DNA of 64,000 nt, taken from positions 1 through 64,000 of the forward strand of contig CBDCNP010000002.1 of the NCBI GenBank assembly GCA_965219415.1. The letters run 5' to 3'. Below, in pieces: positions 1 to 64,000 of this stretch (position 1 is its first letter; every line of letters starts with the position of its first letter). The notes beneath the pieces are model-generated. The model did no database searches. It was not told where the DNA came from and saw only the letters and a list, made by a program, of their open reading frames with translations. The translations under genes were made by a program, and so were the position numbers. This DNA comes from Candidatus Marinacidobacterales bacterium (GTDB lineage: Bacteria; Acidobacteriota; Vicinamibacteria; Marinacidobacterales; DATDRI01).

Positions 1-531
1 AAAGGCATCCGCAAGGCACTCGTCGACGTTTTGGGGGACCTCGCGGTCATCCAAAGGTGCCAGATCCATAAACTCCGGAATCTTCGCTCGTACCTTCCCA
101 AGTCTCGTCACGCCTACGTACTCCAGACGATGAAGGAAGCCTACAAGTGCAAGAGTGCCGACAAGGCGCGCAAGCGACTTCAGGCATTGGTGTCGTGGCT
201 CGAGCGAAACGGCTACGACGAAGCTGCCGGAAGCCTTCGTGAAGGGATGGAAGAGACACTCACGGTCGTGAAGCTCGCGCTGCCCGCCTTACTTCGCCAG
301 TCTCTTGCCACGACGAACGCCATTGAGAATCTCAACGGAACCATTCGCAGAGTATCGAGAAACGTCAAGCGTTGGAAGAGTCCTTCCATGGTTCGCCGAT
401 GGACCGCTCTTGGCGTCGTCACCGCGCAGAAAAAGTTCCGGCGTATCAAAGGCTATCGCCATATGGGCGCTTTCGTTCACGCGCTTAGAAGCAAACAGAA
501 ATCTCTTGACAGCGATGAGTTTGCTGCCTAA
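1..531 (+). CDS. IS256-family (Mutator-type DDE) transposase, C-terminal part; 5' end outside the window
   Basis: QRCQIHKLRN motif and ATTNAIENLNGTIRR motif typical of IS256 transposases. Confidence 0.9.
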   Translation, partial: KGIRKALVDVLGDLAVIQRCQIHKLRNLRSYLPKSRHAYVLQTMKEAYKCKSADKARKRLQALVSWLERNGYDEAAGSLREGMEETLTVVKLALPALLRQSLATTNAIENLNGTIRRVSRNVKRWKSPSMVRRWTALGVVTAQKKFRRIKGYRHMGAFVHALRSKQKSLDSDEFAA

Positions 532-588
532 GAGTATTCACAGGTGCCGCCGCTACCCGACCAAATTCAACAGCGGCCGGGACATCCC
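1..588 (+). mobile_element. IS256-family element, right part ending in terminal inverted repeat
   Basis: Ends ...AAATTCAACAGCGGCCGGGACATCCC at 588, closely matching the IR ending at 1156. Confidence 0.8.
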
Positions 589-1156
589 CAGACTTCAACT
601 TGGCCGCGGGTTTGTTCAGACTCGATTCGTAATTTCGGGTCGATACCCCCACCAAGATCTGATTCAACACTCGCTCTGGAAGCGGGTCTTCTTCGCGGAA
701 GGCTTCGAAGTGTGGAAGCGACGCCTCCTCGCCCGACTTCGAGCGAACTCGAGGTCGCGACACTTGGATGCGACGACCACCGAAGCTCAGCTCTCCGTTC
801 GTGCTCCCCCAGTGGTTATGAGTTCGCTCCTTCTCGTGCTTGCCCTTGAGCCCCGCGATCTCCTCGGCGTCCTCTCTGAGCAGTAGGTGCAGAGCTGTCA
901 GTCCTTGCTCGTACACCCATTCCGTCAGTTCCGCCTTCGTGGCCGCGATCCCAGCTATCATCGGTAGCAGTATCTGACCGACTTGGCCAACTACCTTGCC
1001 CGTAGGCGAGTGCGTTTGCTTTCTTACTGGCTTCTTTGATTTCCTAGGCATTGGTGGCTCCTTGTCCCCCTCTGGAGACGGTTGTTTGGCAGACCTATTC
1101 TTAGGCCGGCCAAGGAGCCGCCGCTACCCCAAATTCAACATCCGGCGGAACATCCC
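589..1156 (-). mobile_element. IS256-family element, left part (IR plus 5' transposase fragment 589..1051), truncated by the element at 1-588
   Basis: ORF 485..1051(-) has an IS256 N-terminus (HWGSTNGELSFGGRRIQVSRPRVRS, VGVSTRNY) that stops at the neighbouring IR; IR GGGATGTTCCGCCGGATGTTGAATTT starts at 1156 on the minus strand. Confidence 0.8.
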
Positions 1157-1211
1157 CTCCCGAAAGGTATTGGACCTTATTAAGGAGCTCCAGACAGAAG
1201 GTCGACTATGA
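1157..1211 (+). pseudogene. 3' remnant of a small (putative toxin-like) gene cut off by IS256
   Basis: SRKVLDLIKELQTEGRL* ends in an ATGA overlap with the next gene and begins exactly at the IS end. Confidence 0.5.
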
Positions 1212-1675
1212 AAGTGCGGCGGGTTAAGGCAAACAATCGCAGGAAGGCGTTTGAGGTAAGCGCTTATAGGAATACTTACCTTTACCCCTATGCGAAACTG
1301 CACACCAAGCCTGAACCCGACAACAAGGTCGTCGAGGTCTTCGTTGATAAGAAGATCGGAAGCGAGGGTTTCACGTACGTTCTGCAGTCGGGTTCAGAAG
1401 GGAGCGTCCACGTCGAACAGGTGCTCGAGTACAACCAAGACCCCGGATACCTTCGGGAGCTCTTGCTCTACAAACTCACGCTCGAGGCTCAAAAGCGCCT
1501 CGACGCCAGCCCTTTGAGCAAGCGCGAAATCATCCGTCGACTGGGAACGTCGGCAACTCAGTTCTATCGGCTATTGGATCAAACCAACACCAGGAAGTCC
1601 GTAGGGCAGCTGCTTTCGCTCCTTCATGTGCTCGATTGCGATGTGGATTTGGTGGTCCGGGACCGTACAGCTTGA
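1208..1675 (+). CDS. HTH-domain protein, putative antitoxin
   Basis: 155 aa; C-terminal HTH-like segment LSKREIIRRLGTSATQFYRLLD; translationally coupled to the upstream remnant. Confidence 0.7.
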   Translation: MKVRRVKANNRRKAFEVSAYRNTYLYPYAKLHTKPEPDNKVVEVFVDKKIGSEGFTYVLQSGSEGSVHVEQVLEYNQDPGYLRELLLYKLTLEAQKRLDASPLSKREIIRRLGTSATQFYRLLDQTNTRKSVGQLLSLLHVLDCDVDLVVRDRTA

Positions 1676-1698
1676 GCGAAGTATCCACCGGTGGGCTT

Positions 1699-1727
1699 TC
1701 GGTCTGGACCGAGTAACCAAAGGTAAC
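1699..1727. repeat. Dispersed palindromic repeat, copy 1 (centre plus right arm)
   Basis: TCGGTCTGGACCGAGTAACCAAAGGTAAC. Confidence 0.85.
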
Positions 1728-1849
1728 GACTAGGCCACTCAAGACACCCCCTTCTACTTGTCGCACTTGGACCGAAAACCGCCTAGGACCTACTTCCCTT
1801 GCCCCGAAGGCCTTCATACGACAGGCTGAGGGCGCGCCGATGGTGCTTC

Positions 1850-2536
1850 CTACTTTGTCACTCGAAAACGAGGGCCTTGCGAAAAAGACAACGTCTGACC
1901 ATCGAAGGTGGCTTCGAAGATGTGATCGCGCGCATAGAAGACTTCTTCTCCCTGAACGGCGAACCAACGCAGCGCATCGAGACGAAGGTCGTTTCCGTGA
2001 CGCTGGAAAGTGCCCGACCCCGCCAGCCAGCCGCCCTCGGGCGTCGTGACGAGGAGGAAGTGCTCATCGGTGAGAGCGAGCATGCCGCGGTCGAGGCGAA
2101 CCAGAGTCGTTGCCTTAGTGGGGATCCGGGTTAGCTTTTCGGCATTCCCGTTTGCGAAAGTCAGGACGAGCTCATCCCCGGAACGCCGAACGGAAACTTG
2201 ATGTGTCGTGTTGGAGCGTCCGGACAACACTGGACTCTGCTCGGGCGTGACCAAGATACCGATTTCTACATCGAACCGCAAAACGCCGCCATTTAGCTCG
2301 TAGGTACCCACATGCGCATCCGCCAGCTGATTTTCCATCGGCTCGCCATCACGCATCGCCTGGTGAACGAACTTACCGTCGTGGAAGAGAAAGAATCCCG
2401 CGAGGGCCTCTTCGCTCTGCCCGGCGGTTGTCACCGACTCATAGGACCAGAGGCCTTGGACGTTGTCCTCCGGCAAGCCTCCGAGGGCGGCACCGACCGC
2501 AAGAACTGGGAGGCCGAACAGCATGAAACCCTTCAT
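1850..2536 (-). CDS. Secreted hypothetical protein, possibly beta-barrel/lipocalin-like
   Basis: 228 aa, N-terminal signal peptide, VQGLWSY motif; starts 7 bp after the molybdoprotein stop. Confidence 0.65.
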   Translation of the reverse strand: MKGFMLFGLPVLAVGAALGGLPEDNVQGLWSYESVTTAGQSEEALAGFFLFHDGKFVHQAMRDGEPMENQLADAHVGTYELNGGVLRFDVEIGILVTPEQSPVLSGRSNTTHQVSVRRSGDELVLTFANGNAEKLTRIPTKATTLVRLDRGMLALTDEHFLLVTTPEGGWLAGSGTFQRHGNDLRLDALRWFAVQGEEVFYARDHIFEATFDGQTLSFSQGPRFRVTK

Positions 2537-2543
2537 GGGTTCG

Positions 2544-4715
2544 TCAAACTCCCTTTAGGCCGTCGGGGATCATCGGGAGAGACCTCAGACGAGTGCCCGT
2601 TGCGCTCCAGATGGCATTCGCGATCGCCGGGGCTACGCAGACGATAGGCGTCTCTCCGGCCCCCGCCGAAGGCAAGTCGTTGCGGTCCAGGAGGATCGTT
2701 TCCAGCGCAGGAAGGTCGCTGAACCGTGGCACGCGGTACTGCGAGAAGAAGGGGTTTTCGATCTTCCCTTCGGCGAAATCTATTGCTTCGAACAAGGCGC
2801 CGCCGATTCCCATGATCACCGCGCCCTCGACCTGATTCTTTAGGCTATCCGGGTTCACGATGGCTCCGCACTCGAACGCGGTAACGAGGCGGTCGATGCA
2901 AACCTTTTCGCTTGGCCGCCCGATCGACACCTCCGCGAACGTGGCGACATAGGAGCCTGCTTCGAATCCCCCGGCGAGACCGAGGCCCCGATCCTTGGAG
3001 GCTTTCCTCTTTCCCCACTCGAACTGCTTGGCGGCCGCTTCGAGTACCGCGATCAGGCGCTCATCCTTTAAATTCTTTAGACGAAACTCGAGGGGATCCA
3101 TCCCGATCGCGTGAGCGAGCTCGTCCAAGTGGGACTCGCGTGCGAAGTGATTCGCCGTTGCGGCGAGGGCGCGATACGAGCCCTGTCGAAGAGGTGAGCG
3201 CGCGGGATGGAACTCGATGTGCAGGTTGGGAATCTCGTAGCGACCCTCGATCGCTGAGTGGCCTGAGTTGTAGTTATGGAACTCCCAGGCGGTGAGGGTT
3301 CCATCATTTTTAACACCGCTCGTCACCTCGATGAGACCTGCGGGACGGAAGTAGGCCCAGGTAAATTCTTCTTCACGGGTCCACACCAGCTTCACCGGGC
3401 GGCCGGCGGCTTTTGCCAGCCGCGCCGCCTCGATCGCGCATTCGCCCGTGTGCTTGCCTCCATACCCCGAGCCTGTGTCCGGCACGATCACGCGCACTTG
3501 ATTCTCCGGGAGATGGAACGCCTCGGTGAGCTGATCGCGGACCTTGAAGGGTCGTTGGGTTCCGGTCCAGACCGTAAGCTTGCCACCTTTCCACTGAGCT
3601 ACCGCGGCCCGGGGCTCCAACGAGGCATGGGCGATGTAGGCGACGGTGTAGCGGGCCTCGAGCTTTCGGTCTGCCGTAGCCAGTCCCTTCGCGCTCGAGC
3701 CCTCGGCGTAACGCCTCGGTCCGCGCCATCCCCGAGTGTCCGAGGGATTCGCCTTCAAGTAGTCGAACAGGTCCTTGGATAATGGATGAGACGTTGATGC
3801 CCACTCCGCCCGAATGGCATCCACCGCTCGGGCGGCTTGGTGCTGGCTTGGCGCAGCGACTCCCACGAAGTCGCCGTCTTTGACCACCACCACTCGCTCC
3901 ATCGCCTCCGCCTCGCTCGTGTCGACGGAAACCAAGGTGGCCTCGAAGGAGGGCGGCCGAAGCACTTTCCCGTACAACATGTCCGGTAGCTTGATGTCCG
4001 AAGCGAAGCGGTGCCGTCCCGTCACGAAAGCACGGCCGTTCACCTTCGCGGCCGACCTGCCGGCAACGGTCCAATTGCCCGCGGCGGTAGTGGGCGCGGG
4101 ATCGCTGATCGTTTGGATGAGCTTCTCGCCCTTCGTGAGCTCACCAAACGCAATCGAGCGATTCTTTGCTGGATCCGACACCTTGCCGCTCGCGACGACG
4201 AGCGTGGCGCGATCCACGTTCCATTGTTTGGCGGCCAAATCGGTAAGGATTTCTCTCGCCGTAGCCGATGCCTTCCGCAGGTGGGGAGCCATTTGGGGTG
4301 TCGTGAAACTTCCAAAGGTACCGATGTCGTACGGCGTCCGGTCGGTATCACCCATGATTAGTTGCACGGATTCCATTGGCAAATGCAGCTCGTCGGCGAC
4401 CGCCTGGGCGAGAGAGGTACGGACGTTTTGGCCCACTTCGACCTTTCCGGTATAGACGGTGATTACGCCATCTCCGCCGACGTGAAGCCAGGCCGCGAGA
4501 TCGTTCGGAAGCGGATCTCCAAAGCCTCGAAGCGACTTCCCTCCAGCCTCTTGCGCCTGGAGAGCTTCGTCGAGTTTCACGAAGATGACGATGCCGCCAC
4601 CGAAGACTTTTAGGAACTGTCTTCGGTCGACGTCGAAGTGGTAGGCGGCCGATTCAGCGAACTCGTAGCGCTCGGGCTCTAAAGACATCGGGAAGGATGT
4701 TTTCTTGTCCTTCAT
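2544..4715 (-). CDS. Molybdopterin-binding oxidoreductase large subunit (xanthine dehydrogenase / isoquinoline 1-oxidoreductase beta-like)
   Basis: GKVEVGQ, GSGYGGK and GAGETPI motifs, RRQFLK Tat-like motif; start placed at MKDKK overlapping the 2Fe-2S gene stop. Confidence 0.9.
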   Translation of the reverse strand: MKDKKTSFPMSLEPERYEFAESAAYHFDVDRRQFLKVFGGGIVIFVKLDEALQAQEAGGKSLRGFGDPLPNDLAAWLHVGGDGVITVYTGKVEVGQNVRTSLAQAVADELHLPMESVQLIMGDTDRTPYDIGTFGSFTTPQMAPHLRKASATAREILTDLAAKQWNVDRATLVVASGKVSDPAKNRSIAFGELTKGEKLIQTISDPAPTTAAGNWTVAGRSAAKVNGRAFVTGRHRFASDIKLPDMLYGKVLRPPSFEATLVSVDTSEAEAMERVVVVKDGDFVGVAAPSQHQAARAVDAIRAEWASTSHPLSKDLFDYLKANPSDTRGWRGPRRYAEGSSAKGLATADRKLEARYTVAYIAHASLEPRAAVAQWKGGKLTVWTGTQRPFKVRDQLTEAFHLPENQVRVIVPDTGSGYGGKHTGECAIEAARLAKAAGRPVKLVWTREEEFTWAYFRPAGLIEVTSGVKNDGTLTAWEFHNYNSGHSAIEGRYEIPNLHIEFHPARSPLRQGSYRALAATANHFARESHLDELAHAIGMDPLEFRLKNLKDERLIAVLEAAAKQFEWGKRKASKDRGLGLAGGFEAGSYVATFAEVSIGRPSEKVCIDRLVTAFECGAIVNPDSLKNQVEGAVIMGIGGALFEAIDFAEGKIENPFFSQYRVPRFSDLPALETILLDRNDLPSAGAGETPIVCVAPAIANAIWSATGTRLRSLPMIPDGLKGV

Positions 4716-5191
4716 CAATCCTTCTCCCCGATAATTTCTGCGGCCTTTTCCATCGCCGCCAGGATCCTCGGGTACGTTCCGCAGCGGCAGATGTTGCCCT
4801 TCATGAAGCGAAGGACCTCCTCTCGCGTGGCGTTCGGGTTCTTGTTCAGGAGGCCAACGCCGGATAGGATCATCCCCGGCGTACAGTACCCACACTGCAG
4901 CGCCCCCATCTCTAGAAAGGCTTCCTGCACCGGATGGAGTTGGCCCTGGTCCTCCAGGCCCTCGATCGTAGTGATCTGTCTACCTGCGACGGCGCGCATC
5001 GGTGTGAGGCAGGACCGGACGGGGGAGCCATCGAGCAGTACCGTACAGGCGCCGCATTGACCCTCGCCGCACCCGTACTTGGCGCCCGTGAGGTTCGTCT
5101 GCTCTCGCAACACGCTTAGGAGGCTGGCTTCCGGGTCGGCGTCGATACGGATACGCGCTCGGTTCACCCAAAGCTCGGTGAGCGTCGACAT
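4715..5191 (-). CDS. (2Fe-2S)-binding small subunit (CoxS/IorA-like)
   Basis: GCGEGQCGACTV, QCGYCTPG and CRCGTY cysteine motifs. Confidence 0.93.
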   Translation of the reverse strand: MSTLTELWVNRARIRIDADPEASLLSVLREQTNLTGAKYGCGEGQCGACTVLLDGSPVRSCLTPMRAVAGRQITTIEGLEDQGQLHPVQEAFLEMGALQCGYCTPGMILSGVGLLNKNPNATREEVLRFMKGNICRCGTYPRILAAMEKAAEIIGEKD

Positions 5192-5331
5192 GAGTACCTC
5201 TCAGATTGTGCTCAGCATACACCACAACCTAAGCGGGCGACGATGGACTTCGCGCGGATCCGAGGCGGAAACAAGTGCTCGACGAAGCCGTCCGGTCGGG
5301 AGAGATGTCTTCCGAGCGTCTTAACGAGATT

Positions 5332-6357
5332 CTAACGTTCTGACCCCGATAGCCACGCGCGCATTTGGACGTCCTGATTCCGATATTCGCGGCGAAGCCG
5401 TTCGAGAACTCGATCCATCTCAGGGTGGCGTGGATAGCTATCTGGATAAACAGGTAGGGCGGAGAGATCCTCACCTGCAAGAGCTATTTTCGCGACCTCG
5501 AATCCCCGACTGGCAAACTCCTCGATCATGTCTTCTCCATGCGCCTTGGAGGCCTTTGCGGGGTTTCCCCAGTAACCGTGCCAGTCCCTCCCAGGAATCG
5601 TCCGCAAGAATTCCTCATCGTTCTTGACCAGAAAAGGTCGATAGTCCTTATAGTCCGGCTTAACGAGATCGCTTCGCAGAAACAGATTAACCGATGTTTC
5701 CGCTGCGCCTGCATGCCCTTCATAGCCTAAGTGCTCTTGCCAATCCTGGCCAAAATGTTTCTGATAGATCTCCGAGCTGTAGAATCCTGAACCGAATATC
5801 AAGCTGGAGATATTCACCATCCGTACGCCGTATTCCTCACTCACATAAGCAGCGGCCTGATTGAAGGCGCTGTTCCCAGGAGGAAAGCCATAGCTATGCA
5901 CCAAGAAGACGTTCTTGAAACCCTTTCGGGCAATCGTAGAACCCCAGTCGATTGCCACGCCTCGAAGCGTCTCGAAGCGCAGGGGAAAGGTGCCTATGTG
6001 GTTGAACTCTCCCGCATGGACTTCCGGTCCCTCCTCGCCGAGCATTACCGGCGGAACCAGCACAAGATCGTAGTCCGGATGGGAGACGCGGAGTCGTTTG
6101 ATCATGCCATCGCGGATGCCCATGGCCTGAAAATAATCGGCGCCGACCGGAAGGTGTGGGCCGTGCTGCTCCAAGTTTCCCATCGTCAGGAAGAAGACGG
6201 AGTTCTTCCGGTCCAGCTCGTCGATTTCGACGAAAGTCAATTCTTCGAGTCGCAAAACGCGACCGGCTCCTGCTTGCGAAGCCATTACGATCTGCAGCAA
6301 GAGAATCGCACCGAATCCGATTACCATTGCTGCTGCGAGTCTTGTCTTAGCAGGCAT
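5332..6357 (-). CDS. Creatininase / creatinine amidohydrolase family protein, secreted
   Basis: GNLEQHGPHLPVGAD and GHAGAAETS motifs; signal peptide from MPAKTRL. Confidence 0.85.
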   Translation of the reverse strand: MPAKTRLAAAMVIGFGAILLLQIVMASQAGAGRVLRLEELTFVEIDELDRKNSVFFLTMGNLEQHGPHLPVGADYFQAMGIRDGMIKRLRVSHPDYDLVLVPPVMLGEEGPEVHAGEFNHIGTFPLRFETLRGVAIDWGSTIARKGFKNVFLVHSYGFPPGNSAFNQAAAYVSEEYGVRMVNISSLIFGSGFYSSEIYQKHFGQDWQEHLGYEGHAGAAETSVNLFLRSDLVKPDYKDYRPFLVKNDEEFLRTIPGRDWHGYWGNPAKASKAHGEDMIEEFASRGFEVAKIALAGEDLSALPVYPDSYPRHPEMDRVLERLRREYRNQDVQMRAWLSGSER

Positions 6358-6454
6358 AAATCCCCTCTTTTTTGGAGTGATCGCCGTGAGCAAATCTCCG
6401 ACCGAGATCGCGTGGCCAAAGTGTTAGTTGGTCGGGACCCGAGTTGCTGGACGG

Positions 6455-7238
6455 CTAAGTGAACCAGTGCGCTCTTATGAGCATTACGGCGGATGCGATC
6501 GAAAAGATGGTGAGGAGTCCGCGCAGTAGGTGGATAAGGAATCCCTCACCGATGCGGTATCCGGCTGCAGAGAGTGCGAGTAGGGCGGCGGCGATCGGAA
6601 GCCCGAACCAGGGGTGGAGCGTGGGTACGATGGCCAGAACCAACCACGGCAACCAGGAAACCAATCAGCAGAACGGCCAGAGGATACCCCGGCTGAACTT
6701 CATAGTCCGCATGCGGTCGCGCGAAGTCGGCCGATGTTGTGTCGCAGATGACGTCGGGTTGCTCTGAGGTCCACAGCGTCTCGAGGTCGGGCAAGTAGCT
6801 CTTGCTGTCGGGCCAGCTCACGTAGAGCGACCCGTCCCCTCCTGCAACCCACACCAGCACCGAGCCCGCAGAGAAGTTCAAGCGCATGGCGGTCGGCTCC
6901 AGCTCATATCCTAGAATCGACGCCGAAAGCAGGGGTTGGCCCAGGAAGGAACGCCAGTACGGGAGGCGTCCGGCATCGAGCGACTTGAGATGCTCTGCGA
7001 AGGTCGAGCCGCCGGTGACCGAGAGCACCCAGTCATTGTATCCCTCGGCAGTCACCATGACGTCGCCGCCTTCGAAATGAAGCAGCACCGCTCGATCCAG
7101 GGCGAGGTCGGGATCATCCAGGGGGTAGCTGTCATGCAATTCCTCGTCGTAGTCGTCCCCGTACTCGACCGCGCGTAAGCGCTCACCGATCCGCGGTCGC
7201 AGCGCGTCTAGAATCTCGGTTTCGAGGAGGGACGACAT
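6455..7238 (-). pseudogene. Hypothetical protein with C-terminal membrane domain, probably frameshifted near 6660
   Basis: Hydrophobic segment of ORF 6546..7238 continues in ORF 6455..6664 in another frame. Confidence 0.45.
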
Positions 7239-7253
7239 CCGAAGATTCCCACG

Positions 7254-8163
7254 TTAAGGTTCCATGGCACTTCTCAACAGGTTGAGGCACGCCGGGGAAA
7301 CCATTCGATACTGAACGACCTTACGAGCCTTCACTCGTCGGGCGGCGATCCTGTCGCAGATGACGAGGTCTGCGGCGTCGAGTCGGCGGGCTTCGCCTTG
7401 CGGGAGCAAACACTCTTGCAACGTGTGGCGCTCCCCGACCACCGGCGCCAGGACCCCTCGCGCTGTTTGCAGGACGAACTCACTAATGGACACGACAGCG
7501 ATCGTGGAAGGCTCCCGCAACTGACGAATCATCTCTAACTGCTCGTCCCCCGACGAAAACGTGATGGGGATGGCAGGACGATCCTTCGGGACCACGTCAG
7601 TAATTTGGGAGATGGCAGCCGGTGGGTCCACAACCAATGTTCCCATCATCAGTTCCTGCCCTCTCCCCAAGATCCTCCGGTGAGCACGTCTCGACGGGAA
7701 AACCGAGAGCTTCTCTGAGCTCTTCTCGCAGAAGGTGACGGATGCCCCCGTCGGCCGAAACGACCAGCAGATGGTCCGGGGGTTCTGCCATGAGACGCTC
7801 TAGAACGCGCTGGCGAAGTTGCTTGACGCTGTAACCGGCCTCCTGTGCGGATTGAATCGTCGCATTGATCAGATCATCTAGATCCTTCACACGTGGTGCG
7901 GAGGTCAGGTCTCCTGGTGAACGCACCACCATCGGACTCCCCCGACGGCGAAGCAAGAGATTGTGAGCCTCCAACTCTTGGTACACCTAGCTCACGGTGT
8001 TGTGGTGAATCTTCAGCCGGCGGGCCAGGTCCCTGACGCTCGGAAGGGCCTCGCCGGGCTTCCATTCCCCTGTTGCAATCAGGAAAGTGATTTCTGCCAC
8101 CAACTGATCGTGGATGGTGACATCGCTTTCCCTAGCAATACGGATGTCTGTCCGGGCAAGCAT
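7254..8163 (-). pseudogene. GntR-family transcriptional regulator (in-frame TAG at 7987-7989 and frameshift near 7665)
   Basis: LPSVRDLARRLKIHHNTVS*VYQELE is a GntR wHTH split by a stop; C-terminal part lies in ORF 7254..7670. Confidence 0.85.
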
Positions 8164-8338
8164 TCAGGGCTGGCCTCCGCCGCGGATCGAGTCTAGTTGA
8201 CCCTCAGTTACGGCAATTCTACACGGTCTTTTCCAGCATGACACCTCAGGAACTGTCACATTCCCTGTGGCGTCGTCTCCCCTGCCCTGGCTACAGTCGA
8301 CTACAGCTTGGTTAGGAGCCCAGAGGGAGGAATAAGCG

Positions 8339-8887
8339 ATGAGGAGCAGGAAGGTCGCGGCCTGGATTTCTGTAGCAGTCGTATTGGTGCTCGCGTCTCC
8401 GGCCGACGCGAACACCGGCTTGCCGATGATCGTCGTGATGTGGCCGCTCATGATCTTGGCGCTTTTGCCCATCATCGCCATCGAAGCGTATGTGTTGTCG
8501 ACGAGACTTGCGATGGCAATCGGGGGGGCCACGACGGTTTCGGCCTGGGCCAACGGAGTGTCCACCATCGTGGGCATGCCGATCACGTGGGTCCTATCGT
8601 TGCTTTTTCCCGTGATGGACGCCTGGATCTTGCGGTTCGATGAGGAATACAGCGTGGGTCCCGAGTTGGTTTTCCCAATTTCAGTTCTCGGGTTGCTCAT
8701 ACCCTTGTTCTTCGCGTCGTGGCTCGTTGAGTGGCGCATCGCGGTCTGGAGGCTTCCAGGGCTCGATGCAGGAACGGTCTCCGCCGCCATCTTCGTTAGC
8801 AATGCGATCACCTATGCCTGCTTGGCGGTCTTCATCTTGGCGTATTCATCTGGGTGCTTCGAAGTGAGCAGCGATCAGGTCCGGTAA
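8339..8887 (+). CDS. Hypothetical membrane protein
   Basis: GGAGG SD upstream, signal peptide and several hydrophobic helices. Confidence 0.7.
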   Translation: MRSRKVAAWISVAVVLVLASPADANTGLPMIVVMWPLMILALLPIIAIEAYVLSTRLAMAIGGATTVSAWANGVSTIVGMPITWVLSLLFPVMDAWILRFDEEYSVGPELVFPISVLGLLIPLFFASWLVEWRIAVWRLPGLDAGTVSAAIFVSNAITYACLAVFILAYSSGCFEVSSDQVR

Positions 8888-8959
8888 TCCCTATCGTAGA
8901 CGTTGAAGCCTTAGAGGACGTGTACGAGGACGGGCGAGCGCGGGTCCTGGAACCGAGTC

Positions 8960-10150
8960 ATGGTTCTGATACGGTGGGCTAGTTGTGTTTTGGCGATGGT
9001 CGCTGCCATCACGGCCGCTGTAGTGTTCGTGGGCGGGTCCGGGGAGTTGCCGATGCGTTTGGATGAGTCGGCCTCAACCGACGGCCCGTCTCCCTCGTTT
9101 CTTCCCCTTGTTCTCGTTCCTGGGTTCAAAGGCAGCGCCTTATCGGGTCCGCAGGGTCGCCGGCGTTGGCTCACCGGCTGGCAAGGGTTGGGCCTCCGCA
9201 GTCACGATCTGCGATTACCGCTGCGATGGGAAGGTGATGTGCAGCAGCTTGATGGCCTCGTCCCGAACGCACCGCTACGTACGGTTGCACGGCAGAATGT
9301 TTACGCCCCTTTCTTGGATTGGGCGGCGGCATCGGGACGGTCGGTTTATTCTTTTCCGTATGACTGGCGCCGCGATAACCTCGAGACGACCGATAGGTTC
9401 GTTGAATTCCTCGAAAGTGTCAGCCAAGAGCGCGGGGGCCAAAAGATTCAAGTCGTGGGCCACAGCATGGGTGGTCTCATTGGTTTCGTAGCGCTCAACC
9501 GTCGTCCGGACCTTTTTCACAGTATCTTGCTCGCTGGAGTTCCATTCGGCCCTCTCACTGGCTTCCTAGAAGACATGCATGCTGGCACGGCCGTCGGTCT
9601 GAACAGACGGATTCTCAGTCCCGAAGTCTTGTTTACATTCGTGTCTCCTTATTGCCTTTTTTCTCTGACGCCCACCAAATCGGACTTGGAGGACGAGAAC
9701 GGCAACACGATTGTCCACGATTGGTACGCGGCGGCGGACTGGGAGCGACACAAGCTGGGCATTTTCGGGATGCTTGAACCGGCTCAAATAACCGACGAGC
9801 AGCGTTTGCACCTTCGCAACGCGCTGGCTCGGGCACGAGAGTTCAGGACTCTGTTCGTACGCAGCAACGAGAACTCTTTCAAGTACCCACCGATTGCTGT
9901 ACTGGCGAGTGACTCCCGCAAAACGCTTTCCACGATCGTAAAGGGCGGCCCGCGTGCGGTTAGAGGGTGGGATTTTCGGGAAGCCCCAAGGGACCGCGGG
10001 GACGGACGTGTACCTTTCGAGAGAGCACTGCCGCCCAAAGGAGTACCGTACGAGGTTTACAAGACGGCGCGGGAACATGGTGACCTGCTGAACGACACCT
10101 ACGTAGTTTCGTGGATTCTCGGACGCTTGTCTAAAACAGTCAAACGATGA
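8960..10150 (+). CDS. Alpha/beta hydrolase, LCAT/PGAP1-like lipase/acyltransferase
   Basis: VLVPGFKGS, FPYDWR, GHSMGG nucleophile motif, GDGRVP. Confidence 0.88.
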   Translation: MVLIRWASCVLAMVAAITAAVVFVGGSGELPMRLDESASTDGPSPSFLPLVLVPGFKGSALSGPQGRRRWLTGWQGLGLRSHDLRLPLRWEGDVQQLDGLVPNAPLRTVARQNVYAPFLDWAAASGRSVYSFPYDWRRDNLETTDRFVEFLESVSQERGGQKIQVVGHSMGGLIGFVALNRRPDLFHSILLAGVPFGPLTGFLEDMHAGTAVGLNRRILSPEVLFTFVSPYCLFSLTPTKSDLEDENGNTIVHDWYAAADWERHKLGIFGMLEPAQITDEQRLHLRNALARAREFRTLFVRSNENSFKYPPIAVLASDSRKTLSTIVKGGPRAVRGWDFREAPRDRGDGRVPFERALPPKGVPYEVYKTAREHGDLLNDTYVVSWILGRLSKTVKR

Positions 10151-10176
10151 GAACTTTTCGGGGGTAAAAGCACTTC

Positions 10177-10813
10177 ATGATTCTGAGACGACGCGTTAAG
10201 TGGCTGGTGGCTATCGCCGTGGCAACCGCGGTTCATGTTCGACTTTCGCTACCGCGGTGAGAGCGAGGGCGAGGAGTCCACGCTCGGGGCGAAGGAGCCG
10301 TGGGATATCCAGGGTGCGGTGAACTATCTCAAGACCCGATCCGATATCGACCCAGAGCGGATCGGCATCCAAGGTGGTTCCTTGGGAGCGGTGTCGGCGA
10401 TCCTGGCCGCGGCAGAGACGCCGGAGATAAAAGGTGTGGTCGCAGAAATCCCTTTCAAGAATCTTCCTAGTGCCATTGGCCACGCCTTCGAGCACCCCAA
10501 GGAAGGGGTTGGTTTGCCGAGCTTCCCCTTCGCACCTGTGAGCAAGTTTTTCTGCGAGCTGCGGCTGGGTGTGGATTTGGACGCGGTGTCGCCCGTTAAT
10601 GTAATCGGAAAGATCAGCCCGCGTCCGGTTTTTCTTATCGATGATCTGGAAGACGATGTGTTTCCAAGCAACTCAGTGGAAGCGCTCTACGAGGCGGCAC
10701 GCGAACCCAAAGAGTTGTGGCGAATCCTGGGTGCCCCACATGGAAAAGGCTGGGAGACCGCACCCCACGAATATGAGCGTCGGGTGCTGGCCTTCTGGCG
10801 GCGGAGCCTATGA
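10177..10813 (+). pseudogene. Alpha/beta hydrolase with an internal N-terminal deletion
   Basis: Signal-like MILRRRVKWLVAIAVA joined out of frame to MFDFRYRGES...GGSLGA...H; the usual N-terminal ~100 aa are missing. Confidence 0.65.
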
Positions 10814-12066
10814 AGACGAAGGAGATGGTAGAGTTTGGAATGGCGTTGGTGCCTCTTTTGCTAGGCATGGTGCTCGAGCCCATCGCCGTTCCGGGCCCGC
10901 AGCAGCAGGCCACCGAAACGGGACCAATCAGATATTTTTCATCGAGCTATGAATCGGCGAGGGAGGCATTCCTCGAGGCGGCGCAGCACGCCGGCGCGAG
11001 TGTGGAGAGTCTTCGAAACCCCCATGACGGATCGCAAGGTGAATCGCTCTTCACGGACATCGCGCTCCTAGGTAGCGCAGATGCGAAGAATGTCCCTGTC
11101 TTGAGCTCCGCGACACACGGTGTCTAGGGGTTTGCAGGATCGGGCATTCAAGTCGGGCTGTTGCGCGAAGGGCTTCTATCTCGCCTGGGGAAGGACACGA
11201 GCGTCGTGATGATCCATGCCATCAATCCCTACGGGTTCGCCCACCTGCGACGGTTCAACAAGGACAATGTCGATCTCAATCGCAGCTTCGTAAATCATTC
11301 CGAACCATATCCGCTCAACCCGGGATACGACGAGCTATCAGGGGTTCTTGCACCGCGCTCGCTATCCACTTGGTCGGGTCTCGCGTTCTGGTCCCGTTTA
11401 GGGTGGTATCTAGCGCGCAACGGCATGGGCGAACTCCGAGTGGCTGTATCCGGCGGCCAGTATTCGCACCCTGAAGGACTCTTTTACGGTGGTGGCTTCG
11501 AGGCGTGGTCGAACCAGACGATTCGGAAGATTGCTGCTCGATACCTCTCCGATGCCGATAACGTCGTGCTGGTCGATCTCCATACCGGACTCGGGAAGTA
11601 TGGAAGCGCTGAGATTATTCTCAATATCCCGAAGACAGACGAGGCCTACCTTCGAGCCGTCGCGATTTGGGGCGAAGGACGCGTCACTTCAACGGTCGGT
11701 GGTGACTCGCTTTCTGCACCCATCGAAGGGTCGGTGAAGTTCGGTCTTCCGAAGATGCTACCGCCGGCAAAAGTAACGGCGGTGAGTTTGGAATTCGGCA
11801 CGTCACCCGTCACGACCGTTTTGCCGGCTCTCAGGGCGGAGAACTGGCTGCATCATTATGGCGGGTCGGATCACGCTGAGGCAGGGCGCATCAAAGCGGA
11901 GTTACTGCGAGCCTTTTATCCCGACGCTGATGAGTGGAAGGTACGGGTGTGGGATCAGGGGAAAGAAGTTGTCGAGCAAGCGTTGGCGTACATGAACGGC
12001 GAAATCATCACATTTACCAGCGCAAATCCCTTTGGGTTTTCGGAAGGCAGCTTTCAAATTCGCTAA
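10810..12066 (+). pseudogene. M14-like zinc metallopeptidase (DUF2817-like) with in-frame TAG at 11125-11127
   Basis: SSATHGV*GFAGSG (HxxE motif interrupted), HAINPYGF, NVDLNR, DLHTGLG, LEFGT all in one frame. Confidence 0.85.
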
Positions 12067-12185
12067 GGAATTCATTGGAAAACACCTATTGGGAGCGGAA
12101 TCTCGTGGCGCATCGGAATCCGTCCAGTGAGGAGATCGACGAGGCGAGCACTCCTCACCGAGACCTGTCCAGTGCGGTCTCCCCG

Positions 12186-12233
12186 GTGTTACTTTTGGTT
12201 ACTGGGTCTGGACCGAGTAACGAAAGGTAACAC
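12186..12233. repeat. Dispersed palindromic repeat, copy 2 (complete, 48 bp)
   Basis: GTGTTACTTTTGGTTACTGGGTCT|GGACCGAGTAACGAAAGGTAACAC; 20 of 24 positions symmetric. Confidence 0.9.
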
Positions 12234-12585
12234 TTCCCTGTTTTCGAGCACTCGGAATTCTCTCCGGATTCCGCGGGGCGCCGGTCAGGTGATATAGTCA
12301 TCCGCCGAAAGGAAGGGCACAACACAAAGAAGTATCCACAAAAGGAGGGGGTCTCGATGGCTAAGACGATAGATTCGATTCCTGAGAAAACGAGATGGGA
12401 AATGGCGACGCAAGGATTGACCGGCGCATACCTCGCAATTTCTAATGCGTTAAAGCAAGCTGTAGACAGGAGAAATTTGAGGAGTTCAATGGGTCGCTCT
12501 GGTATGAAGCAGGAAAGGGAGCCAAGGAATTTGCTGATAGCCTCGAATTAAGCACTGAGACCGCAGAAGATGTCGAAGCCGCTAC

Positions 12586-14020
12586 GAAAGTGTGCCAATC
12601 TTAGTTGGGAATTGAAACGGCTCCAAACCCCGTGGTTTGATGGCGTTGGACAAAACAAAATCAAGCCGCGAAGAAAGGAGCCGAGATGGGAAGTCTGCTA
12701 CGTTCGGTCAAGAAACGCAAGAAGTCGCGTCGTTTGGGTGAGGTCGAGATGGTGAGGCACGAGGATTACGGGGAACTCGCGCTGGACGCCAAGGTAGAGA
12801 TGATCCGTTGGTTGGTCCCCCTTGGTCTAATGCACGTTCACGAGTTGCTCGACGACGAAGTGAAGGCGTTGGCGGGAGAGCGATACTCTCGCAAGGACGA
12901 GCTGGAGCGCGGTCGCCGTCCCGGAAGCAACCCGGGCACGGTAGGGCTTGGCGGCCAGCGGGTACCGATCCGTGTGCCACGGGTTCGGAGCATCGAGGGA
13001 GGAGAGATTCCGCTTCGCTGCTACGAGGCGGTGAGCCACGGCGGTGAGGTGAATGATCTTCTGCTGAAACGAGTTCTCTACGGAATCTCTTGTCGCAACT
13101 ACGAGGCGGCAGCGGAAGCGATTCCGGGCGCCATCGGGCTGTCGAGCTCAACGGTGTCCCGAGGGTTCGTGCAAGCGAGCGCTGCGAAGCTGCGGGAGAT
13201 GCAGGAACGGGATCTGACCGGCGAGGATGTGGTGGCGCTGTTTCTGGATGGGAAGACATTCGCCGAGGCAACGATGGTCGTGGCTCTGGGCATCACGCTT
13301 TGCGGGGAAAAACGCTTCTTGGGCTTCGTGGAGACGGACACGGAGAACGCGCAGGTGTTGACGCCGTTCCTGCGTTCACTGCTCGAGCGGGGACTCGATA
13401 TCTCCCAGGGTCTGCTGGTGATCATCGACGGCGGCAAGGGTCTCCAAGCGGCAGTCAAGAAGGCATTCCGTAAGCGGGCCCTGATACAACGCTGCCAGTG
13501 GCACAAACGTGAAAACGTAGTGAGCTACCTGTCCAAGGGCGAGCAGGCGTCATGGCGCAAGCGGCTCCAGTGGGCCTACAACAGGCCGGAGTACGAAGAG
13601 GCCCTCACTGCGCTCGAGCAACTCCACGGTGAGTTAGAAGAGCGGAACCAATCCGCAGCTGGCAGCCTGGAGGAAGGCCTCGAGGAGACGCTGACGTTGC
13701 ATCGACTCGGCGTGCACGCGGTGCTGGGCCGTTCGTTCAAGACGACGAACTGCCTTGAGTCCGTCAATGCTCTCGTCGAGGAACGCTGCGCGAAGGTCGA
13801 CCACTGGAAGAACTCGAGCCAACGCCAGCGCTGGTTGGCAACGGCGCTCGTAGACATCGAACCGCGCTTGAGGAAGGTGGTGGGCTACCGCCATCTTCCC
13901 AAGCTTCGCGAAGCTCTCAAGCGGGAACTGAAGATCGAGGCGAAGACATCAACCGTATCGAAGAAGAAGGTCGCTTAAACGTGAGCCGTGGAGAGTTTCA
14001 ACTAAGAATGGGCTTGACTC
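12586..14020 (+). mobile_element. IS256-family insertion sequence, ~1.43 kb
   Basis: Imperfect terminal IRs sharing CTTAGTTG; near-direct repeat GCCGCTAC / GACGCTAC at the flanks. Confidence 0.85.
12686..13978 (+). CDS. IS256-family transposase, intact
   Basis: 430 aa; LFLDGK, IIDGGKGL, QRCQWHKREN and TTNCLESVN motifs. Confidence 0.93.
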   Translation: MGSLLRSVKKRKKSRRLGEVEMVRHEDYGELALDAKVEMIRWLVPLGLMHVHELLDDEVKALAGERYSRKDELERGRRPGSNPGTVGLGGQRVPIRVPRVRSIEGGEIPLRCYEAVSHGGEVNDLLLKRVLYGISCRNYEAAAEAIPGAIGLSSSTVSRGFVQASAAKLREMQERDLTGEDVVALFLDGKTFAEATMVVALGITLCGEKRFLGFVETDTENAQVLTPFLRSLLERGLDISQGLLVIIDGGKGLQAAVKKAFRKRALIQRCQWHKRENVVSYLSKGEQASWRKRLQWAYNRPEYEEALTALEQLHGELEERNQSAAGSLEEGLEETLTLHRLGVHAVLGRSFKTTNCLESVNALVEERCAKVDHWKNSSQRQRWLATALVDIEPRLRKVVGYRHLPKLREALKRELKIEAKTSTVSKKKVA

Positions 14021-14368
14021 TGACGCTACACATCTCCTTGCTTCAGCGTCAATGGGGCCAGAGTTTGTATTCGAAGTTGTTGAGGCTACCGAAGACAGAT
14101 GTGTGGGAAGGACTACTCAGTGTCCTTGGCACAAGAGGTGGAAGGAGTTAGGCCTTAACTTTGATACTTGCGGCGTAGGGCATCAAAGATGGGGTGATGG
14201 AGCTGCCGAGAGTTTAAACCCCAATTTTACTTTCAAACTTACCAAGAATATGGTCCGTGGCGACTCGCATTGCGAGTGGGTAGTAGAGCGGAAGAAGTAG
14301 AGGCAAAAAGGAAAGATAACGTCTTTGTAGGTTGTGCCCTTCCCCGCCGCGAGTGTCTGTCGTTCTTT

Positions 14369-15697
14369 TCAACCCGCCAATAGATTGCGGGTCGCTCTCA
14401 AGACGAACACGGTGGGATAGAAGAGGTAGGCATTCCCCGCCAGTCGCCCGAGAAGAAGCGCGGTCGTTGCGGCCACCGCTCCCACCAAGTCGAGGACGTG
14501 AATTCCCACAAAGAGAACCGCGAGGATGCCGACTACCTCCACGGCGCACGCCACGGTAACCGGCCGCGTGTGACGGCCGTAAACCATGATCGAGCGCTGA
14601 AATGAGAGGAGCACGGAAAAGAAAGGCATGAAGCTCAAAATTCGGAGCGGCAACACCGAGAGCTCACTGAGCTCCTGACTAAGCCCGGAGATGTCGTGGA
14701 ACCAGATCGCAGACAAAGGCGTGAAAGCAATGAGCATGAGTCCCAAGTTGGCGGTCACTCCCAGGGCCGTGGCAAAGCGGGCGAGACGCCGAAAGTTTTC
14801 TCGGCGATCGTCGAGGAATGCGATGGCTACCTCTTGATAGGAGAGCGAGGTGCTTCGAAAGATGAAGGCGACTGAGGTGACCACTGGAAAGATGGCCAAG
14901 GATTCGAGCGCTAATTGGCTGCGACCCAGAAAGTAAGTCACCAGGGGGTGGACGGCGAGGGAGATAACCGATGTGAGCGCCAGCGGGATGTAGAAGTCCG
15001 TTATTCGCCTCACGGTCAACTGCTCGCTCTCGGCGAGCGGCGGAGCTTGGCGAATTTCCTCCACCGCTCGGGACGCCATGAAGCGCGTGACGACCGACTC
15101 CACCACCACGCCACACGAGAGAGCGGCTGCCCCCACTATGGCACCCGGCACCTGGGAGAACCGGTACAACAGGAATGCGGTCGCGGCCATAGTGGTAACT
15201 CGAATCGCGGTTCCATACCCGATACGCCGCGTCAGCCCGCGACGAATCATGAGACCCTGGAAAAAACGGCGATAGCCGATGGCGGCCGGCCACGGGAGCA
15301 AGATGATGAGGGAGCGGTGCGTCAGGTCTGCCACCTGTGAAGGCAGCAAAATAACGTCCTGCGTCAGCCAATAGAAGAGCGGCGGCCAGAGCACGAAGAG
15401 CATCGCCGCGGTGATGACCACGTTCAGGACGTAGGTGAAATTCCGGAGCCTGAGGAACGAATCCCAGTCCTTCACCAGGGCGGTAGAAGCACTCAGCATC
15501 ATAATAATGGGCGCCTCGACGAGGATGGCGAAGGAGAAGGCAATGCCGTAGGCGGCGAGGTTGTAAGTAGGGTCGTCGAGGCGTGCGATGATCGCGGCGA
15601 GGAAGGGCCCCTCCGCGGACATCATCAACCAGGTGGCCGCCAAGGGCGACCAGACGCGGAAGATCTTGCGGTAGGTTAGGTTGGCGTCAGCTGTCAA
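14369..15697 (-). CDS. MATE/ANKH-like multi-pass membrane transporter
   Basis: About 12 hydrophobic segments with an internal two-fold repeat (PLAATWLMM / PLALTSVIS). Confidence 0.7.
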   Translation of the reverse strand: MTADANLTYRKIFRVWSPLAATWLMMSAEGPFLAAIIARLDDPTYNLAAYGIAFSFAILVEAPIIMMLSASTALVKDWDSFLRLRNFTYVLNVVITAAMLFVLWPPLFYWLTQDVILLPSQVADLTHRSLIILLPWPAAIGYRRFFQGLMIRRGLTRRIGYGTAIRVTTMAATAFLLYRFSQVPGAIVGAAALSCGVVVESVVTRFMASRAVEEIRQAPPLAESEQLTVRRITDFYIPLALTSVISLAVHPLVTYFLGRSQLALESLAIFPVVTSVAFIFRSTSLSYQEVAIAFLDDRRENFRRLARFATALGVTANLGLMLIAFTPLSAIWFHDISGLSQELSELSVLPLRILSFMPFFSVLLSFQRSIMVYGRHTRPVTVACAVEVVGILAVLFVGIHVLDLVGAVAATTALLLGRLAGNAYLFYPTVFVLRATRNLLAG

Positions 15698-15729
15698 TCA
15701 GGCAGACCATTGTTGAGGAGAACAGAGTG

Positions 15730-17146
15730 TCACCGTATGACATGCAGGCCTCGTTCCTGAGCCCGGTCAAGATACTGAAATCCGTTTTCGGTAAATGCAA
15801 CAATTTGACCGACACCAAGCCGCACTCCGTTCGCACCCCAGCCCGGCACCTCAACACGAATATGTGGATGAAATACGTGAACCGTGTTGTGGGAGAGCTT
15901 GTGCCGGTCCGATACGATCGACGTCGGATAATACTGCGGCTGCGATGAGATCCCCGCCACGTAGGTCCCTTTCCAAAACATCAGTCCCCCCAACATAAAA
16001 CGCCGGATGAACATGGCAGGAGAGTGAAAGGACAGAGAAGCACCAGAAAAATTGTGGACACCGTTTTTCGACGGGATGGCGTGCGAGGCATCCTCAATCT
16101 CTTTGCCGGTCCTCCCGACTTTAAATTCCCTTGGCGATCAGGTCCTGGATCTCGTTAGCTTTTCTCAGCGCTTCGTTCAAAGCCTCCGGGACGTCAGTTT
16201 CATTCTCCTCGAGCACATAGGCGTACTGGTGCGAGTCGGTCACGAGACCAAACATCATGATATCTGAGTCGCAATTCACAATGTCGCCTGGCCGGATCAC
16301 TACGCTGGCAATATTGTATTTGAACTGATCGCCCAAGAAAACCTCAGCCTCCTCGGGATACTTTTCCATATTCTCCGGGCTTCTCTGGATCTCAATGGTA
16401 GGGTGATTCTCATTTTCAATACCGAGTTCGCGCGTGCGATGCCGTAACCACCAGTTTAAGTCCTCGGTCGTCGTTACATTCGGTGTGATCGCAACGTTCG
16501 AAAACCCTTCCGCCAGAATGTCATTGTGAAGGCCCATCACATAGCGAAAAACCTCGATCTGCTGGGGGCTCATCGTTTCCAGCCAACGCACACCCAAGAG
16601 CCACGAATCACCCGACCGTGCAGCATATATGCTCCCCAAAGCTTCGAGCATCTGCTCGTTATTGTGTTGTCCGACCGCGATCGTCGCAGGATCAAATTTT
16701 GTCACGAGTTTGGCAATATGTTCATAGTCACGGGGCTCGACATATTCGATGCTTTCGCCCGTGTCGTAGAACATCATCAAAGCCGGTAGCGTCTGTGAGA
16801 CTCCCGAAGCATAGGTACTCGGCAACGCCAGCCCTTCAAAATTCGCCGGCAGCAGCGAGGTATAGACCGGACCCTCATTGTTGTAATACAAATCCGCTTC
16901 ATTGTTGCGCACGATCCACATGTCGATGTTCTGTTCCCTCATGACCATCGGCAGCACGTGCTCCTTTTTCCACCGCCACGCCCGTTCCATGATTTGGACG
17001 CGCTGCCGCATCGGAATGATATTCTTTATGTACTCCCCAGGTTTCAAATTCTTGGGAATCTCAGGAACCTCGCCACGGCTATCGTCAGGGCAAGCAAGCA
17101 TCGTAAGAATCAAGATTGCGGAGATATTCGACCAACGGTTCATCAC
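15730..17146 (-). pseudogene. M24 (Xaa-Pro aminopeptidase-like) metallopeptidase, frameshifted near 16130
   Basis: VIRPGDIVNCDSDI...LVTDSHQYAYVL in 16121..17146; removing one G gives KEFKVGRTG, reading into ORF 15730..16014. Confidence 0.8.
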
Positions 17147-17385
17147 ATGTGCTCCTCGTAGTCGACTATAATGGAGTACAAGAGAACAATCGACAACCTA
17201 GAACGCCCTTCTCCCCATCCGGCTGAGAATGGGGGCCTGAAGATTCTCGCAAGGAGCATGCGACTATGTGTTGTTTTTCAGGAGCTGTTGAGCAAGTCTC
17301 GAGTACGCATATCTTCGCTCGAAGTGCCAACGGAAGCCAGTTCCTGGCGTACAGCATGACCTATGCCGCTGCGGCAGACGGAGCG

Positions 17386-18260
17386 TGTCAACAACATTGA
17401 GACACCCGCGAGCTGCATTTAGTGGAGCCTCGATTGGTGTCAGGAGGGTCGTGACGTCGATTTTGTCCACGTCTGCCTGGATTGAGATCTCTTACGTGGA
17501 GCGGAAAAAGGGGCTACCCCAGGTATGGACCACCCAGAGAAAGTGGCTCCTAGGCGATCCTCGCGCGTGTTTTTGTCAGGTGGGGGGTTGATCCAAGCCT
17601 GAGACGGCAAAACAGGGGGTTGAGGTTTTCCACGGACGAAGCGTTCGGGATGAGCCCGATGAGCGGCGAGAAGCGTGTGTCGGCGAGCCGCGTTGAGTTG
17701 TTCGGCGCGACCCTGATGAACGACGGCCGGTGTCATGAGACCGATTCCCGAGTGGCGGTGTTCGAGGTTGTAGTAGTCGAAGAAGTTGCGGCAGAACAGG
17801 CGAGCATCCTCGATGGAGCCGAAACGACGCGGGAACTGGGGGCAATACTTCAGCGTCTTGAACTGAGACTCGGAGTAGGGATTGTCGTTCGAGACGTGAG
17901 GTCGCGAGTGAGTCTTGGTAACGCCGAGGTCGGCCAGAAGCAAGGCGACGGACTTGCTTCGCATCGAGCTGCCACGATCCGCGTGGATGGTGAGCTGGCC
18001 TGGTTCGATGCCTTGCTTGCGACAGCTCTCGACGATGAGACGACGAGCGAGCTCGGCACTTTCTCGGTGAGCCAGCATCCAACCCGTGACGTAGCGGGAG
18101 AAGATGTCCAGGATCACGAAGAGGTAGTAGTAGGTCCACTTGACGGGGCCACGAAGCTTGGTGATGTCCCAGGACCAAACCTGGTTGGGGGCTTCGGCCA
18201 ACAGCTCCGGCTTGCGGTAGTTCGGATGGCACAGTTGGTTCCGACGTTCTCTGACTTCCC
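17386..18260 (-). mobile_element. IS3-family remnant (integrase-core ORF 17440..18201), 5' part removed at the IS256 end
   Basis: PNQVWSWDITKL, HADRGSSM, SNDNPYSESQFKTLKY; terminal TGTCA at 17386. Confidence 0.85.
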
Positions 18261-19329
18261 GGATCCGTCCCGCTTCCCGTGGAAATAAGAATGGCGTAAC
18301 CTCCGGTTAAGCAAAACGAAACCGCGCCTGGAAAGGCAAGGAGGAGGATTACGCCATGAAGAAGCCTACCACCATATTGAAGGAGTCTGTAAGCGAGTAC
18401 CGGGAGTTCGTCCAACTTCGGCTGCGTAAGCGGGTACTGGAGGCGATCGAGGTTGTGCTTGAGGAAGAAGTCGACCAAGCGCTGGGGTGTTGTAGCTACG
18501 AGCGTGCGGAAGACCGCCGTGGATATCGCAACGGAGCCGAAACCCGTCGCGTGACGACGTCGGTGGGAACTCGCGAGCTCCGGGTGCCACGAGCCCGCGT
18601 GCGAGACGAGGAAACGGGAGAAACGACAGAGTTCAGGAGCGAGCTGTTGCCCCGGTACGCGCGCCGGACTCGTGAGGTCGACGAGGCGCTCTTGGGGACG
18701 TACTTGTCGGGCGCGAATAGCCGCCGGGTCCGCAAAGCGCTGAAACCACTGCTCGGTGAGGAGCACCTATCGAAGAGCGCGGTGTCTCGCGTGGTTAGCC
18801 GGCTGAAGGAGCGCTTCGAGGAATGGCAGAACCGTGCTCTCAGCGAGGAGGTCTACGCGATCGTTTACCTGGACGGCTTCCACCTGAAAGTGCGGATGGC
18901 GAAACGTGTGATCAGCGTACCCGTACTGGCCGCGCTCGGGGTCGCGCCAGACGGGCACAAACGTCTGTTGTCATTGCGTCTGGCGGTGAGCGAAGCCTCG
19001 ACGCATTGGGGCTCCGTGCTGGAGGGACTCCAGGCTCGAGGACTCCGGGCTCCCAAGCTAGTGATCAGCGACGGCCACAAGGGGCTGACGAAAGCGCTGG
19101 AGAAGTGGCCGGGGTGCCGGTTGCAGCGATGTACCGAGCACAAGCGCGCCAACTTGCTCCAACATTGCCCGGCGCACGCACGCCGTGAGCTCCGGCGTGA
19201 CTACAACCGGATCGTCTACGTCAAGAACGGGTTCGATGCTCGCAAAGCCTATGACGAGCTCGTCGCCAAGTGGACGCCTCTCGCGCCGGCCGTCGTCCGA
19301 AGCCTGGGCTTGATCCGGTTTCGTAGACG

Positions 19330-20240
19330 GTTTAGTTAAGCTGGCGAAGTCATCATCCGTTCGTTCAAACTCGGCGGGACTGACCTGGCCGAGGGTCGAG
19401 TGTCGTCGTCTCTGGTTGTAGAATACCTCGATGAAGTCGAAGAGGGCCATCTTGGCCTCGCCGCAACTGAGGAAATGCTCCCCAAGCTCGTGCTTGACCG
19501 TGGAGAACCAGCTCTCGATGACGGCGTTGTCGTAGCAGTTGCCCCGTCGGCTCATGCTCCCGGTCATGCCATGCGTCTCAAGGAGACGTTGGTAGTCTTT
19601 GCTGGCATACGGACTGCCCTGATCGGAGTGATGCAAGAGCCCCGCGGCCGGTTGGCGACGTTTCAGTGCCATCCGCAACGCCTTGATAACCAGGTGACGG
19701 TCGTTAATAGCACTTACGGCCCACCCAACGAGGAATCGCGAGTAGAGGTCGAGGAGCGCCGCGAGATAAAGCTTCCCGCCGCTGCCGATCACGAACTCGG
19801 TCGTGTCCCCGACCCACCGTTGGTTCGGCGCATCGGCGACGAAGTCTTGCCCGAGCACATTGGCCGCGACGGGCTGGCCATGACCGCTTACCGTCGTGCG
19901 CTTGAAGCGTTTGCGTACTCGAGCAATGAGGCCTTCTGCCTGTTTCAACCGAATCACCCGCTTCCGACTCACTCGATACCCCTGCTCGTGCAGGTCGTGA
20001 TAAATCCGCGGACTCCCATAGGTGCGGCGACTCGCCTCATGGGAGGCACGAATCAACACGCGCAACTGGCGGTCCCGGCGCGCGTGGGCCGACGGCGGCC
20101 GACGTACCCAGGCATAAAAGCCACTCCGAGAGACGTTGAGAATCTGACACAGGTGAACGACCGGTACGGTGGCCTTCTCCGCCTGGATGAACGCGAATCT
20201 TACTCGCTCTCCTTCGCGAAGAAGGCCGCGGCTTTTTTTA
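19330..20240 (-). CDS. IS3 transposase OrfB (-1 frameshift product; boundaries approximate)
   Basis: YGSPRI, WVGDTTE, HHSDQGSPY, GNCYDNAVIESWF. Confidence 0.85.
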
Positions 20241-20517
20241 AAACGTCGCGCTCCACCCGCAACCGCCGATTCTCTTTGCGGAGCCGCCGAAGCTCCTCGC
20301 GTTCCACGCCCGTCAAGCCCGTCCGGCCCTTCGTCCGATCGGCCCGGGCCTGACGGACCCAGTTGCGAAACGCCGATTCGGTGAGGTCAAGCTCCCGGGC
20401 CACCCGACCCACGCTCTGGCCCTCATCAAGCACCAGCCGGACCGCGCCTGCCTTAAACTCGTCATCAAACTCCCGGCGGGGTCGCCGGGGCTGCGTTGTC
20501 TTTGCCATTGTGGACAT
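20200..20517 (-). CDS. IS3 transposase OrfA
   Basis: RREFDDEFKAGAVRLV HTH and LKKAAAFFAKE end with an A7G slippery site. Confidence 0.9.
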   Translation of the reverse strand: MSTMAKTTQPRRPRREFDDEFKAGAVRLVLDEGQSVGRVARELDLTESAFRNWVRQARADRTKGRTGLTGVEREELRRLRKENRRLRVERDVLKKAAAFFAKESE

Positions 20518-20888
20518 CGTATCCGCCTTTCAGAAAATGTCCACGAAACTGGATCAAGCCCAAACTAGAGGAGGCCGGTAATCAGCTGCTGACCTTCTAC
20601 GAATTCCCTCGTGCCATGTGGAAACCGTTTCGAACGACCAAAGCTCTGGAGAATCTCAACCGCGAGTTTCGACGCCGGACGAAAACCCAAGCGTCGTTCT
20701 CCAGCGAGGAGTCTGCGGTCGCTTTGCTGTTTGGGCTTATCGCCTCTGGCCAGATTCAACTACGACGCATCGACGGCCACCAACGTCTGAGCGAGGTTCT
20801 CGAACACGCGGAGGTCACCGCCTGATATGATACTCTGATGACGGAGTGGAGGGTGCCGTTCTTTTTCCACGGACCTCGGGACACATCC

Positions 20889-21333
20889 GGTACCGGCGGA
20901 TCGCTACGACGTGCGGCCGAGTTACTATGTTTACGGCGGTCTCGTCTTCACCACTCTCACCACCAATTACCTCAAGTTATGGGGTAAAAAGTGGTACAAC
21001 GATGCGCCTGCCCATCTACTCGATCTCCGGACGGGATTTCTTGAAGCGAAAGGGGAAGGGGTGGTTCTCCTCGTCAAGGTCCTCGCCTCCGAGGTGAATA
21101 CCGGGTATCACGACATCTTCAACGGCCATGTCACCGAGGTCAATGGACAGAAGGTCAAGAATCTTCGGCACCTGGTCGAGCTGGTCGAGGCGGATGCGGA
21201 CGAGCCGTTCGTTGCGTTCAAGGGCAATAATCACTCTGTAGTCGTATTGGATCGGGAAAAGGCAGAGCTCGAAAATCCCAAAATCCTCGAAACCTATGGC
21301 ATTTCTGCAGACCGGTCCGAGGACCTTCGGTAG
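20889..21333 (+). pseudogene. C-terminal PDZ-like domain of a DegP/Deg2-type serine protease; N-terminus lost at the IS end
   Basis: PSYYVYGGLVFTTL...VLASEVNTGY...VNGQKVKNLRHLVELVE. Confidence 0.75.
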
Positions 21334-21493
21334 TTTTGCCGGGGCGTTGCCGTCGCCGTCGCCTGGTCCTCCGCTATCGTCCGCGTTATCCCGACCTCGG
21401 GACCTTGGAGATCGAGGCTGGCGATCGCCCTAAGCCGCACTCGAGAGGAGGTGTCCGGAAGGTGCTTGGACCGTAGTCGTCAGGATGAAACCA

Positions 21494-21557
21494 ACTAGGT
21501 CCGGACCGAGTAACTAATGGTAACAACGCTTGCGTTACCTTCGGTAACTCGCCCGGA
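21494..21557. repeat. Dispersed palindromic repeat, copy 3 plus an adjacent inverted arm
   Basis: ACTAGGTCCGGACCGAGTAACTAATGGTAAC (21494-21524), then GTTACCTTCGGTAACTCGCCCGGA (21534-21557). Confidence 0.85.
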
Positions 21558-21579
21558 GGCCAAGATGTTAATGTCTAGC

Positions 21580-23941
21580 CTACTCCACCTCGATCGTTAC
21601 TCGTTCGATCTTCCCCGTGAACGGAAACGGAGGTTCGTAGGTCCAGCTCACCGGTGAGCCCCAGTCCTCACCGACGTCCAGTGTCTCGTCATAGGTGAAC
21701 AAGGTCGGCACGGTCTTGTCGATTCGCCCTCGAGCCACCTGCTTGCCGTTGACGGACATGGTGCCCATGCCGCCCTTGCCGCGGCCGCCGCCGTCGTAAA
21801 GGAAGTCGAACCGGAGGGTGGACCTCCCCACCGGCAAGGGTTCTGAAGAGGCGATGGTGTAGCGCTCCAAGGCGAACCAGTTGTAGGCAAATGTCGGCCT
21901 CCCGTTTTGCACCATGAGCACGAAGCCGGCTGGCGAGCCACCGAGGGTCACGATGACTCCTTCTGTCATTCCTTCTCCGGTCTCCAACTCAGCGACAATA
22001 GAGAACGAGCGGTTCTTGATGTCAATCACTCCCTGTTCCGGCATTCGAGAGATGCCGGGCCCGTAGACGACTTTGTTTCCGGTCGTGAGTTGTGGTCCGT
22101 GTCGGGCCATCAGCAGCGCCGCCATATCGTCACGCAGCGGATAGACTTGGTGTTCTTCGGCCTCGTGGTTGAAGAGCTTCTTCAGCTCCGCCAGTTTCTC
22201 CGGGTGGGCCGACGCGAGGTTCTTCGACTGGCCAAAGTCGTCCTGCAGACGGTAGAGCTCCCACTCGTCGTTCGCGAAAACACCCGGGCTCCCCAAGTTT
22301 TTTCCCGTAAAGCCGTGGCGAGTCCCAGCCCACCATCCTTCTTGGTAAATGGCGCGCGTGCCTATCGACTCAAAATGCTGGGTCGTGCGTCTGCTCGGGG
22401 CGTCTCGGCCGTCGAACGTGTAGATCATACTTACGCCTTCGATCGGTTTTTGCTTGATGCCGTTGACGATCTTGGGCTCTGGCAGGCCGGAAGCCTCTAG
22501 GATCGTCGGTAGAATATCGATCAGATGGTGGAACTGTGTGCGCAGGCCGCCGTGGTCCTTGATCCGAGCCGGCCATGAGATCACCATCCCGCTCCGCACG
22601 CCGCCGAGATGAGAAGCCACCGGCTTGCCCCACATGAATGGTGAGCTGGTGGCGTAGGCCCACATTGCGGGCATGGAGCCATAGGAGCGAGGGCCACCCA
22701 GCTCGTCCATGTCCTCGAGCATTTTCTCCAACGGATAGGTGACGCCATTGGTAAACGCCGACTTGTTGTCGCTACCTTGGAGCCCACCTTCCGGGGGTTG
22801 GGCCGTTGTCACCAGGTATATAGATGATGAGTGTGTTGTCCATATCACCGAGCTGCTCGATGGCCTCTATGATGCGACCGACTTGAAAATCGGTATGCTC
22901 GAACGAACCGGAGACAACCTCCATCCACCGGGCACCGACCTTTTTCTCGGTCTCGGTGAGCTCGTCCCAGTGTGGCAAGATCCCTTCGGGCCATGAGCTG
23001 AGCTTGGTATCGGGAGGAACGACTCCGAGTTCGATCTGCCTAGCCAGGGTTCGGTTTCGGAGATTGTCGTAGCCGTCGTCGAACTTCCCTTTGTACTTGG
23101 CGATGAAACTCTTGGGCGCAGCAACCGGCGGCTTGTGAGCCGCAGGCGCCCAGTAGGCAAACCAAGGTTTATCGGGATAAACGGTATTCTGTTGCCGGAT
23201 CCACCGTATCGCCTTATCGGCCATGTCGGCCTCGAAGTGATACCCCTCTTCTGGCCTCTTCGCCGGACGGACGGGCGTGGTGTTCTCCCAAATGGGCGTG
23301 TACCAACTGTTGGCGCCGGCGCCGAAGAAACCGTAGTAGTAGTCGAAACCGAAGCTAGTCGGCCATCGGTCGAACGGTCCTACCGGCGTGATCTCGTAGA
23401 CCGGTGTCAGGTGTGACTTACCGAACCAAGCCGTGGCGTAGCCGTTCTGCCGCAGGATCTCGCCCAACGTCGCGGCGCTTTTCGGAATGATGGCGTTGTA
23501 GCTCGGATGGTCGCTCGCCGTTTCCGGTGTGAAGCCCATTCCGACGGAGTGAGCATTGCGCCCGGTGAGGAGCGCAGCGCGGGATGCCGCACAGACCGCG
23601 TTGGTGTGAAAGTAGTTGTAACGCAGTCCTTCGTTCGCGAGGCGATCGAGTGTGGGCGTCTCGACCGGTCCGCCGAACGTGCCTGGCTGGCCGAAGCCGA
23701 CGTCATCCCCCATGACCAGCAGGACGTTGGGAGCCCCGTTCGGCGCCCGGAGAGATTTATCCTGCGGAGGCAAGACCGTCCGGTCAAGAGTGTCCGAAGC
23801 CACTTGCTCGTTCCCCCAGCCTGCGGCGGGGAGTGCGGCACTCCAAACGGTGAGCCCCAGCAGAGCGACCGTCGCGACAAAGAGAGGCACAAGGCGAGCT
23901 GTCATTCCAACCCTTGCGCCCCGGATACGGCTCATGGGCAT
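21580..23941 (-). pseudogene. Arylsulfatase, frameshifted near 22795
   Basis: DDVGFG, CAASRAALLTGR (FGly motif), FGKSH, GDNG; C-terminal half in ORF 21580..22848. Confidence 0.88.
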
Positions 23942-24122
23942 CGTTTTAGCATAATCTGCGGCTCAAGTTCACGAGCGACGGCAGCATTATGTTGAGTCAG
24001 GACTGCTCGGGGAGGGGCTCTCGGCATTGATGGGTCGGACAAAGGCTAAGGACCCGGTCCTGCTTCTTGACACCCGTATTGCCGAATGACTACTGCCGGT
24101 ACCGCGCCGCGTGTGAAGGCGA

Positions 24123-24872
24123 CTACGGAGAGGACCGTTGCCCGCGCTTTCGGTAGACGAGTAGTCCCAGGCCCGCACCGACGAGCCAAAGGGACCCGGG
24201 TTCCGGCACCCCTTTTCTTCCCCACTCCAGATCGTCGATACCGTAGCGCGAGCCGCCCGGGGCGACGACCCAGAACTTCGCGATGTGCTCGGAGGGGTGG
24301 TCGTTGACGAAGCCGACGAACCGGTAGCGATTCTCGTCGGTCTCCTTGCCACCGATCGACTCGGTCACGCCGTTCGTGAACTGCAGGAAGTAAGTGACGG
24401 GGTTGTCGGTGTCGAACGTGTAGAAACCGAGATAGTCGACGTGGTTCGGAAAGAAGATGGTGGACGCGCCGGAATTGTCTCCCATCCAGGCAAAGAGGTC
24501 GATGGCGAGGGTGCTACCCGGGTTGGCGTCGGACTTGGCGTGCTTGTCACTATCCGCATCGACGTTCGAGAACGTGACGCCGTCGACGAAGACTGCGGCC
24601 GGTTCGTCTTGGACGTCGAAGATCCTGTTGTCAGCCCAGGGATTGCCGAGCCAATCGTTTCCGTCCCAATCCTCTCCGAAGTCGGGGGGCTCGCCGATGG
24701 CCAGGCGCCAGGCGTTGTAGGTGTTGATGTTGTCCGGATCGTCCCAGTTGGGTGAGCCCTTCTCGGACGGTGCCTCGAAGAAAGTGAAATTAGTCGCCAT
24801 CGCGCACGGAACGGTGGCCAACAGGACCGTGACGATGGCGGCGACGCGCAGAGTATGAGTTTTATTAGACAT
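24123..24872 (-). CDS. PEP-CTERM sorting-domain protein
   Basis: Signal peptide; C-terminal VPEPGSLWLVGAGLGLLVYRKR. Confidence 0.92.
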   Translation of the reverse strand: MSNKTHTLRVAAIVTVLLATVPCAMATNFTFFEAPSEKGSPNWDDPDNINTYNAWRLAIGEPPDFGEDWDGNDWLGNPWADNRIFDVQDEPAAVFVDGVTFSNVDADSDKHAKSDANPGSTLAIDLFAWMGDNSGASTIFFPNHVDYLGFYTFDTDNPVTYFLQFTNGVTESIGGKETDENRYRFVGFVNDHPSEHIAKFWVVAPGGSRYGIDDLEWGRKGVPEPGSLWLVGAGLGLLVYRKRGQRSSP

Positions 24873-24884
24873 GGTGAAGGTCAG

Positions 24885-24900
24885 AGCACACACCGTGCCA
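24885..24900 (-). promoter_or_regulatory. Sigma-54 (-24/-12) promoter
   Basis: Minus strand TGGCACGGTGTGTGCT, with GG-N10-GC spacing, directly upstream of the PEP-CTERM gene. Confidence 0.7.
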
Positions 24901-24965
24901 GTTCGGGTTATTCCTTGGAACGCAAGACCTTGTGCGAGTTACGCCAGGGGCGCGGCAGTCTCGTT

Positions 24966-25105
24966 TTGTAAAGTGTGCTGACGGTTTGGGGCTGCCCCGG
25001 GCGCGTCCGTTTCGCTCGATCGGCAGACATCGCAAAGAATTCAACGAGTTTCACCGATTCAACGTAGTCCCGGCCGGATCCGAGACCGTGTAAGCATATC
25101 CGACA
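24966..25105. promoter_or_regulatory. Two putative PEP-CTERM-box (PrsR-type enhancer) sites
   Basis: TGTAAAGTGTGCTGACG (~24967) and TGTAAGCATATCCGACA (~25089), 70-200 bp upstream of the sigma-54 site; similarity to the box is from memory. Confidence 0.45.
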
Positions 25106-25231
25106 AGAAACGTCTGTCCCCATCCATCCGGCACCTGCCAGGTCGCAAAACCAACCCAGCCGCTGTGGCCGCTGAGGAAATTTTGGGCCTTGGTGGTCGC
25201 GGTAGGGCTCGCGACATGCGAATGCCAAACT

Positions 25232-25255
25232 CGAGTAACGAAACGTAACACTTCC
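25232..25255. repeat. Dispersed palindromic repeat, copy 4 (right arm, collapsed centre)
   Basis: CGAGTAACGAAACGTAACACTTCC, 23 of 24 identical to 12214-12237. Confidence 0.75.
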
Positions 25256-25304
25256 ATCTTCTCTCAGGGATTGGCAATTCGCTCCTGGGTTGAAAGTTGA
25301 AAGG

Positions 25305-27254
25305 CTACGTCGGCGGCGCCGGTGGGCGATACCGGAAAGCAAGAAGCGTGATGTCGTCCGACTGCGGAGCGCCCGCAGCGAAACTCTTTACGTCCTCGAG
25401 GGCACTCTCCACGAGTTTTTTCGAGTCCGCATGTTGGTATCGAGCCAACAAATCCTCTACCCGACTTTCTCCGAACATCTGCCCCTCCGCCGTCATCGCC
25501 TCGGTAACGCCATCGGTGTAGAGAAAGAGGCCATCGCCGGGTCGGAGAACCAGCGCATGACCGGAATATTCGGAGTCGGGATTCAGCCCAAGCACCAAAC
25601 CGGACGTCTGCTCCATGGGCGCGACTCCGTTATCACTGGAGAGTAGATAAGGGGGGTTGTGTCCAGCATTAGAGAACGTCAGGTCTCCGCTCTCGAGATC
25701 GACCAGGCCACAAAAGACCGTGACGAACATGCAGGTGTCGTTGTCATGGCTGAGCTGGCGGTTCGCGACGCGCAAAACCTCGTTCGGCGTGAGACCCGCG
25801 CGGGCTGCGGTTTGAATCAGGGTATTTGCCACCGCCATAAAGAGGGCAGCGTGGACTCCTTTGCCCGAGACGTCACCGATAACGAAGAAGAGGCGGCCAC
25901 CCTTAACGAGCTCGAAATTGAAGAAATCGCCGCCGACTTCCTTTGCAGGTTTAATCGTTGCGTGTATGTCAAAGTCTTTCCGTTCCGGAAACGGAGGGAA
26001 GATCTTGGGCATGGTGCTCATCTGAATGTCTCTGGCAACGCGAAGCTCACTCTCGATGCGCTCCTGCGCCGCCGTCGTCTCTTGGAGGTCCCGGATCGAA
26101 TCTTTGAGCTGCTCGGTCATCCGGTTGAACGAGTTTGCCAGGATTCCGATTTCGTTTTTGGCGTTCAGTTCGATTTTCTGACTCAAATCACCTTTGGAGA
26201 TCGTCTGCGTGTAATGCGTCAGCTTCCGGATCGGGTCGGACAGAGTGCGGGCGACCGACTGCGCGGTGACTACAACGGCCGCCAATGTCAGGAGGGTGAT
26301 CAACAAAGAGAGATTCCTGAGCTGTGCGACCGGCTCGAAAGCCTCCTCGGCGTCGATCTTGACGACCATCCCCCATCTCAGGGGGAAGTATCTCCAGATC
26401 GCCAGGACTCTTTCGCCGCGGTAGTCAATCGAGACTCCGGAGCCTTTGCTACCCCGCAGCGCGTCTTGAAGCGGTTTCGCGTTCGGCCCCTCTAACGGGA
26501 TCCTTTTGAAGGCTGCATCCGGGTCATGCCTGGTAGGTGCCAAGAAGACGATCTCACCGCGCTGCACAGCCCCAACGACGGTCTCACCGGTGCGTCCTAG
26601 CCCGGTGTAGTCGTTTATGATTCGAAAGACGTCCTCGTTATTCATGACCAGAGCGACCGCCCCAACCACCAGCCGATCTTTGAACGCCGGGGCGGCGATG
26701 AAGGCGGCGGGCTCGCCGTACGGCGGATACAGATCGAAGGTGGAGATGTCGGTCTCGAGAAAGGTGCTCGCCCGCCTGAAAACATGCGCGAGAGAAGTGC
26801 CCTCGAGCTCACCGTTCTCTAGACTCTGACCCAGCTCCGAGCCCCCACCAACCGTGAAGAGAACGTTACCCTTCCGCGAAATCAAAAACAGGTCTTGATA
26901 GCGCGCGGACTCCGTGTAGTAGGCGAAAAAACCATGATACGAGCGTGCCAACTCTTCGTATTCCGCCGAGTCGTACCCGTATCTTTTCCACGCGCGAGTC
27001 AGCTTCTCAATCGCCTCCCCGGTGAGCGGTGTTTTCGCCAGCGTCGTGACATCCCGCTGTCGTTCGAGAACGTAGTTCTCGATCTGCTTGATCTGTCGGT
27101 TCGCTGCGGACGAAAGTTCATAGTAGGCCTGCTCCTCGAGCGAGTTCACGGAACTGCGGTAAGTGAGAAATGTGGCCACAAACAACGGTATGAGTCCGAT
27201 CATCAGGAACCACCGAAGCATCTGACTCGCGAGCCTTTCTCTTTTGAAGATCAT
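25305..27254 (-). CDS. Membrane SpoIIE/RsbU (PP2C) phosphatase with Cache and HAMP domains
   Basis: Two TM helices, HAMP (NEIGILANSFNRM), VGGDFF, GDVSGKG, YTDGVTEA, DDITL; ATGA overlap with the upstream gene. Confidence 0.9.
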   Translation of the reverse strand: MIFKRERLASQMLRWFLMIGLIPLFVATFLTYRSSVNSLEEQAYYELSSAANRQIKQIENYVLERQRDVTTLAKTPLTGEAIEKLTRAWKRYGYDSAEYEELARSYHGFFAYYTESARYQDLFLISRKGNVLFTVGGGSELGQSLENGELEGTSLAHVFRRASTFLETDISTFDLYPPYGEPAAFIAAPAFKDRLVVGAVALVMNNEDVFRIINDYTGLGRTGETVVGAVQRGEIVFLAPTRHDPDAAFKRIPLEGPNAKPLQDALRGSKGSGVSIDYRGERVLAIWRYFPLRWGMVVKIDAEEAFEPVAQLRNLSLLITLLTLAAVVVTAQSVARTLSDPIRKLTHYTQTISKGDLSQKIELNAKNEIGILANSFNRMTEQLKDSIRDLQETTAAQERIESELRVARDIQMSTMPKIFPPFPERKDFDIHATIKPAKEVGGDFFNFELVKGGRLFFVIGDVSGKGVHAALFMAVANTLIQTAARAGLTPNEVLRVANRQLSHDNDTCMFVTVFCGLVDLESGDLTFSNAGHNPPYLLSSDNGVAPMEQTSGLVLGLNPDSEYSGHALVLRPGDGLFLYTDGVTEAMTAEGQMFGESRVEDLLARYQHADSKKLVESALEDVKSFAAGAPQSDDITLLAFRYRPPAPPT

Positions 27255-28525
27255 GACTCTGTCTCCGGATTGGCCCACCGTCCGCCCCACAGTTGATACA
27301 AGCTCTCGACCCGATCGAGCCAATCGGAGCGGGATCGGTGGAATGGAAACGGAATCGGACGAACCGGCTCTTCGGAGCTCCATTGGATACGAAATTGTCC
27401 GTCTTCCATGATCTGGCCTATACGAACGACCTTCCATGTGTGTTGATTGATCGCGTCGACATAGACTATCCCTCCTGGTGCCCGATAGCTTTGCCCAACT
27501 ACCGCCCCGCGAACCGCTGAGACTTCTTCCGTCTGCGCGTCCCGCACCGCGTTGGCCCAGAGATGCACGCTCGAGTATGCGGAATCCAACGGATCGCTTG
27601 TGACCCGCTCCGCCCCGAAGCGTTTCTTGAACCGGGCAACGAACTCTTGGTTCTCTGGAGTGGGCACACTCTGGAAATAGTTCCAGGCTGCGTAGTCTCC
27701 TGCCATTTTTCTGGCATCATCCCCCATGTTCACCAGCTCCTGTTCGGCGATGCTGAAAGACATTGTAGGGATTTCAGCGGGCGCAATTCCCGCGTCGCGC
27801 AGCACGCTGAAGAACGCGACGTTGGTGGAGCCGTTGATGGTGTTGAAGATCACGTCGGGATGCGTTTCTTCGATCTTCCTCACAACGCCGTTTACATCAT
27901 TGGACCCGAGAGGGAGATATTCCTCTCCCACGACTTCGCCGTGAAGCGCGGAAACGATATCGTTGATGATGAGGTTCGCCATGCGAGGGAAAATATAGTC
28001 GGAGCCGACAAGAAAGACTCGCCGGCCAAGCGTGTTCATGCTCCAATTCACAGCGGGGACGATCTGTTGATTCGGCGCAGCGCCGGTGTACACGATGTTA
28101 GGGGAGCTCTCCATACCCTCGTATTGAAGAGGATAGAACAGCAAATGGTCATTCGCTTCGACGACGCGTTGGACCGCCTTCCGACTGGCGGAGGTCCAGC
28201 AGCCAAACATAGCGCTGACCCTCTCCTCGGTGATCAACGTCTCCGCCTCTCGAGCAAAGGCCAATTCGTTCGAGCGACCGTCTGCACGAATGATCTCGAT
28301 GCGCCTTCCGAGCAGACCTCCCGCTTCGTTGATTTCTTCGACGGCGAGGGTCACGGCATCCGCGACGGCACTCTCGCTGTCTTTCATCGTGCCGGTGAAC
28401 GAATGAAGCAGACCTACCTTAATTGGCTCAGTGACGGTGGAGGTCCATTCCAGAAAATAGAGCCCGGCCGAACCGAGGAGAAGCAAGAGGGCGATCGCGC
28501 CCAGGTTTTTTTTGTTCATGGGCAT
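27251..28525 (-). CDS. urtA: UrtA/AmiC-like urea/amide periplasmic binding protein
   Basis: IKVGLLHSFTGTM, FGCWTSASRK, LFYPLQYEG, GAAPNQQ, GSDYIFPR. Confidence 0.85.
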   Translation of the reverse strand: MPMNKKNLGAIALLLLLGSAGLYFLEWTSTVTEPIKVGLLHSFTGTMKDSESAVADAVTLAVEEINEAGGLLGRRIEIIRADGRSNELAFAREAETLITEERVSAMFGCWTSASRKAVQRVVEANDHLLFYPLQYEGMESSPNIVYTGAAPNQQIVPAVNWSMNTLGRRVFLVGSDYIFPRMANLIINDIVSALHGEVVGEEYLPLGSNDVNGVVRKIEETHPDVIFNTINGSTNVAFFSVLRDAGIAPAEIPTMSFSIAEQELVNMGDDARKMAGDYAAWNYFQSVPTPENQEFVARFKKRFGAERVTSDPLDSAYSSVHLWANAVRDAQTEEVSAVRGAVVGQSYRAPGGIVYVDAINQHTWKVVRIGQIMEDGQFRIQWSSEEPVRPIPFPFHRSRSDWLDRVESLYQLWGGRWANPETES

Positions 28526-28917
28526 AGCTCCAACACAGAGTTCAGCGTCCGGAAAGGCTCGAGCTACGTTCCCGGGTGCGCCAAGCCCCGCCGATGGCGG
28601 GTCCGGATACAGGACACGCAGGACGCTGACCAGGGCATTCTATCGGCATGTCGAGGTTTTCGCAGGGTGCGCGGTTCTAGCGTACAAGGTGCGTCCGCCG
28701 GGAGCCCGAGCGGCGCGTCCAGAGTGCGTTCCGAGGCTCGACTCCGAACTCCCTTGAAACGCATGGATTCCTCACCAGAAGCATCCACTGGCACGACCTC
28801 TTCTCTCCTGGCATACTGGTCTCATCGCACCCCCCCTTTACTAAGAACTTTGGCCTGGCCGATGTGGCATTTGCCAGTCAAAAGGAAGTCTTTGCGGCTC
28901 GGAAGGAAGGTCGAATG

Positions 28918-29443
28918 AGATGTGTATGGAGATTGGTGGTGTGAACCTGATGCTTCCCATTGGTGTGTCCGGGGAGGCAGAAATCCTTTTGGTTCGGCCC
29001 CAGCATGTTGCGGACCTTTAGAAATAGGGTCTCATTGCCTTTCAGGCGGATGGTCGGACCGGGCGATGTCCCGTTGTAGCTAAACAGAAAGGGTTCCACG
29101 TCGCCCGTCTCTGCATCACCGAATACCGCTTTTGGGGCGGCGTGCTTCACGAGATTCAAGGTGAAGCTGCTGTCCGGGCCAATCGCTCGGCCGCCATTCC
29201 CAGGGCTCTACCCAGTTGTCTTCGAGATTTGCTCGGGTCCCTGCCGCCCCTTTTTGTGCGGCGTCCGAAACACCCCCCGGCGGTCGCGCCGCCGCCTCGG
29301 CGTTTGAGGACTTAGAAGTCCCCCGCTACTAGGGCGGCCGCACCGGCCACGGAGAGTTTTAGGAAATGACGGCGGCCGGGACTCGTCGTTTCCTCCACTG
29401 GTTGCGCATCTGGATCCCTGTGAAGATTCCCTTTATCCGACAT
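28918..29443 (-). pseudogene. Multicopper oxidase 5' fragment, frameshifted and truncated
   Basis: Tat signal PGRRHFLKLSVAGAAAL from ATG at 29443; YNGTSPGPTIR and TTNLHTH copper motif, after which the similarity ends. Confidence 0.75.
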
Positions 29444-29812
29444 ACCAACGTGCTCCTAGTCGCGTGCTTCGTTCAATTGTGTCCCTAACGGTCAATCACC
29501 GGAGTGCCCCCGCCTGAGCAGCCGAGCAACAAACATGACATGAGTCACCAGGCGTAGTGGCACCCAAAATGTCGGAAGGTACCAAGTGGCCCCGAAATAG
29601 GGCTCAGGACCAGCTGCAGGCCGAAGATGGCTAGCGCATCCATCGGTTCGTTCCTCCCTATTTCGTATCAATGCATATACCACGAATACGCCGAAAATTG
29701 ATTGTGCTGGCAGGCAGCGGTAAAACGCGATCGATTCTCGGACATCTCGGTGTGCCTACTCGCTGGCGACACTTGGTTGATCAGCCGAAGCCTTTCGAAA
29801 TAATCTGACGAA

Positions 29813-30358
29813 ATGAGCTGGCCTGTGCTCGCCGTGCTAATCGCGCTGATCATCGCGGTCACCTATTTCGTCATCAGCCGTGCCGGTATCTACCGTCCGC
29901 TCTTCACCCCTGAGCACTACGGTGAGGTTGCGAGACTTCTCGTCGGGCTTCGAGAATCTGCCCTTAGGGAGCTGATGGCGGGCGCGACGCCTGATTCCCA
30001 TCCGCCCGCGGTCGTCAGCTCAGCCGGCCTCGCACTCTCCTACTCGATTGCGCGGGAAGACGAACTCTTCGTCCATCACTTTGCCATTAGCCTTCCTGCT
30101 CATATCACACCTCATGCGGTCGGGGATCGCTTCGCCCTGTTTCTAGCGAACCGCCTGGGTGTACCAACTGATCAGGTGCGTCTTGGGGCGAGTCAGTCGA
30201 CCGTGCACCATATGGAGTTCGGTGTGGACGAGAAGGAGAACAATGACATCGCGACGCGTCCTATTGGGCCACCCTCGGAGAACGAACTGGAAGAACTCAG
30301 GTTCAACAAACATCGCGTCCCGTGTCACCCGATGGACACAATCGATACACTAGACTAG
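29813..30358 (+). CDS. Hypothetical protein with N-terminal membrane anchor
   Basis: 181-aa ORF with a hydrophobic N-terminus. Confidence 0.55.
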   Translation: MSWPVLAVLIALIIAVTYFVISRAGIYRPLFTPEHYGEVARLLVGLRESALRELMAGATPDSHPPAVVSSAGLALSYSIAREDELFVHHFAISLPAHITPHAVGDRFALFLANRLGVPTDQVRLGASQSTVHHMEFGVDEKENNDIATRPIGPPSENELEELRFNKHRVPCHPMDTIDTLD

Positions 30359-30436
30359 CGCAAACCGACGATCACAGTTTCAAGACACCTATCAAGAGTC
30401 CACTTTCGTGCGCAGTCGGTGACGCCGAGATCGAAA

Positions 30437-31012
30437 TTATCCCGAAAAGCGCCGAGGTTTCCTACGAGCCGTCACTACTTTTGTCGGACGGGTCCGCTCG
30501 CTGCCTTCTTGAGGGCCTGCACACTCTCGTCCGACCCGGCACCCGCCGCCAGGATGGGGGGGCAGCCGGCGCCTTACCGGTGACGATTGAATGATGGAGG
30601 TGTTGGTCATCGCATACGGAATGATGTGGTCGATGAGCTCCTCCAGGTCCTTGACCGAGCGGACGTGAGCCTTGGCGATGAAGCAATCCTCGCCGGTGAT
30701 CCGGTCGCATTCGACCACTGCGGCGAGGCCTTGCAGAACGCTGGCAACCTTCTGCAATTTCCCCGGGATGGGCCTGATCCTGAGATACGCGGATAGCGGC
30801 AGGCCCAGGGCCTGTGGATTGATCTTCGCGGTGTAACCCTGGATGACGTCCGCTTCTTCTAGGCGACGCACGCGCTCCGCCACGCTCGGCGGCGATAACC
30901 CGATGGCCCGCGAGAGCTCGGCGATGCTGATGCGGGCGTCTTCGGTTAGCGCGCTCAGGATCTGCGTGTCGATTTCATCGAGTGGGCCATTTTCGTATCG
31001 AAGGCGTTTCAT
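30437..31012 (-). CDS. Lrp/AsnC-family regulator; C-terminus possibly extended by a lost stop
   Basis: LDEIDTQILSALTEDARISIAELSRAIGLSPPSVAERVRRLE, ECDRITGEDC. Confidence 0.9.
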   Translation of the reverse strand: MKRLRYENGPLDEIDTQILSALTEDARISIAELSRAIGLSPPSVAERVRRLEEADVIQGYTAKINPQALGLPLSAYLRIRPIPGKLQKVASVLQGLAAVVECDRITGEDCFIAKAHVRSVKDLEELIDHIIPYAMTNTSIIQSSPVRRRLPPHPGGGCRVGRECAGPQEGSERTRPTKVVTARRKPRRFSG

Positions 31013-31092
31013 TTCTTACTCCTACGTATTAAACGTTTGCTCCCACGACCATGTTTCGAACAGTATTCCATTGGCGCATTATACCTCCTATC

Positions 31093-32163
31093 ATGACGGC
31101 GGGAAAACCGAATCCATCAGTTTCACGAAGGCCGCTGCGGTCGTTCCGCCCCATGCCTGGTTCAGCGTCAGCGCCGTCTTTCATTACCTCGGTCCTTCCT
31201 TTGCGGTCCTATTGTTCCCAGCCGTAGGCGTCCTCGGCGTCGCGTGGCTGCGGATCGCATCGGCCGCGACCATGTTCGCCCCTTGGACCCGTCCCTGGCG
31301 CACCTTCGCACGGGCCGACCGCCGGACGCGGGTGCTCTTATTGACCTTGGGCGCGTCTCTAGCATTCATGAACAGCGCGTTTTATTTGGCTCTCGATCGG
31401 CTGCCGATCAGCCTCGTCGCGGCCATCGAGTTCGTCGGCACGATCGCGATCGCGCTCTACGGCCTTGAGGAACGGACGCAATGTCGCCGCTCTGACGCTC
31501 GCAGTTGTGGGCGTGTTCGTTTTGATCGATGTGAAGTGGTCGAGCGATCCGCTGGGACTCTTCTGGGCCTTCCTCAACGCGGCATTTTTTGCCGGCTATG
31601 TCGTGTTGGGCCACCGAATCTCGCAGTCGGGGGCGAGCGGTGGCGTCGAACGTTTAGGCGCGGCCATGTTTGTGGCGTTCGTCTTCGTGATGCCAATCGG
31701 TTTCGTCCAAGCGTTTAAGGCTTTCAGTGCTCCGACGCTCGTTCTGGCTGGCATTGGGGTCGGTATCTGCTCTTCGGTCATCCCCTACATCTGCGATCAA
31801 CTCGCCATGTCGCGTCTGCCCCGCGCCAGCTTCGCGCTGCTACTGGCGCTGTTACCGGCGACGGCCACGATTGTGGGTGTAACCGTACTAGCTCAGATTC
31901 CCAGCCCGAAAGATGTTCTTGGCGTCATCTTGGTTATGGCGGGGGTCGCGGTCCATAAAACACCACGGATTGCGAAAGTCAGCGAAACACAGAACGCCGA
32001 GAACTCGGTTCTCCATCGAGAGATTTATAAGGAGATAAAGGAAGCTGACCAATACTCCCAACAAGCCCACGGAGTTCGTGAAGATGATGTATTTCGCATC
32101 GGACGGTGGGGTTTCTGGAATCACGCCGAGATGCTTCAGTTCGTGCAAGGCATCACGAAGTGA
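31093..32163 (+). pseudogene. EamA/DMT (RhtA-like) exporter, frameshifted
   Basis: VPPHAWFSVSAVFHYLGPSFAV...AIEFVG in one frame; SSVIPYICDQLAM in the next; divergent from Lrp. Confidence 0.82.
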
Positions 32164-32326
32164 CATGGTTTCGATTCCGGCGTCCAAGGAGGGTTTCCAG
32201 ACCTCCCGATCAAACTGCCCAGTAGTAGGCGTCAGAATAGTCCTTCTCCCTGGGATGCGCCAGAAGTGACCAGTCGAACTTTCAGCACGACTGAGTTACG
32301 ATCTTTCTAGGAGTCACATTCCATTT

Positions 32327-32848
32327 ATGACGTTTGGCGCAGATCGCCTCAAGCAGGTTTCCTTGTTGTCGCTGGCAGCGTATATCTTTGTTCTTGCTTT
32401 GGCGGCCAAAGGGGTCTTCCTCTACGGGTCCCAGCACCCACCGAAAGAAGGTTTGCTTGTCGTCCGAGGTGTTGTGAAGCAAGTGCGACTCGGCGGTCGT
32501 GGCAATTCGACCCGGTTTCGGATCGAATCGGATGGAGGCACTTTCCGTTATTCCTCTTATTACGGAAAAGTGTGGCCGGGGATGGAGCGTATCCAGCCTG
32601 AAGAGCGCGTCCAGGTCCTCGCCGAAAGAAACAAGCTCAATAAGAACGAGCTACTCAGCGGCAAACAGTACTATATTTGGGAGCTGATTCACGACAATCA
32701 GGTCATCGTTGCCTATGACGATGTTCGGGAATTAGTTGAAGGAAAAGAGGCGATCGCGAATCGATACGCCAGCGGTGCCTTAGCCGCCAGCGCCGTCTTC
32801 ATCCTCATCGCCTGTATACGCAAGGCGTTTCTCAATCGAGAGGAATAG
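32327..32848 (+). CDS. Hypothetical membrane protein
   Basis: 173 aa with N- and C-terminal TM segments. Confidence 0.6.
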   Translation: MTFGADRLKQVSLLSLAAYIFVLALAAKGVFLYGSQHPPKEGLLVVRGVVKQVRLGGRGNSTRFRIESDGGTFRYSSYYGKVWPGMERIQPEERVQVLAERNKLNKNELLSGKQYYIWELIHDNQVIVAYDDVRELVEGKEAIANRYASGALAASAVFILIACIRKAFLNREE

Positions 32849-32995
32849 ACGACGATGCGGTCCGGATTGAGCTCCTCGTAGCGAGGAGTTCGTTCCATTG
32901 CTGTCGTTCGATTTGTAAGGGAGAAAGGAGTGCTCGTAGCCAGTCCCCGTACCACAAGCTTGCTAGCTCCCAGTGTAACATGTTAAAGGAGTCGC

Positions 32996-33895
32996 ATGGG
33001 ATATTGCGATACACGATGTGCGATCCGTTCGGGGATCTTTCTCTCGTTCCTTGTTTCAGTGAGCCTCGGTTCTGCTCAGACCAAGGGCGCCCCCTGGCCG
33101 AACCGTGTACTCATCACCAACGACGATGGAATTGACATGGAAGAGATCCGCCAACTGGCCTTGGCGTTTTCGGAGATCGCGGAAACTTACGTCGTCGCTC
33201 CACTGGGGGAGCGGAGCGGCAGCAGCACTCACCTTACCCTTGACGGGGCACTTCGGGTCGAGCCCCGACAATTTGGTAAAGGCATCCATGCCTGGGGAGT
33301 TGATGGATTCCCCGCGGATTGCGTACTCCTTGGTGTTGCCGGCTTTATGCGCGACACGCCGCCCGATTTGGTCATCTCGGGGATCAACACCGGCCCGAAC
33401 ACCTCAGACACGTGGGTAGCCTCGGGGACGGTGGGTGCGGCTCGTATCGCCGCTTCCTTGGGCCTGCCGGCGATCGCCGTCTCGGGGGTCGACGCCAAGA
33501 TTCCCGGCTCACTAGAAGCGGCGGCAAACTGGACTGTGCGTCTCGCCCAAAGCGCGATCGTTCGCGACCTTCGCCCACCTCAGTACCTAACGGTATCCTT
33601 ACCTCGAATTCCACCGAAAGAGATCAAGGGGGTCCGCGTCGCGGAACATGACACGGGCTTTTTGCGTGCCGTTAGGTTTCGTGAGACAGAGGATGGTGTT
33701 TGGCAGTCGGAGCTCGATGGCGGTGAGGTGGAGACATCCGGTCGACGAAACCGAGACGCCGATGTCTATCTCTACGCATCGGGGTATATCGTGATCGTCC
33801 CGATGCGTGTGGACGAGCACGATCGAGAAGCCTTGAGCCGCTTGAAAGAAAGGATTGACTCCCGACCCACGTGGGGAGAGCCGGACTCGAACTAG
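32996..33895 (+). CDS. surE: 5'/3'-nucleotidase SurE family, secreted
   Basis: VLITNDDG, DGFPADC, SGINTGPN, SGTVGAA. Confidence 0.88.
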   Translation: MGYCDTRCAIRSGIFLSFLVSVSLGSAQTKGAPWPNRVLITNDDGIDMEEIRQLALAFSEIAETYVVAPLGERSGSSTHLTLDGALRVEPRQFGKGIHAWGVDGFPADCVLLGVAGFMRDTPPDLVISGINTGPNTSDTWVASGTVGAARIAASLGLPAIAVSGVDAKIPGSLEAAANWTVRLAQSAIVRDLRPPQYLTVSLPRIPPKEIKGVRVAEHDTGFLRAVRFRETEDGVWQSELDGGEVETSGRRNRDADVYLYASGYIVIVPMRVDEHDREALSRLKERIDSRPTWGEPDSN

Positions 33896-33913
33896 CCGCC
33901 GCTTCGTTGTGGT

Positions 33914-35239
33914 CTACGCTTCCCGCGCAGTTCGGAATCTTTCACTCAAACGACGAGTAAGCAGGGAAGCTCGAGGTCGCCGAGTCCAAGCTCGAACAAC
34001 TCGTCGACCGAAACCGTAATTTCGACGGAGCCTCCGATCTTCTCCGCGAGACGAGCTCGAAGCTTGTGATCCCGTCCCTGCCAATCGAGCGCTTGGTGAA
34101 ACACGATCATCGACTCGGATCCTGCACGGGGTCAGCGGCCCTTCTCGCGGCGGAGAAGAGCCTATGCTGTGCGATAGGTTCCCGATACCCCACCCCCACC
34201 GCCAAAGAAAGCGAAGAACACGATGCCCACAATGGCGCCCGCTCGCCATCGTAACGAGCTCTGCAGTTTGCCCTTGACGAGACCGACGATCGGTTGAGGC
34301 CGTAACGCCTCGGGCGTCACCGAGGCGACGGACGTATCGGGCGTTGGCGAATCCAGGCGAACTATCGACGGCTGAGTCTTTTCGGCGACCGCGGGAACCT
34401 GGGCCGGTGCGCTTTGGTTTCGGGCGAGCAGGGTCCCGAGCGAGCTCTTCGCCCGAACCGTAGCGTTCGTCGCGTGATTTCATGAGGGCGCGAGTGACGA
34501 CGCCATCGAGGAACGGTGGAATGCCTGGGACGACTTCCGTTAACGGGCGCGGGTTCTTGTGGAGAACTTGGGATGCGATGCTGGCAATCTCCTTGCCCTC
34601 GAAGGGACGCTCACCCGTAACGAGAGTATAGAGAACGGCTCCGAGGGAGAAGACGTCGCTTCGACCGTCGAGCTCCTCCCCGCGCAGCTGCTCCGGTGAC
34701 ATGAAGTACGGGGTTCCAACGACGACGCCGGTCTGCGTGAGATGCGCTGTGGAGGGCTTGGCGATCCCGAAGTCGGCGATCTTAGGGACTCCGGCCCGGG
34801 TGATCAGGATGTTGGCGGGCTTGATGTCTCGGTGAACAACGCCTTCCCGATGCGCATGGTCGAGGGCGAGAGCGATCGCGGCACACCATTCCAACGCTTT
34901 CTCCCACGGAATGCGGTCTTCACTTCGGAGATGGTGGCTCAACGGCTGGCCATCGATGAACTCCATCGCGATGAAAGGAGTTCCGGTCGCTTCATCGGTC
35001 GCGGCATCATAGGTGACCACGATGTTCTGGTGAATGAGCCTTCCGGCGGCGCGAGCCTCCTGAAAAAAACGCTTCAGGAACTGATCCCGTTCGGAGGCGG
35101 CAATAGAGTCCGGCAAGATGACCGTTTTGAGCGCTACCGGCCGGTCGATGATCGGATCGTGGGCGCGATAGACCACCCCCATACTTCCCCGCCCGAGCTC
35201 ACCGGCGATTTCGTAGCGACCTAGGGAACGGATTTCCAT
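33914..35239 (-). pseudogene. Hanks-type Ser/Thr protein kinase; kinase domain intact, C-terminus frameshifted
   Basis: LGRGSMGVVY, VALK, HRDIKPANI, DFG, GTPYFMSPEQ; frame break near 34435. Confidence 0.8.
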
Positions 35240-35336
35240 GGATTGATTTCCGGCGCCGCTGGTCGGCACATAGACAACTGCTTCTCGTCTGCTAGAATAG
35301 GTGTATCCCCGTTCCGTCTTCCGGAGGAAAAAACCC

Positions 35337-35579
35337 ATGCCCGCGCGGTGCCCTCACTGCTCCAGTGTTGTCGAAGAGACCGAGCTGCCCAGAATGGAGG
35401 GCGCACAGGTTCTGTGCCCGGAGTGCCAACAGCCGATGGAAATGCCGGATATGACCCTGCAGTTCTTTGATCCGAAAGAAATACCCACCGCCCCTGCATC
35501 GAAGACGTCGGGGGGCGCACTTTCGGACGGCAAGAGGTACGCGCTGGTCGTTGTGGATGGGAAAGAACCGGGGAAGGTT
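35337..35579 (+). pseudogene. Zinc-ribbon protein 5' fragment, truncated at the start of an FHA-like domain
   Basis: GGAGG SD; CPHC and CPEC motifs; YALVVVDGKEPGKV, then abrupt end. Confidence 0.6.
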
Positions 35580-35796
35580 GGTCGAAGTCCACAAAGGTAT
35601 CGGCGGGCCAGAGCTTTTCCCGGAGATGCTCCCGAGTAACGACTTCGCCCCGGTGCGCGAGCAGCAGCTCCAAAATCTTGAAGGGCTGCTCCTGCAGCCG
35701 GATCTTGAGGCCCTGCTTGCGCAACTCGCCGGCGTGCAGGTCCGCCTCGAAGACTCCAAAGCGGACAACTCCTCGGGGTGGAGAGGATGCTGTCAT
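35580..35796 (-). pseudogene. CadC/OmpR-type winged-helix protein 5' fragment
   Basis: VRFGVFEADLHAGELRKQGLKIRLQEQPFKIL...LWPADTFVDFD, then the similarity stops. Confidence 0.8.
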
Positions 35797-36009
35797 GGGC
35801 GTCTCGGTATGTGATTGGAGTCTACCACCCCGCCCCGAGCCATCCAATCCGTCCGGGAGGTCATTCATCTTGCTAACTTTTTTCTAATCAGTCACCTACC
35901 CGGTGACTCTGAGACCTTCGAGAGGGGAGCCTCCGGCCATTGGCTTCCATTCCTCTTCAGGCGAAATTGCTTCCAGTACCGAGAGCCACCTTTAGAAGGA
36001 GATGGGGTC

Positions 36010-36567
36010 ATGAATGGAAGCCAGAAAAAGTGGGCTGAATATATTCGTCGGACGGCCCAGGGCGACGAGCGAGGTCTGGCCAGCCTCTACGATGCGTCGA
36101 GCTCGCTCGTATACGGCGTGGCACTTCGGAGTCTGGGAGAACCAATGGATGCCGACGAAGTGACGCTCGACGTCTTTATGCAGGTCTGGCGGCAGGCGTC
36201 TCGGTTCGATCCCGGACGGGGAAACCCTGCGGCCTGGCTTGTGGTACTCGCACGAAGTCGGGCGATCGACCGCTGGCGGGTTGTGATCAAACGACGCCGG
36301 CACGAGAGCGGGTTGAGCAACGAAGTGAATCAACCCGTTTCCAAGGACAATCCGGAACGAGACACTCTGCTCACCCAGCAGCGATCGTGGCTCGCCAGGG
36401 CGTTATCTACGTTGCCAAGCGAGCAGCGGCGTGCGGTAGAGCTGACAATCCTCTCGAGCCTCAGCCATGCCGAGGTGGCGAAGACCCTTGGCCAGCCCTT
36501 GGGAACCATCAAATCGCGCATTCGTCTCGGCATGGCGAAACTGAGGGAGCTCGGTGCCGCAGCATGA
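36010..36567 (+). CDS. ECF sigma-70 factor (SigK-like)
   Basis: DVFMQVWRQASRFD, ARSRAID, LGTIKSRIRLGM. Confidence 0.9.
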   Translation: MNGSQKKWAEYIRRTAQGDERGLASLYDASSSLVYGVALRSLGEPMDADEVTLDVFMQVWRQASRFDPGRGNPAAWLVVLARSRAIDRWRVVIKRRRHESGLSNEVNQPVSKDNPERDTLLTQQRSWLARALSTLPSEQRRAVELTILSSLSHAEVAKTLGQPLGTIKSRIRLGMAKLRELGAAA

Positions 36568-36584
36568 GAGCTCGACGGCTCTCC

Positions 36585-36616
36585 TACTCGGCCCGGGCTG
36601 AGTAACCAAAAGTAAC
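36585..36616. repeat. Dispersed palindromic repeat, copy 5
   Basis: TACTCGGCCCGGGCTGAGTAACCAAAAGTAAC; centre changed symmetrically from GTCC|GGAC to GCCC|GGGC. Confidence 0.82.
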
Positions 36617-36660
36617 CACTACGAAAAAGTGAGGAGCATGTGGACCCGCAACGGCGTCGC

Positions 36661-37467
36661 TTAGTAAACCAGTTCCTTCCCTTTGTACTTGCGGAAGGTC
36701 TCCCGCGCCTCCACCTTCAGCGCCTCGTCATCGCCGGTCGGTATCGGGTTCGGTGGGAAGAACTGGAGCGTGTCCTTGCCCCGCACCAGTGTGGCGCCGT
36801 GAGTCGGAGCCGTCGTTTGGCGGACCGATGCAGCGAGGTACGCGGTGGCGAAGCCGATGCGAGGCTCGCCCGTCTCGTTCGGGCGCGATCCATGGATGGT
36901 GCGCGCGTGGTGCAGGGACATCTGGCCAGCGTCGAGCGTCATGTCGGCCGCCTTCGTGGTATCGAAAGGGGCGGTGATCTCGGGGCCGCGTGTCGACAGA
37001 TTGTCCCGCTTCGGCGCCTCGACATGGGGTAGCCGACCGGTCAGATGGCTTCCCACGACGCCGCGGACACACCCGTGGGCTGGATGGCTGTCCGAGAGGG
37101 CGATCCAGGCGGTCACGGATTCGTCGCTATCGAAATGCTCGTTGTAGTTGTCCTGATGCCAGGAAACGTAGGATGTTGCGTCGGCCGGTTTGTAGAAACA
37201 TTTGTTCTTCCACGCCAGGATATTCGGGCCCAAGATGTCTTCGACCGCGTCGAGGACCGCCGGGTGACGGATGAGCTCGTCGGCCCAGCGCTGGACCAAG
37301 TGCACTTGAAGGAGATGGTTCTGGAGGTCGTCACCGCACGACGCGAGCAAGTCCTCGGTGCACGCACGGTAATGGGCAACCTCCTTTGGCGAAAGGACCG
37401 GGATACCATAAAGTAAGCCGTCCCGCCGATACGCTTCCAGTTCTTCGTTGCTGAGTCGAGTGCCCAT
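36661..37467 (-). CDS. PhyH-family Fe(II)/2-oxoglutarate dioxygenase
   Basis: WHQD, WIALSD, HGSRPN...R; GGAGG SD before ATG at 37467. Confidence 0.9.
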   Translation of the reverse strand: MGTRLSNEELEAYRRDGLLYGIPVLSPKEVAHYRACTEDLLASCGDDLQNHLLQVHLVQRWADELIRHPAVLDAVEDILGPNILAWKNKCFYKPADATSYVSWHQDNYNEHFDSDESVTAWIALSDSHPAHGCVRGVVGSHLTGRLPHVEAPKRDNLSTRGPEITAPFDTTKAADMTLDAGQMSLHHARTIHGSRPNETGEPRIGFATAYLAASVRQTTAPTHGATLVRGKDTLQFFPPNPIPTGDDEALKVEARETFRKYKGKELVY

Positions 37468-37481
37468 CTCAACCTCCAGTC

Positions 37482-38327
37482 TTACAACCGTAGTCGCTGC
37501 AATCGCGGATCGTAGGCAGATCGGAGCTGGTCCCCCAAAATGTTGACCGTCAGCACGACGAAGGACATCGCGAGTCCTGGGAGTGCCACCACCCACCAAG
37601 CGTTCACCATGTGATTCCTTCCCTCCGCCAACATGAGTCCCCAACTGATCTGTGGCGCCACCACGCCCAAACCCAGAAAGCTCAGAGCACCCTCACCGAG
37701 AATCATCGCCCGCATCTCCAACGTCGCGACGACGAAGAACGTTGCGCCGATATTCGGAAGGATATGTCGAAACGCGATCCGTGACGAGGACGCCCCGGCC
37801 GCCCGGAGGCCCATAACGAACGGGCGTTCACGGAGCGCCAGCGTCTCCCCCCGCAGGATCCGCGCGTACTGCGCCCATCCATGCGTCGCTAGCACGAAGA
37901 TTACGATGAATATGGAGCGACCGCTACTGGCAATGATGGAGATCGCAAGCAGCATGAACGGCAAAGCGAGCTGCGCGTCGATCAGGCGCGAGATCACCGC
38001 GTCCGACCACCCTCGGTGGTAACCCGCCAGAATACCGAGTACTCCCCCGACCGTGGCTGAAAAAACGACACCGGCGAGAGTAATGAAGAACGTGAGCCGC
38101 GCGCCATAAAGAAGACGCGCCGCCATATCACGGCCGAGATGATCGGTGCCCAATAGGTGTTTAGCATCCCCGCCCTCCTGCCAGATTGGCGGCCTCAATC
38201 GAACGCCGAGGTCTTGCTCGCCCGGATCCGGCAGCGGCAACCAGGGAACCAACACCGCGAGAACGAACACGGCGCCTAGAACGATGGTGAGCGTCAGCCA
38301 TCCAGTCCTCCTGTTGCGTCGATTCAT
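37482..38327 (-). CDS. Peptide/nickel ABC permease (DppC/OppC-like)
   Basis: LLGTDHLGRD, HILPN, LSFLGLG. Confidence 0.92.
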   Translation of the reverse strand: MNRRNRRTGWLTLTIVLGAVFVLAVLVPWLPLPDPGEQDLGVRLRPPIWQEGGDAKHLLGTDHLGRDMAARLLYGARLTFFITLAGVVFSATVGGVLGILAGYHRGWSDAVISRLIDAQLALPFMLLAISIIASSGRSIFIVIFVLATHGWAQYARILRGETLALRERPFVMGLRAAGASSSRIAFRHILPNIGATFFVVATLEMRAMILGEGALSFLGLGVVAPQISWGLMLAEGRNHMVNAWWVVALPGLAMSFVVLTVNILGDQLRSAYDPRLQRLRL

Positions 38328-38336
38328 CGGGACGGC

Positions 38337-39251
38337 TCAGATTTCCGCGTCCCGGATGCGGGGGTCGATGGCGCCGTACAGTAGATCCACGGCAAGGTTG
38401 ATGGCCACAAAGAGACTCGCGCCGACGACAACGATGGCTTGAACGAGAAAGAAGTCTCGGAAGCGTAGCGCGCCGACCGCCAAGGCGCCGAGGCCAGGCC
38501 ACGAGAAGACGACCTCGAGTGTCACCACACCCGAGAGCATTTGCCCCAGGTGGAGCCCGATGATCGTCACCACCGGCAAAGCCGCGTTTCTCAACACGTG
38601 AACCGTGGCCACCCGCCAGCGAGACAAGCCGCGAGCCCGCGCCGCCGTCACGTAGTCTTCCCCGATGACGTCGATGGCACTCGAGCGCATCAACCTGGCG
38701 ATCCGGGCCATCGGATAGGCGGAGAGCGACACCGCCGGCAAGATAACGTGCTTCCAGCTTCCACTCTGCCCCGCCGGCAACCACCTCAGTTCCACCGCAA
38801 AGAGGAGGATGAGCATCATGCCCAACCAGAAGAGCGGTAGCGACTGGCTGATGAGGGCAAAGAACATCATGACCCGATCGACGCTGGTCCCCTCCCGGAA
38901 GGCCGCGAAGAGTCCGACCGGAACCCCGATCACCACCGCCAAGAGGATCGCGGCACCGGCCAGCTGCAGCGAAGCCAGGAGCCGACCCGCGATGAGTGGT
39001 CCGTTCGACCGCTGATATCTCAGAGACTCACCGAGATCTCCGGTAAGCAGACTCCCCATGTAGGAGACGTATTGGACGACAAGCGGCCGGTCCAGTCCGA
39101 GCTCATGACGTTTCGCTTCGATCTGCTCGGGCGGTGCTATGTCACCGAGCATATGGACGACCGGATCCCCCGCCAAGCGAACGAGGAGAAACGCCAGGGT
39201 GACCGCGAGAAGCAACGTGATGACACCTCCCGCGAGTCTTCGGAGCATCAT
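38337..39251 (-). CDS. Peptide/nickel ABC permease (DppB/OppB-like)
   Basis: GDLGES, DYVTAARARGL, HVLRNA, IDPRIR. Confidence 0.92.
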   Translation of the reverse strand: MMLRRLAGGVITLLLAVTLAFLLVRLAGDPVVHMLGDIAPPEQIEAKRHELGLDRPLVVQYVSYMGSLLTGDLGESLRYQRSNGPLIAGRLLASLQLAGAAILLAVVIGVPVGLFAAFREGTSVDRVMMFFALISQSLPLFWLGMMLILLFAVELRWLPAGQSGSWKHVILPAVSLSAYPMARIARLMRSSAIDVIGEDYVTAARARGLSRWRVATVHVLRNAALPVVTIIGLHLGQMLSGVVTLEVVFSWPGLGALAVGALRFRDFFLVQAIVVVGASLFVAINLAVDLLYGAIDPRIRDAEI

Positions 39252-39263
39252 GCCGCTGCTGTA

Positions 39264-40802
39264 TCAGGTGTCGGAGCTCACCGAGACCGTGTGGAGATCC
39301 CAAATTTGGTCGCCTCGAGGCACGAAGCCCTGGACCCGACCGGCGACACCGAAACTCCGGATCTGGATGTAGAGCGGAATGGGACACACTTCTTCGATGA
39401 TCAAGAGCCGCTCGATCCGGTTATACACGCGGTCTTGTGCGTCACCGTCCGCGGTTGCCGCCTCTTCCACCAAAATGTCCACCCGCGGGTCGGAGCAGTA
39501 GGTCACGACGCTCTTACTCGTCCAATAGGAACGGATGGGTCCGTCTTCGTGCGCGAAAGTCGGGATGGTGCTGATGAGATGCAATCCACTCATGTCGTCG
39601 GTCAAGAGCAAAGCCAGGAACGCTCCTTCTTCCATGGGATCGCGATTGACCGTGAAACCGGCGGCTTCCAGCATGCCCGCGATCGCTTCCCCCACTTCGT
39701 TATCCAACATGTAGCGTCCGACGGTGTAGTGGAAGTCGATCGGTGGCAGCTCCCCGACCTCTTCGAGAATCGCTCGTGTCGCCTCGAGGTCGTAGGTTAC
39801 GTAGTCGTCGTGTCCTCCGGCACTGGGGAACATCGGATGGAACAAGTTGGGATCGGGGATGGCGCCATCTCCTCCGAAGATCGCATCGACCAAAAGCTCC
39901 GCGTCGACCGCGTGGGCGACCGCCTTCCTTACCCGGCGGTCGTCGAACGGCGGCGCCCGGCGATTCATCTGCAACATCATCTTGGTGAGCTCCCGGACGC
40001 GGAGTACGTCAGCGCCCGGTGCCGCTTCGACCATCCCGGTGAGTTGTGGAGGCAGGTCAACGACGATGTCCGCGGCACCGGAGACCAGAAGGGCGGCCCG
40101 CGAGCTCGCCTCGGCGCTCCAGCTCAAGACGACTCCCTCCAGGGTCGGCATCCCGCGATAGAAATGGTCGTTGCGCGCCAAGACGATCTCTCGTCCCTCG
40201 TGCCACGACTCCAGTTCGAAAGGCCCGGTTCCCACTGGCGAAAGTCCGAGGCCGGTGGCACCGGCGGCAAGGTAGTTCTCCTTCGGAAACACCGGCACCA
40301 TCATCATCATCATGGGGAGGAACGACAGCGGCTGCGACGTCGTCACGCGCACCGTGTCCTCGTCGATGGTCTCGACCGTTTCGAGCGCCGCGAAGTAGCG
40401 AGAGGACACGCCGGTCACTTCGTCTCGTGCTCTCAGGATATTGAACGCCGCCACCTCCGCGTCGAAGACTTCGCCATTATGAAATCGGACGCCATTCCGC
40501 ACATCGAAATCCCAGGTCAACGCATCGTCACGACGCCAGTCCACCGTCAGGCCGTCCTTTGTCGCTTGGTAGGTTTTAGGATCGGGAGCCACCAGTACCT
40601 CGACGACCAAGCGGCTGACACCAACGCTCGCCCGGCTGTTATCGATGAACGGATGAAAGGAACGGGGTTCCGATCCCAGAACGATACGTAATCGTCGGTC
40701 CGCCGGGGCGGCCCCGCCTGTTTCTGGCCCGCCCCCACACGCGACGGCGAGCAAGCAGAGCCCAACCATTCCGGTGGAGATCGGCGACGGGAAATCCCTC
40801 AT
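39264..40802 (-). CDS. Peptide/nickel ABC substrate-binding lipoprotein (family 5)
   Basis: Lipobox AVAC, VRFHNGE, PVGTGPF, VRKAVAHAVD. Confidence 0.9.
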   Translation of the reverse strand: MRDFPSPISTGMVGLCLLAVACGGGPETGGAAPADRRLRIVLGSEPRSFHPFIDNSRASVGVSRLVVEVLVAPDPKTYQATKDGLTVDWRRDDALTWDFDVRNGVRFHNGEVFDAEVAAFNILRARDEVTGVSSRYFAALETVETIDEDTVRVTTSQPLSFLPMMMMMVPVFPKENYLAAGATGLGLSPVGTGPFELESWHEGREIVLARNDHFYRGMPTLEGVVLSWSAEASSRAALLVSGAADIVVDLPPQLTGMVEAAPGADVLRVRELTKMMLQMNRRAPPFDDRRVRKAVAHAVDAELLVDAIFGGDGAIPDPNLFHPMFPSAGGHDDYVTYDLEATRAILEEVGELPPIDFHYTVGRYMLDNEVGEAIAGMLEAAGFTVNRDPMEEGAFLALLLTDDMSGLHLISTIPTFAHEDGPIRSYWTSKSVVTYCSDPRVDILVEEAATADGDAQDRVYNRIERLLIIEEVCPIPLYIQIRSFGVAGRVQGFVPRGDQIWDLHTVSVSSDT

Positions 40803-40823
40803 ACACCAACCGGCGTTCCGGTT

Positions 40824-42053
40824 TCAGGAAGCTGGGGCGTCGTTCCGCACGACCTCCCCGCCCTTCATGACGAAGCGCAGCTTCCGGTAGGACGAGATGT
40901 CGTCCAGCGGATCTCCGTCGATGCCGACGAGATCCGCGTACTTGCCCGGCTCGATGGTGGCGAGCTGGTCTTCGACACGCAGCCACTGCGCCGGCTTCAC
41001 CGTCGCGGCTCGCAAGGCCTGCCGCGGCGTCATGCCCGCTTCCACCAAGTACTCGAGCTCCCGCACCGTGGCGGTCGTGCCCTCGAAGGGCTCGGCAGGC
41101 AACATGTCCGTACCGAGAGCCACGTCCACGCCGGATTCGATGGCGAGCTTGAGCCCTGCCATGTGTGCGGGTCCCTTCCCGAGCGCTCGCTCCACCATCC
41201 ACGGTGGCGCCTTGATCCGGTCGTAGAATTCCTTGCAACGCGTCACCAGAATCGTCGGTACCAGCCACGTTCCGCGTTCCACCATGAGCTTCACGACTTC
41301 CTCATTCAGCTCGTAGCCGTGCTCGATGCAGTCGAGGCCGCACTCGATACCCATCTTGATGACATGGGCCGGACCGACATGCGCCGTCACCTTCTTGTCC
41401 CAACCATGCGCGACTTCCGTCACCGCCCGGAGCTCATCCGGCGCCACCTGAGAGTCCATCCTGCCTTCGAACTCTCCCGAGATGCCGCCGGAGATCATGA
41501 CTTTGATGAGGTCGGCACCGGCCTTGAGCTGTGCCCGTGCCACTTTTCGAAACTCCGCCGGCCCATCGGCCTCAACGGCGCCGGCGCCGCGGCCATGCCC
41601 TCCGGTGCAGGAGATCGCGGTTCCCGCGGTAAAGAGGCGAGGCCCCTGCGCTTCGCCCCGGGCAATTGCCTTCCTGAGCGCGAGATCCGCGTGGCGCTTC
41701 TCCGAGACGAGCCGAAGGGTGGTGGCTCCGGCGTGAAGGGCCTTGCGTGCGTTGGAAGCGATCCGCAGCGCGAGCTCGGCATCGTTCTCGCTGGCCAGTC
41801 GCGTGGCTTCTGCGCCGGGCAGAGCCAGGCAAAGGTGCACGTGCATATTGATGAGGCCGGGCGTGATGTGCGCGCCCCGGAGATCGAGAGTCTCCGTCAC
41901 CCCCGCTTTCTTGGCGCGGTCGACGACGTCGTTCGCGCTTCCCGACTCCTGGATGCGTTCGCCCTTCACCCAGATGGCCGCGTCTTTCACCGGCGCTTCC
42001 ATAGTCGCATCGACGGTGTGACAGTTTGTCAGGACTAGCTCACGCTCTTTCAA
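40824..42053 (-). CDS. Metal-dependent amidohydrolase
   Basis: PGLINMHVH, CIEHG, LGTD, IEPGKYADLV. Confidence 0.9.
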   Translation of the reverse strand: MKERELVLTNCHTVDATMEAPVKDAAIWVKGERIQESGSANDVVDRAKKAGVTETLDLRGAHITPGLINMHVHLCLALPGAEATRLASENDAELALRIASNARKALHAGATTLRLVSEKRHADLALRKAIARGEAQGPRLFTAGTAISCTGGHGRGAGAVEADGPAEFRKVARAQLKAGADLIKVMISGGISGEFEGRMDSQVAPDELRAVTEVAHGWDKKVTAHVGPAHVIKMGIECGLDCIEHGYELNEEVVKLMVERGTWLVPTILVTRCKEFYDRIKAPPWMVERALGKGPAHMAGLKLAIESGVDVALGTDMLPAEPFEGTTATVRELEYLVEAGMTPRQALRAATVKPAQWLRVEDQLATIEPGKYADLVGIDGDPLDDISSYRKLRFVMKGGEVVRNDAPAS

Positions 42054-42160
42054 ATCCTCGCTCCTATGTCATGTGCCTCGCTCAAGCCTAGAGAGACTCG
42101 GGCAGGCGGTCACTGTATGCAGGACGGAATCCGGTGTCAATCTCGTGTATAAGGGGATCC

Positions 42161-43558
42161 ATGACGCGGGAGCTATGTCGCCTCGGGGTTCGCGCGTTGA
42201 CGACACGCTACCGAGAGCGGAGTCTCTCGCCGACTGAGGTCGTGGAGGCGGTCGCCCAGCGGATCGACCGGATCGAACCCACCCTCAACTCCTTTGTCGC
42301 GCTCGTCCTCGACAAGGCTCGAGAAGAGGCGAAGGTCCTCACCGAAGAGCTGGCTCGAGGCGCCAGCCGGAGCGCCTTGCACGGGATTCCCATCGCGCTC
42401 AAGGAGCTCTTCCACGTCGAAGGCGTCCCGACCTCTTATGGGTCTGCATTAATGAAGATAGTGCCGGATCAGGACGCGGCGTCGGTGCGCCGTCTTCGTG
42501 CGGCCGGTGCCATCGTCGTCGGCCTAACCCGCTCCCACGAATGGGGTTGGGGCATTACCACGCAACACCCAGATGGCGGCGGCACACGGAATCCCTGGAA
42601 TCCCGCTCGGGTGCCAGGCGGCTCCAGCGGGGGCTCCGCCGCAGCGGTCGCAGCCGGGCTCGTCCCTTTAGCGCTGGGAACCGATACCGGAGGATCCGTC
42701 CGCCAACCCGCGAGCTACTGTGGGGTCGTCGGCTTCAAGCCCACCTACAATCGTATTAGTCGCGACGGCGTCCTACCCCTCTCCCCGTCCTTCGACCATG
42801 TTGGGATCATGGCTCGGAATGCCGAGGACGCTGCGATCGCGTTGTCCGTACTCGCCGGCGACGTTCCGGAATTGCCTGAACGGCCTGAACTGGCGGTTCG
42901 CGGTCTCCGCGTCGGCCTCGCTCCGGATTTGAACCTCCTCGAGCTCAAGCCGGAATACGCGACCACGTTGGATCACGTGATCCAGATCCTCGCCAAGGAG
43001 GGCGCCCAGCTCACCGAGCGGCGCGGACTCGATCCCGATGACGTGCTCGCCACCTACCTCACCATACAAATGGCCGAAGGGTACGAGGTGCACCACCACC
43101 GGCTTGAGACCTACCCCCAAAGAGCCGCCGACTACTCAGCGCGCATCCGTGCGCGGCTCGAAGAGGCTCGAGAGATCGACCCATCTCGTATCTCGGAAGC
43201 CCGCGCCAACGTCCCGCGGATCCGGAAACAGTTCGAGGCGTTCTTCGAAGACATCGACGTCCTCTTGACGCCCATTGCTGCCGCCGGGCCCTCCCTCGTC
43301 TCAAAGCCAGACACCGTTACACACCGAGGCGTCGAGGTGCCGTTCCGCGATTTGGCGACGCACTACGTGATCCATCAAAACCTCACCGGCTTTCCGGCCA
43401 TCACCTTCCGGGCCGGCTTCGATGATGAGCGTGTTCCGATCGGTGTTCAGCTGACGGCTCTTCCGGAAAAGGAGAACCTACTCCTCCAGCTGGCTGGGAA
43501 GCTCGAAGGAATGCTCGGCAGTGACGAAGGCAACTGGCCGCCGCTCCAAAATGAATGA
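42161..43558 (+). CDS. Amidase-signature family enzyme
   Basis: LHGIPIALK, GGSSGGSAAAV, GTDTGGSVRQP. Confidence 0.92.
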   Translation: MTRELCRLGVRALTTRYRERSLSPTEVVEAVAQRIDRIEPTLNSFVALVLDKAREEAKVLTEELARGASRSALHGIPIALKELFHVEGVPTSYGSALMKIVPDQDAASVRRLRAAGAIVVGLTRSHEWGWGITTQHPDGGGTRNPWNPARVPGGSSGGSAAAVAAGLVPLALGTDTGGSVRQPASYCGVVGFKPTYNRISRDGVLPLSPSFDHVGIMARNAEDAAIALSVLAGDVPELPERPELAVRGLRVGLAPDLNLLELKPEYATTLDHVIQILAKEGAQLTERRGLDPDDVLATYLTIQMAEGYEVHHHRLETYPQRAADYSARIRARLEEAREIDPSRISEARANVPRIRKQFEAFFEDIDVLLTPIAAAGPSLVSKPDTVTHRGVEVPFRDLATHYVIHQNLTGFPAITFRAGFDDERVPIGVQLTALPEKENLLLQLAGKLEGMLGSDEGNWPPLQNE

Positions 43559-43612
43559 GTCAGCAGTCTTCCATGCCGAGCAGCGATCTGCTATTCTTCC
43601 GCTTCCGTCCTC

Positions 43613-44635
43613 ATGAACGCTTTGGTCGCGGCTCTCGTCCTTCTCGGAGCGCAGGGCACCGAGGAACCTACGCATCGATGGTACCGCGGCAATACGCACG
43701 TCCACACCGATCGAAGCGACGGCAACGCGTCGCCTGAAGTCGTTGCCGAGTGGTACCAGCGGCTCGGCTTTCACTTCATCGTCATCACCGATCACAACCA
43801 AATGACACCCGTGTCGGAGCTGAACGCCCGCCTCGGAACACCTGGCGAGTTTTTGGTGATCGCCGGTGAGGAGGTCTCCGCATCTCACGAGGGGCGACCG
43901 GTGCATCTGAACGGCCTTGCGATCTCCAACGCCGTGGCGCCGGTGTCGGGAACCTCGGTACGCGATGTCATCGACGCCAACGCACGCGCCATTCGCCGCC
44001 AGGACGGTATCCCGCAGCTCAACCACCCCAACTTGGGTTGGTTCATGACCGTCGAGGCACTGGTCGCCACTCGGACGATCCGCCATTTGGAGATCGTGAA
44101 CGCTCACCCGGTCAACAACTCCTGGGGAGGAGGCGGCGCCCCTTCCGCCGAGGCGCTCTGGGATGCGCGGCTCTCGGAAGGGCGGGTGTTCTACGGGATC
44201 GCCTCCGACGACGCGCACGACTACGAGTCCTTCGCCCCCATGACGACCGATCGAGGCCCCAGCGCCAGCGCGAATCCTGGCCGTGCCTGGATCTTGGTGC
44301 GCGCACCCGCCCTCACCGCCGATGCGAATGCCGCGTCGATCGAGGCCGGCAGTTTCTACGCCAGCACCGGCGTCGAGTTCCTGGCGTACGAGAGCGATTC
44401 GCACGGCATTCGCCTCCGTCTGCCGAAGAGCTATCGTTACAAAGTGGCGGTACCCGGCGGACTCCGCTACCGCACGTTTTTCATTGGACTGAACGGCGAG
44501 GTGCTAAAAAAGGACGACACCGTGCAGCCGGTCTATCTTTTCGATGGGAGCGAGCGTTACGTTAGGGTGCGAGTCGAAGCATCCGACGGCACCCTGGCCT
44601 GGACGCAGCCCGTTTTTTCCACGAACCCCAAGTAA
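43613..44635 (+). CDS. PHP-domain metallohydrolase (CehA/McbA-like)
   Basis: GNTHVHT, ITDHN, LNHP, SDDAH. Confidence 0.85.
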   Translation: MNALVAALVLLGAQGTEEPTHRWYRGNTHVHTDRSDGNASPEVVAEWYQRLGFHFIVITDHNQMTPVSELNARLGTPGEFLVIAGEEVSASHEGRPVHLNGLAISNAVAPVSGTSVRDVIDANARAIRRQDGIPQLNHPNLGWFMTVEALVATRTIRHLEIVNAHPVNNSWGGGGAPSAEALWDARLSEGRVFYGIASDDAHDYESFAPMTTDRGPSASANPGRAWILVRAPALTADANAASIEAGSFYASTGVEFLAYESDSHGIRLRLPKSYRYKVAVPGGLRYRTFFIGLNGEVLKKDDTVQPVYLFDGSERYVRVRVEASDGTLAWTQPVFSTNPK

Positions 44636-45805
44636 TGACGTCCCTCGACTCAGGAAAAGAAAAGATCGCCTGGACCGGCTCCCACCTGCCGATGCTGCGA
44701 GACATCCGGGACGAGTTTGCCACAACACGTCCTTTCGACGGCCTAACGATTGGCATCTGCCTCCACCTCGAACCCAAGACCGCCGTTCTCTGCTCTGTGT
44801 TGTCGGCGGGTGGCGCTACCGTCGCCATCACAGGAAGCCCAAGAACAACCCAAGCCGATGTGGCTACGGCCCTGGCCGAGTCCGGGCATCACGTCTACCA
44901 TGACCAAACCCGCGGGGCCCATAGCCACGACGATAACATCCATCGCGTTCTGTCCCATCAACCGAACCTGCTGCTCGACAACGGCGCCGATCTGGTGGCG
45001 GCGTGGATTGAGACCGCGTCCGAGGCCCGGCTCCTGGGTGGGAACGGAGGAAACGACGACCGGCGCGAACCGCTTGCGAGAGGAGCTCGCCAGCCGCGTC
45101 GAATTCCCGGTGATCGTGATCAACGACAGTCCATTGAAACGAATCATCGAGAATGAGCATGGCGTGGGCCAGACCGTGGTCGAGGCGTTCATGCGGGTCA
45201 CGAACCTCATGGTGCCGGCAAAACGTTTCGTGGTGTTTGGATACGGTTGGTGCGGCCGCGGCATCGCGCGCACGTTGAAGCGGCTGGGGGGGCAAGTCGC
45301 GGTGGTCGAGCCCGATGCGGCCAAGGCGCTAGAGGCGGCGCTGGACGGCATGATCGTGCGAGAGGCAGAAAAGCTCCTTGGATGGGCGACCGTCCTCATT
45401 ACCGCGACTGGAAGACCCGGCGTGCTCGAGGTCGCGGACTTCGAAAAAATGGCGAACGGAGCGATTTTGGCCAACGCCGGCCACTTCAGTTGGGAGATCG
45501 ACGTAGAAGGTTTGAGGGCGTCCGCGAAGGAAACGACGCACATGGGAGAGTCGATCGCGGAGTTCGAGCTTGCCGACGGCAAGCGGCTTTCGCTCCTAAC
45601 CGGCGGCGAGATGGTCAACCTCGCGGGTGGGGGTGGAAATCCTGCCGAGACGATGGACATGGGGCTGAGCCTTCAGGCCCGTTCACTGGAGCTGGTGGCC
45701 CGACAGGATCCGACGCTCCGCCCGGGGCCGCAGCCCGTGCCGAGTGAAGTCAATGAACGGGTCGCCAAGCTTATGCTCCGGAAGCTTCGAGAACCCACCG
45801 AGTAA
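44635..45805 (+). pseudogene. ahcY: Adenosylhomocysteinase-like protein, frameshifted near 45040
   Basis: CLHLEPKT and DNGADL in one frame; EETTTG, GYGWCGRG, NAGHF and VNLA in the next. Confidence 0.8.
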
Positions 45806-45950
45806 CATCGTTAGCCATCCCCGGACGTCGTTCGCATGAGCGGCGGTCTTCAGGCTGCAGCGGTCGGCTTGTCCTCTACAACCATCGACAACTCCGATTC
45901 CCTCTTAGAGCTTGGTAGCACGGCCCCGCCCTCGGGGCCCCACTTTTCTA

Positions 45951-45979
45951 TTGACATTTCCGCGACCGAGCGGTATTTA
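45951..45979 (+). promoter_or_regulatory. Sigma70-like promoter
   Basis: TTGACA-N17-TATTTA. Confidence 0.65.
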
Positions 45980-45985
45980 GCAGAC

Positions 45986-46335
45986 TAGCATTCCGCGATG
46001 GCACGCAGGTGCTACCGCGAACCGGAAAGGAGACACCTTGTGACTCCACCTGGCCATTCGGGGCCTTCAAAAGGCTGAGTCCGGTCGCACGGAACACGCG
46101 AATCCGGTCGCTTTTTTGAAGGTTGGCTTACGAGACCGTTTCGACTTAGGCCCGGCCTACGAACGTGTCCTCAGATCGTTGACCCGGGTGGGTGCCACCG
46201 ATTGGGTGCCCCCCAGTCCGATGGGGTCCGGCTTCCACAAGCCTTGGGGTCGGTTCTTCTAGTCACCCACTCCTTGGGTTGCTTCCCAAGCAGCCTGAAA
46301 AGGCGGGGTGTGCACGTGGCTCGCTCCGCCTTTTC
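45986..46335 (+). ncRNA. Candidate structured non-coding RNA of unknown family, ~350 nt
   Basis: At least 8 consecutive stem-loops between a promoter and a terminator, with no credible long ORF. Confidence 0.55.
46297..46335 (+). terminator. Intrinsic terminator-like hairpin
   Basis: GAAAAGGCGGGGTG-N11-CGCTCCGCCTTTTC. Confidence 0.65.
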
Positions 46336-46350
46336 GCATCCGGCCTGCCC

Positions 46351-46379
46351 TTGCACGCTTCCCTCCGCACGATTAAGAT
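46351..46379 (+). promoter_or_regulatory. Sigma70-like promoter for the methyltransferase gene
   Basis: TTGCAC-N17-TAAGAT. Confidence 0.45.
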
Positions 46380-46475
46380 GCGACTCACGTTTGAATGCGC
46401 TGTATCAACTCCCGGGGCGAGCACCGCCACACCTTGGTCAGCCGAAATCGTCAACCGTGTTGGGGGTCAGCAACT

Positions 46476-47504
46476 ATGCCAGAACTCGATCCATCCAAAA
46501 TCATGCAAGTCGGCCTCGGTTACTGGGGCTCGAAATCTCTACTGAGCGCCGTGGAACTCGGCCTCTTCACCGAACTCGCGCGTCAACCGATGACCGGAAA
46601 GCAACTCGAGACGAAGCTGGGGCTTCACCCGCGCGCCACCTATGATTTCCTCGACGCGCTCTTAGCCATGGGCTTCCTGCGGCGGGAAGGAGACGGTGCG
46701 GGCGCCGTCTACCGCAACACCAACGAGACCGAGGCTTTCTTGGATCGAGAATCCCCTCGCTACATCGGCGGCATCCTCGAAATGACCAACGCGCGCCAGT
46801 TCGCTATCTGGAACGACCTCACCGAGGGGCTGCGCACCGGGAAGCCGCAAAACGAGGTGAAGCACACCGGCGAGTCCATCTTCCAGAAACTCTATGCTGA
46901 TCCTGCGGAGCTCGAGAGGTTCATGAACGCGATGACCGGCATTTCGATGGGCAACTTTCACGTCTTCGCACAGCAGTTCGATTTTTCGCCTTACAAAACG
47001 ATGTGCGACGCGGGCGGCGCGACAGCCCAGTTGTCGATCATTTGTGCGCAACACAACCCTCACTTGAGTTTCACCAGCTTCGATCTACCGGTGGTGGCAC
47101 CCATTGCGAAAAAGAACATCGACGCCGCCGGATTGAGCGAGCGCATCAAGACCGCCGAAGGTAGCTTCTTCGAAGATCCGCTGCCCCAAGCGGACCTCAT
47201 CACTATGGGACTGATCCTGCACGATTGGAACTTGGAAAAGAAAATGCACCTGATCCGATCGGCCCACGACGCCCTGCTCCCTGGTGGTGCCTTCGTTGTT
47301 ATCGAGAACCTCATCGATGACGCACGGCGAGAAAACGCCTTCGGCCTCTTGATGTCCCTCATGATGTTGCTCGAGTTCGGCGATGCCTTCGACTACAGCG
47401 GCGCCGACTTCGACGGCTGGTGTCGCGAGGTGGGCTTCGAGCGGACCGAGGTACTTCATCTCGCCGGACCGGCGAGCGCCGCGATCGCCTACAAAGCGAA
47501 GTGA
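46476..47504 (+). CDS. SAM-dependent O-methyltransferase with dimerisation domain
   Basis: SAVELGLF, CDAGGATA, FDLP, ILHDW. Confidence 0.9.
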   Translation: MPELDPSKIMQVGLGYWGSKSLLSAVELGLFTELARQPMTGKQLETKLGLHPRATYDFLDALLAMGFLRREGDGAGAVYRNTNETEAFLDRESPRYIGGILEMTNARQFAIWNDLTEGLRTGKPQNEVKHTGESIFQKLYADPAELERFMNAMTGISMGNFHVFAQQFDFSPYKTMCDAGGATAQLSIICAQHNPHLSFTSFDLPVVAPIAKKNIDAAGLSERIKTAEGSFFEDPLPQADLITMGLILHDWNLEKKMHLIRSAHDALLPGGAFVVIENLIDDARRENAFGLLMSLMMLLEFGDAFDYSGADFDGWCREVGFERTEVLHLAGPASAAIAYKAK

Positions 47505-47526
47505 ATCGGCCGAGTTAAATCCTCTG

Positions 47527-48699
47527 TCATGTAGCGGCCGTCCCGACGTCGAAAGCGACGGCGAGACGGTCCGCCACCGCGAGCCCATCGAGTGTCGGCC
47601 GGAGCCAATCTTCGTCGAGCTCGAGGAGTCCGTCGTCAGAGAGCTTCGCCACCAACTCTTCGTTGACCTTCAGAAGGTCGATGTGGAACTGCTCGCGCAC
47701 CCAAGTGAGATCCAAGCCGTCCTTTGTGCGTATGCGGAGCATGACCGCTTCTAAGAGGAAATCCTTGGCGCTCAGCTTCTCCCGTCCCTCGACCGCGCTT
47801 TCTCCTCGGTCGATCTTCTTTTTCCAGTCGAGGAGCAAACGTTCGTTCCAAAAACGGGAGCGACCATCGAAGGAATGCGCCGAGGGCCCCAGACCGAGAT
47901 AAGGGGTGTGATACCAGTATTTCTGGTTGTGGCGCGAGCGGTGCGCTTCGGAGCGGGCGAAGTTGGAGACTTCGTAGCCCTCATAGCCGGCGTCGGCGAG
48001 AAACTCGTGGGTGAGACGAAAGAGCTCCGCCTGTCTGTCCTCCGAAGCCTCCATGACCTCCCCTCCCCTCTTCCTCCGTCCAAAGAGGGTCTCGTCGTGA
48101 ATCGTCAGCTGGTAGCACGACAGATGATCGGGCGCTAGAGCGACGGCCGCCTCGAGCTCTTTTCGCCAATCGGAGACCTCCTGGCCTGGACGGCCGTAGA
48201 TTAGATCGAGCGAAAGCTCGTCAAAACCAGCCTTGCGAGCAAGTGCAACGCTACGGCCAACGTCCTCAACGGTATGGTGTCGACCGAGCCACCGAAGCGC
48301 TTCGTCGTCCATTGCCTGAACGCCGAGCGAGAGGGTTCGTATGCCGAGCTCGTGCCAGACGGAGAGCGAAGAACGCTTTACGTCTTCGGGATTGGCCTCC
48401 AGAAACCACCGGCAAACGGGATCTAGCCAACCCTTATCGGCGATGGCCTCTGCGATCTCGGACAGACCCTCCGCGTGGAGGAACGATGGGGTACCGCCTC
48501 CGAAGTACACGGTGTCGAAGCCTCGAATTTCCCCATCCGAGAGCTCGATCTCCCTCAACAAATGTGAGACGAATCGCTCCTGCCTCGAGCGGTCTCCCGT
48601 CAGCACCGCGAAATCGCAGTAGGGACAGATCGAAGAGCAGAAGGGAATGTGAACGTAGAGTCCAGGCTTACTCGACTTGGAAGACCGATCAGGAGTCAT
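47527..48699 (-). CDS. hemW: Radical SAM heme chaperone HemW
   Basis: LYVHIPFCSSICPYCDF, YFGGGTPS, YEVSNFA, HNQKYW; directly downstream of lepA. Confidence 0.92.
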   Translation of the reverse strand: MTPDRSSKSSKPGLYVHIPFCSSICPYCDFAVLTGDRSRQERFVSHLLREIELSDGEIRGFDTVYFGGGTPSFLHAEGLSEIAEAIADKGWLDPVCRWFLEANPEDVKRSSLSVWHELGIRTLSLGVQAMDDEALRWLGRHHTVEDVGRSVALARKAGFDELSLDLIYGRPGQEVSDWRKELEAAVALAPDHLSCYQLTIHDETLFGRRKRGGEVMEASEDRQAELFRLTHEFLADAGYEGYEVSNFARSEAHRSRHNQKYWYHTPYLGLGPSAHSFDGRSRFWNERLLLDWKKKIDRGESAVEGREKLSAKDFLLEAVMLRIRTKDGLDLTWVREQFHIDLLKVNEELVAKLSDDGLLELDEDWLRPTLDGLAVADRLAVAFDVGTAAT

Positions 48700-50491
48700 C
48701 CGTCTTGAGGACGGCAACGAAGGCCGCTTGAGGAATCTCGACCGCACCCACCATCTTCATGCGCCTCTTCCCTTCCTTTTGCTTCTCGAGGAGCTTGCGC
48801 TTGCGGGTGATGTCTCCGCCGTAGCACCGGGCGGTGACGTCTTTGCGGTAGGCGTTGATGGTGGTGCGCGCGATGATATCACCTCCGATAGCACCCTGAA
48901 TGGCTATTTTGAACTGCTGCTTGGGTATAGCTTCCGCGAGACGCTCACAGTAGTGAAGCGCCCGCGGACGGGCCTTGTCCACGTGTACGAGCTGCGAGAG
49001 GGCATCGACACTCTCGCCGTTGACGAGAATATCCACCTTGGCAATCTTCGTCTCACGATAGTCGAGCATCTCGTAATCGAAGGAACCATAGCCCTGAGTG
49101 ACGGTCTTCAGGCGGTCATAGAAGTCGAAGAGCACCTCGGCCAAAGGCAGCTCCGACGTGAGCTCCACCCTCCCCACCGCGAGGTAGTGGAACGTCGTAT
49201 TCACACCGCGCCGCTCACGGCAAAGCTCCATGACGACCCCTAAGTACTTCTCGGGCATCATCACCGAAGCCTTGATGTAAGGCTCCTCGGACTTGATGAC
49301 ATGCATCGGATCTGGGAAGCGGCTCGGGTTGTCTACCATCACCACACCTTCCTTCTCGAGGGTGACGCGGTACTTAACCGACGGAGCGGAGAGCAGCAAG
49401 GAGAGGCCGTACTCCCGCTGCAGGCGTTCCTGGATCACATCGAGATGCAAAAGGCCGAGAAAGCCGCAGCGAAAGCCATACCCGAGAGCCGCCGAAGAGT
49501 CCTTCTCATAGGTCAGCGCCGGATCGTTGAGTGTGAGCTTGTCCAGCGCTTTCGTCAGGTCTTCGTAGTCGTCGGTGGACATCGGGTAGATGGAAGAGAA
49601 GACGACCGGCTTGGCTTCCTTGTACCCGGGCAAAGGCTTCAGCGCCGGGTTCTCTTTGTGGGTGATGGTGTCGCCGATGGCAATGTCGTGAACCGCCTTG
49701 ATATTGGCGAGCACGTAACCCACCGCCCCCGCGGAAAGCTCCTCTTGCTTTACCCGCTTGAGCTTGAGCAGCCCCACCTCCTCGACATCGTATTCCTTCC
49801 CACTGTGCATCAACCGTATCGTCTGTCCGGGCTTCACGGTTCCGTGCTCGATGCGGCAATACAAAACCACGCCGCGATAGACGTCGTACTGCGCGTCGAA
49901 GATGAGCGCCTGTAGCGGAGCCTCGGGATCGCCGGTGGGAGCGGGTAGCCTGTCGACGATGGCCTCCAGAAGCTCGTCGATGCCCTGGCCCAGTTTGGCC
50001 GAAACGGGAATCGCTTCCAGCGCATCGAGCCCCAAATCCGTTTCAATTTCCTCTTGGACTCTGTCGATGTCGGCCGCAGGGAGATCGATCTTATTGATGA
50101 CCGGAAGCAAAGCGAGATCGTGCTCCATCGCCAGATAGAGGTTTGCCACCGTCTGGGCCTCGACACCTTGAGCGGCGTCCACCACGATGAGCGCCCCATC
50201 GCTGGACATCAAGGAGCGGCGCACTTCGTGCGAGAAGTCCACGTGGCCAGGAGTATCGATGAGATTGAGTTGGTACTCGCGACCATCCTTCGCCTCATAG
50301 TGAAGGCTGACGGTGTTGCTTTTAATCGTTATCCCCCTCTCGCGCTCCAAATCCATGGAGTCCAGGAGCTGGTCGCGGAACTCCCGGTCGGAGACCCCTC
50401 CACACCGCTGGATGAGGCGGTCGGCGAGGGTGGATTTCCCGTGATCGATGTGGGCGATGATGCAGAAGTTACGAATTTGCGTTAGCGACAT
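48689..50491 (-). CDS. lepA: Elongation factor 4 (LepA)
   Basis: IRNFCIIAHIDHGKSTLADR, GFLGLLH, CYGGDITRKRKLLEKQKEGK. Confidence 0.98.
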   Translation of the reverse strand: MSLTQIRNFCIIAHIDHGKSTLADRLIQRCGGVSDREFRDQLLDSMDLERERGITIKSNTVSLHYEAKDGREYQLNLIDTPGHVDFSHEVRRSLMSSDGALIVVDAAQGVEAQTVANLYLAMEHDLALLPVINKIDLPAADIDRVQEEIETDLGLDALEAIPVSAKLGQGIDELLEAIVDRLPAPTGDPEAPLQALIFDAQYDVYRGVVLYCRIEHGTVKPGQTIRLMHSGKEYDVEEVGLLKLKRVKQEELSAGAVGYVLANIKAVHDIAIGDTITHKENPALKPLPGYKEAKPVVFSSIYPMSTDDYEDLTKALDKLTLNDPALTYEKDSSAALGYGFRCGFLGLLHLDVIQERLQREYGLSLLLSAPSVKYRVTLEKEGVVMVDNPSRFPDPMHVIKSEEPYIKASVMMPEKYLGVVMELCRERRGVNTTFHYLAVGRVELTSELPLAEVLFDFYDRLKTVTQGYGSFDYEMLDYRETKIAKVDILVNGESVDALSQLVHVDKARPRALHYCERLAEAIPKQQFKIAIQGAIGGDIIARTTINAYRKDVTARCYGGDITRKRKLLEKQKEGKRRMKMVGAVEIPQAAFVAVLKTDDS

Positions 50492-50618
50492 AGGTTTAGA
50501 CGGTTTTTAAATGGCACAAACGCTATAGTTTAGCACGCTTTTTCAGGGGGTGTGGCGAGACCAGAGTGCGCACCGCTAGCGCCCCGCCCGTCACGCCAGT
50601 TAGAATTCCGGCAAAGTA

Positions 50619-52703
50619 ATGATGATCGGGAAAACGGTCCTGCACTACAAGATTTTGGAAAAACTCGGCCAAGGCGGCATGGGCGAGATCTATCGCGCCA
50701 CCGATCAAAAGCTCGGGCGTGAGGTGGCGCTCAAGGTGCTGCCTTCCGAGATGGCCTCGAGCCCGGAAAGGCTCGACCGGTTTCGGCGAGAAGCCAAAGC
50801 CCTAGCCGCGCTCGATCATCCCGGCATCGTCGGTGTCTTTTCGGTCGAAGAAGCGGACGGGGTTCACTTCCTGACGATGCAGTTAGTCGAAGGCCGGTCG
50901 CTCGATCAGGTCATCCCCAAGGGGGGGCTCCCGCTTGAAGCGCTCCTCAATCATGCGACGGCGCTTGCCGACGCGCTGGCTGCGGCCCATGAAAAAGGAA
51001 TCGTACATCGTGACTTGAAACCTGCGAACGTCATCGTCATGGACGGTGGACGGTTGAAGGTCTTGGACTTCGGCCTTGCCAAGATGTCGGCGCCACAGGA
51101 TGAGGGACTCGCCTACTCGGAGGCACCGACCGACGTTCAGACGCGAGAAGGCGTCGTGATGGGAACGGTTCCGTACATGTCGCCGGAGCAACTTTCTGGC
51201 CGGACGGTCGATCACCGATCGGACATCTTCTCGCTCGGCATCCTTCTTTATGAGATGGCGGCGGGACGGCGACCTTTCGAGGGACGGTCTTCGGTCGAGC
51301 TTGCGTCTTCGATCCTTCGGGATACTCCTCCACCGCTCAGCAAGGCGCGCCCGGAGTTACCGGCGGAGCTCGAGCGGATCCTCTCGCGATGCTTGGAGAA
51401 GGAAGCGGCAAGCCGCTATCAGAGCACCTCGGAACTTCTGGTAGCGTTGGCGGCGCTCGGGCGTGGGGAGGAAGCGAAGCCGTCGACCGATACGGCTCCT
51501 TCGCTACCGACGAGTCCCTCTATTGCGGTACTCCCCTTTCGAAATCAAAGCGGGGACCCCGAGCAGGAGGCCTTCGCTTCCGGCATCACAGAGGACATCA
51601 TCAGCGGGCTCACGCAAAGCAGCTTGCTCTTCGTGATGGCGAGCAGTGCAACCGAACGCTACCGCGATAAGTCCATCGACGTCCGGGAAATCGGTCGGGA
51701 GCTCGAGGCGCGCTACGTCCTGCAAGGAGCCGTCCGGAAGGCCGGCGATCGGCTTCGCGTTTCGGCCCAGCTCATTGACGCGTCGACTGGCATACAGGTG
51801 TGGTCGCAGAAGTACGATCGGAACCTCTCCGCCAGTGACGTCTTCGATGTCCAGGACGAGATCCGCGAGCAAATCGTGGCGACGATCAGCGACGTCCATG
51901 GCGTGGTCTACTCGGCAGGCCTCGATGAGGCCCGGAGTCGCCCCACCGAGAATCTGAGCGCATACGAATGCGTTTATGTGGCGCTAGCCTATGACAAAAA
52001 CCTGAGCGTGGAGAACCACCTCCGTGCTCGCGAGAGCTTAGAGCGTGCGGTCGAGTTGGATCCCGAATACGCGCTGGCCTGGGGTTATCTATCGTGGATC
52101 TACACCGACGAGTACATCTACGGCTTCAATCCCCTACCCGAATCCATGCCCCGGGCGCTCCGGGTCGCCCGTCGCTCCGTCGAGCTCGCTCCGACGAACC
52201 ACATCACGCGCTGGCTGCTGTCGCGCGTCTACTTCTTCCGCCGGGAGCTCAGTCAGTTTTTTGCCGAAGCCGAGAAATCACTCGAGCTCAACTCCAGTGA
52301 AGGTACAACCTTGGGCCTCGTCGGCATGTATACGGCCTTCGGCGGGAAATGGGATCGGGGACTCGCCCTCATGCGTAAGGCCACCGTGCTGAACCCCCAT
52401 TATCCCGGCTACTACCACTTGGTCTTCGGCGCCGCGCACCTTCGCGAAGGCAGGCACGAAGAGGCTCTCCTTGAATACGAGAAGATGGCACTTCCGGGAT
52501 GGTTCCTGGCTCAGATCCCGCTCGTAGCAGTGAACGGGCTCCTCCGCCACGAGAAAGAAACCCAAGCGGCGATGGCCCACCTTCTCGAGCTTCGTCCCGG
52601 TTACAACCTCGAGCAGTGTGCGGAAGACCTCCGCAGGTTCGGATTCCCAGAAGATGTCGTCGAGCCGCTGCTCGCGGGGCTGAAGACGGCGGGGTTGCCC
52701 TAA
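50619..52703 (+). CDS. Ser/Thr protein kinase with TolB-like and TPR domains
   Basis: LGQGGMGEIY, HRDLKPANV, DFG, SIAVLPF, TPR-like helices. Confidence 0.92.
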   Translation: MMIGKTVLHYKILEKLGQGGMGEIYRATDQKLGREVALKVLPSEMASSPERLDRFRREAKALAALDHPGIVGVFSVEEADGVHFLTMQLVEGRSLDQVIPKGGLPLEALLNHATALADALAAAHEKGIVHRDLKPANVIVMDGGRLKVLDFGLAKMSAPQDEGLAYSEAPTDVQTREGVVMGTVPYMSPEQLSGRTVDHRSDIFSLGILLYEMAAGRRPFEGRSSVELASSILRDTPPPLSKARPELPAELERILSRCLEKEAASRYQSTSELLVALAALGRGEEAKPSTDTAPSLPTSPSIAVLPFRNQSGDPEQEAFASGITEDIISGLTQSSLLFVMASSATERYRDKSIDVREIGRELEARYVLQGAVRKAGDRLRVSAQLIDASTGIQVWSQKYDRNLSASDVFDVQDEIREQIVATISDVHGVVYSAGLDEARSRPTENLSAYECVYVALAYDKNLSVENHLRARESLERAVELDPEYALAWGYLSWIYTDEYIYGFNPLPESMPRALRVARRSVELAPTNHITRWLLSRVYFFRRELSQFFAEAEKSLELNSSEGTTLGLVGMYTAFGGKWDRGLALMRKATVLNPHYPGYYHLVFGAAHLREGRHEEALLEYEKMALPGWFLAQIPLVAVNGLLRHEKETQAAMAHLLELRPGYNLEQCAEDLRRFGFPEDVVEPLLAGLKTAGLP

Positions 52704-52715
52704 AGTCTTCGATAG

Positions 52716-53505
52716 TTAGTCCAGCCGCTCGATGGCATCGCCCTTTCTCACGATCCCTTCCACCAAAACGGCGCCGTACACGCCCGCCTTGCCGTCGTGG
52801 GCTTTGGCCACTTTACGCAGGACTTCGCCGTTCGATTCACCGGTGTCGGGATCCAATGTGATCATCTTGCAGCGCGGGTCGCGCTCGAGAACCGAGAGTA
52901 CTGCCTTCGACCCGATTCGAAGCGAGTGTCCGATGAAAGTATCCTCGCCGAAACCGTCGGCGGATTGTAGGTCCACATAGATGTTGGCGCGGAAACGCCG
53001 CTGGTCGATCTCGGTCCCGACCTCTTCACCGAGCTGCCGTGCCGTTTGAACTGCAAACATCGAGACGGGCCGGCAATCTGTCATCGCCCGATCCGACCGT
53101 GATAGGGTGAGCTGGTGCTTGTCACCCAACCCGTCTCGCAGCTTTTGGATCAGCGCGTCGTCGTCGATCGCTAGTGCGTCTCCAGACGGTGTCTCGACCT
53201 CCACCATGAAATCTGTCGGCCCGGCGAACACGGGCGTGACGCCCGGAGCTATGCCCTCCGCGTCTGCCAGATTGCCGGGCCGCAAGACGTTGGTCGCACC
53301 TCGGAACCGTGGGCGATAGCGAATCATCTCGCTCTGCTCGCGACCCGTGAACCACGGGAATCCCTTGGGGGCGGCCGAGCTCCTGAAGGCGAACTGGCGG
53401 TCGCCGTAGAATCCGGAGAATCCCATGAACGCCTTCCAACTCCTCGCCGCACATGTTTTTCACCGGATAACGCCAGAGACTTTGGACTTTGCCGATTGTA
53501 CTCAT
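52716..53505 (-). pseudogene. MOSC-domain protein, frameshifted near 53430
   Basis: LWRYPVKNM in one frame; GDRQFAF, RRFRANI and RCKMI in the next. Confidence 0.85.
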
Positions 53506-53630
53506 AGCGATCGCGTCCTTTCTAGAGTAGGGCGCCCTCCTCCTTTTTTGGGGCCCATCATGTTCTATTCGTCCTTTGCTACAAGGTCAGTTCTTGTTAC
53601 CATCCGACGCCTATGAAGGGAGTTCATAAC

Positions 53631-55316
53631 ATGCATCGACAGATCCGTACACGGCTGTTGTGGGGAATGTGTATCGCGCTCGGATTCACTTTCTGTGCAC
53701 CGATCGAGGATGCTTCCATGGAACCCCGTGGGGACTATGACGATCTCGTGGAGCTGTTCCTCGAGTTTCGTGAGCTGCAGGAAGTCAAAATCACGGACTG
53801 GGTTCCCGATTACACCTCCGCCGCCATGGACGTTCAGCGTCGCGGCCTATTGGATTTTATGCGTCGGCTGAAAGCTATCGATACCACCGATTGGCCGATA
53901 GACCAGAAAGTCGAGTATCACCTGGTGCGCTCGGAAATGAACGGGCTTGATTTTTACCTTCGAATCCTCAAACCGTGGTCGCGAGACCCCGGATTCTACC
54001 TTCAGACACAGGACGGCGGCGGCCCTGCCCGAGCCGGGCATCTTAGGGTCCGCGAAATGCCTATTCCTAAAGAGGACTTGGACGAAACACGAGCGAAGCT
54101 CAAGGCACTACCCACCATCCTAGAGCAGGCGAAAACAAATCTAACCGAGGGTGCGGGCGATTTGGCCTATTCGGCCCTTCATTACATGGACGCGGAGATT
54201 GGGTACCACCAAATGCTCCGCGATGCCATTGCAGAGCATCACCCGGAGCTCCTGGAGGATGCGGATGCAGCACTTACCTCGGTCATAAGTTACGGCAAAT
54301 GGCTCAAAGAGAACGAAAACCACATGACCGCCCCGGCCGGCGTGGGGAAGGAAAACTACAACTGGTGGATGAAGAACGTTCAGCTCGTACCCTACACCTG
54401 GGACGAGCTACACGACATCATCATGCGGGAAGACGATCGCCTCCTTACGACGATCGCCCTCGAGCGGAACCGCAACAGGCATCTACCGGAGTTGGCGCCG
54501 GTACCTACCCAGGCCGAGCACACTCGCCGCCGTGACGAGGCCCTGCAATTTGCCATGGAATTTATGGTGGAGCAGGACCTCTTCGACATTCCCGAATGGG
54601 CCGATGTGGACGAGTATCTTGGAAGAAGGCCGTTGGCGGGACAGCGGTGGGGCTACTATTTTGTGAATCGGTATGTAGGTTCCGGCGAAACGGGCGAATG
54701 GCCCGGCGTGCGGGATTTTTTCCATCAGACCGCGGACCGCGAACCACTCCCTGAACAAACACACGAGTTCATTGGTCACTATTTCGACCACGGTCGAAGC
54801 GCACGGGACAAAAACCCCATCCGCGGCACCGACCGGTTTTATGCGATCGACATGATCCGAATGGAGGGATGGGCGTTCTGGCTCGAAGAAATGATGATGC
54901 ACGCAGGGTATCTCGATACCCGTTCCGCCAGGGCGCGTGAAATCCCATACTGGCAGGCGGCCTTTCGTACCTGCCGCGCCATCGCCGACCTGAAGATGCA
55001 CAGCAATGAATTTTCACTTCAAGAAGCGATCGATTACGCCGTCGGCTGCGCCCCCAATGGTTGGCTGATTCCCGGCGGCCCCCATGCTTGGTATGAAATG
55101 CAGACCAACCTTCGCTACGTCGGCTGGCATATGGGAATGGTCATCGGAAAACTCGCCATCAACCACATCATCGCCGAACGGGTTCGACAACTGGGCAACG
55201 ACTTCAGCTATGAAGATTTCTTCGAAGACTTCTTCTCTGCTGGCCTCATCCCGCTCTCCCTCATCCGGTGGCAGATGACCGGTCTCGATGACGAAATGGA
55301 AATTCTGCGGCGATAG
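53631..55316 (+). CDS. DUF885-family protein
   Basis: Lipoprotein-like N-terminus; THEFIGH and EGWAFWLEE motifs. Confidence 0.8.
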   Translation: MHRQIRTRLLWGMCIALGFTFCAPIEDASMEPRGDYDDLVELFLEFRELQEVKITDWVPDYTSAAMDVQRRGLLDFMRRLKAIDTTDWPIDQKVEYHLVRSEMNGLDFYLRILKPWSRDPGFYLQTQDGGGPARAGHLRVREMPIPKEDLDETRAKLKALPTILEQAKTNLTEGAGDLAYSALHYMDAEIGYHQMLRDAIAEHHPELLEDADAALTSVISYGKWLKENENHMTAPAGVGKENYNWWMKNVQLVPYTWDELHDIIMREDDRLLTTIALERNRNRHLPELAPVPTQAEHTRRRDEALQFAMEFMVEQDLFDIPEWADVDEYLGRRPLAGQRWGYYFVNRYVGSGETGEWPGVRDFFHQTADREPLPEQTHEFIGHYFDHGRSARDKNPIRGTDRFYAIDMIRMEGWAFWLEEMMMHAGYLDTRSARAREIPYWQAAFRTCRAIADLKMHSNEFSLQEAIDYAVGCAPNGWLIPGGPHAWYEMQTNLRYVGWHMGMVIGKLAINHIIAERVRQLGNDFSYEDFFEDFFSAGLIPLSLIRWQMTGLDDEMEILRR

Positions 55317-55329
55317 AGAGGAGCATTCC

Positions 55330-56358
55330 ATGACGACAACAATCCGCTTGGCCCTCGTCGCCTGGCTCGCAGGCTGCGCAAACCAGGCGCCATCTTCTTC
55401 GGAGCCCGAATTCGAGCACGACATCGCCACAGCCGCTACGCCCTGGACTCACGAGCGTTTTGACGATTCCGAGGACAAGTTCACGTTCGCGATTTTCTCC
55501 GATTTGAATGGTGGAGAACGCGAGCAGGTTTTCGAAATCGCGGTAGCGCAATTGTCTTTCTTGCGCCCGGAGCTCATTGTCAGTCTTGGCGACCTGACCG
55601 ATGGCGGCACCGAGGATCGTGAAAAGCTGACAAGGGAATGGGGCAGCTTCGATCGACGGGCCAACAAGGCCACTGCACCGATCTTTTACGTAGGTGGCAA
55701 CCACGACCTCACCAACTAAACCATGCGGGAATTCTGGGCTGAGCGATACGGCTCCCGGTACTACTATTTTGTCTACAAGAACGTGTTGTTCTTGGTCTTC
55801 GATACGGAAGACTACGCGGCGGACCGAATGTGGGAGATTTACGTGGCTCGCGGCGCATACATCGAAACCCTGCTAGGGGATCACCCGGAAAAAGGCTCAG
55901 AAATGGAGTACTACCATATGCCCGAGCGACTGACCGGGGAGATTGGGACCGATCAATCGACCTATTTTCAAAAAGCCATTGCCGATCACCCAAACGTGCG
56001 TTGGACCCTGTTGTTCATGCACAAACCAGTCTGGCAAAGAGACGACGAACCAGAGTTTTCCGTCATCGAATCGGCTTTATCCGACCGTCCCTACACGGTT
56101 TTCAATGGCCACTTTCACAGCTATTCCCATACCGTCAAGAACAGTCGCGATTACATCATGTTGGGGACTACGGGTGGGGGCCAATCCGCGGAAAGCAACA
56201 TGCCTTTCGATCATGTCACGCTGGTAACGATGACCGACGAGGGCCCCTCGATAGGCAATCTCAAACTGGAAGGAATTCTCGATAAGACCGGCCACATCCC
56301 ATTGGACGGCGACAGCCAGTGCTTTCAGACGTCCGAGTGTGCCGCAGGGGGCCAGTAG
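55330..56358 (+). pseudogene. Calcineurin-like metallophosphoesterase with in-frame TAA at 55717-55719
   Basis: FSD, LGDL, GGNHD*, MHKP and GHFH all in one frame. Confidence 0.85.
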
Positions 56359-56476
56359 CAACCGAGAACCGCTTCTCCGATTTTCGATTTGTCACGGGCG
56401 CAGTCTTCACTTATTCTTCTGCGAACGACCGCCTAAATCCCTCAGCCCCCGACTCACTCGCGGTCGAAGAGGTCAA

Positions 56477-57094
56477 ATGGAAAGAGCCACGACAATACGG
56501 CTGGGGCTCCTCGTTTCCCTCCTATCGACGGTGCCTGCTAGGCCCGGCGCGGCGACGCCAAAAGAAGAGACTTGGATCCTCGTCGAGAGCCCCCATTTCA
56601 CAGTGGCGAGCAATGCGGGTGAAAAATGGGCTCGGCCGGTGGCAGCCGAATTCGAGAGAATCCGTGCCGTGTTCTTGAGCGCACTCGCGAACGCCGAGGA
56701 GGACCCTTACCAGCCCATCATCATCTTGGCAGTCAAGGGTGAGAAATCATACCTCGAGCTGCTACCAGAGTATTGGGAAACGGAAGGCCCGCGGCCGGCC
56801 GGAGTATTCCTGCAGGGAGCGGACAAACACTTCATGGCCCTACGCCTCGACGGGCGAAGAGGATTGCGCGCGGAGCTGATATACCACGAGTACTTCCACC
56901 TGTTGGCCGCGGTCAACTTTAGGTTGGTCCCGATTTGGGTCGCGGAGGGTAAGGCGGAGTTCTGGGGAAACACTGTCATTCGAGGCACGAAGGTGGAAAT
57001 GGGATTGCCGAACCAGAATTACATTCGGTATCTCGAGCGCCGGAGACTCATCCCCCTCGAGGAGCTCTTCGCTGTCGAAGATGACCCTCATCGA
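56477..57094 (+). pseudogene. DUF1570-like metallopeptidase/TPR protein, 5' part
   Basis: Signal peptide, SPHFTVASNA, HEYFH, WVAEGKAEF; ends at the IS256 IR. Confidence 0.78.
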
Positions 57095-58463
57095 GGATCC
57101 GTCCCGCTTCCCGTGGAAATAAGAATGGCGTAACCTCCGGTTAAGCAAAACGAAACCGCGCCTGGAAAGGCGAGGAGGAGGATTACGCCATGAAGAAGCC
57201 TTACCACCATATTGAAGGAGTCTGTAAGCGAGTACCGGGAGTTCGTCCAACTTCGGCTGCGTATGCGGGTACTGGAGGCGATCGAGGTTGTGCTCGAGGA
57301 AGAAGTCGACCAAGCGCTGGGGTGTTGTAGCTACGAGCGTGCGGAAGACCGCCGTGGATATCGCAACGGAGCCGAAACCCGTCGCGTGACGACGTCGGTG
57401 GGAACTCGCGAGCTCCGGGTGCCACGAGCCCGCGTGCGAGACGAGGAAACGGGAGAAACGACAGAGTTCAGGAGCGAGCTGTTGCCCCGGTACGCGCGCC
57501 GGACTCGTGAGGTCGACGAGGCGCTCTTGGGGACGTACTTGTCGGGCACAAATAGCCGCCGGGTCCGCAAAGCGCTGAAACCACTGCTCGGTGAGGAGCA
57601 CCTATCGAAGAGCGCGGTGTCTCGCGTGGTTAGCCGGCTGAAGGAGCGCTTCGAGGAATGGCAGAACCGTGCTCTCAGCGAGGAGGTCTACGCGATCGTT
57701 TACCTGGACGGCTTCCACCTGAAAGTGCGGATGGCGAAACGTGTGATCAGCGTACCCGTACTGGCCGCGCTCGGGGTCGCGCCAGACGGGCACAAACGTC
57801 TGTTGTCATTGCGTCTGGCGGTGAGCGAAGCCTCGACGCATTGGGGCTCCGTGCTGGAGGGACTCCAGGCTCGAGGACTCCGGGCTCCCAAGCTAGTGAT
57901 CAGCGACGGCCACAAGGGGCTGACGAAAGCGCTGGAGAAGTGGCCGGGGTGCCGGTTGCAGCGATGTACCGAGCACAAGCGCGCCAACTTGCTCCAACAT
58001 TGCCCGGCGCACGCACGCCGTGAGCTCCGGCGTGACTACAACCGGATCGTCTACGTCAAGAACGGGTTCGATGCTCGCAAAGCCTATGACGAGCTCGTCG
58101 CCAAGTGGACGCCTCTCGCGCCGGCCGTCGTCCGAAACCTAGAGGAGGCCGGTAATCAGCTGCTGACCTTCTACGAATTCCCTCGTGCCATGTGGAAATC
58201 GTTTCGAACGACCAAAGCTCTGGAGAATCTCAACCGCGAGTTTCGACGCCGGACGAAAACCCAAAGCGTCGTTCTCCAGCGAGGAGTCTGCGGTCGCTTT
58301 GCTGTTTGGGCTTATCGCCTCTGGCCAGATTCAACTACGACGCATCGACGGCTACCAACGTCTGAGCGAGGTTCTCGAACACGCGAAGGTTGCCGCCTGA
58401 TATGATACTCTGATGACGGAGTGGAGGGCGCCGTTCTTTTTCCACGGACCTCGGGACACATCC
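57095..58463 (+). mobile_element. IS256-family element copy B, 1369 bp; transposase 57190..58400 has 1-bp insertions near both ends
   Basis: Same IRs and nearly the same sequence as copy A, without the IS3 insert. Confidence 0.92.
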
Positions 58464-59500
58464 ACAAAATGGATACACCGGTCGACGTGGACGAGAAGGC
58501 GTTTACCGTCCGGGAGATTACTCCGGCCGAGTCGCTAGCCCTCCGAGGCAACTTTCTTGCTCATGGCACCAGACCCCTCAACGCAGTGCCGCTGTTGGAG
58601 GAAGCTCTGAGATTGGACCCGACTTCGACGATCGCCCACGAGAACATGGGCTACCTCCGTTTTCGCCTAGACGAACCAGAAGAAGCGGCGCGGTGGTTCG
58701 AGAAGGCGGTCGACCTCAACTCTGAAAGCTTCCTCTCGCATTACTACATGGCGATGCTGGCGGAGGGATTCGACGAGTTGGAAGCCAACGGTCGGGCCGA
58801 GAAAGCGTTGCGGAAATCCATCGAGCTAAATCCTCGGTTCGCTCCGGCCTATGCGGCGTTGGCAAACGACTATTTGCAGCGTCAAGAGAATCAGGACGAG
58901 GCCCTACAGCTTGCGCTCAAGGCACGCGAGCTCGAGCCCGCGAATCCTTCTAACTGGCTCACCGTGGGGTCGGCGCTCCTTGCCTTGGAACGTTTGGGTG
59001 AAGCGAACGCGGTTGGCGAGCGCGCTCTCTCGGCGTCGAAAACCGCCGAGGCGCGCACTGCGGCAGTGAGTTTCTTGCAGAACGTTAAGGAGTATGCCCA
59101 CTACCTAGCCTCTCGGTACCAGGCGGTCCTCGGCATGGCCGACGTCGAGGAAGGAAGTAACCCGGTGCGAGATGTTAACGGCGACCTGAACTTGGAAGGC
59201 TTGACGCACCGGCTGCGTTGGGTGACAGAGAACACCGCGGAAGTGACGGGACAGTTTTCGGCGTTGGAGTGTATTACCGATCAACGATTCGACGCCGTCA
59301 TTCTTTCTGGAGGGTCGAGATACGTGCTGGGTAGTTTGGGTGGACAGTCACTCAGCATCATGGAGCGCGGACAACACGTCCAAAAGTCCCTTCAGTGTGG
59401 CCCCCAGAGCGGAGAGGTGACCGCTCAGTACATCCCCACCGACGAGGTATCCGCCAGCACGGACGTCAGGGGAACACTACTTTCGCTGGATTTCAAATAA
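58464..59500 (+). pseudogene. TPR-containing 3' part of the DUF1570-like gene
   Basis: TPR-like repeats (LEEALRLDP, FEKAVDLNS, SIELNPRFAPAY). Confidence 0.75.
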
Positions 59501-59530
59501 CTGCGTCGCGCCGGCTTCCCAGGAGGAGTC

Positions 59531-59860
59531 ATGAAACCAAGGTCTCTCTACGTTGCCTTGTGCGTACTAGGCACCGTCTTGCCGTACACTCAGTTCGTTC
59601 CCTTTCTGCGTCAGCACGGTCTCGATCTGGGCTTGTTTTCCGAAACAATTTTTCTCCACCTGGATCGGCGGATTCTTTGGCATGGACGTCATTGTCTCCT
59701 CGCTCGTCCTTTGGGTCTTCGTTCTCGTCGACGGCGACGTCTGACAATGAAACACCTCTGGGCACCGATCGTCGCGAGCCTCACCGTGGGCGTTTCCCTC
59801 GGGCTACCCCTTTTCCTCTACATGCGAGAAGTCCGGCTGGCCCGCTCAGCGTCGGCGTAG
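59531..59860 (+). pseudogene. DUF2834-like small membrane protein with compensating frameshifts
   Basis: LYVALCVLGTVLPY and TVGVSLGLPLFLYMRE flank an out-of-frame FFGMDVIVSSLVL segment. Confidence 0.65.
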
Positions 59861-59971
59861 CTCCTGCGAGCGAGTATCCTCGAGCTGATTCTCTGCCGGT
59901 TGAAATCGGTTGCGAGTACAGAATGAGATCCGCCTCCGTAACTAACGAGCGCACGTAGAGAGGAGAATCAT

Positions 59972-60384
59972 ATGAAGCGAGAATCGGTGAATCCTTGGGA
60001 CTGGGGTCTTAAATGGAGCATGGATCAAGGCGAGATCGTAGAGGGCGCCAGTCGACATCTTCACTGTTCCGGGCAAGTCGCACTCAAACCGGATCCAGAT
60101 GCGGAGCACGGCGTTTCCGTGGTGTCTCCGGGCGAGATCCGAGGGCAGATGGAATCCGCATTGGCCAACATCGATGCGGTATTGACCAAGGCCGGAATGA
60201 ACCGCAAAAACATCGTCGGCCTGCGTTTTTTTCAACCGACATTGATGGATTCCTCGCTAACTACGACGTCTACGCGAGTTGGATCGGTGAGGCGGGGACC
60301 CGACCGCCCCAGTCACTGCTCGGAATCCAGCGGCTTGTGTTTCCTGAGCTCATGGTCAAGATCGAGGCCGATGCGGCCGCATAG
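59972..60384 (+). pseudogene. RidA/YjgF-family protein, frameshifted in the T run near 60230
   Basis: LHCSGQV and ALANIDAVL in one frame; FPELMVKIEADAAA in the next. Confidence 0.82.
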
Positions 60385-60404
60385 AGCAAATTACGGAGGT
60401 CAAC

Positions 60405-60755
60405 ATGATCAACGGTGCGCATTCCATCATCTACAGCAAGAGTCCTGAAGACGACCGGACTTTCCTGCGCGACGTCTTGAAGCTGCCCAACGTGGACGTC
60501 GGAGACGGATGGCTGATCTTTGGATTGCCACCGGCCGAGGTGGCGGTGCATCCATCCGAGAAGAACGACGTGCATGAATTCTACTTGATGTGCGAGGACG
60601 TCGAGGCGCTCATCGCGGAGATGAAACAGCACAAGGTCGAATGTAGTTCGGTGCAGAATCTAGGCTGGGGATTGCTCACACAGGTCACGCTGCCAGGCGG
60701 CGGCAAACTAGGTATCTATCAGCCTCGGCACGCGCGGCCGGAGAGTCTGGCCTGA
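60405..60755 (+). CDS. VOC/glyoxalase-family protein
   Basis: GAHSIIYS, PPAEVAVHP, GGGKLGIYQPRH. Confidence 0.85.
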   Translation: MINGAHSIIYSKSPEDDRTFLRDVLKLPNVDVGDGWLIFGLPPAEVAVHPSEKNDVHEFYLMCEDVEALIAEMKQHKVECSSVQNLGWGLLTQVTLPGGGKLGIYQPRHARPESLA

Positions 60756-62272
60756 TGAGCCTTTCGCGACGTCGGCTGTTGGCTTTAATGGGAGGAGGCT
60801 TCCTTGCGTCCTGCTCTTCTAATTCAGATTCAATGATGGATTCTCCGTCGTCTGGCGACGCCGATGCCGGAGCACTTCCGTTCGCTAGCCTGAGGGAAGT
60901 CGCACGCTTGATGGAGTCGAAGCGACTCTCACCCGTCGAGCTTACACAAATGATGCTGGACCGGATCGCGGTCGTCGACCGCCGGCTCAAGAGCTACGCA
61001 ACCGTGATGGCCGATCACGCCCTCGCCGCAGCCCGCGCGGCCGAGAAGGAGATTCACGCGGGAAACTACCGCGGACCGCTTCATGGTGTGCCGATCGCAG
61101 TCAAAGATCTCTGTTACACAAAGGGCGTCCGCACAATGGGGGGCCTCGGCGTTTTGGCCGACTTCGTCCCGGACTATGACGCGACGGTGGTGTCGAAGCT
61201 CGAACAAGCGGGTGCGGTTCTGCTGGGTAAGTTGAACCTGACAGAAGGTGCGATGGCGGGGTACCACCCCGATTTCGAAATACCCGTGAACCCTTGGCGG
61301 GATGACTTGTGGGCGGGTGCGTCATCGAGTGGCTCGGGTGTCGCCACCGCCGCCGGTCTGTGCTTTGCCTCTCTCGGCTCAGACACCGGAGGATCCATCC
61401 GTTTTCCCACGATGGCCAACGGAATCGTCGGTCTGAAGCCCACGTACGGCCACGTCAGTCGCTATGGCGTTTTGGCCCTCGCCGCCTCATTGGATCACGT
61501 GGGACCGATGACCCGTCGAGCCGCCGATGCAGCCATTGTTCTGGAGGCGATCGCGGGCTTCGATCCGAACGACCCAACATCGTTGCAAGAACCGGTACCG
61601 AACATGCTCGAGGGTCTCGCCAGCGGCGTAGACGGCGTGCGCATCGGTTTCGATCGGAAGTTTGCCACCGCGGGCATCGACCCCACCCTCGTCGCCTCGA
61701 TCGACGAGGCACTAGCCCAATTGGAACGGTTGGGTGCAGAAGTGCGGGAAGTGGAGCTACCGGAGTGGACAGATGAAGTTCAGCAAGCGTGGTTCACCAT
61801 CTGCGCGTCCGAGGCCCGCTCCGCCCACGAGGCCAACTATCCTTCCCGCGCAAACGAGTACGGAGAGTATCTCCGCGAGTTTCTCGCGCAGGCTGCAGAC
61901 TTGACAGACGCGGACTACGCGGCCGCCACCCAGCTCCGGACCGAATTCAACGGTGGCTTCCGAGCCGCGTTATCGAAGGTGGATGCCATCCCGAGTCCGG
62001 CGGCCGGAATCCCGTTCGCCTTCTCCCAAGAATCGCAACGTGGTGGCATGGACGAATTCGATCGATTGATTGAGAACCTCGAGACGCGTTTCACTTTCCC
62101 GGCCGACTTCGCGGGTACACCCACTCTGTCCCTTCCCTGCGGCTTCACGGAAGACGGCCTGCCACTGACGATTCAGTTCATGGGGCGCCGACTGAGTGAG
62201 CCGATGTTGTGTCGGATCGGCCATAGCTACGAAGAATCGACCGGATGGCACGAGAAGCATCCCGAGGTGTGA
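60755..62272 (+). CDS. Amidase-signature enzyme with Tat lipoprotein-like signal
   Basis: SRRRLL...LASC; LHGVPIAVKD, GASSSGS, GSDTGGSIRFP. Confidence 0.92.
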   Translation: MSLSRRRLLALMGGGFLASCSSNSDSMMDSPSSGDADAGALPFASLREVARLMESKRLSPVELTQMMLDRIAVVDRRLKSYATVMADHALAAARAAEKEIHAGNYRGPLHGVPIAVKDLCYTKGVRTMGGLGVLADFVPDYDATVVSKLEQAGAVLLGKLNLTEGAMAGYHPDFEIPVNPWRDDLWAGASSSGSGVATAAGLCFASLGSDTGGSIRFPTMANGIVGLKPTYGHVSRYGVLALAASLDHVGPMTRRAADAAIVLEAIAGFDPNDPTSLQEPVPNMLEGLASGVDGVRIGFDRKFATAGIDPTLVASIDEALAQLERLGAEVREVELPEWTDEVQQAWFTICASEARSAHEANYPSRANEYGEYLREFLAQAADLTDADYAAATQLRTEFNGGFRAALSKVDAIPSPAAGIPFAFSQESQRGGMDEFDRLIENLETRFTFPADFAGTPTLSLPCGFTEDGLPLTIQFMGRRLSEPMLCRIGHSYEESTGWHEKHPEV

Positions 62273-62350
62273 CGTTTTCGCGGTTTTCCCGATTGCTAGA
62301 CCGTCCGCTGCGGTAGAATGAAAGCCGGCTCGTTAAACTGGAGGTCTGCC

Positions 62351-62620
62351 GTGAAAACCATCGTGAATAAGACGCACGGATCCCTTAAGGTTCCTTTGCC
62401 ACGCGGCAAGACGCTTCGCCTCGGGCTCGGCCAGGTCGGGCAAATCGCGGATGAACATCTGGAGCACAAACCTCTCAAACGTCTGATCGAAGCGGGCAAA
62501 ATCGAACTCCAAGGGACCGGCTCTACCAAGGGCGCCTATCGCGACCGTGGACGGTCTCCTCACGAGTCGACGCGCGGCCGCAAGGTGCCGGCTACGTCGC
62601 AGGGGAAGGGCGACCGCTGA
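62351..62620 (+). CDS. Small basic hypothetical protein
   Basis: GGAGG SD before GTG; 89 aa. Confidence 0.65.
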   Translation: MKTIVNKTHGSLKVPLPRGKTLRLGLGQVGQIADEHLEHKPLKRLIEAGKIELQGTGSTKGAYRDRGRSPHESTRGRKVPATSQGKGDR

Positions 62621-62683
62621 GGCGCGTACCGAGATCTATTACACAGGCTTCGGGGCGGCAATCTTCACCCCGATCTAAGACTC

Positions 62684-62938
62684 TTAGACGTCCTTCCGGT
62701 GTCCGACCCTGACGACGTAAACCACCAGATTCTCGTCCTCGATGGAGTACACGACTCGATACTTGCCTTGACGAACTCGATACCTGTCCCGCCCGGATAG
62801 CTTTTCGCAGCCTGGAGGGCGAGGATCGACAGCAAGGCTACGAATTCGATGCACGATACGCCGTCGGTCGGTTTTTTGGCCGATGGCTTCGATTTCCTTA
62901 AGAGCTGAGGTCTTGATGAAGACCCTATATCTTTCCAC
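62684..62938 (-). CDS. RelE/ParE-family toxin
   Basis: DPRPPGCEKLSG, YRVRQGKYRVVYSI, VGHRKDV. Confidence 0.9.
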   Translation of the reverse strand: MERYRVFIKTSALKEIEAIGQKTDRRRIVHRIRSLAVDPRPPGCEKLSGRDRYRVRQGKYRVVYSIEDENLVVYVVRVGHRKDV

Positions 62939-63158
62939 GTTTCTTGAGGTCTTTGACGACGCTCTCGAAGGGAAGATTACGCTCCCTGGCGCGATCCTCG
63001 AAGGCCGATAGGTCTTCGGCGTCCTCGGCTAGCGCGAGCTTCACCGCATCGTTGACGAGGTCCGAGATAGGCCGGTCGGTCTCAGCGGCCTTCAGCCTCA
63101 GGGCTCGGTGGATCTCGGGATCGAAATAAACCGTGGCCCGCTTGGGTTCTTCACTCAT
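62925..63158 (-). CDS. CopG/RHH-family antitoxin
   Basis: KRATVYFDPEIHRALRLKAA; overlaps the toxin start. Confidence 0.88.
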   Translation of the reverse strand: MSEEPKRATVYFDPEIHRALRLKAAETDRPISDLVNDAVKLALAEDAEDLSAFEDRARERNLPFESVVKDLKKRGKI

Positions 63159-63169
63159 TCCGACATTTT

Positions 63170-63575
63170 AACGTTCGAAGGAGCTATTTCTTTACTCCTC
63201 GGGGAAGAAGTGGTGCAGGTCGGGTTGGGCGAGGAGACTCTAGTTCCTCCCGGTACGGTCCACAAGCCGTTCAACCCAAACGATGTCAAGGCTGTGGTTT
63301 CTGCCCCTCTCTCGCAGGAATACGCGATGCCAGAAAAATTTGGTGTCTTCCTCCTTCAGGCCTACGGTTACTTCGACGAGTCGCCGAGCAACAATCAACC
63401 GCCGAGAGCGCTTCTTCAAATGTCACGATTCAGCCCCACCTACGACTCATGGCTGGGAGGACCTCCAGTGAATCTCCAGCGAGCGCTCTTCTGGGTACTC
63501 GGCCCCGTGGCTCGCGCCCTCGGTTACCGGAGCTACTATGAGCGCTTTGCTCCGGGGAATCGGCTGGAGTCCTGA
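63170..63575 (+). pseudogene. Cupin-domain protein, 3' fragment
   Basis: GEETLVPPGTVHKPFNP cupin motif 2; no N-terminal part or credible start. Confidence 0.6.
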
Positions 63576-64000
63576 ATGGCTGTGAACAACGCTACGCACA
63601 TCACACGGCGCACGCTACTAGGTGGCGTGCCGGTCGGGGCCGCAATCGTCGCCCTTACCGGCCAGGAAAAGCCGCGGGCCAAAGGGGCGCGCGTATGGCT
63701 GAACATGGATCAGAAGGAGCTCGATGACGCCTACGACCAAAGTGTTTACGCACCGAACTTAAGGCAGGTCATTGGCCGGTGGGTGACGAACAGCGATAGC
63801 GTCCGAGCCCGTTTGGGCACCCCGGAACGCCGAACCTACGGGCCAACCTCCATCGAAGGATTGGACATCTATCGCACGCCACGCGCGAACGCACCCATCA
63901 ATATTTACATTCATGGCGGCGGGTGGCGCAGCAGCACCGCGGAAATGTATGCGTTCCCGGCCGAGCTCTTCGTCCATGCGGGCGCCCATTGGGTGGTGCC
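63576..64000 (+). CDS. Alpha/beta hydrolase (arylformamidase-like), runs off the window end
   Basis: Tat-like TRRTLL, ELDDAYDQ, LDIY, IHGGGW. Confidence 0.8.
   Translation, partial: MAVNNATHITRRTLLGGVPVGAAIVALTGQEKPRAKGARVWLNMDQKELDDAYDQSVYAPNLRQVIGRWVTNSDSVRARLGTPERRTYGPTSIEGLDIYRTPRANAPINIYIHGGGWRSSTAEMYAFPAELFVHAGAHWVV

Follow-up and report, generated by a model that had tools for sequence, protein, structure and literature searches.

Evidence for a free-standing structured non-coding RNA gene in 'Candidatus Marinacidobacterales'

A free-standing gene of about 355 nt, encoding a structured non-coding RNA that belongs to no described family, is supported at positions 45986-46340 on the + strand of the window (the whole 64,000 nt stretch of DNA analysed). 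The locus had been described in a first-pass annotation as an unannotated large structured RNA, and its conservation, compensatory pair changes, absence from Rfam and representation by contigs in RNA libraries all bear this out. It is very probable that this is a real structured non-coding RNA gene, and likely that the RNA is independent of the neighbouring gene. A fuller statement, in which the free-standing RNA would act in trans through C-rich loops, is put forward tentatively.

Locus, conservation and presence in RNA libraries

The gene lies in a 670 nt gap, the length and limits of which were confirmed on remeasurement, between a gene encoding an AdoHcyase_NAD domain, ending at 45805, and an O-methyltransferase gene with its ATG at 46476. 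The features of the locus are as follows:

45922-45949, +: intrinsic terminator of the upstream AdoHcyase_NAD-domain gene (hairpin 45922-45939 and a T-run)
45943-45979, +: conserved promoter block (T-rich stretch, TTGACA at 45951-45956, 17-nt spacer, TATTTA at 45974-45979)
45986-46340, +: RNA gene, about 355 nt, its ends inferred from promoter and terminator
45996-46017, +: P1 hairpin, 7 pairs (45996-46002 / 46011-46017), loop variable
46029-46047, +: invariant hairpin GGAGACAC / GUGACUCC, 3-nt loop variable
46040-46078, +: candidate micro-ORF of 12 codons (V/M-T-P-P-G-H-S-G-P-S-K-G-stop in the window)
46063-46123, +: P3 long arm, lower stem 46063-46073 / 46113-46123, asymmetric internal loop
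46079-46088 / 46098-46109, +: upper stem of P3, 9-nt loop
46143-46264, +: multibranch domain (helices 7-12), containing the next five features
46143-46150 / 46258-46264, +: P4
46152-46158 / 46247-46253, +: P5
46174-46177 / 46225-46228, +: short helix
46184-46196 / 46205-46216, +: variable hairpin
46230-46243, +: P8 invariant hairpin, loop CCAC in the window and CCAA in homologues
46261-46273, +: conserved strand AGUCAC(C/U)CA(C/U)UCC, partly closing P4
46276-46296, +: P9 hairpin, conserved loop UUCCCAA, the central CCC predicted to be exposed
46297-46339, +: terminator-like hairpin, 16 pairs (46297-46313 / 46319-46335), then UUUUC
46351-46379, +: putative promoter of the downstream O-methyltransferase gene (TTGCAC-N17-TAAGAT)
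46476-47504, +: O-methyltransferase gene (PF00891 and PF08100), outside the RNA

Homologous sequence was identified by blastn in one genome of the same genus (G001; 82% identity over query positions 4-402) and one of another genus (G003; 69% identity over positions 76-394). The element is carried by three of the eight genomes of one acidobacterial family and by two metagenome contigs, the clade thus comprising two genera of one family, labelled 'Candidatus Marinacidobacterales', plus the contigs; it was not found in the other five family genomes. In G002, which belongs to the same genus and lacks the element, homology to the window begins only at 47347. Model R1, representing the 5' domain, gave three matches among 55 genomes of the order, all already known, with 52 lacking one, and six at E<=0.1 in a 151-genome sample of the class, three of which are real; the other three were rejected (20-24 bits, per-genome E 0.01-0.05), L026 resembling coding sequence. 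Similarly, model R2, representing the 3' domain, found five of 40 relatives at E<=0.1, three of them real, the remaining rows being terminator-only or 20-bit matches that are not homologues. A blastn row in G024 (38 bits, 40 nt) was regarded as chance. Allowing up to three mismatches, a motif search of a 401-genome sample of the phylum returned the source genome and two further sites, each with three mismatches, and two motifs searched in viral_contigs gave 0 and 0 matches. No report of this RNA was found in the literature searched. The RNA is conserved in its entirety, from the promoter block through to the terminator, within a narrow clade.

The element begins with the promoter block, conserved from 45943 onwards, and ends at 46335 with the terminator-like hairpin; the RNA is proposed to be made from its own promoter and to end at its own terminator hairpin. 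The block 45943-45979 would act as the promoter: its first 17 nt (45943-45959) are identical in four of the five sequences, L010 having two changes, and this 17-mer is unique in the genome, where ten other sites lie within three mismatches, every one having three. The promoter TTGACA-N17-TATTTA had been claimed from the outset, and its position and conservation hold. By contrast, a consensus scanner called no promoter-like site at the locus (45500-46800), and TATTTA is a weak -10, agreeing with TATAAT at only two or three of six positions; the homologues have TAATTA or TAACTA instead. The claimed terminator is likewise present and conserved as a hairpin at 46297-46335, yet was not called by the scanner, owing to a short T-run that leaves a U-tract of only four U. 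The sole terminator-like site called between 45500 and 46800 was the hairpin at 45922-45939; the terminator at 45922-45949 marks where the upstream transcription unit stops. The second promoter-like site was found at 46351-46379 as recorded, with similar hexamers in the same place in G001 and L009, and its role as a promoter is inferred.

Four sponge metatranscriptome runs (X1-X4) each yielded one contig, of 287, 236, 244 and 305 nt, which map end to end, with no loose ends, to 46005-46291, 46024-46259, 45998-46241 and 45999-46304, respectively; all four runs come from one study, DNA can occur in RNA libraries, and such contigs carry no information on strand, ends or level. A search of metatranscriptomes for a discrete + strand transcript had been suggested as a check; contigs lying wholly inside the RNA are present in the four libraries. 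The contig from X4 represents a strain variant in which, through 46193 T>C and 46194 G>A, Watson-Crick pairs replace wobble pairs at two positions of the variable hairpin. The flanks 45600-45997 and 46305-46800 have no cover in these runs, which carries no weight.

None of the 4227 models of Rfam 15 matches the 64-kb window at the gathering score. At E<=10, the region 45800-46500 gives chance rows only, namely mir-328 (16.3 bits against 70), mir-483 (16 against 60) and H19_3 (12.7 against 46), and the four homologous loci give three rows (E 2.7-3.2), all of them outside the RNA body; one, mir-577 on L010, overlies the promoter region. The RNA thus matches no catalogued family, and the original impression that hallmarks of tmRNA, RNase P, SRP or riboswitches were lacking agrees with the absence of any Rfam 15 family at the locus. 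RNase P, tmRNA, 6S and SRP RNAs were rejected as candidates, their genome copies lying elsewhere in G000: RNase P RNA at C2:220999-221371 (300.9 bits), tmRNA at C3:2409293-2409640 (175.1 bits), 6S RNA at C1:796003-796178 (99.8 bits) and SRP RNA at C3:1919880-1919979 (76.9 bits). Parts of the 5' domain were likened by eye to T-box, cobalamin and SAH riboswitches and to P4 of RNase P, and these likenesses were rejected because no such Rfam model matches at E<=10.

A protein-coding gene was also rejected. No long ORF with conserved ends was found on either strand across the five sequences, and no reading frame survives the indels, which are of 1, 2, 4 and 5 nt overall (2, 5, 4 and 2 nt in G003). 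Whether homologues would keep a protein frame had been posed as a check at the outset; the conservation pattern in the alignment is one of base pairs, not codons, with indels that are not multiples of three and compensatory changes.

Predicted fold

Relative to dinucleotide shuffles, the + strand folds better than expected both at this locus and in each of the four homologues, as a structured RNA had been anticipated to do. The + strand of 45986-46340 has a folding energy of -154.2 kcal/mol against a mean of -138.3 for 100 shuffles (z -2.84, none as low), and the - strand of the same region has z -1.62, an energy that 7 of 100 shuffles equalled or went below. For the homologues, each compared with 60 shuffles of which none was as low, the + strand values of z are -5.62, -3.94, -5.21 and -3.83; the range over all five sequences is -2.5 to -5.6.

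The consensus fold, derived from a five-sequence alignment (A2) of close relatives with a mean column identity of 83%, groups 102 pairs into 14 helices; 94.2% of cells are paired, compared with only 35-50% when partners are slid by 1-3 columns. Both-sided changes occur at nine pairs (shuffle mean 4.2, 3 of 500 as high; slid controls 1-5) and the covariation score is 0.173 against 0.142 (0 of 500 shuffles as high), figures that have little statistical power since the five sequences are closely related, and kin sequences may outscore shuffles without any structure. There are 53 G-U cells against 14 A-C cells, a strand signal such that the same helices on the - strand would have 86.5% of cells paired rather than 94.2%. 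With an alignment restricted to five close relatives, the fold is thus partly supported.

The stems listed in the first-pass annotation are all present at their recorded positions (45994-46019, 46029-46047, 46064-46075/46110-46122, 46131-46143, 46147-46159, 46186-46194/46264-46272, 46273-46290 and 46297-46335), although rival pairings are better backed by the alignment for 46147-46159 and 46273-46290. P1 (helix 1) has 97.1% of cells paired, pair 62:77 being U-A in four sequences and C-G in one. P3 (helices 5 and 6, 98.2% and 93.9% paired) has four of the both-sided changes, at 134:178, 142:172, 146:168 and 148:165. In the multibranch domain, pair 210:332 is U-A in two sequences and C-G in two. 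P9 (helix 13) is 95.5% paired, with five pairs varying on one side only, and the terminator-like hairpin (helix 14) is 93.7% paired, with pair 370:408 changed on both sides.

Several helices have competing alternatives, which counts against the details of the fold. For instance, GGGTGGGTG (46186-46194) and CACCCACTC (46264-46272), first taken to close a multibranch domain, are complementary, with 84.4% of cells paired over the five sequences at a slide of -1, one-sided changes that keep the pairs and no both-sided change; however, a local helix that competes with them is 86% paired. The helix would form a pseudoknot with 46143-50/46258-64.

The most strictly conserved part of the RNA is not a loop but the stem at 46029-46047 (helix 3), in which all seven pairs are without variation, and which would therefore be easier to reconcile with a bound protein or a structural switch than with plain seed pairing. 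It contains a Shine-Dalgarno-like (SD-like) AAGGAG with a GUG 7 nt downstream, both predicted to be paired in all five sequences (unpaired probability 0.00-0.08 for GGAG and 0.02 for GUG). The strand 46261-46273, complementary to GGGTGGGTG, is also complementary to the invariant GUGACU and GGAG of this 5' hairpin; six pairs of GUGACU/AGUCAC and four of GGAG/CUCC are possible in every sequence. Conserved C-rich loops cap P8 and P9, and both are predicted to be single-stranded: the CCC of P9 occurs in all five sequences, with an unpaired probability of 0.79-1.00, and the P8 loop has CCA in all five, its fourth position being C in the window but A in the four homologues, with a probability of 0.75-1.00. 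Hairpins with the same loops occur elsewhere in the genome (25, 6 and 5 for three motifs), all with short stems of 4-7 pairs, and no similar sibling RNA was found among them.

Possible modes of action

In the large multi-hairpin regulatory RNAs of Firmicutes, C-rich loops pair with ribosome-binding regions. A comparable trans-acting mechanism is the preferred, if rather doubtful, reading: P8 (46230-46243) and P9 (46276-96) would display their C-rich loops in single-stranded form, the loops would pair with the G-rich ribosome-binding regions of mRNAs, and this pairing would block or modulate translation. A candidate target is the adjacent O-methyltransferase mRNA, which may pair with the P9 loop UUCCCAA. 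In all four loci with both genes, UUGGGGG lies 9-10 nt upstream of the O-methyltransferase start codon and is complementary to the loop through seven pairs, including two G-U, which could be chance; the G004 orthologue, which lacks the RNA, has GAGGAG in its place. Against this target, G003 lacks the O-methyltransferase, yet both loops are unchanged there. No long antisense match to the RNA was found in its own genome by blastn-short, the 13-18-nt matches being attributable to chance (E>=0.14). RNAduplex predictions pairing the whole RNA with O-methyltransferase start regions had huge internal loops and were discarded as not meaningful.

Rather than regulating by base pairing, the RNA might bind protein or adopt a tertiary fold, as an RNP scaffold, a protein sequestrator or a ribozyme-like large RNA; this is the less likely reading, albeit one that suits the size and complexity of an RNA of about 355 nt with 14 helices and a multibranch domain. 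The hairpin 46029-46047, the strand 46261-46273 and the two invariant loops would, with similarly low probability, be contact sites, and the invariance of both hairpin strands around a varying loop is a usual sign of sequence-specific recognition or of alternative pairing; the invariant long-range complementarity of GUGACU/AGUCAC and GGAG/CUCC also favours this reading. It is equally conjectural that the 3' domain is drawn together by a pseudoknot in which 46186-94 pairs with 46264-72 across 46143-50/46258-64: the pairs of this possible helix are kept through one-sided changes, but both-sided changes are lacking and the local helix is a better-paired rival. Also weighing against these proposals, neighbouring genes vary from locus to locus with no linked partner protein gene among them, the very narrow and patchy distribution is not what an RNP with a core role would usually show, and neither GGA-type repeats nor any other obvious multi-copy protein-binding motif can be seen in the sequence.

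It is unlikely that the RNA has a dual function, with the 12-codon ORF at 46040-46078 translated as a micropeptide or sensor. The Pro-Pro-Gly run would stall ribosomes, and there is a comparably slim chance that ribosome occupancy remodels the overlapping P3 arm. AAGGAG precedes the invariant GUG by 7 nt in all five sequences, each of which has the ORF and a stop codon (TGA in four, TAA in one), with one synonymous CCT>CCC change. Furthermore, short exact matches to GGAAAGGAGAC recur in the genome, 8 of 41 non-self rows overlapping query positions 31-53, as expected for a genuine ribosome-binding sequence. Conversely, the SD and start codon are predicted to be paired together in the invariant hairpin in every sequence, codons 6-8 and 11-12 change non-synonymously in line with RNA pairing (for example at 134:178 and 142:172), and an open frame of 12 codons is no rarity by chance.

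A more speculative and improbable extension is that of a new class of riboregulator, coupled to translation and able to switch, or an RNA part of a new RNP, specific to sponge-associated Acidobacteria. The hairpin 46029-46047 would lock the ribosome-binding site and GUG of the Pro-Pro-Gly micro-ORF; both its strands would have invariant alternative partners in 46261-46273 (GUGACU/AGUCAC and GGAG/CUCC), a strand that could close either P4 or the pseudoknot helix; and a ribosome, protein or ligand might flip the RNA between two global folds, exposing or hiding the C-rich loops. A separate attenuation model, with the 3' strand of P3 as an anti-terminator, was dropped because the complementarity is just of A-runs with U-runs and is lost in G003.

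There is little probability that the RNA is a cis-acting leader of the O-methyltransferase gene, of the attenuator or riboswitch type, with 46297-46335 as a regulated terminator and the short RNA as the terminated product. In four of five loci the gene lies 130-165 nt downstream of the RNA and in the same orientation, and terminated leaders are commonly abundant in RNA-seq. In G003, however, a convergent peptidase S9 gene comes after the RNA (69% identity, with compensatory changes), and no O-methyltransferase orthologue was found anywhere in that genome; in G004, the orthologue (59% identity) has a different upstream region, in which model R1, with filters off, reaches at best 8.4 bits (E 0.22). 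The RNA can thus occur without the gene and the gene without the RNA, which argues for an independent transcript rather than a leader, as first proposed. A separate promoter-like site lies between RNA and gene in the window, G001 and L009, and no Rfam riboswitch or leader family matches even at E<=10. Finally, a conserved intergenic remnant without its own function, reflecting shared recent ancestry and G+C-rich stems, is highly improbable: homologues are few, confined to one family and absent from a same-genus genome, but 94.2% of cells stay paired at 69% inter-genus identity with nine both-sided changes, G003 retains the element from promoter block to terminator between unrelated flanks, z lies below all shuffles in five of five sequences, and contigs occur in RNA libraries.

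Comparison with known RNAs

Sponge Acidobacteriota are uncultured and studied through metagenomes only, and we know of no RNA regulator described in them. Adding this RNA gene to RNA family libraries would fill a gap in genome annotation, and the RNA could serve as a marker of the clade's activity in metatranscriptomes. Its candidate parts are the pair of C-rich loops, the ribosome-binding site locked in a stem and what may be a pseudoknot. Compared with short sRNAs, RNAs that are large and structured are far less common and often prove to have unusual biochemistry, an upside here if the fold is as complex as predicted.

Riboswitch and attenuator leaders share a same-strand position upstream of a gene, seen here in four of five loci, and a terminator-like end; they differ in that G003 keeps this RNA but not the gene, whereas G004 keeps the gene but not this RNA, and in that the RNA comes with a promoter block of its own, has a second promoter-like site after it and matches no leader or riboswitch model. 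RNase P RNA and tmRNA fall in a similar size range (350-400 nt), and the multibranch fold of this RNA and its strong promoter-like block are further points of likeness to the housekeeping RNAs (RNase P, tmRNA, 6S and SRP), but the RNA matches none of their models and their genome copies are elsewhere.

Similar in organisation are Staphylococcus RNAIII and RNAs of the RsaE/RoxS type, with a length of several hundred nt, many hairpins, their own promoter and terminator, and repeated conserved, exposed C-rich loops, here the predicted P8 and P9; RNAIII also resembles this RNA in the possible short ORF within it. By contrast, neither sequence nor structure matches their Rfam models, they belong to another phylum than the Acidobacteriota, and the best-conserved element here is an SD-hiding stem rather than a loop. 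The OLE, GOLLD, ROOL, HEARO and raiA motif RNAs have no model matching this one, which is shorter than most of them, far narrower in distribution (three genomes and two contigs) and without a conserved linked partner gene; nevertheless, it resembles them as a structured, multi-domain, free-standing orphan RNA discovered through comparative sequence analysis and present in RNA libraries.

Sequence elements of the locus

The structured RNA gene at 45986-46340 (+) encodes a real, unusually large and well delimited RNA. It lies between a gene for a 351-aa protein, which ends at 45805 and matches AdoHcy hydrolase in the NAD-binding domain only, and an O-methyltransferase gene (PF00891 and PF08100; ATG at 46476). 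All of the elements that the first-pass annotation had listed in this gap were present when the sequence was read directly, and are given here with the helices P4 and P5 and the hairpins P8 and P9.

Features of the RNA locus
45951-45956 (+): perfect -35-like hexamer, TTGACA
45974-45979 (+): -10-like hexamer, TATTTA, after a 17 nt spacer
45994-46019 (+): hairpin
46029-46047 (+): hairpin
46064-75 / 46110-22 (+): long arm
46131-43 and 46147-59 (+): small hairpins
46143-50 / 46258-64 (+): P4, alignment-supported long-range helix
46152-58 / 46247-53 (+): P5, alignment-supported long-range helix
46186-94 and 46264-72 (+): complementary 9-mers
46230-43 (+): P8, invariant hairpin with C-rich loop CCAC or CCAA
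46273-90 (+): stem
46276-84 / 46288-96 (+): P9, invariant hairpin with C-rich loop UUCCCAA
46297-46335 (+): long, terminator-like 3' hairpin
46351-79 (+): second promoter-like site, TTGCAC-N17-TAAGAT

The -10-like hexamer matches weakly, and a U-tract of four U follows the 3' hairpin; neither the promoter at 45951-45979 nor the hairpin at 46297-46335 was called by a simple consensus scanner, whose sole site was the upstream gene's terminator at 45922-45939. The 8.05-Mb genome has one copy of the element, which lies in a core chromosomal region rather than in an obvious mobile island, as the nearby HemN-like radical SAM gene and lepA (47527-50491 (-), convergent, downstream of the methyltransferase) are core housekeeping genes. 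In G001, a genome of the same genus, the RNA comes directly after an amidase gene; the window has two extra genes in between (43613-45805), encoding a PHP-domain protein and the 351-aa protein.

Parts of the originally proposed fold were redrawn. The sequence of the 46147-59 hairpin is present, but the rival helices P4 and P5 are better supported by the alignment, and the stem at 46273-90 exists but is better drawn as P9, around a CCC loop. The closing helix proposed between the 9-mers is 84.4% paired, with one-sided changes that keep pairs, and would be a pseudoknot because it crosses P4; its rival is a local hairpin with 86% pairing, a choice resting on five sequences, too few to settle it.

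Distribution, conservation and folding

Relatives were recovered through blastn, as the first-pass annotation had proposed, and through a motif search. Among 41 genomes (the window's own and 40 relatives), blastn matched G001 at 82% identity (query 4-402) and G003, from another genus of the family, at 69% (query 76-394). Within the family, three of eight genomes have the element. An exact motif of 21 specified bases, from an invariant hairpin, matched two records in the species-genome collection, labelled 'Candidatus Marinacidobacterales' MAGs, and two metagenome contigs, L009 and L010. No further credible copy was detected by the 5' domain model R1 in 55 genomes of the order and a class sample of 151 genomes, or by the 3' domain model R2 in 40 relatives; a motif search allowing up to three mismatches gave nothing additional in a 401-genome phylum sample, and two motif scans of viral contigs gave no match. 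With no credible copies beyond three genomes and two contigs in these wider searches, the family is very narrow. The five family genomes in which the element was not found are 73-96% complete, and some of these absences may be gaps. In G002, however, which is of the same genus as the window, homology first appears at 47347, within the last 46 codons of the methyltransferase gene, in its 3' end (L034, G002:C23, about 1489). The upstream genes there, an amidohydrolase fragment and an FHA-domain protein, are unrelated, and the RNA is missing along with most of the methyltransferase gene, owing to deletion, rearrangement or misassembly.

When the five sequences are aligned, similarity begins abruptly at a 17-nt block containing the -35 hexamer, identical in four of them, and extends to just beyond the terminator hairpin; the G003 flanks outside the element are unrelated. 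Frame-breaking indels of 1, 2, 4 and 5 nt are dispersed across the element, and no long ORF with kept ends was found on either strand of the alignment. The RNAalifold consensus has about 102-104 pairs, with standard pairs in 94.2% of alignment cells, compared with 35-50% after sliding the partners by 1-3 columns. Both-sided changes occur in nine pairs (shuffle mean 4.2, 3/500 as high; slid controls 1-5) and the covariation score is above all 500 shuffles, figures drawn from five close relatives, which are too few for statistical certainty and whose relatedness alone can yield such numbers. Support is strongest for P1, for the two parts of the long arm P3 (four both-sided changes), for P4 (U-A in two sequences, C-G in two others), for P9 and for the terminator. 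Judged from this alignment, the conservation of the element is that of an RNA and not of a protein.

The + strand folds better than chance, at -154.2 kcal/mol versus -138.3 for dinucleotide shuffles (z -2.84; 0/100 as low), while the - strand has z -1.62, with 7/100 shuffles as low. The + strands of all five sequences fold below every shuffle (z -2.5 to -5.6), and the excess of G-U cells (53) over A-C cells (14) in the alignment helices points to the same strand.

An index search found part of the stretch in four runs of a single sponge metatranscriptome study. Compared with 45600-46800, each run gave exactly one contig (287, 236, 244 and 305 nt), mapping from first to last base, with no loose ends, to 46005-46291, 46024-46259, 45998-46241 and 45999-46304. 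All four contigs lie wholly within the RNA, but as contigs carry no strand, end or level information, and DNA is possible in RNA libraries, they are suggestive and no proof of transcription. The flanking stretches had no cover in these runs, which is not counted as evidence. The contig from run X4 represents a strain variant. In the hairpin 46184-96 / 46205-16, its changes 46193 T>C and 46194 G>A replace two wobble pairs by Watson-Crick pairs; 46211 C>T, adjoining this helix, would convert G-C to G-U, and one T is absent from the T-run at 46112.

Possible functions and the linked methyltransferase

In all five sequences the C-rich loops are predicted to be unpaired, with probabilities of 0.75-1.00 for P8 and 0.79-1.00 for P9. 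The favoured, though tentative, reading is a trans-acting base-pairing regulator, whose loops would pair with G-rich ribosome-binding regions. The candidate lead target would be the UUGGGGG ahead of the linked methyltransferase ATG, which replaces a GGAG-type ribosome-binding site 9-10 nt upstream of the start in all four linked loci; G004, a genome with a methyltransferase orthologue and no RNA, has GAGGAG in its place. The methyltransferase 5' UTR (46386-46475, and the matching place in loci L002, L009 and L010) is well conserved among the window, G001 and L009.

Both strands of the hairpin at 46029-47 are also invariant, around a variable 3-nt loop, as is its long-range complementarity to the strand 46261-73. 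Within this hairpin an SD-like AAGGAG is base-paired to a GUG located 7 nt downstream, the first codon of a 12-codon ORF kept in 5/5 sequences, and both signals are predicted to be paired. Among the rival readings, a protein-binding or tertiary-folded RNA is less likely than the base-pairing regulator, and translation of the micro-ORF in a dual-function RNA, compatible with the other readings, is unlikely.

That the RNA is a leader of the O-methyltransferase, found downstream on the same strand in four of five loci, is very unlikely. In G003 a convergent peptidase S9 gene takes the methyltransferase's place, and the methyltransferase query recovered no orthologue from the G003 genome. Conversely, the G004 orthologue (L030, G004:C34:40283-41299; 59% identity, one in-frame TAG) has an unrelated upstream region, in which R1 with filters off gave no match (best 8.4 bits, E 0.22). 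The upstream neighbours of the RNA differ in every genus, and in the window, G001 and L009 the second promoter-like site lies between it and the methyltransferase. These observations support the earlier proposal that the transcript is independent. On L009 (1024-1600) a stop at 1515 ends the methyltransferase frame after 163 codons, and more stops lie beyond; either the gene is broken or the contig is in error. For an element with this pattern of conservation, a functionless remnant is extremely improbable.

Relationship to known RNA families

No Rfam 15 family (4227 models) reached its gathering score in any part of the window, and permissive filters (E<=10) across 45800-46500 yielded three chance rows, to two animal microRNA models and H19, far under cut-offs (E 4.7-8.4). 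On the four homologous loci there were three rows (E 2.7-3.2), all of them outside the body of the RNA; the mir-577 row on L010 overlies the RNA's promoter region. Regular copies of RNase P RNA (300.9 bits), tmRNA (175.1 bits), 6S RNA (99.8 bits) and SRP RNA (76.9 bits) lie elsewhere in the genome, in keeping with the first-pass annotation, which recognised no hallmarks of tmRNA, RNase P or SRP. The listings of full-text literature searches contained no account of the RNA. It belongs to no Rfam family, nor to the known large orphan RNAs; it is a lineage-specific structured bacterial ncRNA of tiny distribution, in an uncultured organism. Firmicutes possess large regulatory RNAs built of many hairpins, with C-rich loops; the RNA is not a member of those families, and the likeness would be at most one of similar working.
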